The position numbers and the translations under genes were made by a program. A stretch of DNA of 64,000 nt from Octopus sinensis (taxonomy: Eukaryota): contig NC_043013.1 of assembly GCF_006345805.1 (NCBI RefSeq), positions 4,526,001 to 4,590,000 of the forward strand. The letters run 5' to 3'. How positions within the stretch are numbered: position 1 is the stretch's first letter; each line of letters opens with the position of its first letter. This document shows positions 1 to 64,000 of the stretch, in pieces. The notes under the pieces were generated by a model. It was not told where the DNA came from. It did no database searches and saw only the letters and a list, made by a program, of their open reading frames with translations.

Positions 1-268
1 ATTTTAGAATATTTATAAATAGGTCTTACTGCTGTTTCCAGGATATTTATTATATCCCATTATCGGAGATAGTGTGAGAAAATGGTTAAGCAATAGTTAA
101 GTTATATAAGATACGAAATAGAGAGTGAATTGGAGGAATGATTTGTAGATCCATTATTTAGGCAGAACGGTATACATATAAGATTCCAATACCTTTTGAG
201 TAAAATCCTAGCGTATCTAAAATTGGTCATTCCAAGTATAAAGTTTGAATCAAGGGCTTTATTTATTA
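1..268 (-). repeat. Inverted pseudo-LTR of the adjacent Penelope-like element, carrying a degenerate hammerhead (24-69)
   Basis: The reverse complement matches 2450-2640 (e.g. tatacttggaatgaccaatttt, aaggtattggaatct, ctggaaacagc.gtaagac). The minus strand reads tct-CCGATAA-tgggatat aataa atatcctg-GAAA-cagcag-TA-aga. Confidence 0.75.
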
Positions 269-269
269 T

Positions 270-1630
270 TGAAAATTTCCACTGAGGAAATTTTCAATAA
301 TCACGCACCATATTACAATGAAGCACTCGCCGCTAGCGGCTTTTCCCAACAAATAGAAAACATCCATAACACCAGGCTCAAACAATACATATCTCAAATC
401 ACATCTCAAACACGCAACCAACCACATACCCTCGTCGATGGAACCCCGGAAGGTCTTTACACCTCGGCAAACTAGACCTCACATACGTACATTTAACACT
501 AGGTCAAAAACGAAAATAGCTAAAACAGCTAACAACAACAAGCCTCGCCACCCACATACCTTCTCCAAGAATATTGATAGCACTCCTTTATCTAAAAACT
601 TAGATAGCACTACTCCCAGACCCCTTTAAAGAAGCGGCGGACGCTCTATTCTGTGGTACACACCCCCATTCTCGCTTAACGTTAAGAACTTAGCTAAATC
701 CTTCTTTAAAATACTAGACTCTAACTTCCCTCGGCAACATAAATATCATTCTATATTTAATCGATCCACCCTGAAGCTATCTTATTCTACCTCACCCAAC
801 TTCGAATCTATTGTACCTGCCTGTAATAAGCAAAAGCTTTTTCTCTACTATCAAAACTCACATAACTTCAACACCAGTCATACGAATATTCAACACCCAT
901 ACAGCTCTAGCACATATACCCTTACATTAGATCACAGCCACAGCCCAACCCATCCTACTGACACTACCCGAAACACCACAATCTCTACCACCCTTACAAA
1001 TAGTACAATTAATAACAACAATAGTAATAATAGCAATGATGGTAATGATAACGTTAATAATACTAATAATATAGAATCTTCTACCCCCTTCTCTAACCTC
1101 TCCTCTGACGGTATTACCTCCTCTATTCCGGAACACAGTCCCCAAAATTCACCTAATTGTAACTGACGTCCTGGAACCATCTGCCCGTTACAAACCCATT
1201 GCAGAAGATATAATGTAATTTACAAATGCACTGTCCTTAATCTATTACACAACTCTACAGCCATATACATAGGATCAACCGAAAATTTTAAGCAATGATA
1301 TGCCGCTGATCTCCATTCTTTTAGATACGATAAACATTGTAAATTTACAACACTTGCTAACTACATACATCATCTCAAAAATACAAATATACCCTATACT
1401 CTATCATGGTCCATACTGGACTCAAGGCTTCCCTACCGAGGTCAACGCTCAATCTGCAAACTGCCTTTAGGGGTCACTTCACATACTAAATCACAACTCT
1501 CCAGCACTGCTAAATAAGCATAATGAGGCACTAAGCACATGCAACCACCGCTTTTTTCACACATTCAATTTCTACCACAAATCCAAATGCTTACACGACC
1601 ATACAGTATATTTCCACAATACCCCTTAGG
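270..1630 (+). pseudogene. 5'-truncated Penelope-like element (Naiad-type): RT C-terminus plus GIY-YIG endonuclease, frameshifted
   Basis: Manual translation gives EEIFNNHAPYYNEALAASGF, F.KILDSNFPRQHKYHSIFNRSTLKLSYS, CN*RPGTICPL...C...NVIYKCTV...YIGSTENFKQ*Y, TTLANYIHHLK...LSWSIL...ICKL and LLNKHNEALSTCNH. These are typical Naiad-type PLE motifs. Confidence 0.8.
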
Positions 1631-2449
1631 TAATCCCAATAACCTTATAAATCTACATTTTAACTCTTAATCCCTATCTAATTCCTCACTCATACTCGAA
1701 TATCACAACCATCTAATTATATTCGTGTGTATATGTGTGCATGCATATGTGCGTGTATATGTATGTGTGTGTATGCGTGTATGTATGTATGTTTGTATGC
1801 AAGGTATGTATACCTGCGTATACAGGGGTGATAATACATACAGATACACGTATATATGGGTGTGCATGTGTACATATACACATGGGTACGAGTTGTATAT
1901 GTAGATATTGATATGCATAAACATCTGTATAAATATATATATATATACATGTCTAATATATACATATGTATACATCTTCACATATATATTTTCTTCCACT
2001 ACTAAGCACTGACCTGCCCAACCACCTAATCTATATTCCTAAATTCTTCATTCCATACTACTAACCCTCTCTCTGCCCCATCACTTAGACTCTATCACTA
2101 CTTAACTGACACTCCTTTACTGTTTATACCTCTCTCTCTATCATCCCTCATTCCTTCTATCTTTTTACACTCTAATACCTTTCTCTTTCTATCACCTTCA
2201 TCTCCCTATTCCTACTTTCAAATTATCTTGGCTGACCACTAACTGGTACACTTTCCATTATTATCACTCTCCTTGCTTTTCTTTTTTCTTTCTTTTCTTT
2301 ATTCCTCTCTTCCTGTTTTTCCTTCTTTTTCCTTCTTCTTCTTCCCTTTTTTCTTCTCTTTTTTCTTCTCTTTTGTTTTTCTTTTCTTTATTCTTCTCTT
2401 CCTGTTTTCGATTTGACCTCACAAATACATTCCCTACTTTTAGATCACT

Positions 2450-2680
2450 TTAAATAAAACCCTCGATTCAATAGCACTGTGTACAAAATTTATACTTGGA
2501 ATGACCAATTTTAAATACTATTGGATTTTATGCACAAGGTATTGGAATCTCCACTTCACTCTATATTTCGTATCTTATCTAAATTAATAAATACCCTGGA
2601 AACAGCTGTAAGACATTCCGTTTATAAATGTTCTAAAACCTTCACAGCCTTGGTTTTTTATCTCATTCTGAAAAGAAAAT
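2450..2680 (+). repeat. 3' pseudo-LTR of the Naiad-type PLE
   Basis: Inverted match to 1-268. It retains the 3' half of the hammerhead (GAAACAGCTGTA) and ends at a (TA)n tract. Confidence 0.7.
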
Positions 2681-3099
2681 TATATATATACACACGCTGA
2701 TATATGACCTACATTGGACCCCTCATTCGCATAATCACCGAACCTGGAACTTACCTATGGTCTATCCATAGCACTTACTCAGCATTACCAGACACCTTTG
2801 GGTTTTACTGACATCATGTTCGACTATGTGCTTCTGGCTTAATTACGCACGAATTGTGCTTAATAGTTTAGTGCTAATTAGTTCATCCTGCTGTTTGTAT
2901 TGGCAGTTTACATCATAACCGTGGCAAACAATAGATACTTAATTAAATACCAGGATTAAATGTTTGAACTACTAGGGTTTTTCATAAGCGGGACTTAAAC
3001 CTGTACATTAATCTCCAATAAAACATTTTATACATTACATGCCCATAAAATGTCTCGTAGATCTTATTCAACTATGTTTAAACTTGAAGTTATATCATA

Positions 3100-3276
3100 T
3101 GCTGAAGGACGTTACCGTATACATTTTTACAAACCAAGGACGTTATATAGACCTCCTTGACTCAAGTTAGAGAAGGAGTGCGTATTATACACAAGGTTTA
3201 GGTTTTTCAGAGGTACAGCCCCCTAAAAATCCCCAGCAAATAATACTCATGGGTGGACTATATTCGAGGATTTACA

Positions 3277-3279
<3 letters not shown>
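3100..3279. mobile_element. Probable pogo/Tigger-like DNA transposon end
   Basis: It terminates in ggactatattcgaggatttacag|ta, resembling a pogo-type TIR abutting TA. The partner end was not found. Confidence 0.4.
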
Positions 3280-3343
<64 letters not shown>

Positions 3344-3349
3344 TATGTG

Positions 3350-3380
<31 letters not shown>

Positions 3381-4343
3381 TGTGTGGTGTGTGTTGTGTG
3401 TGTGTGTGTATTAATAATATTAATAATAAAAGGGTAAGATTAAATAATTAATTAATTAATAATTTTACCAAGAAGATCGGTACGTTAAAATACCCTTTTT
3501 AGGCAAAATTACACAAATATTCTATAATTATAAACATAGGTGTCAGCTAATTGCTGATGTGGTGAAACAATTAGCTTGATCGTAAAAATTGTCCACAATC
3601 CATTCTTGGCTCACCTAGGTTTTCTGAGAAGGTGTTAAGTTTTACTGTAAAACATTTGGCCTTCTACATCAAGAACTTAACAAATGTCTCCATCACCTCT
3701 ATCTATTTATTCGAAATAGATAACTTTATTTACTTTCGATATACTTTTGAGTAAGAACGGTAGCTCAGCAATGGGGTCTATGACAAACCTTTACACAATA
3801 TGGAAAAGAAATTCCATCAGTTCTCCGATAAAGCCCAAATTGTTTCATTCATTGCTAACTTCAAACATTTCATATGCATGTGACAGCTAGATATTCACGG
3901 TCGACATGGGACGTAGAGTCCAAGTGTTCGAGTACACGTGCCTTCTTGACGGCAGCTGCTCATCTCATACACAGAACACAAGACAAAAAGCTTTGTCAAG
4001 TAGTTTGGTCACCAGATATGCTGATAGGCAAAAACCATTCTTTGCCACTGTGAAACGATGAAAGTTCGACTGGAACATGTATCTCTACACAGCTCTCTTA
4101 TTTTACTGTCTCATGAGCGATTGTCAGCGAAACTTCTTGTATGCTTGTTCGAATAATGTATTTAAACATTATCTCTGAATATGATGAATTAAATAGCCTT
4201 TTGTATATATGTCCCTGCAAAATTCTTTATTTGCTTGTTTTCCATGTATTTATATAATTTTCGACGTCGGTTTTGTTATATTTCACAGTTTAATACTTAA
4301 GGACATCGGTTGTCGTTCCCATTTTGCAATGTTTTTCTAGCAC

Positions 4344-4422
<79 letters not shown>

Positions 4423-4774
4423 CGTGTGTGTGTGTGTGTTCGCGATCGTGCGTGTTTATTCATTGAAAATAAATAGTTCTTAAACCTTATAGGACGAGAT
4501 CCAGTGACAGTTGACTGACCTTAATTCGGTCAGACCTGGCAGTTGTCATAATGCTTCAAAGATCACCAACATTGCATTCAATTTTATAAATTTGTCTCTT
4601 TTTCAACACATAAGCACTTTCCCAGCAATCTCTTTCCCAGTATTTTCAAGTAATAAGCTCAACTCTTTATTTTTCTAACTTCTCTCTTTATTTACTCTTC
4701 CTTTTACTCTTTTCGATTCACAAATTCGGCAGTTTTCGACCATTGCGTTTTATACCTTACTCTTTACTCTTTTT

Positions 4775-5176
4775 CTCTTTTACTTGTTTCAGTCATTTGA
4801 CTGTGGCCATGCTGGAGCACCACCTTTAGTCGAGCAAATCGCCCCCAGGACTTATTCTTTGTAAGCCTAGTACTTATTCTATCGGTCTCTTTTGCCGAAC
4901 CGCTAAGTTACGGGGACATAAACACACCAGCATCGGTTGTCAAGCGATGTTGGGAGGACAAACACAGATACACAGACACATACACACACACATGCATATA
5001 TATACATATATACGACGGGCTTCTTTCAGTTTCCGTCTACCAAATCCACTCACAAGGCTTTGCTCGGCCCGAGGCTATAGTAGAAGACACTTGCCCAAGG
5101 TGCCACGTAGTGGGACTGAACCCTGAACCATGTGGTCGGTAAGCAAGCTACTTACCACACAGCCACTCCTACGCCT
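4775..5176 (-). mobile_element. tRNA-derived SINE family A
   Basis: Reverse complement of 7128-7545: tRNA-like head, internal (TA/CA)n and tail ...gactgaaacaagtaaaagag. Confidence 0.9.
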
Positions 5177-5372
5177 TATTAATTTCATTTCTATTTTTGT
5201 TTTTCTTTATCTTTATGTATCTAATTTATCTATATAATATATGAGATTTGACTTTTAAATGCTACAAAAATGCTAATGTATCTCTCATTTCTTTATGCAC
5301 CTCTGTTTTACAGTTTTCTGGTCTTCTATTTTAACTCTTTTCCTCCTGTCACACGTTCCCTATATTACTTCG

Positions 5373-5606
5373 TAAGGCGGCGAGCTGGCAGAGACGTTAG
5401 CACGCCGGGCGAAGTGCTTCGCGGTATTTCGCCCCTTCGCTACGTTCTGAGTTCAAATTCCGCCGAGGTCGACTTTGCCTTTCATCCTTTCGGGGTCGAT
5501 AAATTAAGTACCAGTTACGCACTGGGGTCGATGTAATCGACTTAATCCGTTTGTCTGTCCTTGTTTGTCCCCTCTGTGTTTAGCCCCTTGTGGGTAATAA
5601 AGAAAC
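5373..5606 (+). mobile_element. SINE family B (tRNA-like head, Meta-domain-like core)
   Basis: aaggcggcgagctggcag...gagttcaaattcc (B box)...gcctttcatcctttcggggtcgataaattaagtacc...gtaataaagaaa. It recurs about 9 times in the window. Confidence 0.88.
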
Positions 5607-5654
5607 ATATATTATTTCTTAATTTCTATTCTCCCACCTGAAGTTTTCTCCAAC

Positions 5655-5778
<124 letters not shown>

Positions 5779-6629
5779 ATAACTCTGCTTTCTTAATCAT
5801 TTCATACTTCTTGTATTTCTCCCCCTCCCCTTTACTGTTGCTTCCTCTACATCAATTACTCTTATTCTCTGCCAATTAATGAATCAATCACACTCATTTG
5901 CTTTCACATTTCTTTAATGAGTTGCAGTAGAGTCTTTATCTCCCATTGAGTTTTAATTACCGTATCCAATGGAGGTCACATCTTGTACGATTCAAAATCA
6001 TAAACTCAGAAGTTGACGAAAGGGCGATGAACTCTGACCGCAAGAATGGGAGATGAGAGAACTTAGAGACTCGCAATGCAGTTTACTACAGACTAGATAG
6101 TCAGTTCTATAGTATTATTTAACCGGAACTAGATCATCCCCAGAAAGCTAATAATTTCGTTCACGCCATCACGCTTCTATAGATCTGAAACTCCAAGTGA
6201 ATAAGTCTAATGTTTCCAACTTCATGAAATGATATCATTGTTATTAAGTGTAACTGAAACGCTTCTGACGGAAACTTAAGCAGCGACCAATGGACCAAAG
6301 ATACATAAGTATTCTCTGGTTCCCACACTCTGGCAACAACGGTGGTACACACACGCGCACATACGCTGACAGAAACGCGTGCGCGAGCACCCCAACACGC
6401 ATTGACGCATACAAACATACAGAAACAGTCAAACGCGCATTGACATAAATACATACATGTATATGTGTATATTTATGGGTGTATACTTATACGCACATAT
6501 ATATACGCATTTGTAAATATATATATATATATATATAGATATATATACAAAGAATAGAAGTCGATTATTATTACAGATAATGATTCACTCTTTAAGTGAT
6601 TTCAGTAATCAAATTCCAATATATTGTAG

Positions 6630-6662
<33 letters not shown>

Positions 6663-6779
6663 TGTATGTATGTATGTATGTATGTATGTATGTATGTATG
6701 TATGTATGTATGTATGTATGCATATATGTGTACGTGCGTGCATATCTGTGTGTATGTGTGTGTGCATGTGTATATGTAC

Positions 6780-6811
<32 letters not shown>

Positions 6812-6840
6812 ATGTGTGTGCGTATCAATGAATAAAACAG

Positions 6841-6903
<63 letters not shown>

Positions 6904-6917
6904 CTATACATATATAT

Positions 6918-6949
<32 letters not shown>

Positions 6950-7009
6950 TGCTATTTATATCAATTGATATATATATATATATATATATATATAGCTGTT
7001 TATATTCAT

Positions 7010-7049
<40 letters not shown>

Positions 7050-7127
7050 CTGTTTATATTCATTGATATATATATATATATATATAATATATATATATAT
7101 AATATATATATATATTATATATATACA

Positions 7128-7545
7128 TAGGCGCAGGAGTGGCTGTGTAGTAAGTAGCTTGCTAACCAACCACATGGTTAAGGGTTCAGTCCCACTGCGT
7201 GGCATTTTGGGCAAGTGTCTTCTGCTATAGCCCCGGGCCGACCAATGCCTTGTGAGTGGATTTGGTAGACGGAAACTGGAAAGAAGCCTGTCGTATATAT
7301 GTATATATATATGTGTGTATGTGAGTGTTTGTGTGTCTGTGGTTGTCCCCCTAGCATTGCTTGACAGCCGATGCTGGTGTGTTTACGTCCCCGTCACTTA
7401 GCGGTTCGGCAAAAGACACCGATAGAATAAGTACTGGGCTTACAAAGAATAAGTTCCGGGATCGATTTGCTCGACTAAAGGCGGTGCTCCAGCATGGCCA
7501 TAGTCAAATGACTGAAACAAGTAAAAATGAGTAAAAAAAAGTGAG
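7128..7545 (+). mobile_element. SINE family A, full length
   Basis: A box tggctgtgtagtaag, B box ggttcagtccc, conserved body and internal microsatellite. About 20 full or partial copies occur in the window. Confidence 0.92.
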
Positions 7546-7547
7546 TA

Positions 7548-7627
<80 letters not shown>

Positions 7628-7957
7628 CTCATATGTGTATGCGTTTGAACTGTGTCTATGCGTGTAGAGAAACCGATTTTGTTAAATTCTCAACTATGAT
7701 AACGAAAATTCTAATTTCATTTCATGAAGTTCACACTAGCAGCGATCACACTCAAATCTGTGTGGAGCGAATAAAGTGCAATCAAGTTAGAAATCCTGAT
7801 ATAAGTGGGGGCAGTGGGTTTTGAGATGTTCTTTGCTACTGAAATATTCATGTTTCTCTCAAGATGTGAGTGAAAGGGGGGAAATGCAGAAATGTTAATG
7901 TAATTGATCAAATTTTCCATGCATGAAGATGCATAAACTTATCCCTTAAAACATTCC

Positions 7958-8389
7958 GGATCTTTTCGGTTTGAACGGCAGTTTTTAACATAATTTCTAG
8001 GTAACTAAAAAAAATTTTAACTTCGTATACTGGTAGAATCTGTTTATAAAACATCTTTTTCTCTTGGCTTTATTGAGAAAATTCTATAGTTTGTAAGATA
8101 TTTGTTGTTTTTTTCTTCAATTTCTGCAATTTCAACCAATCAGTGACGTCTATTGAGGTGAAAACATTCTGTGCCATATGAATATGTCCCTCGTTTAAGA
8201 AATAGATTGGGTTTATTTACATTTCTGAAGAAAAAAAGATACCCTTCCCCCCACCCCTAACCCTAATCCTAACTAACCCTAACCCTAAAACAGATTGAAA
8301 TGCAATAGATCGATTCTAGGGTCATAATTATGGGTGACAATTTCATATGACACCGCTAGAAAAAACCGCCGTTCAAACCGAAAAGAACC
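7958..8389 (+). mobile_element. MITE with ~28-bp TIRs and 8-bp TSD (Mutator/hAT-like), containing internal (CCCTAA)n
   Basis: ggatcttttcggtttgaacggcagttttt ... aaaaaccgccgttcaaaccgaaaagaacc, flanked by aacattcc on both sides. Confidence 0.9.
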
Positions 8390-8464
8390 AACATTCCAGG
8401 TGGACACGGTTGTGCATGCATGCAAACATATGCACGTACACACATACACACACACACACACAAA

Positions 8465-8524
<60 letters not shown>

Positions 8525-8955
8525 GTTAAACGCAAACGTAAACAGAAGACAATCGATGTTTCATACAAGATTTTTGCGTTGCTAAAAGTTTAATAGATCA
8601 AAAGCCTTTAATCGGCAGAAAACTGAACCTCCGCTGCAGTCTAAACTTTCAGTTGGCTGAATTAAAACCATGTCTGCAAGCACCGTGCCAAAACCTTTAA
8701 CGTAATTATTTCGCTGAAATCTGCGATGTGAGAAAGCGGGATTAACTCTAACTATTGCGACGAAGTTGTCTCCCATGCACGAGTTGTAGCCAAATTTCTG
8801 ATCTGGCTGAGTGACTCGAAACGGCAAATATAAACGAGTCTTACTAAGCATCTAATAACAATCGGCCCTGTTTAGAAGCAGCAATTACCTCATCACTAAC
8901 AATCTGAGCTTCCACCCGGCCAAACTTTTGTAATGAAAATTCGGGTCAATATATA

Positions 8956-9111
8956 TAGGCGCAGGAGTGGCTGTGTGGTAAGTAGCTTGCTAACCAACCA
9001 CATGGTTCTGGGTTCAGTCCCACTGCGTGGCATCTTGGGCAAGTGTCTTCTGCTATAGCCCCGGGCCGACCAATGAGTGGATTTGGTAGAAACTGAAAGA
9101 AGCATGTCGTA

Positions 9112-9162
<51 letters not shown>

Positions 9163-9317
9163 GTGTTTGTGTTTGGCCCCCTAGCATTGCTTGACAACCG
9201 ATGCTGGTGTGTTTACGTCCCCGTCAATTAGCGGTTCGGCAAAAGAGACCGATAGAATAAGTACTGGGCTTACAAAGAATAAGTTCTGGGGTCGATTTGC
9301 TCGACTAAAGCCGTAAA

Positions 9318-9383
<66 letters not shown>

Positions 9384-9572
9384 TTTACTTGTTTCAGTCA
9401 TTTGACTGTGGCCATGCTGGAGCACCGCCTTTAGTCGAGCAAATCGACCCCGGAACTTATTCTTTGTAAGCCTAGTACTTATTATATCGGTCTCTTTTGC
9501 CGAACCGCTAAGTGACGGGGACGTAAACACACCAGTATCGGTTGTCAAGCAATGCTAGGGGGCCAAACACAA

Positions 9573-9580
<8 letters not shown>
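8956..9580. mobile_element. Two SINE A copies tail-to-tail (8956-9315 +, 9383-9580 -) separated by (TA)n
   Basis: Both match the family A consensus, in opposite orientations. Confidence 0.88.
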
Positions 9581-9618
<38 letters not shown>

Positions 9619-10229
9619 GTTTAGGACTTTGTGTTGCAAGATACCTGATGTGAAATCGTGTGTTGAAACAGTTAATGTATTTCGGAATGGTCATTTTTTT
9701 TTTTTTTCCAAATAAACACACGCACTGTGCATTCGTTCTTCACCCATTTATTACTGTTCTTATTCTAACTCAAGTTCATTGTCCGGAAATCTTTCGTCAC
9801 ACATCTGTGACCTCCTCGGTGACACTTCTCGTTTTCATGTGTGCTCTTGCTCCACTTATTTCATCCTGTTCTTCTATGATGATAATCCTTATGTGCGTAT
9901 GCGTCTGCGTCCCCGCGCGAGCGCGCGCGTGTGTCATTGTTCTTAATAGCTCTACGACATTCCCCTCAGCCCAATCCCCCCGTTGTCGCTACTGCTGTCC
10001 TAGGACCCGAAATTTGCTACAGTTCCTGTATCTCTTTGTGTGTGTCCGCCCACGTTGCTGCCATCGTGTGTTGTTGTTGTTGTTGTTGTTGCAATGACCA
10101 TCCCGAAATACAACAATATGTATGTGTGCGTGTGTGTGTATGTGTATGCTATGCATATCTATATATATATATATATATATATACATATATATATAGCAAA
10201 AATTTAGATTTAGATGAATATAGTACTTA

Positions 10230-10990
10230 AGTTAGGCCACCAGAATTTTGTATGCTATTATCCATTAAAATGAAAATAAGCAACAAGGATATCCAGAGGT
10301 AATGCAGTACGATCGTTTCATGCACATTGCCAAAAGAGCCTGGGAACAACTGATTCATTCTTGCTTTTGAAAAGATGTGAGCATCCGGAAAATCCATCAT
10401 GCAGGCAACTTTCATATGTGCAAATGGTCGTGAATGATTTTTTTCCACGGACCAAACACTTATCTTCACTTCCTGGACGATCCTCCGAAATGGCGGCTTC
10501 CACTTTATGGTTGTGTACTAGGCTTACAAAGAATAAGTCCTGGGGTCGATTTGCTCGATTAAAGGCGGTGCTCCAGCATGGCCACAGTCAAATGACTGGA
10601 ACAAGTAAAAGAGTAAAAGAGAGTTTGTTTGGGGTTTTTTTGCCTATAAAGAGCATTTTGTGCTATACACTCTTTTACACCAGTAGTCTAATTTTGTTAT
10701 AAATATTTTTTTACTGTGTTTATCCAACATACATCTCCCTCGCCAAAGCCCGCATTCCCTTGCTCTGAAATTCCTTGTCCTGCAATTCTTGGGTAATGTT
10801 AGGAGAGCGAACGCAGACAGAACGCTTGTTGTGGCTCTTCTTTCTGGTCATAGCTTCGTAGTCTCTGTTGCAAGCTATCTTTACAGCCTTCCCAATGCAT
10901 GAGCAGCAGTCGGCGCACACAGGCATTTTGATACTTGGCGCGAATCTTCATGATACAGACGCACACAGAACAGCGAGAATCCAAACAAAA
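10230..10990 (-). pseudogene. Decayed mariner/maT-like transposase fragment interrupted by a SINE A tail
   Basis: RKKSHNKRSVCVRSPNITQELQDK...KGMRALAREM resembles the HTH region of the 16561-17898 element (KHYKRSEIIRTPEFIQQVQ...GKSMR). SVWSVEKN resembles the FSDEKNF first-Asp motif. Confidence 0.55.
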
Positions 10991-11235
10991 ACGTATCCCT
11001 TTTCAATACGTTCGAATCTGCCTAAATGTATTGAGAAATGAACAGATAAAATCCTTTCTCTTCGGTTATCTTATTATAGTTACCTCCCTTAGACACGTTA
11101 ACCAGTTACGTTTACGCGCCCGTACAAGATCTAATTTTGGAGATACCTTCAAGCTTTTATGAATATAATCTAATGGATTTTTATAGTTATTTCTTATATT
11201 TTGGATATGCTGCTTAGATTACGTATCTTCAACAA

Positions 11236-11672
11236 GGATCTTTTCGGTTTGAACGGCAGTTTTTAACATAATTTCTAGTTAACTAAAAAATTTTAAACTT
11301 CGTATACTGGTAGAATGTGTTTATAAAACAGCATTTTCTCTTGGTTTTATTGAGAAAATTCTATAGTTTGGTCTTTAATTTCTTGCATTTCGGCAATTTC
11401 AACCAATCAATGACCGTCTATTGAGGTGAAAACATTTTGTGTCGTATGAATATGTCCCTCGTTTAAGAAACAGATTGGGTTTATTTACATTTGTGAAGAA
11501 AAAAGATACCCTTTCCCCACCCCTAACCCTAATCCTAATCCTAACTAACCCGAACTAACCCTAACCCTAAAACAGATCGAAATGCAATAGATCGATATTA
11601 GGGTCATAATTATGGGTGGTAATTTCATATGACACCGCTAGAAAAAAACTGCCGTTCAAACCGAAATGATCC
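11236..11672 (+). mobile_element. MITE (same family as 7958-8389)
   Basis: Same TIRs and body; the flanks share cttcaaca. Confidence 0.9.
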
Positions 11673-12065
11673 CTTCAACATCTCTCAATATTCCTTTATT
11701 TCTTCTTCTCAATTTACTTACTCCCTATTTCTGTTTATTTAGTTTTAATTTATTGTATTTTCACACACATTATAGCGAGGCTATAATGGAAGACATTTGG
11801 CCAAGGTGCCACACTGTGGAACTGAACCCGGAAGCATATAGTTAGGAAGCAAGTTTCTTACCACACAGCCACGCCTGTATACTTGTACTTGTTTCGGTCA
11901 TCAGACTGCGGCCACACTGGGGCACCTCACTACATATTTTATTTTCAAAGGCTGATTCTTAATCTATCGGACGCTTTTGCGGAAAAGCTATTTTATGGGG
12001 ATGTAAACACACCAACACTGGTTGTCAAGCGGTGGGCGGGTGGGGGAACTTTCACACACACACAC

Positions 12066-12124
<59 letters not shown>

Positions 12125-12127
<3 letters not shown>

Positions 12128-12635
12128 TTATATATAAAACTGTAGTTGTGTGAGTGTCTGTCCCCTTCGATTTAGATTCCTAACTACTCCCACATTTTGC
12201 GGTGCAGTTTAACCAAATTCGGATATCTTATAGTCGTGATTCATATCGAGCCGTCTGAGTATTAGCGCGCGTCTACGATGAGTCTACGATTTTAAAAATA
12301 ATTTATCATCATTTTTTATTCCATTTTAATGCATAATTTTTCATGTGTCGATGGCGGCGGAGTTGGCGTCCATGGTCACACCTGCACCTGTTTGCTTCTC
12401 CCCCTTCTTCCCTCCTCGTGAAGCTGTGGGGAAGGGAGTGTAAGGAAATCAACGTCGTAAAGCGTTGTCAAGGAGACCAGCGTTCTTTTAGAACAACGAC
12501 TTCATGGCTTGAAGACACCAAAACAGAAATGGCTAAGAAAGCCCGAATTGGCATCTATAAGGGAAGTAACTCTCTAAAAATGCTTATATAGTTATTTCCC
12601 TTACAAACCCGAGCAACGCCGGGCGATACTGCTAG
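12125..12635 (+). mobile_element. Non-autonomous Helitron
   Basis: 5' TC start, 3' hairpin cccgagcaacgccggg then CTAG, inserted between A and T. Related copies lie at 38665-38970 and 43374-43757. Confidence 0.85.
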
Positions 12636-12699
12636 TATATATATATACAGACAACCATATAATAATCCACTACAGAAAAATGACATATAGTGTTCACAC

Positions 12700-12745
<46 letters not shown>

Positions 12746-13304
12746 ACACACACACACACTCACACACATGTGCGTGTGCATGTTCGTGGGGCGTTGAGAC
12801 GTTCCTAGCTTTAAGGATATCGCGAATGGCTTTGGCTGGAGACCCAACCTTCTGAGTTCTTTCACGAGTTTTAGAAAAACTGAAATGTTACTGCAATAAA
12901 TGTGTGAATCTGGGAAATAGGTTGAATAAAATCATCATTAACTGACCCGCTTGTATTTTCTTTAACCCAAAGCCAGGAACTTTTCCACTCAGCGTCGTCT
13001 GTCTGTATGTATGTATGTATGTATGTATGTATGTATGTATGTATGTATGTATGTATGTATGTGTGTATGTATGTATGTCATTATTCAGTTTTATTTCAAG
13101 ATTTCTTGCTAACAGAGAATGAGCTGGTTTCTAACCTACATTCAAGGCTCCTTCATTGGAATTTCAGCTTCAACACAGGGTATTTTTGTTTGTATGTATG
13201 TATGTATGTATGTATGTATGTATGTATGTATGTATGTTTGTATGTATGTATGTATGTATGTATGTATGTATGTATGTATGTATGTATGTATGTTATGTAT
13301 GTAT

Positions 13305-14060
13305 CACTTATACCCACCAGACTATCAGATGTTGTTATACACCAAGATCACAGTACGCTTCCAATTCGTGCTTTTTTTGTGACTTTCTTTTCTATCTTGG
13401 CCCAAATTTCTTAATTAGATCCTCTTCCCATCGTTGTGGAGGCCTTCCGAGTAGCCTTCTTCGATATCTTTGCACGAGTTCAGTTGTTGTTTGGGAATCT
13501 CCGATGCAGCTCTACTTGAGCTTTCAGTATTGTACGATATACTGTCACAAGAAAATTCTAGAATGCCTCCTTCATCGGCGCTTTGCATCGTAGACAATCA
13601 ATGTCCTTCCTTCGTAGAAGCCCGCATCTCAGTTGCATATAAGAGCGCATGTTGAACGGTACAATTGAAGAGACTACGAAAAAAGACTTCTACAGTTTCG
13701 AGATGAACGCCCTGCGGAAATTCTGGAGATGCAAGAACTCGCCACCCATAAAAGTTCGATCTGAGAAGGGCATCAACTAAAAAGATGCCATCTCTCCAAA
13801 GCTTTTTAAGGTATGTCTAGAAATAGTTCCAAAGAATCAGTGACTGGACAGGTGACATGAACATCAAGGGCGAGCTAATAAGACACCTCCAATTCGCAGA
13901 TAACTCCGTTTACATCGCCGAAACAATACATCACCTGCTGGTCGTGCTGACGAGAGCTGGACACCCGTAGCTCTGCAGCAGGCCTTAAAATAAACTGCAT
14001 GAAAACAAAATATATGCGTCCAAAGACGTAGCACAAGGCCGAATATGGGCACACGGTGAG
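13305..14060. pseudogene. RTE-clade LINE relic with internal inversion
   Basis: The + strand at 13740-13930 encodes IRSEKGIN*KDAISPKLF and LRHLQFADN (RT motifs). The - strand at 13305-13600 encodes LLGRPPQRWEEDL (RTE C-terminus) and runs into a (TACA)n tail. Confidence 0.65.
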
Positions 14061-14252
14061 TCTAGCCGGGACAGGGCCGTAGAAATTTCGCGCAGAGGGC
14101 CAGGAAAGATCAATACTAGGAGTCTCATTCTGTATTAAAGTAAGAAATAAGTACTATTGTACTCTTTCCAGAAACATACTAAAAAAGGCTGATTCATTTA
14201 ATTTCATGTTGGCGTATTTTCAGACTAAATTTTTTTCTTGGGGGTCTAATTT

Positions 14253-14670
14253 AGATCTTTTCGGTTTGAACGGCAGTTTTTAACATAATTTCTAGGTAAC
14301 TAAAAAATTTTAAACTTCGTATACTGGTAGAATGTGTTTATAAAACATTTTTTTCTCTTGGCTTTATTGAGAAAATTCTATAGTTTGTAAGATATTTGTT
14401 GTTGTTTTTTTCTTCAATTTCTGCAATTTCAACCAATCACTAGCGTGTATTGAGGTAAAAAAAAAAACATTCTGTGCCGTATGAATATGTCCCTCGTTTA
14501 AGAAACAGATTATGTTTGTTTACATTTCTGAAGAAAAAAAGATACCCTTCCCCCCACCCCTAACCCTAAAACAGATTGAAATGCAATAGATCGATACTAG
14601 GGTCATAATTATGGGTGACAATTTCATATGACACCGCTAGAAAAAACTGCCGTTCAAACCGAAAAGATCC
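14253..14670 (+). mobile_element. MITE (same family as 7958-8389)
   Basis: Same TIRs; flanks tctaattt/tcttattt (7 of 8 identical). Confidence 0.9.
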
Positions 14671-15423
14671 TCTTATTTTCTTTTAGTCACCAATCTCAGT
14701 GTATTTGTGTGTGTGTGTGTGTTGTGTGTGTGTGCGCGCGCGCGCGCGTTGTCCGAGTCTGTGTGCCCGCCTGCACACATTGATATGAAATTTCAGTAAT
14801 GTGTGGGTAACAATATTTCTGAGGATGTTTTTGTTAGTCTGACATGTTCTTCCCATAAAACTCAACCACACACAATTTCTTTAGCAACATTAACTTATAT
14901 GATGCGTTTAATATCTATACAAACGCTTTTTTGTGTATTTCGCCTTTTTACATCGATGCGAAGCAGCGGTCGGCATACCCCTACTCTATTGTATGTTTTT
15001 TTCATTTTCTTCGTTCTTTACATAAGAACACACCTATCACGGTAACCAGGGACTTGATAAACCTGACTCGTGTAATTTCTGTAGGATTTTGGTCACAGTT
15101 TTAGACTTTTATTACTTATTTTATAATATTTTATTCTTTCACTTTCAATGCCTCACTCCACACTTTATGTTGGTTTTCTTCAATTGTCTGTCGTTTCATT
15201 GTACCTTATAATCACATTGAGATGAAAGTGCTGTCTTTAATAATTCTTTTATTGTATGTTTTCTTTCTTCTTTTGCCTTACAACAATGAATCACGTGAAG
15301 GAGTCAGTCTCCATTGACCACTGAGAAAGTCCCTTCCGCTTGAACGGCTCACCACCTACGTCGTTATTAGTAATACAGTTACTGCTCTTAGAAGGCGTTA
15401 GTGGCTATGGCAATTTGGAGGAT

Positions 15424-15476
<53 letters not shown>

Positions 15477-15779
15477 GAGAGAGAGAGAGAAACAGACAGA
15501 AAGAGGGGAGAGAGACAGGATAGAAATTGTTGAGTGGGTATATCATTTATATTTATACACACGCACGTACGGATTAATCTTTTTTATTCATTATCTATGT
15601 CTTATATTATCTATTCTTCTCGGAGATATTCGTTTTCCAATTTTTCTAGCCTCGTATGTTCTATGATATATTTTTCTTTTGTTATTTCACTCTTTACAAT
15701 AATGTAAATGATATATGTATGTGTTACAAAACACACACACACACACGCAAACACACACACTCATGAGTATAAATGCATC

Positions 15780-16021
15780 TTTACTCTTTTACTTGTTTCA
15801 GTCATTTGACTGCGGTCATGCTGGAGCACCGCCTTTAGTCGAGCAAATCGACCCCAGGACTTATTCTTTGGAAGCATAGTACTTATTCTATCGGTCTCTT
15901 TTGCCGAACTATTAAGTTACGGGGACGTAAACACACCAGCATCAGTTGTCAAGCGATGTTGGAGGGACAAACGCAAGCACACAAACATATACACACACAT
16001 ACACATACATATATATATGTG

Positions 16022-16078
<57 letters not shown>

Positions 16079-16235
16079 GACGGGCTTCTTTCAGTTTCCG
16101 TCTACCAAATCTACTCACAAGACTTTGGTCGGCCCGAGGCTATAGTAGAAGACACTTGCCCAAGGTGCCACGCAGTGGAACTGAACCCAGAACCATGTGG
16201 TTGGTAAGCAAGCTAATTACCACGCAGTTACTCCT
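15780..16235 (-). mobile_element. SINE family A
   Basis: Consensus match. A second partial copy follows at 16357-16550. Confidence 0.9.
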
Positions 16236-16560
16236 TAATAGGCAGCCTTACATGATAGAAGGGGCAGTCATATATATATTCATATATAATATATGGACAT
16301 TATATGTAACATATATACATATAAACATTAGACATATTAAAACTACTTTAAATATATTTTATTTGTTTCAGTTATTTGAATGCGGCCATGCTGCGGCACC
16401 GCCTTTAGTCGAGCAAATCGACCCCGGAACTTATTCTTTGTAAGCCTAGTACTTATTCTACCGGTCGCTTTTTACGGGGACGTAAACACACCAAAATCGG
16501 TTGTCAAGCGATTGTGTGGGAAGAAACAGGCACACAGACACACACACACATGCATATATA

Positions 16561-17898
16561 CAGGAAGCGTAAGGTATTTGAGGACACACAAGGCGGCGAG
16601 CTTGCAGAACCGTTAGCACGTCGGGCGAAATGCGTAGCCGTATTTCGTCTGCCGTTACGTTCTGAGTTCAAATTCCGCCGAGGTCGACTTTGCCTTTCAT
16701 CCTTTCGTGGTCGATAAATTAAGTACTAGTTACGCACTGGGGTCGATGTAATCGACTTAATCTGCTTGTCTGTCCTTGTTTGTCCCTTCTGTGTTTAGCC
16801 CCTTGTGGGTAGTAAAGAAATAGGTATTTGAGGACACACCTTTTGGGGTCATTGCTGCATGTTTGCTAACTCTGTGTAATCTTTGTTTCAAAAAATAAAA
16901 ATAGCAGACCCTCAGCTTACTCAAGAAATGAAGAGGCATGCTGTTATTGTGATTATAAAGGCTTAGCATAGAGATTTAGTAATATCTCGAGTTTTAAAAG
17001 TTGCCAGATCATTCGTCTGCAAAGTTTGTAAGGAGTTAGAGACTGAACAGGGAAACGTAACACTAGTATCAAAGCATGAAAAGCATTATAAACGCTCTGA
17101 AATCATCAGGACACCTGAATTTATCCAACAAGTTCAACAGACCATTGATTGCAATCCCGGAAAGTCCATGAGGTAAATTGCAAAAGATCCCTATGTTTCA
17201 GGAGGAACAGTCAGAAATGTTGTCCAGGACGACAACAGATATAACTCTTATATGATGAGGAAAGGTCAATTTGTTAGAAAAAGCAAAAGAAAATCACTTT
17301 ATCAGATCTAAAAGGCTCTTAAACAAACTGAAAAATCTAGCAGAATATTTGATTTGGTTTTTCTCAAACGAGAAAAACTTCGACCAAGATCAAAAAGCGA
17401 GCAGAAGAAATGACGGATGGTTATGTGCAGACCCTTCTGAAGTTTCAAGTGTTATGCATACAAAATGTTAGGGATTGTCAGCAATGAATTACATGTGATG
17501 CCTCCTTACTTCTTTCCACAAGGCCTTGGAGTTAACTCAGCCACCTACATTGAGATCCTGGAAATAACTGTAAACCCTGAACAGACAGTGTATGCAATGG
17601 AAGAACATATGTGCTTCAGTAAGACTCACACATGGATGACTGAAACTTTTCATGATTACATAGCCCCTAACATTTGACCTCCTAATTTCCCATATCTCAA
17701 TCAATTGGACATGTGGAGAGATGTTGAGAGAGAGAGAGAGAGAGGTCAATGAACACTGCCATAACTCCAAAGATTCTTTGAAAGCTTTTCGATAAATAAA
17801 TTTATTATATATAAAATAATAATATATTATTATTTCATTATAGATATCTGTTTTTTTATAAACATAAATCTGTCACCAAATAGCTTACGCATTTTGTG
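16561..17898 (+). mobile_element. Decayed Tc1/mariner-superfamily (maT/DD37D-like) transposon with TIRs
   Basis: Transposase pieces RLLNKLK...WFFSNEKNFDQDQKASRRNDGWL, MLGIVSNELHVMPPYFFPQGLGVN and *PPNFPYLNQLD. The ends caggaagcgtaaggtatttg and caaatagcttacgcattttg are imperfect inverted repeats. Confidence 0.8.
16590..16821 (+). mobile_element. SINE B inserted in the transposon TIR with an ~18-bp TSD
   Basis: aggtatttgaggacacac is present on both sides of the SINE. Confidence 0.92.
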
Positions 17899-17905
17899 TG
17901 TATAC

Positions 17906-17942
<37 letters not shown>

Positions 17943-17977
17943 ATATAATATATATATATATACATATATATACATAT

Positions 17978-18086
<109 letters not shown>

Positions 18087-18089
18087 GAG

Positions 18090-19007
18090 GTAGGTTTAAG
18101 AGACAGAACCACCTTCAAGCAACTCAATCAACATTGAACGAGTATGGTCTGAAAGGCTATAAAGCCAGGAAGAAGCCATAGGTTTCTGAAGCGAATATGG
18201 GAAAACGTCTACTGTGGGCCAAAAACCACGCAAATTGGACCAGTGAGCAATGGTCAAAAGTCATATGGTTTGATGAAAGTAACTATGAGGTAAGATAGTA
18301 CATGTATTCAATCAACATATAAACTTAATGTAACTGGTTTGTTGCCCAAAATATATAAAAGAGTATCCAACGTAAAGCTAATATTATTTTTCACTTTTTT
18401 TTAGTCAGGTTTTCGGTACATCTGGTGCAACTTTCATGCGTCGCAGACTTGGGGAAGCATTTAAGGCTGACTGTCTGGTACCAACCGTAAAACATGGAAG
18501 TGCCACAGGACCCGGAGAAATATTTTTATGTCAGGGAAGGATAAATTATCAAATGTTTTAGAGCCATCAATTGCTAAATTGCATCCAGGAGTGTCGAAAA
18601 ACAGTGTTACTTTTCAACAGGACAACGCTCCATGTCATACAGCAAAGAATACTCATGGTTTGAGACACAGGGATTGTCCAGCTCAAAGTCCCGATCTAAA
18701 TCCGATCGAACGCCTATGGGGAACTCTTGGTGAAGCTATCAGTAACACAACAATTGAAAATAAAGAGCATTTGTACCAAACATTAAGAGAAGAATGGAGT
18801 AAAATTGCACCTAGCCCCTGCAAGAAACTAGTTGATTCAATGCCTAACCGTATAAAAGTGGTAATTGATGCTAAAGGAGGGTCAGCCAGATATTAAAACT
18901 AATGCATATTGTGAAATATACCATAATCTACCATGTGCACGAGTTTCATTAACATTGAGACAGCAGAACCCCAAAATATTGGGGTGGCCTAATACTTTTG
19001 GGCAAGG

Positions 19008-19010
<3 letters not shown>
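18090..19010 (+). mobile_element. 5'-truncated Tc1 (DD34E) transposon, transposase pseudogene with an apparent intron at 18290-18408
   Basis: ARKKP, WAKNHANWTSEQWSKVIWFDESNYE|VFG...VPTVKHG, FQQDNAPCHTA, CPAQSPDLNPIERLW and SMPNRIKVVIDAKGGSARY. The 3' TIR reads ...aatacttttgggcaaggctg|TA. Confidence 0.88.
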
Positions 19011-19088
<78 letters not shown>

Positions 19089-20207
19089 TCAACATCTCGA
19101 CCTTCTACAAAAAATATTGAAGAAACCGAAACGAAGAAAACACCCTCGGAAATGTATGAGAACCTTGGAAATCTATGCGACACAATGAAGACATTCTTTA
19201 CAAACTTTACAAAACAAGAGCAACAAAAAGAAGGACCACATGGGAAGAACCTAATAACTTCAACATTACAAATAAAGAACCAAGTCCTTCCCCAATGGAG
19301 AATACTACAGCGAAACAGAAAATTCGCATTTTGGAAAATGATACAAAATCAGAATAAAGCAGAGATTTACCAAAAGTGGCTTGACTTAACACCCCTAATC
19401 ATACCCCGCAAATTACAAATTAAGCCCATCTCGGAAGAACCAGAAGAACAAAGAAGACTTAGAGAAAAAATGTCATTAGAAAAATGAAGATGGAAATAGA
19501 ACTACTTAAGCTGAGAGCTAAGACGAATGAAGAAAAAGTAAAAACCATAGATGAGGAAATCAACGAAGAAGTCATCAAACTAATAGACGACATCAATACT
19601 GAAACATTACCAGCACTATGGAATGAAGAATGTGAAAAAGAGGAACTAAAGTCCCTCCAACGATGGGAAAAGAGCGCCAACTGGTTCTTGGATTATGAAA
19701 CCAACTTCAAAAATGAACACATATCCAACAACCCTTTCAAAAAATTAAGTAAAACAAAACCAAATACTAACAGAACGGAACAACCACCAAGAAATCTAAA
19801 TACACTTCACACCAGAAAATACATTTAAAACGCACCCCACACTACCTAAACCAACCCCAAAACACTTACAGGGACCCACCACACCATTTCAAGAACCATA
19901 GGGATACAACACACAATTCTATGAACTACAATCCACATAACCAAACTAAGACTCAACTACCGAACCTCTACTCTAGGAACGAACCATACAACCTTAACAA
20001 ACAACAAACACACTACAGAAGAAACAACTACCAACACAATATACCTGATACATTAAGACGGAACACGAAGTACAAAAACACACTACAAAACAGAGCACCA
20101 CAAACTCACTCTGACAATTCTAACAACATGAGACAGATAAATAGTAGTTTTGAACATAACTACACCAACCATTTTTTAGACCTTACACACAGGAACAGGG
20201 ATACACG

Positions 20208-22482
20208 ATGGCAAAGGACAAACAAAAGAAACCACAGGTAATTAAAATAATCAATCTCTCAAATAAAGAACTTACACCTAACGAAATAAGCATACTTTCC
20301 AAAGGACTTAAATTTACTCCAACCCCACAACGTTCAAATTACTATGAAATGAAAGACGATGTTTCGGAATTTTGTAGGAGATTAAGACTTGCCGAGGAAT
20401 TTCATGACAAACAAATAGATGACAAATCAATAGCTAGAAACAACAGCGACTACACCCCTACCAAAGGAAAGAATAAAGCCTTAGACCGCTATTGTGACTA
20501 CATAACTAATTTCCCTTTTCAATTCACCAATAAGCAAAAACACAGCCAAAACTTTAACAAAAGAGAATGGAACGACCTCATCAAACTAAGAGAAGACAAA
20601 ACAATAACAATTAAGGAGGCAGATAAGGGCAACGTGGTAGTTTTAATGAACACAAGTGATTATAAAAATCTAGTACTATCCCTATTAGGAGATGAAACAT
20701 ATTATGAAAGGGCCCAACATTATAATTAACCAAAAATAATGAATAACCTCAGGACATTAATCAACACATACCGAGAAGGACTCACGGACAAGGAGTACGA
20801 ATGCATCACTAACTTTAAGTGTAATTCAAGTCTATTCTACGGTATCCCTAAAGTCCACAAAAGCCAAATAATTAGTGAAACATGCAAAACATCTACCGAT
20901 ATACTCATCAAAATCCCTTCACTTAAACTTAGACCGACAATAGCAGGCCCAGCATGTGAAACTCACCGCCTCAGCAACTTCTTAAACACACTTCTTAAAC
21001 CTTTCCTAAAGCACATCAAAAGCTACGTAAGAGACGATATAGACATGCTTAACCACCTCCCAAAACGGTCAATGAGAAAACCCTACTAGTATCCTTCGAC
21101 GTAATTAACCTTTATTCAAACATCCCTCACACCCTAGGAATAGAAGCGATCACTTTCTGGCTAAACAACTACCCCTTTGAACTTCCAACTCGCATAAATA
21201 AAGAACTCATAATAGAAGGACTTAGATTTATTTTAGAAAACAATTACTTTATTTTTGATAATAATTACTACAGACAAAGATTGGGAACAGCGATGGGTAC
21301 GCGTACTGCGCCTCCTTTTGCCAACCTAGTGATGGGATACCTCGAGATAATACTCTACCAGAAAACACTCGAGGAATATAGAAACAATTTCTCCACCTAT
21401 ATCCAGAACAACTGGAAAAGATACCTCGACGACTGCTTCATCCTCTGGGATAAAAGTATAGAGAAACTTGAGGAATTTAAAATACTATTAAATGGAATAA
21501 ATGATAATATTCAGTTCACGATGGATCATAACGAAGAAGAATTGCCATTTTTAGACATCCTCATTAAGAAAGTCGGCAACAAAATAGAGACAGATATCTA
21601 TTATAAACCGACAGACTCCAAGCAGTACCTACCCTTTGATTCATGCCACCCAAGACACACTAGAATAAATGTCCCTTTCTGTTTAGCCAGAAGGATTTGC
21701 ATCATAATATCAGACGCAAACACCCGACACACGTCTCCAGGAACTCAGAACTACACTCATAAATAGAAATTATCCACAGCCCCGAATAGACAGTGCAATC
21801 CAACGAGCACTTAAATTAAGTATAGAAGACCTGACACAACCAAACTAAAAAAGAAAGAAAAATTAAAAACCCTAACCCTACATCTCTACACACAACCCAG
21901 TTAACAATGAGGCCTTCAACACCATACTACAAAGTACAGCCCTACTCAAAGGAGACCCAAAGATGAACCGAATCCTCCAAACACACCATCATTAAAAGTA
22001 AACGGCAACCAAGATCCTTAAAAAAGATTTTAACCCAAGCTAAACTGCGCTCAACAACAACCACAAAATCAGCAGTTAGAAAATGTGGAAAGCCCAACTG
22101 CGGAATCTGTGTCATCTTGGTAAAAGGTTCAGAATTCATATTAGAACAAGGCCATCAGTTTACCATCAGAACAAACTTCACCTGTGCATCAAAAAACTTA
22201 ATTTACGTGTTAACATGCGCAGGGTGCAATAGGCAGTATATTGGCCATACAAAAAACAACCTACGAAAAAGGATGGCGGTTCATAAATCCCAAATTAGGA
22301 ATCCTGAATACAGGAAAATACCAGTCAGTGGACACATAGATAGATGTGCTTCAAATAAAAATCCCAAATTCACAACTTTCCCACTTTACAAATTCAGTGA
22401 CAGAGTAACCTTCACTCAACGCCAAAATAAAGAACTTTATTTTATTAGAAAATTCGGACCAAGTTTGAACACCTTGGGCTAG
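20208..22482 (+). pseudogene. PLE reverse transcriptase plus GIY-YIG endonuclease (disrupted)
   Basis: KGLKFTPTP, IKEADKG, FYGIPKVHK, LRP, VSFDVINLYSNIP, GTAMGT..AP.FANL, WKRYLDD, LPFLD, IYYKPTD..YL.F.S.HP and NLIYVLTCAGCNRQYIGHT...RM..H, spread over several frames. Confidence 0.93.
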
Positions 22483-22899
22483 GAACATTAAAACAATATA
22501 TTGGTCTTCCGAAAAGAAAAATGGAATTCTACCACTACCACCACGATCATTACTACTGCTGCTACTATTACTACTACTACACCCACCATGGTCACTACTA
22601 TTACTACTACGATCAACAGTCTTCCACTGCTGCCGCTGCTGCTACTGCCACAGCTAGGCTACTGCTACAACCTACGAGCTGCTGCAACCCCAACCACCAC
22701 CACCACCACGGTTACTACTACTACGACCAACAGTCACTACTGCTACTGACATTTCAGCCACTGACCATTACCTTAGTTTTATTCGAACACACAAGACAGC
22801 TATTATGCTCACTCCCCACAAAAAAATCACCACGTGGATTCTGTTGAGACCAGTAAGAAACAATTATGAACTTTTTTATTACACTTAACTTTTTTAAAT

Positions 22900-22947
22900 A
22901 TTTTTGATAAGGTTCGTTTTTTCAAGAAGAACCGAAACATGTAAAAT
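22900..22947 (+). ncRNA. Degenerate type I hammerhead in the PLE 3' UTR
   Basis: attt-TTGATAA-GGTTC...GAACC-GAAA-CATG-TA-aaat. The core has two substitutions relative to CUGANGA. Confidence 0.65.
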
Positions 22948-23005
22948 TTCTAAGAAAATTAAAATTTGTCTTATATAGTGGCGTTTTCAAACTTCTTTTT
23001 TATAA

Positions 23006-23042
<37 letters not shown>

Positions 23043-23070
23043 ATATTTATATTTATATATCAATGAACGT

Positions 23071-23107
<37 letters not shown>

Positions 23108-23242
23108 TCTATATTATAAACATACTAGGGCACCCGTTAAACGATGTGTAGTTTAGTTGACTATTTTTTGTAAAGTAATTGAAAGTAATTGAAAGTATCA
23201 GTAACCAGTTTTACGTATATTTACATAAATCTACACACACAC

Positions 23243-23417
<175 letters not shown>

Positions 23418-23442
23418 TATATACATATATATATATATATAT

Positions 23443-23519
<77 letters not shown>

Positions 23520-23692
23520 CAGTTACATTTGAAAATGAATAGAAATAGAATGCGCACTTATTGAAATTCCTCTTTAAACTGTTTGTTTTAAATAATTAAT
23601 CCGCAAACCTCCATATAACAAATAAATATTACAATATTTTTATACTGAACATGTGCAATTTTATCTTAATATATACAGGGAGGTTTTTACAT

Positions 23693-24760
23693 TTAGACAT
23701 CTTCGGTATATGCAACATTTCTAGTTAGTTTCTGTATTTCATGATGGTTCCGACGCCTTGAATTTGAATTGTAATTGAAGAACTCGTTTTTGTCAGCATG
23801 AATTCTTATCTCGTCTGGGTCTCCAACCTTGCTCATAGCAACGTATGTAAGTGAAAACTGGATTTGGTAATTAAATGACACACTTTGACAGACCCTGTCC
23901 TTGGCTTTTGTTTATGGAAATCGCAAAAGCCGGTCTTATTGGAAATTAGCGTCTTTGTAATGTGAAGGTTAAGTCAGAATCAGAAGGCATTAAACTGATC
24001 CGAGGAATCAGAACAATTTGTCCCACATCAACTCCAATCAATTTTTTTGCAGTTATTAGATTGTTATTTGCAGTCACAATTTCATACCTTGTGCTGTTAC
24101 AATGATTGGTTTTGTGATCAAGGTTTCTGAGTAACATTATTTGTGCTCCAATTTTTAATTTTATCTCATGCGAAGGTAGACCACTGATATTTATCGAATT
24201 AAAAAATTCTGGTTGATCCAATGCTGCTTGGCCTTCGTGTGTCACAGAATCGATGCTCTTCATTGAAATTAAATCTCCTAGAAGATTTTCCATTAACATG
24301 TTATTTAAACGATCGACATCTTCGTTCTTAGTAGACAATATCGCTCTTGATGACACCCATGTTTCATTTTGGTAATTAATGCCAAGATCGTTTGGATGCA
24401 ACAGTCATATTTTGGAGAAGCTCGATAGTGTCCTCATATGGGGCATTTTGAATAGCAAGAACTCTTCTTTCTCCTAATTAAAGAAGCCATTCAGAATGCT
24501 GACTTAATCTGTCATGTGATGAGAAGTCATTCTTATTTAAACAGTTAAAAACCCGCATATTTGTAGTTAAATGAAGAATCTGGTAATGTTGCTACGAAAA
24601 CGAATTTTTCATGCATGAGTTCACTAATATTGGTCGCTCTTCGAACAACAGGAAGAATTTGACGAAAATCACCACTAAGAACAAAATTTTTCCACCGAAA
24701 GGTAAATCATCATTCCTATCTTTGAGAGTACGATTGAGAGACTCGAGAAGGTGACGATGT
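23693..24760 (-). pseudogene. Helitron RepHel helicase (PIF1-like) fragment
   Basis: VLSGDFRQILPVVRR, RAILSTKNEDVDRLN, SGLPSHEIKLKIGAQIMLLRNL, IPRISL, FPIRPAFAISINK and YVAMSKV. Confidence 0.88.
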
Positions 24761-24764
24761 CTCA

Positions 24765-25109
24765 TACTATTGAGTGAGCATTGTGTAAGAGACGTCCAGT
24801 TGCTATTCGTAAGACCCGCAGAAGAGAAAGCAGGTCAACCCCCGACACCGAGAGCATCGACGGATGGATGAATGCGCATCCAGTCTCAGCGATTGCGTAG
24901 GAAGTCGGGGACAAGAAACAGGAAGAAAGAGTGAGAGAAAGTTGGAGCGAAAGAGTACAACAGGGGTCGCCACCACCCCCTGCCGGAGCCCCGTGGAGCT
25001 TTAGGTGTTTTCGCTCAATAAACACACACAACGCCCGGTCTGGGAATCGAAACCGTGATCCTCCGACCGCGAGTCCGCTGCCCCTAACCACTGGGCCATT
25101 GCACCTCCA
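24765..25109 (-). mobile_element. SINE family C (tRNA-derived head)
   Basis: The minus-strand head reads ggaggtgcaatggcccagtggttagg...ggtttcgattccc. Other copies lie at 32428, 61990 and 63320. Confidence 0.88.
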
Positions 25110-25189
25110 TGATGCTGCTGCAGTGCAATAGCTGGATTATTTGCATCGAAAATAACTAATTATTGATCCGGTAAGTGAATTGGTAGGCA

Positions 25190-25460
25190 TTCAACGGAAG
25201 GATGCTTTGTTAAATTGGAAATTCAAATATTCTCCAACAGGCTTCCGAAGATCCAATATAACGGCAATTTTCATAGGTCGAAATCTCATCTTTTGCTCCG
25301 AAGTCTTCAACGATGGTGCGAACATGGTCACTAGTTCTTTGCAGAGAAACAGTTGATTGATGAACACCTTTGAAGATGTATTTATATAGATACTTTACAG
25401 CTTTTATCGGTGCACACTATTCAACGTTGATGTGAGATTCGTATCTCTTCAATACACTCT
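25190..25460 (-). pseudogene. Helitron Rep-region fragment
   Basis: The minus strand encodes RYESHINVE*CAPIKAVKYLYKYIFKG, a conserved RepHel motif. Confidence 0.75.
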
Positions 25461-25462
25461 CA

Positions 25463-27480
25463 TCAAAAAATGGAGAGTGTACAGATGAAAAGTTGATACC
25501 AGATAACATTGAAAGTCAAAGGTCTTGGAGTGACATAGACAAGAAGGATGCTGAATGGTTGCAAACAGTAGGCTGTCCAAAACAGGCAGAACTAGTCATT
25601 TCAGTTAGGGAAGTAAAGGAAATCAGCAAAAATATGAGCTATGAGCAACTGGAAGGCTCCGGGACCAGATGGAGTTCAAGGGTCCTGGATCAAAAGATTT
25701 GGTGAATGTCATGCACGAATAGCTGCTCAACTCAACACCTTGTTAAATGCCGATCAAGTAACACCAGAGTAACTGGCATTGGGTAGAACAGTGCTGTGCT
25801 TGAAAAATATCGAGAAAGGCAATACGGTAGACAATTACAGGCCGATATCCTGTTTGCCACTTATGTGGAAATTATTGACTCGAATACTCGAATATTCGTA
25901 CATTGCAGAGTCAATGTACGAATATCTGAGGGGAAATGGAGTCCTACCACATGAGCTGATGGGTTGCAAGCGTAAGTGCAGAGGTACCAAGGATCAACTC
26001 CTGATAGACAAAACTGTACTTAGAGACTGCAAGAGGAGGAAAAGTAACTTAGCCATGTCATGGATCGACTATCGTAAGGCGAACGATATGATTCCACAAT
26101 CTTGGATTATGCAATGAATGTATGAACCTATTTGCTATTGCATCGAATGTTGAGCGATTGCTTAGAAAAAGTATGGCGAATTGGAGGACTGACCTGACAG
26201 CATCCGGAAGAAGTTTAGGGATAGTGGAAATCAGGAGGGGCATCTTCCAAGGGGTCTGCTCGTCCCCACATATCTTTGTACTGTGCTTGATAACACTAAC
26301 ATTGATTCTGAGGAAAGCGAAAGCTGGGCATGTATTCAAAAGCCACCAGCAAAAAGTCAACCATTTATTATTCATGAATGACCTCAAATTTTATGGTAAA
26401 GATGAATCCCAAATCAGTTCCCTCATCGATACGGAGTATACTTTCAATGCTGATATCAGAATAGAATTCGGACTGAGAAAGTGTCGTATGTTAGTCTTGA
26501 AGAGGTTATGAAGCAGATAGAAGAGACGGGCTATAAGTACTTGGGAATTTGGGAAATGGATAAATTTATGGAAAAAGAAATTTTAGGTGGAGTACTTGCG
26601 CAGATTGAGACTGATCCTTAAGTCGAAATTAAACGAACGGAATATGATTGAAGCTATCAACACCTGAGCAGTTTCACTCCTTAGATATGGAGCAGGAGTA
26701 ATCGCATGGATAGTAGACGAACAAAACAGCTTAGACAGAAAGACAAGGATGTTGCTAACTAGATATGGGACACTCCACCTAAAAGGTGACACAGACAGCT
26801 TGTATGTACCAAGAGAATGAAGGGGAAGAGGACTTATTGGATGCGAACACAGTATCAGAGCAGGAGAAAACAACATAGCCTGGTATGTAAAAAATGTCAC
26901 AGAGCCGATATTATTAGAAGTAAGAAGGCCAGGCTTGTGTAGGATAAAAGATTGTAAAGATAAAGCATTTGAAAACGAATGAAACTGAAAATAGGTGGGT
27001 AAAGAAAAGTATGCATGGACAATTTCATAGGAATGTTGAAGATAAGACAGACGGAGATCAAAGATGACTGTGGATGACTAAAAGGGATTTAAAACCGGAA
27101 ACGGAGGCTCTAATCTGTGCTGCCCAAGAGCTGACAACAAGGTATGCAATAATGAAGAAAGAAAAGTCGATGGATATGACAGGTTAGCTTGGGAGGTTAA
27201 GCAGTTGTGGTCGATGAAAAATGTGGTAGTAGTACCAATAATTGTCGGGGCCCTGGGAACAGTGAGTAAAAATCTTGAGAAGTACATGGAACAAACAGGA
27301 GCTGCAATAAGGATAGAGCACTTGCAAAAAACAGCACTGCTTGTAACCGCTCGAATACTCCGGATGGTGCTTGAAAAATAAGGGGTGTTACCTCAGTTCA
27401 CTGGTAGTGAACAGCTGACACCGTAATACATCTCCAGCGTTAGAAGCTGTGCAAAGGCAATAATAATAATGATAATAATA
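25463..27480 (+). pseudogene. R4/Dong-like (restriction-like endonuclease) non-LTR retrotransposon relic with (TAA)n tail
   Basis: [89 protein letters not shown] and LQKTALL.TARILR. Confidence 0.9.
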
Positions 27481-27929
27481 GGACTACAGCAAATATTCTG
27501 CTCAATACCACAGATTTGCTTGTCAGTTGTTTGACCTTAACCAGTTGAGCATGTCCCTTAGTGGCTGACGATATGTGCATCTCTGGTCACGAGCAAAAGT
27601 AGTGGGAGGGCATCATAGCCATGTGTTGAGAGGGATTCTTTGGAGTTTGAATAATTCACCTCTGGAAACATGGGTGTTTCGTTCAACATCCTTAAACAAC
27701 CCTTATTCTGGAACCTATTGAGTTACTCGACCAGAAGAAAGTTCTAGCTGGGCTCCACCTGCAAGGTCATGTGCTGTTTTTCTTGATATGAGATCACCAT
27801 GTCGTGCACATATGGTTGTGATGCATGTGCCTAGTGTATCCTTATTAGACGGGTTGTCATGATGAGTATACTGGGCTTCGTATATTTTACCCCGGTGTCA
27901 CTTTGATGTCATGCACTGCTCTCTCACTC

Positions 27930-27962
<33 letters not shown>

Positions 27963-28146
27963 AAGAAGAAGAAGAAGAAGAAGAAGAAATGGATGGAATT
28001 AATAAATATTTCCACGCAACGCTACGCGCATTTTCACCGATGACGTGATTTTTGTGACCATAGTCCGCACTCGTGGAATGACTCCAATACAATCTGTAAT
28101 ATCCATGGACATCAAGTGGGTCATTTCTTCGGGCGATTTTTTTCGG

Positions 28147-28850
<704 letters not shown>

Positions 28851-28879
28851 TAATACACACCCACACACATACATCTGCA

Positions 28880-29330
28880 GACCGTTTCCCGTCTCCTGTT
28901 TACCCTCACCTACCACTCCTCCATCCTGCCCCTCCAACGCACCATTCTCCCAGCCTTCCGGTGACTCCAGTCCGACCCCTCCACCTTGCACATCTTCCCC
29001 AACTTACCCTTTCCCGCTTTCAAACGAACACATAACCGCCTTGACCACAGTTTCTTCCCTAACTTCCAGCCTGGATTGTTCCCCTATACCCACCCACGCT
29101 GCCGCACCTGCATCTACCTTTCCAACACCACCATCTTCAAAGGCACCCATCACCGTCCCAGTCACATCACTGACTCCTTTACCTGCACTTCTACTAACAT
29201 CATTGACTGCATCTCCTGCTTTCTTTGTCCTTCCCTGTACATTGGTCAAACGGGACGCCGCATGGCTGACCGGTTCGTGACGCACTTCCGAGACATCAGA
29301 CTCGGCAACAGCACCCGTGCCGTTTCTGCT
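28880..29330 (+). pseudogene. PLE GIY-YIG endonuclease fragment (Neptune-like)
   Basis: PRCRTC...ITDSFTCTSTNIIDCISCFLCPSLYIGQTGRRMADRFVTHFRDI. Confidence 0.85.
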
Positions 29331-30169
29331 CTTCTGTTGTCTTATTTATATAGTGCTCCTGTGTTGATAATTGGTTAAAACAGTTTTACCAAAGCCACTC
29401 GACTCGATCAATGTCTGCAGTTAGCTATTATTAATTGAATTACCATTTACTATAATGCCGATACTGAATTCCTATTTCTGTAATATTAACTGATTCAGAA
29501 ACAAATAGCTCTCTTGAATAGGACACCAGATAATTACATACCAGGTTTTGTGGAAGAGAGTTTCAATTCAGCTCCTGCGCTCGTCAGATGAGTTGTGGAC
29601 TTCACAGTTCAGAGCAAAGTGTTCTCACCCTTTACGCAACACAAGTGATAAGAAACGAGCCACCTATTCGCGCATCTCACCATTATATGCAATCAAATGC
29701 AATAAATACAAAGTTAATATTTTAAAGTATTTAGTATTTATATTATATCAGTGGGATCTGGCACCAGTTTACTTTCTGTCCATATTAAGTTAGGTGGGGC
29801 ATAAATAACTCATACTTATCTTATTCATATATTTTATAAAACCGAGAATTCGATAATTGGTAAATGCTAGAATACATGCACCATTTATACACTAATGCTA
29901 GATGCACCATTTGCACACTAATATCTTTAGTATATATTCAAACTTATGTCCATTTCATTAATATATATTATATTAATGAAATGTTTAGCTGCTCGAAGCA
30001 CTTTTCAAAATAATAAGCTATTTTTGTTTATCATAAAATCTTTCATCTGTAAATCGGCAGTTCGTTCTTTGTTTATTTACATATGAATTTTATATTAATG
30101 AGACGTGTTTACGCTGTGTTGAGTATTGAACAAGAGATACAAACTATCGATCAGTCAACCAATGGATTA

Positions 30170-30580
30170 CTCTTTTACTCTTTTACTTGTTTCAGTCATT
30201 TGACTGCGGCCATGCTGGAGCACTGCCTTTTAATCGAGCAACTCGACCCCGGGACTTATTCTTTGTAAGACCAGTACTTATTCTATCGGTCTCTTTTGTC
30301 GAACCGCTAAGTGACGGGGACATAAACACACACACCAGCATCGGTTGTCAAGCAATGCTAGGGGGACAAACACAGACACACAAACACACACACATACACA
30401 TACATATATATATATACATATATACGACGGGCTTCTTTCAGTTTCTGTCTACCAAATCCACTCCCAAGGCTTTGGTCGGCCCGAGGCTATAGTAGAAGAC
30501 ACTTGCCCAAGGTGCCACGCAGTGGGACTGAACCCGGAACCATGTGGTTGGTAAGCAAGCTACTTACCACACAGCCACTC
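30170..30580 (-). mobile_element. SINE family A
   Basis: Consensus match. Confidence 0.9.
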
Positions 30581-30820
30581 AAATATCTTGGCTAAATAGA
30601 ATTTTATGTATTTTATGAGTCCACATTACTGAATATCATTAAACGAAAGGCTGCGTATTCTGCGCGGATGAGACAACGATGTAAAAATGACGTTCGTGTC
30701 TTTTTAAAAAGCATTGGCATCCAAAACAGTGAAATTACTTCGGTCGAAAATGAAACCGTACCACAATCTCCGTTTGTTGGCATCTCATATTCTTATCTTC
30801 AGTACTCGGTACTTCATGAT

Positions 30821-31052
30821 AGGCGGTGAGCTGGCAGAGTGGTTAGCACGCCGGGCGAAATGCTTAGCGGTATTTCGTCTGCCGTTACGTTGAGAGTTCA
30901 AATTCCGCCGAGGTCTACTTTGCCTTTCATCCCTTCGGGGTCGATAAATTAAGTACCAGTTACCCACTGGGGTCGATGTAATCGACTTAATACCTATGTC
31001 TGTCCTTGTTTGTCCCCTCTATGTTTAGCCCCTTGTGGGTAGTAAAGAAATA
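30821..31052 (+). mobile_element. SINE family B
   Basis: Consensus match. Confidence 0.9.
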
Positions 31053-31962
31053 GGTACTCCATGATAAACCTTTCTTACACTGGCACAAAGTTTCGAATCT
31101 GAACTGTGAACACTCAAACGTATCACTCGCAGTAAATGATTGATACAGATTTAAGGACCACGAATGATGAAAAGCAAAAGAAAACTGCAATGACATTTGA
31201 ACTCAAGCCATAGATGTATAGAAGTAAATAATTATTTCGTGCGATGATTACCTGTTTCTGATAAATGCTTGGATAAAAAAGACTTTACACTCGAATTGTA
31301 CAGCCTCAGGTTAAACAATAAACTAGTAAATATGAAATGTATTTGTCAGCTCAATTTCATTTCTCTTGCAAATGAACTGAAGAAATTCTCTTGAGGAAAA
31401 GTTTCTATGAACAGCTGTTCCTGTCGGTTCCTGTGTAGAACAGTGCAATTCAATTTTCTAATTATTTCCAGAAGCGTAGATTTATGTGAAATAACAAGTT
31501 ATAAACTGTGTTGGCTAGAATAATAAAAAAAAGGATTCATTATGGTAAATTGGTAAATTTTAACAAGTGGAAGCAAAAGAAACTTATTTTATTCTTTACT
31601 TGAGTTAGTATATTTACTCTCTTTTGTATGAACTATTCGAACATAAAACAGCTCACAGGAGTTATATTACAGAAAGACTGAATTTGCAAGGAAGAAAAGA
31701 ACAAATTACAATAGCTACATAATCAAAAGACATACGTTTTCATTTATTTTGAAGTTGCTTCTTTCTTGAATGGCATTTACAAGACACATTCATTTAACAG
31801 CTTCAGGTTGCGTAGGAAACTGCCACTCATCATTAATTCTAGGGGCTTCAATATTCGAAGCAATCAACTTAAATAGGAAGTGGTTTTAAAAGATTTAGCT
31901 ATTCTTGTCGCACATCAAGTTGCCACATAAAGGCTTCCAAACTGGCTCCTACAATATATATA

Positions 31963-32302
31963 TATAATTATAATAATAAGGGTTTTTTGCAACAAGTTGC
32001 TTAACCACATACCGAAAATTTTAGAAATAGCAGCCAAGAGACTACTATTTCCTTTTACTACAACAATATTTGTAACTCACAGATGGCAAAAAAAGAAGAA
32101 AAATAATGAAATCACACAGTCTTCGGTCACATTCTTATTTTTCTTCTTTTTTTTTTGCCATATGTGAGTTACAAATATTGTTGTCTGTGGAGACTTATTT
32201 TTGTAGTAAAAGGAAATAGTAGTTTTTTGGCTGCTATTTCTAAAATTTTCGGTTTGTGGTTTAAGCAACTTGTTGCAAAAAACCCTTATTATTATAATTA
32301 TA
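31963..32302. repeat. ~340-bp foldback element
   Basis: 31963-32068 is the near-perfect reverse complement of 32197-32302. An inner pair 32065-32110 / 32132-32179 is also inverted. Confidence 0.88.
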
Positions 32303-32427
32303 TAAATTTTTACCGAATATGGTCCTTTTCCATACCGAAATACTACTTGGTGAAATTTGTTGATTTTATTAAATTAATTATATTTCACCCTATATCTGTA
32401 ATGACTATATATATATATATATATATA

Positions 32428-32717
32428 TCACCGTGATCACCGTGACCGACCAAGCTATGAGATATTGCTACACATCACTGGTCACAATGCGCTTCACATT
32501 GTTTTAGCCTTCAAATGACGCCACCCCGCCGGCTAAGCAAACAGGCTAACAGAAGAAAGAGTGAGAGAAGGTTGTGGCGAAAGAGTACAGCAGGGATCGC
32601 CACCACCCTCTGAAGGAGCCTCGTGGAGCTTTAGTGTTTTCGCTCAATAAACACTCATAACGCCCGGTCTGGGAATCGAAACCGCTAGTCCGCTGCCCTA
32701 ACCACTGAGCCATTACG

Positions 32718-32718
<1 letters not shown>
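32428..32718 (-). mobile_element. SINE family C, tail variant 2
   Basis: Head and core are shared with 24765-25109 but the tail differs. Confidence 0.85.
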
Positions 32719-32765
<47 letters not shown>

Positions 32766-32862
32766 TTTATTTATTTATTTTTATATATATATATATATAA
32801 TATATATATATATTATTTATTTATTTATTTATTATATATATATATAAATAAATAAATAAATA

Positions 32863-32895
<33 letters not shown>

Positions 32896-32985
32896 CTATA
32901 TATATATATTATATATTTATTTATTTATTTATTATATATATATATTATAATATATATATATATAATATATTTATTTATTTATTTA

Positions 32986-33075
<90 letters not shown>

Positions 33076-33238
33076 TAATTATTTATTTATATATTATTAT
33101 ATATATATATATATATATAATATATATATTTATTTATTTATATATATATAGATATATATATATATATATTATAATATATATATATAATATATATATATAT
33201 ATTTATTTATTTATTATTTATATATATATATATATATA
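32719..33238. repeat. Long (TA)n/(TTTA)n compound microsatellite
   Basis: Read directly from the sequence. Confidence 0.95.
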
Positions 33239-34108
33239 CTACAGCTTAGCCTTAGAGGAGGCAGGATATAAAAAAATTAGTATTCAGCAAGGGAAACCAA
33301 AATAGGTAGATGTAAGGTAACCTATCCAGACCCCAATTGTATCACATAAAAACCCACTACCCCACCCTGCCCCACTCCATATAAGGATAAAGAAACAAGT
33401 AAAAGCAAGGAAGAATGAGACGAGAGGGCATAACTGAAGAATGAGAAGCTGTGGAGAGAATGGCAAGGGTTCGATCGAGGATGAACTGCATACGAAAGCA
33501 AACGGCCGAAAGAAGAGCAGGAGCCACGATACGCCGTACATTATAGGAGCACTCCGTCGGTTACGACGACGAACATCCCAGCTGATACGGAATATTCAGG
33601 GGTCGATTTGCTCGACCCCTGAAGGCCTTGCTCCAGCATGGCCACAGTCAAAATGACTGAAACAAGTAAAAGAGTAAAAGATATATATATATATATATAT
33701 ATATACGTATATGTATAAATGTGTGTATGTATATGTACGTGTATCTTTCTGCATACTAATACATGTTTGTTTGTACTCCACCTGCCTTCGTTTTTTGTTT
33801 ATTTTCGTAAACCTTCCCGTTATATATAGACGAAGAGCTCCGCTCGAAACGTCAAACCCTCCTTCTTCCCTTCTTTCCTGAGCGTCCAATAATACTTTAT
33901 TTGTTCCACGTCCTTACATATATATATATATACATATATATATATACATATATATATATACATAAATATATACATATATATATATATACATTATATATAT
34001 ATATATTATAATACATATATATATATATATATATAATAATACAATATATATATATATATATATAATACATATATATATAATATATAATACATATATATAT
34101 ATATATAT

Positions 34109-34151
<43 letters not shown>

Positions 34152-34160
34152 TATGCGGAT

Positions 34161-34279
34161 GCTTACGGTCATATCACTTTGAAAACACCGGTTCTCGTCC
34201 GATCACTGAAGTTAAGCAACATCGAGCCTACTTAGTACTTAGATGGGTGACCGCTTGGAAAACCTAGGTGCTGTAAGCA
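34161..34279 (+). rRNA. Dispersed full-length 5S rRNA-like copy (probable pseudogene or SINE3 head)
   Basis: 119 nt: gcttacggtcatatcac...ttctcgtccgatcactgaagttaagc...ttagtacttagatgggtgaccgc...gtgctgtaagc. Terminal helix and box A/C are recognisable. It is a single copy with no T4 terminator. Confidence 0.88.
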
Positions 34280-34385
34280 TTAAACGGCGGTTGGTGAAAT
34301 ACAATTCATTTACATGGGATTTTGATAAACTATGTTGTTTCCTTGAAATTATGGGGGTATTCAGGGGAAAAATCATTTTAGAGGT

Positions 34386-34640
34386 TTTTAGTCGAGCAAA
34401 TCGACCCCAGGACTTATTCTTTGCAAGCCTAGTATTTATTCTATCGGTCTCTTTTACGGGGACTCAAACACAGCACCATCGGTTGTCAAGCGATGTTGGG
34501 GGGGGGGACAAACACAGACACACAAACACACACATATATATACACATATATACGACGGGCTTCTTTCAGTTTCCGTCAACCAAATCCACTCACAAGGCTT
34601 TGGTCGGCCCGAGGCTATAGTAGGAGACACTTGCCCAAGT
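34386..34640 (-). mobile_element. SINE family A, partial
   Basis: Consensus match. Confidence 0.85.
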
Positions 34641-35712
34641 TTGTTTCGCGCAATGTCCTAGCTTACAAATGCCGTGTGCATGTGAAACTGAAACACATTT
34701 CTCAGTGTATCGAAGTTTGATCACTCGATGAGCATTCAAAATGTGACTATCCTATATTTTTTTCTAGCTTATTAGATGCTGAAGAAAGTACTGTATCCCA
34801 TACAGTATGCCTTTGCATCCATGTAGCATGGTACAGGCGGGTGCAATAGCTCTGTGGATTGTACCTTAGTCATTTGAATAACTGGCTGCCATCCATAGAG
34901 TTGCTCGATCAGAGTTAATCTAAGACAACGAACTTTAAAACCTCTAAAATGATTTTCCCCCCTGAACACACCATAATTTCAATGAAACAATATGGTGATT
35001 GTAACAATTCTACAGCAGACATACCACATATTGAAAACTTAGGAAGATGGCATAAATATTCACGAGGCTGGGGCACATTGTCATCTCGAAAAACAGCACT
35101 GATCATAAATATAAGCAGAGGGTTGGGTTTGACATGTTCGGACAAATTCCACCCCCAGCAGCTTGTGTGGGCTCCACAGTATTGGAACATACTCTGCATA
35201 AAAATATGAAAACATTTTCATTAATACAATCTTATAAATGCCACTCGCGAATGATTGATGCATACAATCATTTTTACTATTTTATTATTTTTAGCATCAT
35301 CGCCAACAGCATCACTACTATTAACACATCTCACCTCATCAGTAATTATCTTTATTCCCACCAATGTCTTTACCAACATTTATTATTTATTTATTATCAT
35401 CAGTACTTTCACATGTGTGTGGGCGGCCCCGCAATGTGTGCGCGTGTTTATATGTGTAAAGGCTAAGAGACTTGATATTATTGGTAATTATCATTTTCGC
35501 TTCACAATTACAATTATAAAATCCCTTTTTATGACAATATTTCTTTGCAGCTGCTCACAAACAAGTTTTGAGTCAGAAATAGCTTTTTTCAGTTCAGATC
35601 AAGTCTGTCAGAAAATCACTGAAGTTTTTTTTTTCTTTCTTTCTTCTTAAGTTTATTTTTTCCAAATGAGTAATTCTTGAAATATATCTTTACATGTACT
35701 TGTGTTGTGGAG

Positions 35713-36067
<355 letters not shown>

Positions 36068-37502
36068 CCCTTGAAGGGAGGGACCGAAAATGTTGAGATA
36101 GCAATTCATCTATCCACGGCCAACAAAGTTCATGCAAAGCAGTTCGTGAAAAGAGGCGCCACCTATCACTTTGGATCTCTGTTTTACTATTAACGGCAGA
36201 TGAAGAATTTCCCCAAAAGGAGATGAACATGGTGGACAAGGGCAAGGGACCGAGCATGACATTGACATACGACCCTATCATCAGAAATTGGATTACGGGA
36301 GGGTCTTGAATTGTAAAATATTTATATCATAGTAACCAGAAAGAATTCTCTTTTATCATGATAGCAGTTATCAAAAAAGAAATAGCTCCAGAAGTAGCTT
36401 AGTCAAACTCATTCATTAATTGTTGATAGTTCGGAAATTGAATAGCCCTCACGTATTCTGCGCTATGTTTTTGATACCGTTATCTGTGAAGAATTTATTG
36501 GCTATCAAGTAGTTTCATACCAAGAACTTCTGCAATACATATTATCGGTGCTGAACTCTATTGGTATTTGAACTCAGAACGTAACAGCAGACGAAATACG
36601 GCAACGCATTTCGCCCGGTGTGCTAACATTTCTGCCAGCTCGCTGCCTTTCAGTGAAGTAATATCGTTGCATTTGATATCAGTAAAGTTTGCAAATGTCC
36701 TGCACAAGAATCCCCTAGTTACTTTGGGGATCCATCTGTCTCCTATCTCTCCGATCAAAAGCTTTTTGTTGGACTGCAGCATTGCCGAAAACCTCTCCGG
36801 CTAACACCATAACATTTGGTTTATCTTCAGCATTCATGATTCTGTATATTTATGGTTGAATTACTGTCAAGTACGCAGAAATATTACTCATCATTTGGCA
36901 AATGTGCACACTCAACAAATTAAAGACTACATTCTGTTTAAAACCAAAAACTATTTCACACATCGCTGTTACTAATCTTCTACAAGACCCAAGTGAAATT
37001 CACAGTAGAATACTGCTCCCACATCTGATATAGCGCTGTTTGTGGCTGCTGCTGCATCTGTTGTTGCTGTGGCTGCTGCTGTTGTGACTGCTGCTGCTGC
37101 TATGGCTTCTGCTGCTGTTGCTGTTGTTGTTACTGCTACACACACTCGGAAAGGCACTGGACTGTTTAGCATAAAATCGCTCAACACACTTTAACTTCTG
37201 GCCCACCAGTATGTTGTCTAATCATACCGATCTTACACGTCTGGAAGGGTCTATGACAGATATTGGTAGAACCTCTTTCTCCAAAACAAAGCAATATAAG
37301 AAAGCCTAAAAATTACAACGCTTCACTTAGGTTGACCTGCTAGAATTAGTTGTCATATCTCAATTTCACTACACCCGACAATATCCCTAAACAAACACCA
37401 ACATCTAGAAAACTTCAATCTGATGATAATGTGCAAGAAAAAGACGGTGGAGTCACAAACAAAACTACAGATGAAGGATGAAAACTCGACAGAGACGATT
37501 TC

Positions 37503-37665
37503 ACAAATCGACAGGTAAATTAACAAATCGACAGGTAAATTAACAAATCGACAGGTAAATTAACAAATCGACAGGTAAATTAACAAATCGACAGGTAAAT
37601 TAACAAATCGACAGGTAAATTAACAAATCGACAGGTAAATTAACAAATCGACAGGTAAATTAACA
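37503..37665. repeat. Perfect 20-bp minisatellite, 8 copies (acaaatcgacaggtaaatta)
   Basis: Identical head-to-tail units with no spacers. Confidence 0.95.
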
Positions 37666-37911
37666 CACATTTTGAAGTGGCGACTTTGTACGTAAGCAAA
37701 CACATAAGTCGAAAACGCAGGAAATAGATAAAATTTGGTGGTTTATCTATTATCTAAGCACAATAGATAAACCAGCAAATTTCGTCTCTAACATACTTCG
37801 GAAAACAGAACACAGGAAACAGAAATTACCATCATTCCCTTCGTATTAAAATTTCATTTTCAGTATCGATCTAGCCGCATATAGCACAATAATGGTGAAA
37901 TAATATACACA

Positions 37912-38146
37912 AAGGCGGCGAGCTGGTAGAAACGTTAGCACGCCGGGCGAAATTCGTAGCCGTTTTTCGTCTGTCGTTGCGTTCCGAGTTCAAATTCCGC
38001 CGAGGTTTGACTTTGCCTTTCATCCTTTCGGGGTCGATAAATTAAGTACCAGTTACGCACTGGGGTCGATGTAATCGACTTAATACCTTTGTCTGTCCTT
38101 GTTTGTCCCCTCTGTGTTTAGCCCCCTTGTGGGTAGTAAAGAAATA
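37912..38146 (+). mobile_element. SINE family B with TSD
   Basis: Consensus match; aatatacacaaag occurs on both flanks. Confidence 0.9.
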
Positions 38147-38447
38147 AATATACACAAAGACATAACACATACACTAAACAATCAAAGCCAAAGTAGCCAA
38201 ATGTACTAACCCAATCTTATACGTTACACCAGATTTATAGTACCAATACCGAGGAAACAACCTTAAGAAGAAAAAAATTTGATTTCACAATTCCGCAATT
38301 CCGCAAACCCGAGTAGTACTACAATATTTACTATCAAGTTGTCATTCCTTTACATTCCATATTTTAGCATGCACCTATCATCACTATTATTATTGTTATT
38401 ATTCTAGTTATTACACCTAAGATACTTTGTTGTTGGAGTTTCATTAA

Positions 38448-40260
38448 CCCATTAATGCATAGCGTCCAGAAAGATGTGCACAGGAAAAATTACTATTGCT
38501 TGTTAAAACTACCTATTGAGTTTATTTTTGGTATAATCTGCTTCTAAACTAGGGCTCTATGAGTGAGCAAGTACTGCGTACAAACAAACCAACTGTACAC
38601 ATACAAGACAAATAATGTTCAGTGTGGTGCCATGGCTGCTTCAAAGGGTAAGTTTTATTTACAACTAGCAGTATCGCCCGGCGTTGCTCGGGTTTGTAAG
38701 GGAAACAACTATATAAGCATTTTTAGAGAGTTACTTCCCTTATATAAGCCGAGCAAAAATCATTAAAAATGCGGAAAAATGATGGTAATTTTTTTTTTGA
38801 TCGTAAACTCATCGTAGACGCGCGCTAATACCCAGAAGGGCTTGATATGAATCACGACTATAAGATACCCGCTTTTGGTTAAACTGCACCACAAAATGTG
38901 GGAGTAGTTAGGAATCTAAATCGGAGGAGACAGAGTCTCACACACACAACTTCAATTTTATATATAAAGATTTGCAAAGATACCATTCATTTTCCTGGTT
39001 ATAGTGTGAATGAAAGTTGAAATTAGGGTATCTTTTATGAGTATAATACGGAGAAAAAGTGATAGTGAATGATATTCAATAGTTATAATGCTTTATTTTT
39101 GGTGTCCATTTTTATGAACGTAATGCACTCTACAGTCCATATGATCGCTTTTCTCATTTTCAGGTTGAAACGATCAGAAATATTGAAACTATTGGATGAC
39201 GAAATTGAAACTGGTAATATAGTTCTTCATATACGTGATGAATATTATAAAGCTACCGCTGACGCAGATTCTGATGCTTCAGATGAAGAATCAGCTGGAG
39301 ATACGAATAATCTTGGTCCTGTCCCCCTCAATAGGACGTGTGATTTCAACCCTCACGTGCCTTCAAATGCTGCAGCTGTTGATGTTGACGAAGCACAAGC
39401 TACTCCACTTTCAAAGACGGCCAAGAAAGGTAGACCAAACCCAATTGAATGGTCTCGTACAGTTCCTGTATTCGATATCAACTGCGAACGAACTGGAGAC
39501 TGTAATTCCTGAAGAAGTATTATCAGCTAGCAGCGAATTAGATATATTCAAATGTTTTATTGATAATGCCTTCATAGATAATTCAGTAGAACAAACTAAC
39601 ATATACGCATTACAGCAAAGCAAGACTTTGAATATTACGAGTGATGAACTTTGGGTTATATTTGGAGCATTTTTATTGTCTGGGTACGCTAAATACCCCA
39701 ATAAGAGGCTTTATTGGTCACGTGAGAATGATTGCCCAGAACCTCTTTATGATGCTATCAGATGTAATAGAATTGCTCTTCAACGACAATACACGCATTG
39801 ACGGATCGGATCGTCTTTACAAATTACAGCCTCTTCTTCAACATCAGCAAACAAAATTTGTTCAGCTCAATCCACTTGACAAAAATTTATCTATTGACGA
39901 GTCAATGTCCCTTACTACAGAATACACTATGCTAAGCAGTGTATAAAAGGGAAACCAATACGATTCGGGTCAGAACGTTAAGAGGTGACTGATACTATCT
40001 TCTGAAATGTATCTTTGCTTTTCCCTCACAGAATCAAGTCACAAATTCATTGTGACCATCACCAAGTGCTTCACATGCAGCTGCACTTCATTTGTACAGG
40101 CATAGAATATTGTTACAATATTAAATAAGTAAAGGATTTGCTTGTACATCAATTTCTCGCTTCCCAACTTGCAGCGGGATCTTCTAGTCTTTTGTCAGAA
40201 TGATCCCCACTACCATTACACAAACTCGAAACTTTCCGACCAATAAAAACCCTACACATA
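38448..40260 (+). mobile_element. piggyBac (PGBD2/3-like) transposon relic
   Basis: Candidate TTAA|CCC left end at 38444-38450. Transposase pieces include VEQTNIYALQ...DELWVIFGAFLLSGY...RLYWS, DRLYKLQPL, NLSIDESM and KQCIKGKPIRFG. Confidence 0.8.
38665..38970 (-). mobile_element. Non-autonomous Helitron nested in the piggyBac relic
   Basis: Reverse complement of the 12125-12635 ends (TC...hairpin...CTAG). Confidence 0.85.
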
Positions 40261-40789
40261 AGTCACTACGTTTTCCTCTTTTGTTTTCAGCTTTACATAA
40301 TGCAGACACAAGTGCGCACGCACACACACACATACACACACGTCTATGAAGAGATACGATCTTTCACTGCTATTTAGGTTTGTACTCAGAGAAGTTATCT
40401 TAGATTTCCACCAAAATTTAAGCAATGATCGTGAAAACAAAATCCACTGTAGTCATGGCAAAGTTTATCAGCATAAACGCATTGTTAATATACTTTGAAT
40501 GTAACACCACAACTATCAACCTGCATGAAACTACTCAAATATTTTTTTTTGTTGTTTATAATACCAAAATCTCCGAAATAACCTATTTATCTTTAAATGA
40601 GAATTTCACCACAAACTCGTAACTACATTCGTGTAAATACGTGACTTCGCTAGATAAACAATTTCTACATGTCCAATATTTTAAACAACAGCAGCAAAAA
40701 TAAATATATAAATTCAGTGCTGAAAAGTGAAATGTGCAACATTGCATGAATCGGCAGTGAGCTCCTCAAGAATTACTCTCTTCCTGATG

Positions 40790-41761
40790 GTCTCTGATTG
40801 AAATCACTGAGCATATGTTGCCCGGAAGCTTGAGAGAAGACAGTAGAATTATCACGAAGCGCAGCTTCTCTTGGATACAAGACCACTACATCACATCACA
40901 CTTTGAAGGCTATGCGTTTGCAATCCAGGAACAGGAGATTGCCACAAAGTACCAGGTGAACAAGAGAGACAGTGATGCTCTTGTAAGCCCAAGGGGCAAC
41001 CGCATGTGTAGGCTATGTCATGTTTCTGTGGAAAACATCACGCATGTGGTTAGTAGCTGTCCTAAAGTGGCGTCACGATACTACTTCCCTATGCGATACG
41101 ATGTTGTTGCTAAAACAATTTTCAATGTCATCCTTTAGAAAATCCTTCTATTATAGAATACATTCATAAACACCAAGTCAAGGAATACTGGTGGAATATT
41201 CCCATCAAAATTTCTGTCAAATGTAAACATAACAGGCCGGATATTGTTGTTTGGGACAGAGGTATGTAAAGGTATGTACCACTACAGAGGTTAGCTACCC
41301 TGCAGATATAAATATCTCTTTGAAAATCAAAGAAAAAGAGGACATCTATGGACAACTGTTTCGAAACCTTCAACTTCTTTATCCAGACTATAAATTCATA
41401 TTCATACCAATAATAATTGGAGCACTAGACTTTGTTAGTAAATGGTTAAAGGAGAATCTGGATAAACTGGAATTTTCAGAAAGAGAAATCGATCAGCTAA
41501 TTCGTACATTACAAGTGCAATCTGTGAGTGGAACAGTAAAAATATGCAAGACTTTTCTCAAGTTCCAAATGTGAATTTGTCTGCGTTGACTACATCCCAA
41601 TGATGAAGCCTTATATCTTTCTCGGAAACCGGCCCCTTCTTCAGTGAAAGATTTATAATAATTAAAAAATAGAGGAGATATACATACATACATACATACA
41701 TACATACATACATACATACATACATACATACATACATACATACATACATACATACATACAT
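40790..41761 (+). pseudogene. 3' end of an RLE-type LINE (CCHC knuckle plus PD-(D/E)xK nuclease) with (TACA)n tail
   Basis: AIQEQEIATKY, CRLCHVSVENITHVVSSC, HNRPDIVVWD, EVSYPAD...KEKEDIY and IPIIIGAL. Related pieces lie at 47225-47410 (+) and 49838-50370 (-). Confidence 0.88.
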
Positions 41762-41884
41762 GATGGCTGCCCCCTCGTTATCGAGTATGGCCATTGCACG
41801 AAGCTTAACTGTTATTGGTGCTGTGGTCGAACGTGACTTTTTAGCCCAGCTAAAGATCTACAATGTCTTGTACAGAATTGGCAG

Positions 41885-42878
41885 CCTTTGAAGCGCTTGA
41901 TACAACACTACAAGACTTCAGAAACAATAAGATCATGGGTGGTGTCACCCTCCTCATGGCTGGTTACTTCAGGCAAACGCTACCAGTCATTCCCAGAGGA
42001 ACAAGGGCAGATGAGCTGAGTGCTTACATCAAGTCCTCATATATCTGGCAACATGTCAAGCAGCTTACTCTGACAACCAGCATGAGGGTTTACATTCATG
42101 GTGACCCGTTAGCTGCACAGTTCTCCAACAACTTACTTGACATTGAAAACGGAAAACTTCCACAAGATCCAGAAGATAGCCTGCACCACCTCCCATGTGG
42201 CAATATGACTGCCCCCCTTGAAGATCTGAAGAGCGAGGTGTTTCCAAACATTGTCACAATCTATAAAAGTCACAAGTAGCTATGTCAAAGAACAATTCTG
42301 GCACCAAGGAATGATGCTGTAGACAAGCTGAATCTAAATTTGTCGTTTCAGCTTCCAGGACCTGAATGTTCATAGAGATGAATTGACTCTGTCCCTGACC
42401 AAGAACAGGTAACGCATTACTCAGTGGAGTTCCTCAATTCACTGCACCCACCAGGATTTTCACCACACATTCTGATCATGAAAACAGGTGCTCCCACAAT
42501 GCTATTAAGAAACCTTGATGCACCTCTACAAAGTTGGTTGTTAAAACAGCCATGCGCCATGTGTTTGAAGCAACAATAATTACAGGCAACATGATGGGTG
42601 AGAATGTATTCGTTCCAAGTATACCTCTTATCCTAAATGATCCCCTCTTTCAGTTCAAGAGACTGCAGTTTCCTGTCAAACTTAGCTTTGCAATGTCTAT
42701 CAACAAAGCACAAGGTCAATCAATAAAAGTGGTGGAACTTAACCTCCTTCTACCTTGCTTCTCACATGGTCAGCTGTATGTTGGATGTTCTAGAGTTGGA
42801 GATGCAAAGAGCCTCTACATTCTCAGTGATAAACATGGCAAGACAGAAAACACAGCATATGAAGAAGCACTTACATGA
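41885..42878 (+). pseudogene. Helitron PIF1-like helicase fragment
   Basis: GGVTLLMAGYFRQTLPVIPRG, ILAPRNDAVDKLN, MLLRNL, RLQFPVKLSFAMSINKAQGQS and FSHGQLYVGCSRV. Confidence 0.9.
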
Positions 42879-43373
42879 ATAGTACGCCCATGTCATATAC
42901 TGAAGAGTAAAACTATTGAGTGTTAAAGTACTCCTGTTAGACTTTCACTTTTCGACTGACATGCGTGCGTATAAAAGGGAAACAATAACCTGATATATTC
43001 GCTGTGTGTGTGTGTGTGTTGTGTACTCTCCTCACGGGCTTTCATTGTTTATAATCTGTAGCTATTTTTTGGTTACGAAACAAGTTAGACAAACGTGTAT
43101 TTACTTTATATACATATATGAGTTGAAAAGTTTCTTTTCACATTTCACCTAACGTCTATGTTCCATGCTGGCATGGGTTGCAGCGTTGTCTAGAAAGTTG
43201 TTATCACAGCTACTAGCAGTTGAAACCTGCGTAATCTAGACGGCATTTATAAATTTCGAAATTTCGTTTTCTTTAACCCGGACAATGCCGGGTTTTTTCA
43301 TCAATAAATATTTTTCGTCATTTTCATTGATAATTTTATTATATTTTTTTACACAACGTCTTCACGAGATTAA

Positions 43374-43757
43374 TCTCTCTCTATATAAACGGCAGTTTGT
43401 CTGTGCGTGTTTCTGTGTGTCTGTTTGCTTGTACCCTCACCCTGACCACGGCTTTCAACCGATTCTGATGAAACTTGACACACACATAGCCCAATGTCAT
43501 AATTCAAAACTAACGCAGCGAAAATTTTGAAAAGTTCCCCCAGTTCTGAAAAAAATCGATAAATTCGACATGGGGTCGAGAATCAGAAACACGAACCACA
43601 AACTGTCTAGGGGACGCAACTCCACCTTTTTTAAATCTCAAAAAAAAATTTACCATCATTTTTTCCATTTTTTTGCTATTTTTTGGCTATAACTCTCTAA
43701 AAATGCTTTATAGTTATTTCCCTTACAAACCTGAGCAACGCCGGGCGATACTGCTAG
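43374..43757 (+). mobile_element. Non-autonomous Helitron (3' end shared with the 12125 copy, different 5' part)
   Basis: TC start; ends in ...gagcaacgccgggcgatactgCTAG|t. Confidence 0.85.
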
Positions 43758-44601
43758 TTTCTTATAAACGCTAAAACCTACATTTTTACGTTTAACATTC
43801 AGTTATACTATTTTCATCGACAAGCTAAGTAACATTTTTTATTTAACAATATTATTTAACTTTTGAATTGTATTAAGTTTGATTATTATTATTATTATTA
43901 TTATTATTTTATTGTTGTTAAAATATTAATTTATATATAATTTCTTGATAATTATTATTTACGATGTGTATATCTATTTATTTATTAGGTTTATGATTAT
44001 TATTAATTTTATAGTGTGATTTAACGAATTATATATAATTTAATTTGAGAATTAGCTTTGTAAGACAATATATATTTTTAATAGTTACGTAGTATTACAT
44101 TTAAGTAAATTAGTTAAATATTAATTGATATCTTGGTCAACTATATAATTGAGTAAAATATTAAATCTATATATACTACATATATATTGATAATATAATT
44201 AGTTTATCTAGTAGGCGTGTATATATTTAAACCAATTCCTATAATTAATTCTAATATTTATAGCTTGTACTAACATTATGTATATTACTTAACATTAGTT
44301 TTTAATATAAATTACTTAATGAGTATAAGATTTTATTTAGATGTTTATTAAATAAATTAATTAATAATTTAATTTAATGTATATAGATTAAATTATCGTA
44401 TTTAGTTTTCACTTAATGTATATTTTGTATTTTATATATATAGATATATTTGTTTTAGATATTTTAATTAATTGTATCTTATTTTTTATTCTATTTTTTA
44501 TTTAAACAAGAATATATTTGTTAAGATATTTCGTTTTTTACAAGATTATTTACGTATATTTATTAATTTATCTAATTAATTATTTTATTTTTTTATATCT
44601 G

Positions 44602-44696
44602 TAACCTGAAGAGCGGCTATATTTATATTGAAGTGATTTTACTATTATTATTACTATTATCATTTCTTAAATATAGCCACGAAACACGTGTCGTTA
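44602..44696 (+). ncRNA. Type I hammerhead ribozyme with intact core
   Basis: TAAC-CTGAAGA-GCGGCTATATTTA...TAAATATAGCCAC-GAAA-CACGTG-TC-GTTA. Stems I, II and III are all present, with a GUC site after 44692. Confidence 0.85.
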
Positions 44697-44853
44697 TTCT
44701 ACCATATATATACGTTTTATTTACTATTTTGCACATTACTTAATCATTGTTATATGTATTATCTTATATTTAATCTTTCTATAATATGTAATCTTTCTAA
44801 ATGGTATAATTTAATTTTTCATTATTGAATTGATAAAACGTGTTTTTTTTTAA

Positions 44854-44898
<45 letters not shown>

Positions 44899-46102
44899 TA
44901 TATACATACATTTATGTAGATAGCTACATCTATATATACATGTATATATGGGTACAGGACATCAAAAAAACGTTAAACACAATGAGAAACGAAAACATAA
45001 AAACAAAAACATGGAAACGAACTTTTTTTCAAACAACGAAAAAACAGAGAACAAGACATACAACACAAGAAATATTCCCCTTCTTCAGTTGTCCCTGTTT
45101 CGTCTACTCCGCGTTTCGAAGATAAGGACAAGACGAGACTTCATTGAAACAGTCCTTCCCGCAAAGCAAATTAAATAAAATTTGATATTTTTGGCGGAGG
45201 GGTAAAAGTGGTAACAAGAACAGAACAGTAAGAACAAAATAAGACAGTAAAAACAGTAAAAGACAGTACAAAGAGAATAACACAGTAAAAACAAACGATG
45301 AGGGCTGTTAAGTCAAGACAATGGAAAATCTATTCTGAATGCATTAAGGAGACAACTTATGAGAGGGACAGGATAAGCCGTCTTGTGTTGGTGAAGATAG
45401 CAGTTGGAAAGATGGCTTCCCTCTGATCATGTGTCAGTGACGAGAGTCGAGGAGGAGAAGTAAGAGGAGGGAAGGGTGGGCGAGAAAACCAGAAAGGATG
45501 AAGAACAAGAGAGGGAGAGAGATAGACAGAGGAGAATTAGTAAAGTTGGAGAGTGCACATCATAATTATTAAGATAAAACTTACTGTTATTCTTTTATTC
45601 TTTTATTCGCTCCAGTCATTTGACTGTGGCCATGCTGGAGCACCGCCTTGTTGTCGAACAAATCGATCTCTGGACTTATTATTTGTAAGCCTGGTACATA
45701 TTCTATCGGTCTCTTTTGCTGCACCGCTAAGTTACAGGGACGTAACCGTTAAGACACACACCAAAGATCGGTTGTCAAGTGATGGCGGGTGTGACCAAAC
45801 AGACACACAACACACACCACACACACACACACACACCCAACACACACCACACATATATATATATATATATATAATTAATCAATATAGGGTGGCAAGGAAA
45901 ATTTTTGTAGATTTTTATTGCCACCAGCGGCCCAGCGGGAAAAAAATTAAATAGTCATAGACCATTTTTTAATTCAACATTAACAATTAAGGAACGGCCA
46001 TAATAGGCCATTCACCACTAGAAAACCAGCCAAAGCTTCTACCGCAAATAAAGATCAATTCCGTAAACATACGGAGAAAATTAAAAAAACATTTACCCTG
46101 TA

Positions 46103-46206
46103 ATTCTTGTACGGTATACCGTTTCATCCGTTGTTTAATGGTAAACCAACCTAATTAAATTAAATCAAGCCAATCTTCCATAAGCCCCTCGGATTCATCA
46201 GCAGAA
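46103..46206 (-). ncRNA. Type I hammerhead ribozyme (copy 1, intact core)
   Basis: Minus strand: ttctg-CTGATGA-ATCCG...CGGAT-GAAA-CGGTATACCG-TA-caagaa. Confidence 0.85.
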
Positions 46207-46214
46207 ATAGCTAT

Positions 46215-46318
46215 TTCTTGCTGATGATCCCGAGGGCTTATGGAAGATGGGCTTGATTTAATTTAATTAGGTTGGTTTACCATTAAACAACGGATGAAAC
46301 GGTATACCGTAACAAGAA
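46215..46318 (+). ncRNA. Type I hammerhead ribozyme (copy 2)
   Basis: ttcttg-CTGATGA(46221)-tcccg...cggat-GAAA(46296)-CGGTATACCG-TA-acaagaa. Confidence 0.8.
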
Positions 46319-46698
46319 ATTACAGGGTAAATGTTTTTTTAATTTTCTCTGTTTACGGAATTGATCTTATTTGCGGTAGAAGCTTTGGCTGTTATTTCTA
46401 GTGGGTGAATGGCCTATTATGGCCGTTCCTTAATTGTTAATGTTGAACTTAAAAATGGTCTATACTATTAATTTTTTTCCCGCTGGGCCGCTGGTGGCAA
46501 TAAATTCTACAAAAATTTTCCTTGCCACCCTATATTGATTAATTATGAATTTTTTGGTTAATTCCGAATGAATCGACGGCTGATATTTATTTGCTGCCGA
46601 TAAATTTGGCGCGAGTGCGACGATTTGAAAATTTTAGGTCAGATATTGACTTGGCAAGATTGGATATGCCTCGTGTAATTATCTGTCCCGAGAGCTAT

Positions 46699-46809
46699 TT
46701 CTTGCTGATGAATCCGAGGGCTTATGGAAGATTGGCTTGATTTAATTTAATTAGGTTGGTTTAAAAACCATTTAAACAACGGATGAAACGGTATAAAACC
46801 GGACAAGAA
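46699..46809 (+). ncRNA. Type I hammerhead ribozyme (copy 3; cleavage triplet altered as assembled)
   Basis: ttcttg-CTGATGA(46705)-ATCCG...CGGAT-GAAA(46785)-cggtataaaaccg-ga-caagaa. Confidence 0.7.
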
Positions 46810-47516
46810 ATACAGGGTAAATGTTTTTTTAATTTTCTCCTGTTTACGGAATTGATTCTTTATTTGCGGTAGAAGCTTTGGCTGTTATTTCTAGTGGTGA
46901 ATGGCCTATTATGGCCGTTCCTTAATTGTTAATATATATAATATAATATATATATAATATATAATACAACGGGCTTCTTTCAGTTTCTGTCTACCAAATC
47001 CATACTCAAGACTTTGGTCGACCCGAGGCTATAGTGGAAGACACTTGCCCAAAGTGTCATGCGGTGGTAATGAACCCAGAACCATGTGGTTTGTAAGCAA
47101 ACTACTTACCACACAGCCACAACTGCGCCTATATATTGGAGCAAATTTGGCTTACAGCTGTTTCCAGTAATCATTAAACGTACATAACTGATAGGTTTAC
47201 TCAATTAGTCTATTGATCAATAAAGGACAATTGAACGACCTAAGAAAATTGTGAATGGAACAACAAAAATCTGCAAGTCTTTTCTCAAGTTCTAAATGTG
47301 AATTTGTCTGTGTTAACTACATTCCAAATATGGAGCCTTGTATGTTTGTCGGAAACCGGCTCCCTCCTCAGTGAAAGATTTGTAATAATTAAAAAATAGA
47401 AGAGACATATATTCTTTTACTTTCTTTTACTTGTTTCAGTCACCTGACTGCGTTCATGCTAGAGCACCACCTTTAAAATATATATATATGTGTGTGTATG
47501 TATGTATGTATGTATG

Positions 47517-47607
<91 letters not shown>

Positions 47608-47609
<2 letters not shown>

Positions 47610-48538
47610 CAACTAGAGAGAGATTATCAATCCGGGAAAAATGCTTCACAAGCTATCCGTTCGCACACCAGACTAATGATATTATTTAGAATTATTTAGA
47701 TCAGTGAGGAACTCCAGCTAATCTTGAGGCAGGGTCCAAGGTTATGGTTCGTCACAATTCTATATTGTATATCAGTTTTTACACAGTGGTATATAAGAAA
47801 CAAGTTAAAAATAATGGTCTTTACATAGTTTTCCTTAATTGACCAATTGACTAGTTGAGTAAAATGACGACTGGAAACAACAGTAAGCGAAATTGGCTCC
47901 AATTAAGGAAAACTATGTATTCTTTTACTTGTTTCAGTCATTTGACTGCGGCCATGCTGGAGCACCGCCTTTAGTCGAGCAAATCGACCCGGGACTTATT
48001 CTTTTTGTAAGCCCAGTACTTATTCTATCGGTCTCTTTTGCCAAACCGCTAAGTGACGGGGACGTAAACATACCAGCATCGGTTGTCAAGCAATGCTAGG
48101 GGGGCAAACACAGACACACAAACATACACACATACACATATATATATATATATATACATATTTACGACGGGCTTTTTTCAGTTTCCGTCTACCAAATCCA
48201 CTCACAAAGCATTGGTCGGCCTGAGGCTATAGCAGAAGACACTTGCTCAAGATGCCACGCAGTGGGACTGAACCCGGAACCGTGTGATTGGTTACCAAGC
48301 TACTTACCACACAGTCACTCCTGCGCCTGTGTAATGACCATTATTTTTAACTTGTTTCTTATATACCACTCTATTTAAAAACTGATATACAATATAGAAT
48401 TGTGATGAACCATAACCTTGGACCCTGCCTCAAGATTAGCTGGAGTTCCTCACTGATCTAAATAATATCATTAGTCTGGTGTGGCAACAGAAAGCTTGTG
48501 AAGTATTTTGCTCGGATTGATAATCTCTCACTATTTGT

Positions 48539-48540
<2 letters not shown>
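47608..48540. repeat. ~215-bp inverted repeats (47608-47826 / 48330-48540) enclosing a SINE A (47925-48328, -)
   Basis: For example, gatcagtgaggaactccagctaatcttgaggcagggtccaaggttatggttc is present in both orientations. The outer flanks are (TA)n. Confidence 0.88.
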
Positions 48541-48572
<32 letters not shown>

Positions 48573-48683
48573 ATATACATATATATATATCATATATAAA
48601 ATTGAATTAGAGTAGAAATTGATATTAATCAATTAAAACCAGTGGCCTAGCATATTAAAAAAATCCGAAAATTAAAATATTTT

Positions 48684-48896
48684 TACATACAAAATTTAAA
48701 GGCCTGACCACTAAACTGGTCGGTATTTTGGTAATCGTTATTATTTCCTATATTTTCATTTGTCTTGCTTATTTTCTTACGCTTTGGTTTGTGCTGAGTT
48801 TTTATTTGAGAACACATTCTTCGTGGAAAATAGCGATTTTGACGTCTATATCTAGCATGTTGACCGTCCATTTTTAGTGGTCAGTCCTTTAAATTT

Positions 48897-48902
<6 letters not shown>
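48684..48902. mobile_element. Short MITE-like element with ~40-bp TIRs
   Basis: tacaaaatttaaaggcctgaccactaaa pairs with tttagtggtcagtcctttaaattttgta. Confidence 0.7.
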
Positions 48903-48946
<44 letters not shown>

Positions 48947-49802
48947 CTTAGCAGACCTTCCTGTTGTTTTCACTGTCCTGTTTTTGTCACAAATCTTGAA
49001 CCTCCGCAACATCGCAAATTTTATTTAATTTGCTTTCCGGAAGCAACTGTTTTATCGAAAGCATATCTTGTCGTGAATTGCTCGAAATACGGATTAGAAA
49101 TACAACCAACAACTGATGAATGGTCACTCATTGAGCTGTTTGTCTTGTTTTCCATTTGTTTCTTTCGTTGCTTGCAAAAAAAAACCCTTATTCCATGTCC
49201 TCATACTTCGTATTTTTATTGTTTATGTTTTGTGACGTCCTGTGCCCACATATTTATATGTATATACGTATACATGTATGTACGTATACGTATGTATATA
49301 TGCATATATATAAAAAAGAAATACAAAAATGGGACAAGAACGCAAAACATCCAGACGGTTAGGTGATACAAAAAATGGGACAACAAAACATCCAGACAGA
49401 CGATACAAAAAACAAGGACGAGTCATTCGGACTTTTCTTTCCTCAGTCGGGTTCCAGATTAAGGCTGCAATTTCGGCTGGTTATACTCGAGATTGCTCCA
49501 ATCTGGCCAGCCCCTAGGTAAAACTAAGCTAAGAACATTAGATTCCTTGGAAGAAAGAGGCGAATGTATACGAAAACAAGGACGGAAAAAAAAAACAGAG
49601 ATATGTTACACATATACAAATGTAATTAACAGGACATAACAACAGGTGTCTTTCGACTAAGGACGAATTAAATTAAGCTGGCGTGTGTGGAATTAAAGTC
49701 TTACGGCAGGGACATAAGATTTAACAGGCACAGGGAAGAATATAGATGTTGCACGGATGGTGGTCAAACCACGAAAGCAAGTATATACATACATACATAC
49801 AT

Positions 49803-49837
<35 letters not shown>

Positions 49838-49841
<4 letters not shown>

Positions 49842-50370
49842 CCTCTTCTATTTTTTAATTATTATCAATCGTTCACTGTGGAGGGACCCAATTTCCAACA
49901 AACATACAAGGTTCTGTCTTTGGGATGTAGTTAACACAGACAAATTCACATTTGGAACTTGAGAAATGTCTTGAATATTTTTATTGCTCCACTCACAGAT
50001 TGCACTTGTAATGTACGAATTAGCCGCTCGATTTCTCTATCTGAAAAGATCAGTTTATCCAGATTCTCCTATAAGCATTTACTAACAAAACCTAGTACTC
50101 CAATTATTATTGGTATGAATATGAATCCATAGTCTGGATATAGAAGCCGAAGGTTTCGAAGCAGTTGTCCATAGATATCCTCTTTTTCTTTGATTTTCAA
50201 AGAGATATTTATATCTGCGGGCAACTGACTTATATGATGGTACATACCTTTGCCTCTCAGTCCTAAACAACAATATCCGCCTGTTATGTTTACATTTGAC
50301 AGACGTTGTGATGGGAATATTCTACTAGTATTCCTTGAGTTGGGTGTTTATGAATGTATTCCATAACACA
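49838..50370 (-). pseudogene. RLE-type LINE 3' fragment (same family as 40790-41761)
   Basis: Reverse-complement similarity to 41150-41680. Confidence 0.85.
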
Positions 50371-50620
50371 TGGACTCTTCCGTCGATGTCGGCGTTTGAG
50401 CGTTCAACTTTTCGCCGAACGACCTGCGCAAATGGTTTGTTTATAGTTAACAAATGTTCGCGCCCTACAGTAGCTCACTCTCTCCATCAAATCGACGTTG
50501 TATGAACAGGTGTACCACGGGTCAGGTGTCGAAGTGTATCTTTACAGAAACGTGTGCGCTCATATGTATATAACATATATACACATTCATATGTAATATA
50601 TTTATATATGTGAGTGTGTA

Positions 50621-50675
<55 letters not shown>

Positions 50676-51441
50676 TAAATGTACGTACAGAAGTATGTAT
50701 GTATGCATAAGCCCAGTCACAACTACAGCCGGCTATTACCAGTAAAGGTTTTAGTTGCCAATTCTGTACAAGACATTGTAGATCTTTAGCTGGGCTAAAA
50801 AGTCACATTCGATCACAGCACCAGTAACGGTTAAGCTTCGTGCAATGGCCATACTCGATAACGAGGGGGCAGCCATAATTTATGTATGTATGTATGTATG
50901 TATGTATGTATGTATGTATGTAGTCGATGTTATCGACTAGATCCTTCCCCAAAGTTTCAGGCAACGTACCTGCAGTAGAAAGGATATTACATTCGTTTTA
51001 ACGATACATGGTTCACAACATCATGAATATAAATAATAATAATCTAAAACTGGCTTCAAATTTCGGCACAGAGCAAGCAGTTTCGGGGGAGGGGCTAAGA
51101 CGGTTACACCGACCCCGGAAATCAACTGGTACTTATTTTATCAACCCTGAAAAGATGAACAGTTAAGTGGATTTCAGTGGAATTCAGAACGAAAAGACGG
51201 ATGAAATGCCGCTAAGCATTTTGTCCGTTGTGCTAACGATTCTGCCTTAATTATCTGATGTTGCAACATATCATGTGATAAATGTTCATCTCGTTAGAAA
51301 TAGGTGAAAAAAAGTAACATACATACATACATGTGTGTGTATGTGTGTGACCGTATGCGTATATACATACATATCTATGTATTGACTGGTGGATATTTGT
51401 AAATACATGCATATATCTACACACATGTACGTGTGTATATA

Positions 51442-51473
<32 letters not shown>

Positions 51474-51529
51474 CATGTATATGTGTATATATAGATATAG
51501 ATATGCATCTGTGTATATATAGATATATA

Positions 51530-51570
<41 letters not shown>

Positions 51571-51791
51571 GAGTGTATTTTTACCTTGTTAACAATAACA
51601 CGGAAAAATAAATAAATAGTTACCAGGGCAGCAAAAATCTCACAAGTAAAGGTGTTGTAACTCCTTGTTTATAAAGGTAGAAACTTCGTGTTTACGTTGA
51701 ATATTTTGAATAATATGAATAAAAAAATGGAGTTAACGCAGGTGTAATCAAATATTTTTACTTTCGACACATGTTTCGAAAATTCCACTGA

Positions 51792-51827
<36 letters not shown>

Positions 51828-51829
51828 AT

Positions 51830-51975
51830 GAGTGTGTGGTAAAAGTTTTCTTCCTAACCACATGGTTCTGGGTTCAGCCCCATTGCGCCACTCCTTAGGT
51901 CAATGTCTTCTTCCATAGCATCGTGCCTTGTGAGAGGATTTGGTAGACAGAAACTGAAAGAAGCCCGTCGTCTAA

Positions 51976-52046
<71 letters not shown>

Positions 52047-52295
52047 TGTGTGTGTGTGTCTTTGTGTCTGTGTTTGTCCCCCACCACCGCTTAGCAACCG
52101 GTGCTAGTTTTTTACGTCCCTGTAAGTTAATGGTTCAGTAAAAGGTAAGTTGTTGGTTCGGAAAAAAGAGACCGATAGAATAAGTACCAGGCTTTGAAAA
52201 TTATTAGCGCTAGAATCGATTCAATTGACTAAAATTTCTTCAAGGCAATGCCCCAGCATGGCCGCAGTCTAAGGACTGAAACAGAGAAAAGATAA
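51830..52295 (+). mobile_element. SINE family A, diverged
   Basis: Consensus match with an internal (TG)n. Confidence 0.85.
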
Positions 52296-52296
52296 A

Positions 52297-52335
<39 letters not shown>

Positions 52336-52339
52336 CGTC

Positions 52340-52370
<31 letters not shown>

Positions 52371-52371
52371 A

Positions 52372-52402
<31 letters not shown>

Positions 52403-52547
52403 CAAATAAAGGTTACAAACCTAATTAAGGGATAGCAAAATCCTACAAAATTACACGTTATGTACCTATAAAAAGAATGCTGAACATTACAGTTAATAAT
52501 CAACTGCAAAATAACTATATAAACCGAGATTAATTACATATTTATTT

Positions 52548-52925
52548 ATTATAAGTTGAGAAAATAGAGATATAATTAATAAATTATTATCTATTAATTA
52601 AAAAAATTGACAAAATCACTTACAGCTGTTTCAGTTCAAGACTGTCAGAAAATCAATTAATAAAATTTAAAATTATTTAAAAGTTGATGCCTCGTCAGAG
52701 GCATGTTGAGTAACAGTTTGCAGCCGTTTACTCAAAATACATGAATTGAATACCTATTTTGTATATCCTAAACTACCTCTAACGAGATTCGACTTTCAGA
52801 TAATTTTAAATTTTATTAATTAATTTTCTGAACGACTTAAATTGAAACAGCTGTAAGGGATGTTCGTCAGTTTTTTAATTAATAAATACTAATTTATTAA
52901 TTATCTCTCTATTTTCTTATCTTAT
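52548..52925. repeat. Foldback element made of two divergent hammerhead-bearing arms
   Basis: 52548-52700 is inverted relative to 52775-52925. The + arm reads cct-CTAACGA...GAAA-CAGCTG-TA-agg and the - arm reads CTGACGA...GAAA-CAGCTG-TA. Confidence 0.75.
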
Positions 52926-52984
52926 CTTATATATAAATCTAAATTTTTCTGAACTATATATATATATGTATATATATATATATT

Positions 52985-53192
52985 CTTTTACTTGTTTCAG
53001 TCATTTGACTGCGGCCATGCTGGAGCACCGCCTTTAATCGAGCAACTCGACCCCGGGACTTATTCTTTGTAAGCCCAGTACTTATTGTATCGGTCTCTTT
53101 TGCCGAACCGCTAAGTAACGGGGATATAAACACACCAGCATCGGTTGTCAAGCAATGATAGGGGGACAAACACAGACACACAAACACACACA

Positions 53193-53234
<42 letters not shown>

Positions 53235-53400
53235 TACGACGGGCTTCTTTCAGTTTCCGTCTACCAAATCCACTCACAAGGCTTTGGTCAGCCCGACGCT
53301 ATAGTAAAAGACACTTGCCCAAGGTGCCACGCAGTGGGACTGAACCCGGAACCATGTGGCTGGTAAACAAGCTACTTACCACACACCCACTCCTGCGCCT
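52985..53400 (-). mobile_element. SINE family A
   Basis: Consensus match. Confidence 0.9.
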
Positions 53401-53877
53401 ATATATATATATATATATATAATTATATACTTCATATATAATTGAACTGAGGTTGATGTATCGCCCTGAATGGTTTAGTCGATCAAATCGCCCCCGGTAT
53501 TTATTTTTAAGTCTGATCCTTATTTTTTCGGTTCTTTGCCGAACCGCTAAATTGGATTTCTTTCAGTTGGACCACCAAATCTACTCACAAGGCTTTGGTC
53601 GACCTGGGGCTATAATAGGAGGTACTTGCCCAAGGTGCTGCGCACTGGGATGAAACTCGCGACCATGTGGCTTGACTTAGCCTTCTCATACACACACACA
53701 CACATACACGTATATGTCTGTATATGAATATATACATATACATACACACACACGTGTATGTATGTATGTATGTATGTATATGTATGTATATGTATGTATT
53801 ATGTGTGTGTATGTATGTATGTATGTATGTGTGTGTGTGTATGTATGTATGTATGTATGTGTATGTATGTATGTATG

Positions 53878-53909
<32 letters not shown>

Positions 53910-55195
53910 TGTATGTATGTATGTATGTATGTATGTATATGTATGTATGTATGTATGTTTGTATGTGTATGTATGTATATGTATGTATGTATGTATGTAT
54001 GTAACATAATCTCTACAGATCTAGTCTACAAAATCCTATTGACACCAGTTGTTGCGAAGCGAACTTGTACATCGCAGAGCTTATTCTTACTTTACTTAAC
54101 TTTGTATCCTTCTTTCCAAAGTATCCTGAATTGCATCAGCAGATACACGACATTCGTACAATATAACATATGCATATTCGTTTTTATGGTATCCACTTTT
54201 TGTTTATATTTAACTTACTTGCAAAATACATATAAATAACATTAAGATTTTAATTACCAACTCAGAAGGAAACATATGTAACTATATATCTCTAGTGCAT
54301 ACAGTTACACATACACATCCATGTGTATATCCATTAAATCGTATTCATATATTTATGGACATGCCTTTGCGAATAGACCATGTTATTATGCACACTGGCT
54401 GCAGAACAATCTCCAGTTGCCCTTTTGTGTCAGATATTTGCTATTGTGGATTTGCTTATTATCAGAAATTTAAACTGATCACAGCAGGGTGATAATGACA
54501 GAACCAGATGTAGTAGACATTCAATAGAATTCTAAAGATAATTACAATGATTTACTGACCCATTTGTCATGGAAAGTATGAACATCTCTAAACGTATGAC
54601 AGATGAATATTCCTTACGAAGAAGAATATTAAATGTCCCATGGAGTCAGATGGATCTGACAGGTTGTATGAAGATATTTACTATAAATACGAAATACTTG
54701 AGAGAGAAAGCATCATTTCGAGGCCTGACAGAAACCATTCCGTTTGTAGCAAGTTGGGTAAGCCAATTCCTTGTTTTTCTTTCGTTTTAGGAATTTTGTT
54801 TTGTTTTGAAATGTGTATCTTCAGTTATTGTTGCAGCATAATCTCATATACTTTTCGTCTATACCTATTCCTAAATATCCATACATGCTCAAGCCATAAG
54901 CAACATTCTAGTGGAATCAAGTAATTCCAAATCACCCAGAGAGCCTCTACATGGACACACAACCTCCTAATTGTAGGGCCTAAAATTCCCTCAAAAGCAA
55001 GCCAAATCTGTCTTTAAAAAGGATACATTAGATGTAGTCCTTCATACCGTTGAAACAAAATGCACGGAAACAAGTCCAGATAGCATTGGGTTAGGGAGCT
55101 GATATAACTCTGGTTACGGCAACCTGACATTAGCACAACACCAACAAGCTATATATATGATAAACACACATCATATAGCATCATTCTCAAAACAC

Positions 55196-55255
<60 letters not shown>

Positions 55256-55344
55256 ACGAACACAGAGATACTTTTATATGCAGGTTCGTATGGTATGCGT
55301 GTATACATATGTATATATGTTGTATACTGAATGCATATATATAT

Positions 55345-55567
55345 ATTTCTTTACTACCCACAAGGGGCTAAACACAGAGGGGACAAACAAGGACAGACAA
55401 AGGGATTAAGTTGATTACATCGACCCCAGTGCGTAACTGGTACTTTATTTAATCAACCCCGAAAGGATGAAAGGCAAAGTCGACCTCGGCGGAATTTGAA
55501 CTCAGAACGTAACGACAGACGAAATACGGCTACCTATTTCGCCCGGCGTGCTAACGTTTCTGCCAGC
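55345..55567 (-). mobile_element. SINE family B
   Basis: Consensus match. Diverged minus-strand copies also lie at 36560-36648, 51060-51247 and 58025-58237. Confidence 0.9.
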
Positions 55568-55774
55568 AGCCTCTGCATAAACGTAAAACCACCTAATTGC
55601 AGGGTTTAAGATTCCCTCAAAAGCTGGGTGCCACATCTACGTATATAATATATGTAGTTTGTTGCTTTAAGGTACATGAGGTATTTTATAAATATGCCTC
55701 TTCAAGTATCAAATCATGAAACCATTAGTAGCTTTTCGGTTTTGTATTTAATTTTATATATATATATGTACATA

Positions 55775-55839
<65 letters not shown>

Positions 55840-56067
55840 TATATATATACGCACTAGTTTGGTCCTTTATTGTTACTTGTAAAAAACGGCTGATCGATAA
55901 ATTTGTTAGCGAAGTAACTAACCCATTAGCTACAATAACAATAAAGGATCGAACCAGTGCGTGTGTTTATTATTATGCCCATCCAAAGGTTCAATAATAT
56001 TTCTTTCAACACACGAATACACATCAAGAATCTTGCAAACCAAATACAAATACGAACTATATATATA

Positions 56068-56124
56068 TTAACAAAACTGTCCGACGAACGGGAACGTGAA
56101 ACTCCGAGTAACAGCTTTTGTTAA
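56068..56124 (+). ncRNA. Minimal type I hammerhead ribozyme (U4C core variant)
   Basis: ttaacaaaaCTGT-CCGACGA-ACG-GGAA-CGT-GAAA-CTCCGAG-TA-ACAG(c)ttttgttaa. Confidence 0.8.
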
Positions 56125-56218
56125 ATTTCTGCTGCTTTTAAATGAAGCATATTATTCTGCCTCTGGTATTTGAGTACTCTTTTTTCCACCTTGTTTCACT
56201 TTTATGAGCTTACTCTCC

Positions 56219-56280
<62 letters not shown>

Positions 56281-56605
56281 TATACATAAATTCATACACG
56301 CAAAACATGTGCACGTGAGCAAAAATGCGCACACAAACACATACACATACATAAAGGGTAAATGAATGTATATATATATATTTATATTGACTTTGTGTGT
56401 GTATACACTCATGCACGCATATACACTCATACACATACATTCGCACTCGTGCAATTTTAAAGTTATATCTCTAGGCCTCCCAGTATTTTTATGTATATGT
56501 ATACTCTATGTTTGTATGTATATAACTGAATATGCATAGCAATGTTTGTATCTGGGTATATGCATGCTTACATGCGTCTTTAGATCGGAGTCACGTACGT
56601 GTGTT

Positions 56606-56649
<44 letters not shown>

Positions 56650-56727
56650 TTGCGTGTGTGTGTGTAGGAGGGGTGGGGCTGGAACGTTCCTGGCTTTTGG
56701 TAAAACAAAATACAGGAGGATCAGTTA

Positions 56728-57126
56728 CTCTCTTTTACTCTTTTACTTGTTTCAGTCATTTGACTGCGGCCATGCTGGAGCACCGCCTTTAGTCGAGCAA
56801 CTCGACCCCAGGACTTATCCTTTGTAAGCCTAGTACTTATTCTATCGGTCTCTTTTTGCCGAACCGCTATGTTACGGGGACGTATACACACCAGCATCGG
56901 TTGTCAAGCGATGTTGGGGGGGGGGGACAAACACAGACACACAAACACGCACATACATATATATATACACGACGGGCTTCTTTCAGTTTCCGTCTACCAA
57001 TCCACTCACAAGGCTTTGGTCGGCCCGAGGCTATAGTAGAAGACACTTGCCCAAGGTGCCACGCAGTGGGACTGAACCTGGAACCATGTGGTTGGTAAGC
57101 AAGCTACTTACTACACAGCCACTCCT
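56728..57126 (-). mobile_element. SINE family A
   Basis: Consensus match. Confidence 0.9.
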
Positions 57127-57726
57127 AAAAATATTCCCCTCTTAGATTCTCACAATTATTCCTGTGGTCCTTCAGTTTTTCTAAGCCCTGTAAAAGAACT
57201 CGGAAGGTTGGGCCTCCAACCAGGCCCTTCGCAACACTCTTAGAACCAAGAACTTTTCAGCATCCTTTCCTATGTGTATGAATACACACACACGCACACA
57301 CACACACGCACACACATATGCAAGCAAGCAAGCGCACATACATACACATTCATAATATATCAAAGGAATCAAAGGTCCTTACCAAGCCATATGCTTATAA
57401 GGCCAGTTCCCCAGATTCAGTGACGTATATATTCCTTCCCCGCTCCGTAGATGGGGCGCCGGTCCGTCGCCAGATCAGCCATTTTTACCAGTTGAATAGA
57501 CCGGTGCAACATGAAATGATGTGAAATGAACAGTCTGGGAATTGAAACCGCGATGTCACGATCATGAGTGCAACACTCTAACCATTAAACAACGGCCGAA
57601 ACGCCGTTAAGCATTCTACCCGACGTGCTAACGGTTCTGCCTGCTCGCCGCCTTAAATCATTAAAGCATTAAGTTTACATTGAGTTTATAGCTAGAGCTG
57701 ACTCGTCTTTGAATTTTTGGTCTCTT

Positions 57727-57761
<35 letters not shown>

Positions 57762-57901
57762 ACACACACACACACATATATACGCACAAAAATGCGTATA
57801 TAAAATATATATATGAGTTTATATATATGTATATACATACATATATATATATACATACATACAGAGAAATATACACACACATATATATATACATATATTT
57901 G

Positions 57902-57983
<82 letters not shown>

Positions 57984-60591
57984 TTATATTCTATAAATAT
58001 GTACAGTAGCTAAGTAACATTGGATCCAAATTTTGGAACAATGCCATCAATTTTGGAGGAGGGGTTAAACTGATTACATCGATCCCAGTACTCAACTGGT
58101 ACTTATTTTATCGATCCCGAGAGGGGGCATAGGCAAAATGGACCTCGGCGGAATTTAAACTAACAACTTAAATACGGACGAAATGCCGCAAAGTATTTTG
58201 CCCAGTACGCTAACGATTCTGCCAGCTCGCCGCCTTACAGTAGCTAAATGATAGATAACAACTCAAAAGGTAGACGAAGCGGGTGAAGAACAAAGAATTT
58301 ATTGGTGAGTATGGTTTCGAAAGATATTGTAACTGCTTGACTTAAAATATGACCTGGGATCGATTTCTTAGACTAACCCAATCAAATAAAGAAGTAAATG
58401 AAAACGTAACAATATGCTGATAATATTTTGGACTGCAAATTTACAATATTGACAATATACAACATTCACCTCTATTTGGGATCGTTTCATCCCGAATTCT
58501 ATTTCACATTACTATTTCTATTTCATATTTTTATACTGTTGAATGAGTTTATTAATTTGCATCTTTAAAGTTTACATCTTTTTTAATTTATTTCTATGAC
58601 AAGAACCGAGTTTAACTGCCTAATGAGTGGCATCGAGAGTTAATGAGAAGCATTCAGAATGGATTGATTTTCTCAACATCAAAATTGACAAGCTTTCCGA
58701 ATTATTTGTATAACATTAGGCAAATGTCGCAGAATAGAGGTACAGTGCGTCTAGATTTACGATTGGAGCTATGTTAATAATGATCTTGCGCTAAGTATGA
58801 ACTTCTTGACTTCATGTATTATAAATTTATAATTTACATATTCTTTCTTATTTGGAAAGCAGTTATTTTACAAACTTTGGGGAGCATTCAACTAATCGAA
58901 TAATGCGAAAGCAAAATGACATGCAAATATCTTACTTAATTCTTAAACTTTCAAATATACTAACAAGTCTAAATGATATTAAATAATAATGGAAATACTG
59001 CATTAAATGATAAAAAAAAAAGAAATATAATACCGAAATAAGATAACAAAATGAGTTTGACTATTTTCATAATCTTATTGGCAAATATCTCACAGCCTAC
59101 AACTTCCAACCGAAAACCAGAACAAGTGAATTTCAACGCGTTCTGGAAACCGGTGCAAAATTTCTTATAAATTTATAATGAATATTGCTTTAATTGGCTT
59201 AAATAAGAACGTGTTGGTTTTAGAGATATTAGATCTTTTAGAAACAATAGCGCTCACAAAGTATGTGGGTTGACAAACAATACTTAGTTTTGTGCCTCTA
59301 TCTTTCGAATTTTGGCGAATAAATACATTTTTCGTTATGCACTGGAATTTATTTCATAAACAAATTATTGATGCGTTACACAATGTTTTGATGTTGTAAC
59401 GTACCTTATAAGAAATCTGCGTTTTTGGCCGACACTACGTTCGTAAATAAACTAAATTCAAATTGTGAATAACCATCTCTTTTACATAGTTTCTTTAAGA
59501 GCAGAAAAGAAGGATCAGTTTGGCTGGTTGCACTTTTTTCTGCATCTCTTTCGGAATAAGCATCTGTTGCATGTGACCGCAGAGACTGTAAATGTATTCT
59601 AAAGTATACTTTAAATCAAACTGGGTTTACTCTCTCGCAAAGATCAATTTCTGCAGGTATAAACTCAGAAGCAACTATGTAACTAAGAGACTGGCTTCCC
59701 GAACATGTAATTTAAGTTCGATCCAACTGTTCGGTACCTTGGAAAAGTTGCTTCCGTCGTATGTAACTAGCGTTCTGTGATTGGAATTTGTCGAAAAACT
59801 GTACGAAAACCCGAAAACGGTGTTTTCAAACCAAAAAGTAACCTCAAATAGAGCCCAGACTACGTGGCTTCAAAGCCAACCTCTTGACTACATATGGCTA
59901 TAGTTGCATCCATACTTGCACAAGTCCAACTTTGCAAGAAACGAGATTGGTTCATACAGTAAATTTCCTTTGGAATAAATCCAAGCTGTTTTTTATAACA
60001 ATATCCCTGAGTTCAGAGTTGCACATGGGGCACGATATCAGTGTTTCTGTGATAATATAACGAATAAGCAATGGACCCTTTAAAAAATCTCTAACCAACG
60101 ACATTGTTCACAAAATGCGATATGGAACTTAAAATCAATATTTTCAATGAAAGAGTAAAAAGGTGATTAGTTAAGTTTTCTTAGATGAATATATATTATA
60201 CAAATGGGTATTTTCATATTGTAAATATATTAAGAAAATATCATTAAATAAAACTACAATATAATAAATCCTTCAGAAAATAGCATTGGAAATTGAATCC
60301 TTAGATTATTTAAGGAAGATTTACTATTGGAATGCAAACATTTGGGAATTGGTCATTCTCTGTGATAAGTGAATGATGCTTATTAATTTTATCTCGTAGC
60401 AATTAGGAATGTTGAAAGCAACATGTTCTTACTATCATGAGCATTTATACCGCAACAGGATCCTCATTTTTCAAAATTTTGCGTTGTTACACGCATACAG
60501 AAATCAATAAAATTGAATATAATTAAATTTCTATCTAATGCTAATTTTTTTTTTTCATTTTCCATTTACAGATTTCAACAAATCAATAAAT

Positions 60592-60767
60592 ATGCAGAAA
60601 ATCATCATCACTCTTCTAGTTGTTGGGATTATGTTTGCTATGCAGGTTTCCTGCCAGGAAAGTATGCTTGCACCTCCCAACCGTCCCTCTGAATTCAGAA
60701 GTCCCGAAGAGCTTAGAAAGTATCTTAAAGCCCTCAATGAATACTATGCCATTGTTGGTCGACCCAG
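60592..60767 (+). CDS. NPF: Neuropeptide F/Y precursor, first coding exon (signal peptide plus most of the mature peptide)
   Basis: Acceptor ttttccatttacag|60572 and ATG at 60592. It encodes a signal peptide MQKIIITLLVVGIMFAMQVSC followed by QESMLAPPNRPSEFRSPEELRKYLKALNEYYAIVGRPR (PP-fold, YY..GRPR). The donor AG|gtaaaa falls at phase 2 of the last Arg, the conserved NPY/NPF intron position. Confidence 0.97.
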
Positions 60768-61020
60768 GTAAAACGTTACTATTTCATTGTTAATATTTTC
60801 TTCGAAACAAAAATTCAAGTATCACAATTACAATAGTTGAGAGTTTTATACAAATGAAATGTTTAGACATGTACAGTGGTTGCGAGTTTTAAACTTGTAT
60901 ACAAGTTTCTTGGAAAAGCTGTTCAGCTTTGCCAGTACTGAGAGCGCTCAGGAGCAAAAATGTATTCTCGCATTAAGAAGAGTCTGTTTGTTGTGAGTTT
61001 ACATTACAGCTTTTAGTGGA

Positions 61021-61435
61021 AGTAACACCCCCTCCCCATTGTGGTTAGCCATGATAAGATGGATTCTATACTTTACATTATCGAGCGATTACTGTTTCAA
61101 TCTCATTCTGAGATTTAATTATGCTTACTGTTCGTTTTTCGGCATCAGTGGCAGACGCCATTAGAAAAACTTATATCTATTTGCAAAGGAGCCTTCTCTT
61201 TCATCGCTACCTCGTGGTTACCGCCCGTTGACGAGGGACAACAATCCCGAAACTAGTTCGAGCGTATCACTCAGGCTTGCGAGGAAGGGATAGCCTCCCT
61301 TTGCAAATACTCCAAGGACACAGATATTGTGTCTAAAGCCAGCTAGATACGAAGATCTCTTGGGGCTATAAAGCTACAGTAACACCCCCTCCCCAATGTG
61401 GTTAGCCATGATAAGATGGCTTCTATACTTTACAT
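61021..61435 (+). mobile_element. 357-bp-period retrozyme-like insert in the NPF intron
   Basis: 58-bp direct repeats at 61021-61078 and 61378-61435 (2 mismatches) enclose a hammerhead motif and self-complementary arms. Confidence 0.7.
61214..61270 (+). ncRNA. Type I hammerhead motif (C3U core, GUU site)
   Basis: gtggttac-CGCCCG-TTGACGA-GGGA-caacaa-TCCC-GAAA-CTAG-TT-CGAGCG-tatcac. Confidence 0.75.
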
Positions 61436-61989
61436 AATCACGCTAAAGTTTTTGTGAAAGTCATGAGTGTTACATATGATCACCACCATCACCACCCCCA
61501 TCGAAATTACGGAGCCTTTGTACCTAATATTAAGAAGCCAGTATATTGAATTTATAAACTTAAAATAATATCCATCTTTGACTATATCTCATTACTAATA
61601 TTATCTCTGATATTTTGAACGTAAATATAATGATTGTGGTAACATCTAGCTAATTGAAGTTAAATAATTACTGAAACCTCATTAAGTAACTCAAATGTTT
61701 CAGGGCAACTGGCATAACAGGACAAACAGATGAGAGCTAGCGAAATGGATGACAATTATCCTGGCCAAAGATCACCCGATTTGGCCATTGGAATGTATTG
61801 AGACGGATAATTGCTTTTGTTTAGCTCCAGATTAGCCCATACAGACGTTCCAGTTGTGATTATCCAATCCATTCAATCTAAGATACACCTGTTATACTAT
61901 CGCCCAGTTGTCGAATTCCTTAAAATATAACCCCAAATCCTTTAAAATTCCAGCAAATCAGTATTATTTCATTATCGCATAGTCAATTT

Positions 61990-62342
61990 GGAAGCACTCC
62001 GTCGGTTACGACGACGAGGGTTCCGGTTAAATTAAAGTGTAAGTGGCTGAGCACTCCACAGACACGTGCACCCTTAACGTAGTTCTCGGGGATATTCAGC
62101 GTGATACAGAGAGTGACAAGGCCGGCCCTTTGAAATACAGGTACAACAGAAACAGGAAGTAAGAGTGAGAGAAAGTTGTGGTGAAAGAGTACAGCAGGGA
62201 TCACCACCAACCCCTGCCGGAGCCTCGTGGAGCTTTTAGGTGTTTTCGCTCAATAAACACTCACAACGCCCGGTCTGGGAATCGAAACCGCGATTCTATG
62301 ACCGCGAGTCCGCTGCCCTAACCACTGGGCCATTGCGCCTCC
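61990..62342 (-). mobile_element. SINE family C, tail variant 3 (intronic)
   Basis: Head and core are shared with 24765-25109. Confidence 0.88.
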
Positions 62343-62601
62343 ACATCGCAGAGTCAATATCGCTTCACTTATTGAGGTGGCGTTATTCTTGCAGCGAAGC
62401 GCTAAAATATTACAGCTGTCTTCACTATTTTTTCCAGCCTATTTTTCATTCGTATTTTATACAAAATTTAATAATTAATATTGACCAGATATTCATGTAA
62501 AATGATTCTGCCTAAACAACAATTGTGAAATAGAAAATCTATTTTGTATTTGTAACTTCGATGACTATGTTAATGTAAAAATATCTTCTCTTTTAATTAA
62601 G

Positions 62602-62675
62602 GTTTGGACGCAGTGTCAGCAAAAGAGCTGCCTCTAATACTTTCGCTGAAGCACTGACTTCCAAAAGAAATGACG
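62602..62675 (+). CDS. NPF: Neuropeptide F/Y precursor, second coding exon
   Basis: Acceptor cttctcttttaattaag|G completes the Arg codon, then FGRSVSKRAASNTFAEALTSKRND, giving RPRF-amide (G-R signal). The probable donor is G|gtaata at 62676. The final exon was not identified. Confidence 0.93.
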
Positions 62676-63267
62676 GTAATATAGTTTATATATTTAGATA
62701 TTTTGCTTCAAAATCATTTTGTGGTTAAATTGTATTTATTACATCACACAACGTTTTACAATATTACTTTCAAAATCCCCATCTATTAGTTAGTGATTAA
62801 TTATATAAGCTTACAATATTTACAACGATAGACCGTTGGTTAACTAAGCTAACTCAATAGACGTAACTATTCCCTTGAAGGTCCATAGTTAGACCTATCT
62901 ATGTTCTATATATCAATCTCATTGTAGTTACCCTGCCCATTCGAAGCTAGTAGAGTAGTGACGTCAATATAACTAACTGTACCCATCCCTAAATCAGGGT
63001 TGTATTACAGTATTATAAGCTTCAGGATAAAGCAATGCACAAGCATCCCCCACGTGCACAACCAAAGCATACGTAGATTAGCAATGGGTCCTTAGACCCG
63101 CAGAACACACAGACAACCTTTAGCTGTGTCCTCGCCTTAAGACATTACTGTTCCAAAATGAGGCCTTGTACCTATGTTAAAAATTACTATATTATAGAAT
63201 TAGTTTACAGTTAATTTGTTCGCAGTTTACAGTATCATGTTGACAGAAATGTTTGTGTTTTTTTTTT

Positions 63268-63480
63268 TTTGTACTTGTTTCAGTCATTTGACTGCGGCCA
63301 TGCTGGAGCACCGCCTTTTAGAGTGGTGAAAGAGTACAGCAGGGATCACCATCTCCTGCCGGAGCCTCGTGGAGCTTTTAGGTGTTTTTTTCGCTCAATA
63401 AACACACACAACGCCCGGTCTGGGAATCGAAACCGCGATCCTCCGACCGCAAGTCCGCTGCCCTAACCACTAGGCCATTG
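63268..63480 (-). mobile_element. Chimeric SINE: family C head/core joined to a family A tail
   Basis: 63320-63480 matches family C and 63268-63319 matches the family A 3' end, in the same orientation. Confidence 0.8.
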
Positions 63481-64000
63481 GTTAATTGTGTGCTAATTAA
63501 CATTTTTGATTTTGTTCTAATTTCAAATCCGGTTAGAAATAACTTCGCTTTCAGAATCGGCTAAACAAAAGAAAATCAACGTAGACAAAAGATCTAGCTG
63601 AGTCAATATTAATTGTAATAATGTACTATCATATCTATCGGCTTTTTAACCAACACTGTATACTAGGACGATTGTAAACATTTCATTTATACAATATGTG
63701 TGTGGACTGTAAAATGGAGAGCAGCTGTAAATACAATTCGACTTGTTTTGAGGTCTTTGCCAGTAGAATACTGAACATTTCAAAAAATGTCAAAATGTCT
63801 GCACACAGTTTTCTACAAACGGATTGTTTGCAACCATGGTAACACATAGTGTTGGCCGAAAAAAATATATAGATTTGTCCTATAGTACATTATAGCAATG
63901 TTAACACCCAGATTATTTAACATCAATTTTTATTGTTAAAGTAGTATAGTCGTCCTGTTTTTTTTCTTTTGAAAAACTGTATTATATTGTAGAAAAAAAT

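Follow-up and report, generated by a model that had tools for sequence, protein, structure and literature searches.

Head-to-head hammerhead arrays at TA microsatellites of the Octopus sinensis genome: a family of non-coding elements with two fixed ends and its possible origin by twin-primed copying of a small RNA

The DNA analyzed here, referred to as the window, is a stretch of 64,000 nucleotides from the Octopus sinensis assembly GCF_006345805.1 (contig NC_043013.1, positions 4,526,001 to 4,590,000, forward strand), and coordinates given without a locus label refer to it. Between 45871 and 46933 lies an element that the initial annotation, made from the sequence alone, had read as a retrozyme-like insertion into the (TA)n tract of a SINE, and the flanks agree with this reading. 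A SINE-like repeat is interrupted at an internal (TA)n; with the intact copy at 47918-48340 as reference, its 5' half, which ends in (CA)n(TA)n, occupies 45596-45870 (+) and corresponds to positions 1-221 (238 with the TA run) at 78% identity, and the (TA)n and 3' half follow at 46934-47138 (+), corresponding to positions 221-419 at 80%. The first arm of the element, 45871-46210 (-), covers positions 1-338 of the family unit and is joined to (TA)n at its 3' end, a distal fixed site termed D (…GATTAATTAT). The other arm consists of one full unit at 46211-46694 (+), the family unit being 488 nt in subfamily A and about 491 nt in subfamily B, and a partial second unit at 46695-46933 (+) that is joined to (TA)n at a proximal fixed site termed P (…AATTGTTAAT). 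The D arm makes up 0.7 turn and the P arm 1.5 turns, which places the window copy among the smallest members of the family. The back-to-back palindrome with arms of about 340 bp that had been described is recovered as a self-match of 690 nt at 93.9% identity, in which 45871-46210 is the reverse complement of 46211-46546 and most differences are gaps (28 gap bases and 14 mismatches). Both arms stop at unit position 1 within the self-complementary AGCT at 46209-46212, and this head-to-head centre (46204-46217) belongs to the near-symmetric class discussed below. The CTGATGA cores of the three hammerheads lie at 46201 (-), 46221 (+) and 46705 (+), the last two in direct repeat at the claimed spacing of 484 nt. 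A hairpin at 46407-46441 (+), just upstream of the position equivalent to P (unit ~231), is kept in sister families and is predicted to be the region where reverse transcription starts. The absence of an ORF is likewise confirmed, in that the longest frame within the element is 49 aa and none reaches 50 aa; a 133-aa frame coming from the SINE enters the element by 84 nt. Further downstream, 47586-48561 has inverted ends of about 210 nt between TA runs with the SINE copy at 47918-48340 inside, a MITE-like arrangement.

All three window hammerheads are imperfect as assembled. The left one, a type I hammerhead at 46103-46208 (-) with a predicted cut between 46110 and 46109, is one stem-I base short, and its minimum free energy (MFE) structure is not a hammerhead. 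The middle one at 46214-46319 (+), with a predicted cut after 46311, bears a long AU-rich hairpin on stem II and a 10-nt palindrome as stem III, and it has an additional A at the cut and an altered stem II. The right one at 46698-46810 (+), with a predicted cut after 46803, reads GGA for GTA at the cut, a triplet that is non-cleavable as assembled, and has a longer stem III. Because the junction readings of the middle and right copies each occur in just 1 of 292 units, and because the three copies match the subfamily-A haplotype at 36 of 36 variable sites, these imperfections are likely the result of sequencing or assembly error. The caveat of uncorrected read error raised in the initial annotation thus probably applies to the junctions; it does not hold for the palindrome and tandem as a whole, as their layout recurs at dozens of loci. 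The consensus of the three copies, which had been called a perfect type I hammerhead, is indeed the prevailing form in the rest of this subfamily (46 matches at 10 loci), and the two main forms, A and B, account for 199 matches.

The family form has the features of a type I hammerhead, namely CUGANGA, GAAA and NUH with stems I, II, and III, stem I being open. In a clean genomic copy the MFE structure is the hammerhead, with a z score of -4.5 and none of 200 shuffles as stable. Across ten natural variants, 94.6% of the cells in stems I, II, and III are paired, compared with 27-48% in slid controls, and both sides have changed in 13 stem pairs, although the shuffle control in this covariation test is inflated by relatedness and the structure was derived from the same sequences. 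Loop III changes (TATA and TGCA) yet remains palindromic, which by analogy would fit cleavage in pairs, as PMC4209133 describes for hammerheads of metazoans. An Rfam search of the window returned no hammerhead at the gathering score or at E<=10, a likely reason being the 68-nt stem II, and sub-threshold Rfam matches to miRNAs and sRNAs were rejected as reflections of the palindrome. Two other hammerhead-like motifs were noted in the window. An unrelated one at 44601-44695 (+) has a CTGAAGA core, a long AT-rich stem II, GAAA, a palindromic stem III, and GTC; the region folds with a z score of -3.2, with the junction not closed in the MFE structure, and the surrounding stretch is 70-84% identical to repeats at other loci. 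A short motif with a CCGACGA core at 56081 (+) is also present in L057 and L071.

A genome-wide copy count, proposed in the initial annotation, revealed a large family: the 23-nt 3' half of the hammerhead has 656 exact occurrences in the 2.7-Gb genome (control, 0), the unit has at least 302 matches, and a degenerate motif common to sister families occurs 1769 times. The copies are dispersed over many contigs and have been recently mobile. They fall into two subfamilies, A and B, that are 2.5% apart, and given that substitutions between loci are few (0.5% in A and 1.2% in B, part of which is error), the family appears to be young. In sister families at ~75% identity the unit measures about 465-475 nt, and in those further removed about 500 nt or more. 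Our sample consisted of 36 stretches around the best full-length matches (L031-L066), 40 around the first motif matches on contig 1, and 12 fetched later as a check. The units are low-GC, non-coding, and tandem with one type I hammerhead each, as in non-LTR retrozymes, and together with the covarying stems, the (TA)n targets, and the lack of an ORF, this supports the retrozyme-like reading; the tandem unit of 488/491 nt also agrees with the predicted monomer of ~490 nt. The family also scatters long palindromes across the genome. The genome is very rich in hammerhead families, and among the fetched stretches (L031-L268) there are many others with different stems, several of them forming inverted pairs with unequal ends (L089, L094, and L091).

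In its usual layout, the family forms two arrays that point away from a shared centre. One arm ends at P (unit position ~231) and the other at D (unit position ~338) in 46 of 49 two-armed loci of subfamilies A and B, with no P-P pair, no D-D pair, and three loci with one odd end. This 49-locus set excludes L048, which is cut by the fetch edge, L258, which falls under the 91% filter, and L046, a near-duplicate of L045; the last was also dropped from the joint and arm-identity analyses but counted in the haplotype tally of 37 loci and in a wider tally including sister families, where P and D are paired in 51 of 55 two-armed loci. Among the 12 loci fetched afterwards, all nine with two classifiable ends had one of each. 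The two sites lie at homologous positions in the ~75%-identical families, two fixed ends are also seen in more distant families, and (TA)n directly adjoins the 3' end of the arm in 106 of 110 cases. The arms are often long: the longest spans 14.5 units, 50 of 98 span at least two full turns, and both exceed one turn at 31 of 49 loci. By BLAST, 23 of 78 clusters appeared one-armed, and at several of these a short D stub lies opposite. At the centres of 40 loci, the arms meet at microhomology of at least 2 nt in 16, at a blunt or 1-nt joint in 12, and with a gap or insert in 12 (at least two of these being alignment gaps); the inserts are short and duplicate nearby sequence. An inverted 5'-truncated copy, a one-sided tail, and a microsatellite target are the insertion signature of Penelope-like elements (PLEs), and the PLE-type inverted plus tandem layout suggested for the window copy is therefore upheld across the family. 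One compound insertion, L191:3834-5227, brings together in a single TA tract the D end of one hammerhead family and the P end of a second, the inner ends being absent; it may stem either from two adjacent insertions that lost sequence by deletion or from switching from one RNA to another.

The 37 loci tallied carry 21 haplotypes. Of 81 locus-level variants, 64 are shared by every unit of their locus, and 227 of 114,427 bases deviate from the majority of their own locus. At 27 of 38 loci the two arms are identical, as against 4% of 1403 pairs of arms taken across loci. The corresponding values are 20 of 28 versus 4.5% in subfamily B; those in subfamily A, 7 of 10 versus 24%, are weak evidence. 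At the remaining 11 of 38 loci, the arms differ by 1-4 positions, probably through error. Homogenization of the units by polishing is unlikely, as they retain about 1% independent indels. A few locus-private variants are mosaic within one arm, in non-adjacent units (unit position 246 of L053, in 4 of 9 units, and unit position 370 of L047, in 3 of 7), implying that arrays change after insertion; the two cases may be due either to exchange between units after insertion or to misreading of a template base during some of the turns.

Across the predicted cut, the joint between units is exact in 260 of 292 cases, with an indel rate of 0.34% against a median of 0.35%. The 5' ends of the arms cluster just beyond it: 12 of 113 fall at unit positions 102-112 (the predicted cut being after 101) where 2.5 are expected, and two fall in the 11 nt before the cut. 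The scan-corrected p is 0.009 on the first 92 ends; the range was picked after the first data had been seen, and the 12 loci fetched later, taken separately, contribute 2 such ends among 23 where 0.5 would be expected, a non-significant excess. Two of the ends at 102-112 share one 8-nt microhomology, and a second cluster lies at 1-21 (12 of 113 versus 4.9 expected); both observations count against the reading favored below. The ends 3' of the predicted cut are an indirect hint, drawn from genomic copies, that the RNA may cleave itself. The B form is present in contigs of X8, X9, X12, X13, and X17, runs that we guess to be RNA and that bear another organism label. One contig of X13, 521 nt in length, covers more than one unit, as would be expected alike from a closed 491-nt loop, a tandem transcript, or DNA.

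Given the evidence presented here, we favor the reading that the element is a non-LTR retrozyme in (TA)n for which a Penelope-like reverse transcriptase-endonuclease primed both strands of one cut and repeatedly copied one RNA, likely circular, and we put the probability of this at roughly 0.6. Taken by itself, twin priming is strongly favored. In the sequence of events that we envisage, read-through transcripts of tandem copies would cleave themselves, probably in hammerhead pairs formed via the palindromic stem III, after which ligation would close the ~488-nt monomer into a circle. A dimer of the PLE protein may then bind the RNA and nick both strands of a TA microsatellite, as PLE biochemistry suggests. 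The pattern of one P and one D end per insertion would arise if P (~231) served as the priming site for one DNA end and D (~338) for the other. The ends of the unit RNA are AT-rich (TAAT and TTAT), so that priming may be aided by a microhomology of 2-4 nt to (TA)n. Each reverse transcriptase would run for a variable number of turns, as the observed arms of up to 14.5 units suggest, and stop variably, more often just 3' of the ribozyme cut. Finally, the two cDNA ends would be joined through microhomology, short templated inserts, or local fold-back, which could produce the head-to-head centres and the junction sequences observed at them. More specifically, and somewhat short of even odds, the arrays could be the genomic record of two-way, twin-primed, rolling-circle reverse transcription by a PLE dimer whose subunits are fixed to different start sites on one ribozyme-made circle. 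If this is true, the inverted repeat, the one-sided tail, and the tandem pLTR of PLEs would all be explained at once, and there would be evidence from genome sequence for an animal circular RNA as a template for retrotransposition. The family offers predictions that can be counted: each event should leave a P end and a D end, the two arms should share a haplotype, the cDNA should be multimeric, and synthesis should tend to stop just past the ribozyme cut. Tool builders would also take an interest in an enzyme able to reverse-transcribe a small circle repeatedly, starting at both ends of a DNA cut.

The main rival accepts twin priming at P and D but takes the template to be a linear read-through transcript of an existing array, uncut or partly cut, with arrays homogeneous either because their source was homogeneous or through later gene conversion and unequal exchange. 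The seamless joint across the cut suits an uncut multimer as well as it does a ligated circle, 5' ends directly after the cut would be expected of linear RNAs cleaved at their 5' end, unprocessed RNA served as the principal substrate in the in vitro experiments of PMC11167929, and the mosaics of L053 and L047 attest to change after insertion. However, the 21 haplotypes in 37 loci, fixed across units and arms, would require a repeated bottleneck of a single unit, which follows directly from a circle; multimers of 14.5 units would have to escape a conserved and covarying ribozyme; and conversion between inverted arms would have to include the terminal part-units. We consider a linear multimer unlikely, at something like one chance in five.

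A more doubtful alternative, drawn from the models of PMC3846280 and PMC8557442, is that priming occurs once, that the inverted arm is then made by self-priming fold-back, and that the endonuclease resolves the second end. This would automatically give both arms a common haplotype, and near-symmetric centres at local palindromes, including that of the window copy, are in excess (10 of 46 loci versus 2.2 expected). Seven of the 46 loci, however, are impossible as fold-back copies in either direction, where independent pairing of arms predicts 7.2 ± 2.3 and pure fold-back predicts none; at L172 the arms share no sequence at all. For the rest, the 'first' arm would have to be D in 20 and P in 18, with the copy always halting at the other site. 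The lengths of the P and D arms are uncorrelated (rho 0.04), with P longer in 19 of 39. As a general route, fold-back is thus already disfavored. The excess of near-symmetric centres does indicate that it plays some part, and we read fold-back of the cDNA at a local palindrome as one way of joining two arms that have already been primed.

Still less probable, at long odds, is a linear monomer that is copied repeatedly without a covalent circle, the reverse transcriptase jumping at the cut from the 5' terminus of the RNA back to the 3' terminus. Such jumping would account for one haplotype per locus and for stops near the cut, but indels and added bases are not in excess at the joint, and about a tenth of the arms end at the cut, even though half span at least two full turns. 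An assembly or read fold-back artefact, a caveat of the initial annotation that would suit the symmetric centre and many small indels of the window copy and the fact that no contig of other runs spans the whole stretch, can practically be dismissed, since the arm ends are unequal, the non-palindromic flanks are two different halves of one SINE, dozens of loci share the P/D layout with asymmetric centres, and the family sequence is present at high depth in two other runs.

In twin priming by L1 elements, two primers from one cut produce an inversion joined by microhomology, the second primer is placed at variable internal sites, and the product is less than one unit long. In the octopus family, by contrast, both start sites are fixed and both arms may exceed the length of the unit. 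On every feature that could be settled, the element belongs with the non-LTR retrozymes. As described in PMC7229834 and in a recent preprint (bioRxiv 10.64898/2026.07.22.740005), the metazoan members of this class are likewise non-coding, low-GC tandems with one type I hammerhead per unit, dispersed as hundreds of dimers to multimers, for which mobilization by PLEs via circular RNA has been proposed. Their units are typically ~300 nt (51-972 in the preprint), so that 488-491 nt is longer but inside the range. They are head-to-tail tandems; the terms 'inverted' and 'head-to-head' are absent from the accessible text of PMC7229834, and the layout described here is not seen in that of the preprint. 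Circles and cleavage have been demonstrated for metazoan retrozymes, whereas the octopus family is known from genome sequence. Retrozymes were found to be expressed as circles, which a PLE reverse transcriptase was proposed to copy into tandem cDNA (PMC7229834); circles had also been proposed as templates in PMC4209133, and the preprint links non-LTR retrozymes to PLE pLTRs and reports in vitro cleavage in just one of nine Xenopus retrozyme dimers.

The EN+ Penelope-like elements share with the family a head-to-head plus tandem structure, an extension at one end, (TA)n targets, a hammerhead, and microhomology at 5' joints (PMC8557442 and PMC3846280). In the accessible text of these papers, the inverted copies and one-end tail are marks of PLEs that are attributed to endonuclease resolution or self-priming, and PMC8557442 names the origin of the tandem or inverted ends and of the one-sided tail as open. 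The extension there is 30-40 nt and occurs 'often' or 'optionally', whereas here it is ~107 nt and falls on exactly one arm in 46 of 49 loci; the octopus family also differs in its lack of an ORF and in that both arms can be multi-turn. The PLE protein of the anole, Poseidon_Ac (PMC11167929), is predicted to be dimeric and cuts and extends both strands at AT-rich targets, and two internal start sites on its RNA set the genomic ends, as in the family described here. In vitro, its start sites are used alike on both strands, with no one-of-each coupling reported in the accessible text, in contrast to the one-of-each rule seen here, and mutation of the hammerhead had no effect on insertion; both of these findings count against the model that we propose. 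A survey of octopus repeats lists 31 recently active Penelope-like families, and its accessible text does not mention 'ribozyme' (PMC13282606). Retrozymes and the inverted or tailed ends of PLEs are thus already known. In the literature consulted, which consisted mostly of open-access main texts, we found no report of a rule that strictly pairs one end of each kind, of multi-turn arrays that extend in two directions and share a haplotype, or of stops at the cut site of a retrozyme.

The window element carries no ORF with reverse transcriptase (RT) and GIY-YIG domains, as an autonomous PLE would. The genome has many GIY-YIG frames, some of them in intact RT plus GIY-YIG ORFs ending in (TA)n. 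At one PLE locus there are inverted arms with a tail of ~35-40 nt at one end only. Searches with four sister units (blastn and nhmmer) found no coding PLE whose ends are homologous to the unit in 60 GIY-YIG-centred loci, 150 of 5029 candidates having been scored, and an ORF scan of the family flanks found no adjoining PLE frame in the sense expected of a pLTR. Matches that do adjoin PLEs (L103, L106, and L091) look like sister non-coding families. A weak match at L091 (E 5e-5) beside an intact PLE was rejected, as it is another hammerhead family with a unit of ~500 nt, and of the 30 loci fetched for that family L091 alone adjoins a PLE frame. The one intact PLE inspected, of type I, has GxKF- and DKG-like motifs, unlike the DKT/RWK form of Hydra described in PMC8557442. 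In the abundant PLE family of this genome, the frame for RT and endonuclease is preceded by one of ~479 aa (L087:1174-2610) to which Pfam gives no convincing match, whereas canonical PLEs are described as single-ORF elements in the accessible text of the papers cited above. Within the window, a frameshifted two-ORF PLE (RT and GIY-YIG) lies at 19087-22535 and ~22895-23031 (+), is 89-91% identical to intact copies, and has (TA)n at its end; a further weak endonuclease remnant is found at 29067-29300. A bacterial promoter scan gave matches at chance level, the bacterial model not being apt for an animal element. Elsewhere in the window, a 5S rRNA match at 34161-34279 (+; 97.9 bits), either a gene or a retrocopy, directly follows a long (AT)n tract, and 37503-37665 is a perfect tandem repeat of 20 nt (8.1 copies, 100% identity).

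What the first reader, a model, noticed from the sequence alone, without database searches (positions are those of the whole stretch)
61021..61435. Sense-strand retrozyme-like unit with a hammerhead inside the NPF intron that splits the RF-amide
Seen: starting 253 nt after the donor, a 357-nt unit is bounded by 58-bp direct repeats. It contains an HHR (61222-61264) nested in complementary arms (tatttgcaaaggag at ~61178 pairing with ctccctttgcaaata at ~61295). This is the pattern expected from reverse transcription of slightly more than one round of a structured ~357-nt circular RNA. Established: metazoan retrozyme monomers are a few hundred nt long, and intronic HHRs occur in other animals. 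Inference: cleavage of the pre-mRNA here would separate the peptide from its Phe-Gly-Arg amidation exon and could modulate NPF output. The C3U core and GUU triplet suggest that this copy is attenuated or dead.
Basis: partly seen in the sequence, partly recalled or inferred. Interest (0 to 1): 0.72.

Follow-up and report, generated by a model that had tools for sequence, protein, structure and literature searches.

The report
Wobble-core retrozyme passenger in NPF intron
This insert is one of hundreds of near-identical copies of a small non-coding jumping element that likely landed in a neuropeptide gene's intron by chance; its altered hammerhead-ribozyme core is shared by its whole young sub-family, which would mean such elements keep spreading with a cutter predicted to be weakened.

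Summary
In detail: a 415-bp insert (61021-61435, 1.16 copies of a 357-nt unit) with one type I hammerhead lies sense-strand in the NPF intron. It belongs to a young dispersed family (572 exact matches to one 32-mer). Copies end at two fixed 3' sites; 24 of 31 back-to-back insertions use one of each, the Penelope 'tail' footprint. So a Penelope-type enzyme likely pasted it; the partner was not found.

The U3/GUU core is not decay of this copy. It is sub-family-wide, derived from a compensated U3-A8/GUC ancestor, and a U3-G8 wobble also marks a second lineage (41 of 43).

Regulation of NPF is unsupported: this copy has one hammerhead with a minimal helix III, so it cannot excise a circle, and contigs of four runs splice straight across the intron. 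Cleavage was not tested; 5' ends show no pile-up at the cut site.

A Tx1-type LINE inserts site-specifically just before the hammerhead in other copies.

The parts
60572..60767 (+). NPF exon: ATG at 60592, signal peptide and mature peptide up to R-P-(AG of Arg)
   Evidence: contigs begin at 60572
60768..62601 (+). Phase-2 GT-AG intron inside the Arg codon of RPRF, 1834 nt
   Evidence: exon-exon joint skipping 1834 nt in 4 of 4 runs laid
62602..62675 (+). NPF exon with Phe-Gly-Arg amidation signal
61021..61435 (+). Retrozyme insertion, 1.16 units, 3' end at fixed family site E1, 5' end a variable truncation; no clear target-site duplication
61021..61377 (+). One full 357-nt unit (phase set by the truncation point)
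61378..61435 (+). Overrun into a second unit (the 'direct repeat'); differs from the first copy at 2 of 58 positions, both private to the first copy
61078..61127 (+). Segment between the two fixed 3' ends E1 (unit 57-62) and E2 (unit 101-109), with a predicted stem-loop; equivalent of the Penelope 'tail' (inferred)
   Evidence: PMC11167929
61172..61180 (+). TATA-like run about 25-30 nt before unit position 183; candidate promoter (inferred, untested)
61199..61216 (+). Empty target site of a site-specific Tx1-type LINE (the 18 bp duplicated in other copies); this copy has one private change in it
61210..61271 (+). Type I hammerhead: helix I 61222-61227/61259-61264 with one C-A mismatch, core U3 61228 and G8 61233, helix II 61235-61248, helix III one pair plus palindromic CUAG, triplet GUU, predicted cut after 61258
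61178..61309 (+). Long stem enclosing the hammerhead (arms 61178-61191 and 61295-61309)

Best explanation
The insert is a 1.16-unit copy of a young, dispersed, hammerhead-bearing repeat family that was likely pasted into the NPF intron by a Penelope-type reverse transcriptase and is likely a passenger there. Shown: the family, two fixed 3' ends, variable 5' ends, back-to-back arms, AT-rich landing sites, a sub-family-wide U3-G8/GUU core, and splicing across the intron. Inferred: the enzyme nicks AT-rich DNA, starts copying at a fixed internal site (E1 here) on an RNA that is continuous across the hammerhead cut site (a ligated circle or an uncut tandem transcript), runs 415 nt and stops. Inferred: this copy cannot release a unit-length circle, since it has one hammerhead, and should cut the pre-mRNA poorly, since its helix III needs a second hammerhead and its core carries a wobble. 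Inferred: the sub-family spread after the core changed from U3-A8/GUC to U3-G8/GUU, so full-strength cutting is not needed for spreading.
For: Family: 88 matches among 40 scored of 1998 candidates, best 95-98% identical; 572 exact matches to a 32-mer. Ends: in 60 loci taken in genome order, 83 of 95 arms end at E1 (47) or E2 (36); 24 of 31 back-to-back insertions pair E1 with E2, one E2+E2, none E1+E1, six have another end; in a differently chosen set 17 of 22. This matches the two initiation sites and one-sided tail of a Penelope element in vitro (PMC11167929). 34 of 66 fixed ends abut TA repeats. Core: 95 of 100 listed cores identical to this copy; 24 of 100 listed have A8 when A8 is allowed; 16 of 22 such cores read GUC, 5 GUU, 1 is cut off, and the G8 copies nest inside the A8 group with a GUU/A8 copy as sister (support 89/86 and 93/85). 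A second lineage has U3-G8 in 41 of 43 and falls on a separate branch. Hammerhead mutants do not block Penelope insertion in vitro (PMC11167929). A one-pair helix III with palindromic loop cuts only 6% in an hour as a monomer in axolotl (PMC7229834). Exon-exon joint in 4 of 4 runs; two of them also hold contigs bridging the insert's 3' junction.
Against: No autonomous partner was found: the one abundant Penelope-type family examined (8 loci) shares no nucleotide similarity with the unit. The tail is about 46 nt against 30-40 in published elements. No measured rate for a U3-G8 core was found (PMC1986816 not held), so 'weakened' rests on the known need for a 3-8 pair. Helices I and II differ by compensatory changes between the two U3-G8 lineages, which allows that the ribozyme still works. 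Tree support for the order of core changes is moderate. No empty allele was seen, so neutrality is not shown by polymorphism. Contigs cannot measure how much pre-mRNA is cut.
Confidence: 0.8

Rival explanations
1. The intronic hammerhead has been co-opted: it cuts NPF pre-mRNA between the peptide exon and the amidation exon and so tunes NPF output.
For: Sense orientation and position are as described. The insertion is bridged by contigs under three organism labels (X1, X12; X8, X9) and no empty allele was listed. Loop 1 and loop 2 contact residues are kept.
Against: Young multi-copy element, 6 private changes in 357 nt against the family majority, one of them in the extended helix I; single hammerhead with a dimer-type helix III; wobble core; spliced joint in 4 of 4 runs. 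About 43% of Xenopus retrozyme copies lie in introns (10.64898/2026.07.22.740005), so an intronic copy needs no special cause. One landing has even odds of being sense.
Confidence: 0.07
2. The U3-G8/GUU hammerhead is a working, slowed ribozyme (active as a dimer or with Penelope protein); source arrays release circles that are the true templates, and the wobble is a tuned state rather than a loss.
For: U3-G8 marks two separate expanding lineages whose helices I and II differ by compensatory changes. 11 of 83 arms exceed one unit and many extend upstream of the candidate start at unit 183, as a circle allows. The unit folds compactly as a circle (z about -3.1). The anole Penelope hammerhead cuts only with protein (PMC11167929).
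Against: No 5'-end pile-up at the cut site genome-wide: of 18 matches none has a foreign base directly before the cut, and starts spread over 228-237. Long tandem arrays exist that could serve as linear templates (about 3.9 units in L007). Eight of nine Xenopus dimers did not cut in vitro (10.64898/2026.07.22.740005). This rival concerns the family and is compatible with the intronic copy being a passenger.
Confidence: 0.4
3. The unit is only the terminal repeat (pLTR plus tail) of an autonomous Penelope element, and the copies are 5'-truncated stubs of that element, not a self-standing retrozyme.
For: Same insertion footprint as Penelope elements; median arm is 158 nt and 60 of 83 arms lack a whole hammerhead. 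In L053 a Penelope RT fragment lies directly 5' of a copy.
Against: Long arms run on into the previous unit, never into an ORF, in the loci mapped. The L053 fragment is broken and only 85% identical to its nearest relatives, so it looks older than the copy beside it. The hammerhead is canonical type I, not the minimal pLTR type (PMC4209133).
Confidence: 0.1

Closest known systems
Metazoan non-LTR retrozymes (coral, Mytilus 350-390 bp, axolotl 330/350 bp; PMC7229834, parts 2-3 of 6 and passages read; vertebrate survey 10.64898/2026.07.22.740005, parts 1-3 of 5 read)
   Same: Non-coding unit of 357 nt, canonical type I hammerhead, weak palindromic helix III as in axolotl HHR_Amex1, compact fold, dispersed and tandem copies.
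   Different: Sub-family-wide U3-G8 wobble with GUU; mostly sub-unit, two-armed insertions with two fixed 3' ends; this copy has one hammerhead and fails the survey's 'active' criterion; cleavage and circles untested. 'Octopus' and 'cephalopod' do not occur in the main text of PMC7229834.
Endonuclease-bearing Penelope-like elements (PMC11167929 parts 1-2 of 4 read; PMC3846280 and PMC8557442 passages; PMC4209133 part 1 of 4 and passages)
   Same: Inverted 5'-truncated arm, extension on one end only, two fixed start sites around a stem-loop, AT-rich and TA-repeat targets.
   Different: No ORF; tail about 46 nt rather than 30-40; canonical rather than minimal hammerhead; no sequence link to an autonomous element found.
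Natural hammerhead core variants: U3-A8 (PMC3088659 section 8; PMC4209133) and a saltern variant written U3-U4-G5-A6-C7-G8-A9 with a two-base insertion (PMC7151607, passages)
   Same: The ancestral sub-families here carry U3-A8; the window's core letters equal those of the saltern variant.
   Different: Here U3-G8 has no insertion and is fixed in two expanding multi-copy lineages; I found no such case.
Target-specific Tx1-clade LINEs: Tx1L in Tx1D, Keno in U2 snRNA, Tx1-Mar in Mariner-N4 (PMC4494074, passages)
   Same: APE-RT ORF2, zinc-knuckle ORF1, fixed site in a multi-copy element, tandem stacking, occasional U2 gene target.
   Different: The target is a hammerhead retrozyme, about 30-37 nt before the core, across several diverged families, and the U2 insertions are at the gene's 5' end. 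Not found in print; already noted by this scan.
Ultraconserved intronic hammerheads of amniotes (HH9/HH10; seen only as a reference title and as Rfam HH9; otherwise recalled)
   Same: Type I hammerhead in the sense strand of an intron of a neural gene.
   Different: Those are single-copy and deeply conserved (recalled); this is young, multi-copy and carries private changes.

Membership tests
Non-LTR retrozyme | Repeat unit of about 150-450 bp without coding capacity | tested here: met
   357 nt; no open frame of 150 aa or more in the window-copy locus L001
Non-LTR retrozyme | Canonical type I hammerhead fold | tested here: met
   HH9 match below gathering score; 13 of 16 pairs covary across 19 homologues
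Non-LTR retrozyme | Intact catalytic core (Watson-Crick 3-8 pair) | tested here: not met
   U3-G8 wobble in this copy and its sub-family; met in the U3-A8 and C3-G8 relatives
Non-LTR retrozyme | Tandem units with two or more hammerheads | tested here: inconclusive
   Met for the family (L006, L007); not met for this copy, nor for any of 83 arms in the genome-order sample
Non-LTR retrozyme | Highly self-paired monomer | tested here: met
   z = -3.26 linear, 0 of 100 shuffles as good; z about -3.1 circular, 0 of 60
Non-LTR retrozyme | Self-cleavage and accumulation as circular RNA | not testable with these tools
   Only contigs were offered; no 5'-end footprint at the cut site
Penelope-mobilised insertion | Inverted 5'-truncated arm with a tail on one end only; two fixed start sites | tested here: met
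   24 of 31 and 17 of 22 back-to-back insertions pair E1 with E2; the window copy is single-armed and ends at E1
Penelope-mobilised insertion | AT-rich or TA-repeat target | tested here: met
   34 of 66 fixed ends abut TA repeats
Penelope-mobilised insertion | Sequence shared with the pLTR of an autonomous element | tested here: inconclusive
   No similarity to 8 loci of one abundant family; other Penelope clades not examined
Target-specific Tx1-clade LINE (in other copies) | More than 20% of copies flanked by one target type, with target-site duplication | tested here: met
   22 of 30 directly followed by a retrozyme, 6 more by the duplicated site and another LINE; 18-bp duplication
Target-specific Tx1-clade LINE (in other copies) | RT groups with Tx1 in a tree | not testable with these tools
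   No named Tx1 reference among 44 homologues; endonuclease matches L1-type structures
Conserved regulatory intronic hammerhead | Single copy, conserved across distant species | tested here: not met
   Hundreds of copies; distant species not held

The most novel reading that the evidence does not exclude
Twice in this genome a retrozyme lineage traded a working U3-A8 hammerhead core for a U3-G8 wobble and then expanded. Retrozymes would thus spread through Penelope machinery with cutting switched down or off, the ribozyme being a tunable brake rather than the engine, while a Tx1-type LINE rides the same unit as landing pad and promoter.
Probability: 0.35. Interest if true: 0.65.

Novelty: new variant of a known kind. 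Interest (0 to 1): 0.42.

Why it matters
Whether animal retrozymes need self-cleavage and circles to move, and which enzyme moves them, is open (stated as unresolved in 10.64898/2026.07.22.740005). This family gives a natural allelic series in one genome, U3-A8/GUC, U3-A8/GUU and U3-G8/GUU, with hundreds of young copies and mapped start sites, so both questions can be tested with a few constructs. The NPF location itself is probably incidental.

Tried and rejected
1. Copy-specific decay of the core: rejected.
2. The 58-bp repeats as LTRs or target-site duplication: rejected; they are unit overrun. A search for a duplication around the insert gave only a 7-9 nt match overlapping the element's own end, 14 nt off the 5' junction.
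3. A cleavage footprint: 4 of 83 arms began at unit 237-238, all of the G8 haplotype, but the genome-wide pattern test gave 18 matches with starts spread over 228-237 and none with a foreign base at 238. Rejected as a pile-up.
4. A run-off footprint at the candidate start: 0 of 83 arms begin at unit 175-195.
5. Autonomous partner: one Penelope-type family with long ORFs has no similarity to the unit. The L053 junction is probably chance.
6. Empty allele: none listed in four DNA-type runs; X4 and X7 contigs stop at or before the 5' junction and decide nothing.
7. Expression: no RNA holder listed on record. The four runs laid are guessed to be RNA; contigs give no ends, strand or level, so contig depth was not used.
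8. Hitch-hiking as the cause of the LINE association: unlikely, since 19 of 20 LINEs are intact at the 5' end and 18 have retrozyme on the 5' side with an 18-bp duplication.
9. RNA editing as the source of A8-to-G: A>G 11 against T>C 4 in the G8 group, not seen in the other three groups, small numbers mixed with sub-family variants; inconclusive.
10. C4:92366701, a loose pattern hit, showed no similarity to the unit.
Supplements of the bioRxiv survey and of the other papers were not read and may list cephalopod families or U3-G8 cores.

Full report
1. Observation. The direct repeats (61021 and 61378, spacing 357), the NPF gene structure (exon to 60767, GT-AG intron 60768-62601 inside the Arg codon of RPRF), the enclosing stem and a type I hammerhead (Rfam HH9, 28 bits, E 8.9e-5, below the gathering score) are all present as described.

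2. The family. The genome holds hundreds of close copies: 88 matches among the 40 scored of 1998 candidates, the best 95-98% identical, and 572 exact matches to one 32-mer. I mapped 60 loci taken in genome order from the 100 listed places. Of 95 arms, 47 end at unit 57-62 (E1), 36 near 101-109 (E2) and 12 elsewhere. 5' ends are scattered. Of 31 back-to-back insertions, 24 pair E1 with E2, one is E2+E2, none E1+E1 and six have another end. The search pattern forces at least one arm to reach unit 54, but not to stop at two points. A set chosen by the hammerhead and by best hit gave 17 of 22. Sister families end at homologous places. Half of the fixed ends abut TA repeats (34 of 66). This is the published Penelope footprint: an inverted truncated arm with a tail on one end (PMC3846280 and PMC8557442, passages), traced in vitro to two internal start sites (PMC11167929, parts 1-2 of 4). 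The window copy is a single arm from E1 that ran 415 nt, so its 'direct repeat' is overrun; 11 of 83 arms exceed one unit. An abundant Penelope-type family with long RT-GIY-YIG frames is present, but 8 of its loci share no sequence with the unit, so the partner is inferred, not identified.

3. The hammerhead. Across 19 homologues from the families recovered, 13 of 16 pairs change on both sides and 93% of cells pair, against 29-45% for slid controls (related sequences inflate the shuffle control). The 3-8 pair reads U-A in 7, C-G in 6 and U-G in 6. The window's U3-G8/GUU core is the sub-family norm: 95 of 100 listed among 137 matches, with 2 differing only at position 7, 2 C3 (one locus) and 1 GUC (the pattern required G8). 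Allowing A8 gives 289 matches, 24 of 100 listed with A8. I fetched 22 of those 24: 16 GUC, 5 GUU, 1 cut off. In a tree of the sequence 3' of the ribozyme the G8 copies nest within the A8 group, with an A8/GUU copy as sister (support 89/86 and 93/85, not starred). The likely order is U3-A8/GUC, then GUU, then G8. The G8 group is the least diverged (median 1.3% from its majority, n = 20, against 2.5%, 3.8% and 2.9% for the others; groups were chosen by exact patterns or best hits, so this is a rough ranking). A second lineage has U3-G8 in 41 of 43 matches with GUC in 42 and lies on another branch. U3-A8 is a known active variant (PMC3088659 section 8). I found no measured rate for U3-G8; that it is weaker follows from the established need for a 3-8 pair and is a prediction.

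4. Does cutting leave a trace? Four of 83 arms began at 237-238, next to the predicted cut. A genome-wide pattern that shows junctions between 228 and 239 returned 18 matches, none with a foreign base directly before the cut, with starts spread from 228 to 237 (it misses copies with C at 227 or a change in 239-260). So there is no pile-up. Many arms read through the cut site, so the template was a ligated circle or an uncut tandem transcript; these data do not separate the two.

5. The NPF question. This copy has one hammerhead, so it cannot excise a monomer. Its helix III is one pair plus a palindromic loop, the type that cut 6% in an hour as a monomer in axolotl (PMC7229834). It carries 6 private changes against the family majority. 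Contigs of four runs from up to four studies, guessed to be RNA, join the exons across the 1834-nt intron; two of these runs also hold contigs that bridge the insert's 3' junction. DNA-type contigs bridge the 5' junction under two organism labels, one of which may be the assembly's own sample; no empty allele was listed. The insert is therefore shared among close relatives and compatible with normal splicing. Partial cutting cannot be excluded from contigs.

6. A parasite of the family. In other copies a 5.5-kb LINE (zinc-knuckle ORF1, APE-RT ORF2) sits at unit 178|179. Of the 30 best 3' ends among 40 scored, 20 are followed by this family at position 179, 2 by sister sub-families, 6 by the duplicated site and another LINE (one of these only probably), 1 by a U2 snRNA gene and 1 by nine target bases and unrelated DNA. 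Of 20 loci read on the 5' side, 19 are intact there, 18 have retrozyme upstream, and the duplication is typically 18 bp. The U2 insertion carries about 15 nt of retrozyme target at its 5' junction, suggesting the LINE RNA starts in the retrozyme. For a related LINE, 18 of 30 3' ends precede hammerheads of this or diverged homologous families, 1 precedes U2, 2 are tandem and 9 show no target. The window's site is empty. Three paper searches found no such target in print, but this scan had noted it. Following the note that the site is a transcription start, I found a TATA-like run 25-30 nt upstream in two families and no run-off footprint.

7. Verdict. A real retrozyme-type insertion with a Penelope footprint, most likely a passenger in the NPF intron (0.8). 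The regulatory reading is unlikely (0.07). What is new here is the recurrent, lineage-wide wobble core; whether it is dead or tuned is open and directly testable. Papers seen: 10.64898/2026.07.22.740005 parts 1-3 of 5; PMC7229834 parts 2-3 of 6 and passages; PMC4209133 part 1 of 4 and passages; PMC11167929 parts 1-2 of 4; PMC3088659 section 8 and passages; passages of PMC8557442, PMC3846280, PMC7151607, PMC4494074, PMC6389622, PMC3884650, PMC2837043; PMC12988792 term search only (no hits). No supplements were read.

Noticed in passing
L062:1888-7410, L151-L170, L071-L100: Young 5.5-kb Tx1-type LINE inserted at one site of the retrozyme with an 18-bp duplication, mostly full length, sometimes stacked in tandem; 29 exact junction matches in the genome.
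   Followed up: yes
L087:1766-1959 / L161; L127: Two related LINEs inserted at the 5' end of U2 snRNA genes; the L161 copy carries about 15 nt of retrozyme target sequence at its 5' junction.
   Followed up: partly
L128-L150: Diverged homologous retrozyme families with U3-A8, C3-C4-G8 and canonical cores, each preceded by a related LINE; they share the two-end layout.
   Followed up: partly
L156, L164, L167: The two copies of the LINE's target duplication differ at a known polymorphic base, and the upstream and downstream haplotypes do not match; donor-derived flank, recombination or assembly misjoin.
   Followed up: partly
L068:4093-4512 (about 4 kb beyond the window's right end): Two-armed copy of a sister sub-family, 80% identical, with U3-A8/GUC core.
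   Followed up: yes
L201-L208: Very abundant Penelope-type element (10413 candidates) with frames up to 835 aa and a CxxC linker; no similarity to the retrozyme.
   Followed up: partly
L053:1275-2310: Broken Penelope RT fragment directly 5' of a retrozyme copy inside a microsatellite; chimera or chance.
   Followed up: partly
window 61989-62345 and 63323-63480: A very abundant SINE-like repeat in the same intron and the next; three runs show a joint going back 350 nt (62343 to 61994), suggesting tandem copies elsewhere.
   Followed up: no
window 34161-34279: Isolated 5S rRNA match, 97.9 bits.
   Followed up: no
window 61007-61020: 14 nt between a short match to the element's 3' end and the 5' junction weakly resemble the reverse complement of the unit's end; possibly a vestigial inverted arm.
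   Followed up: no
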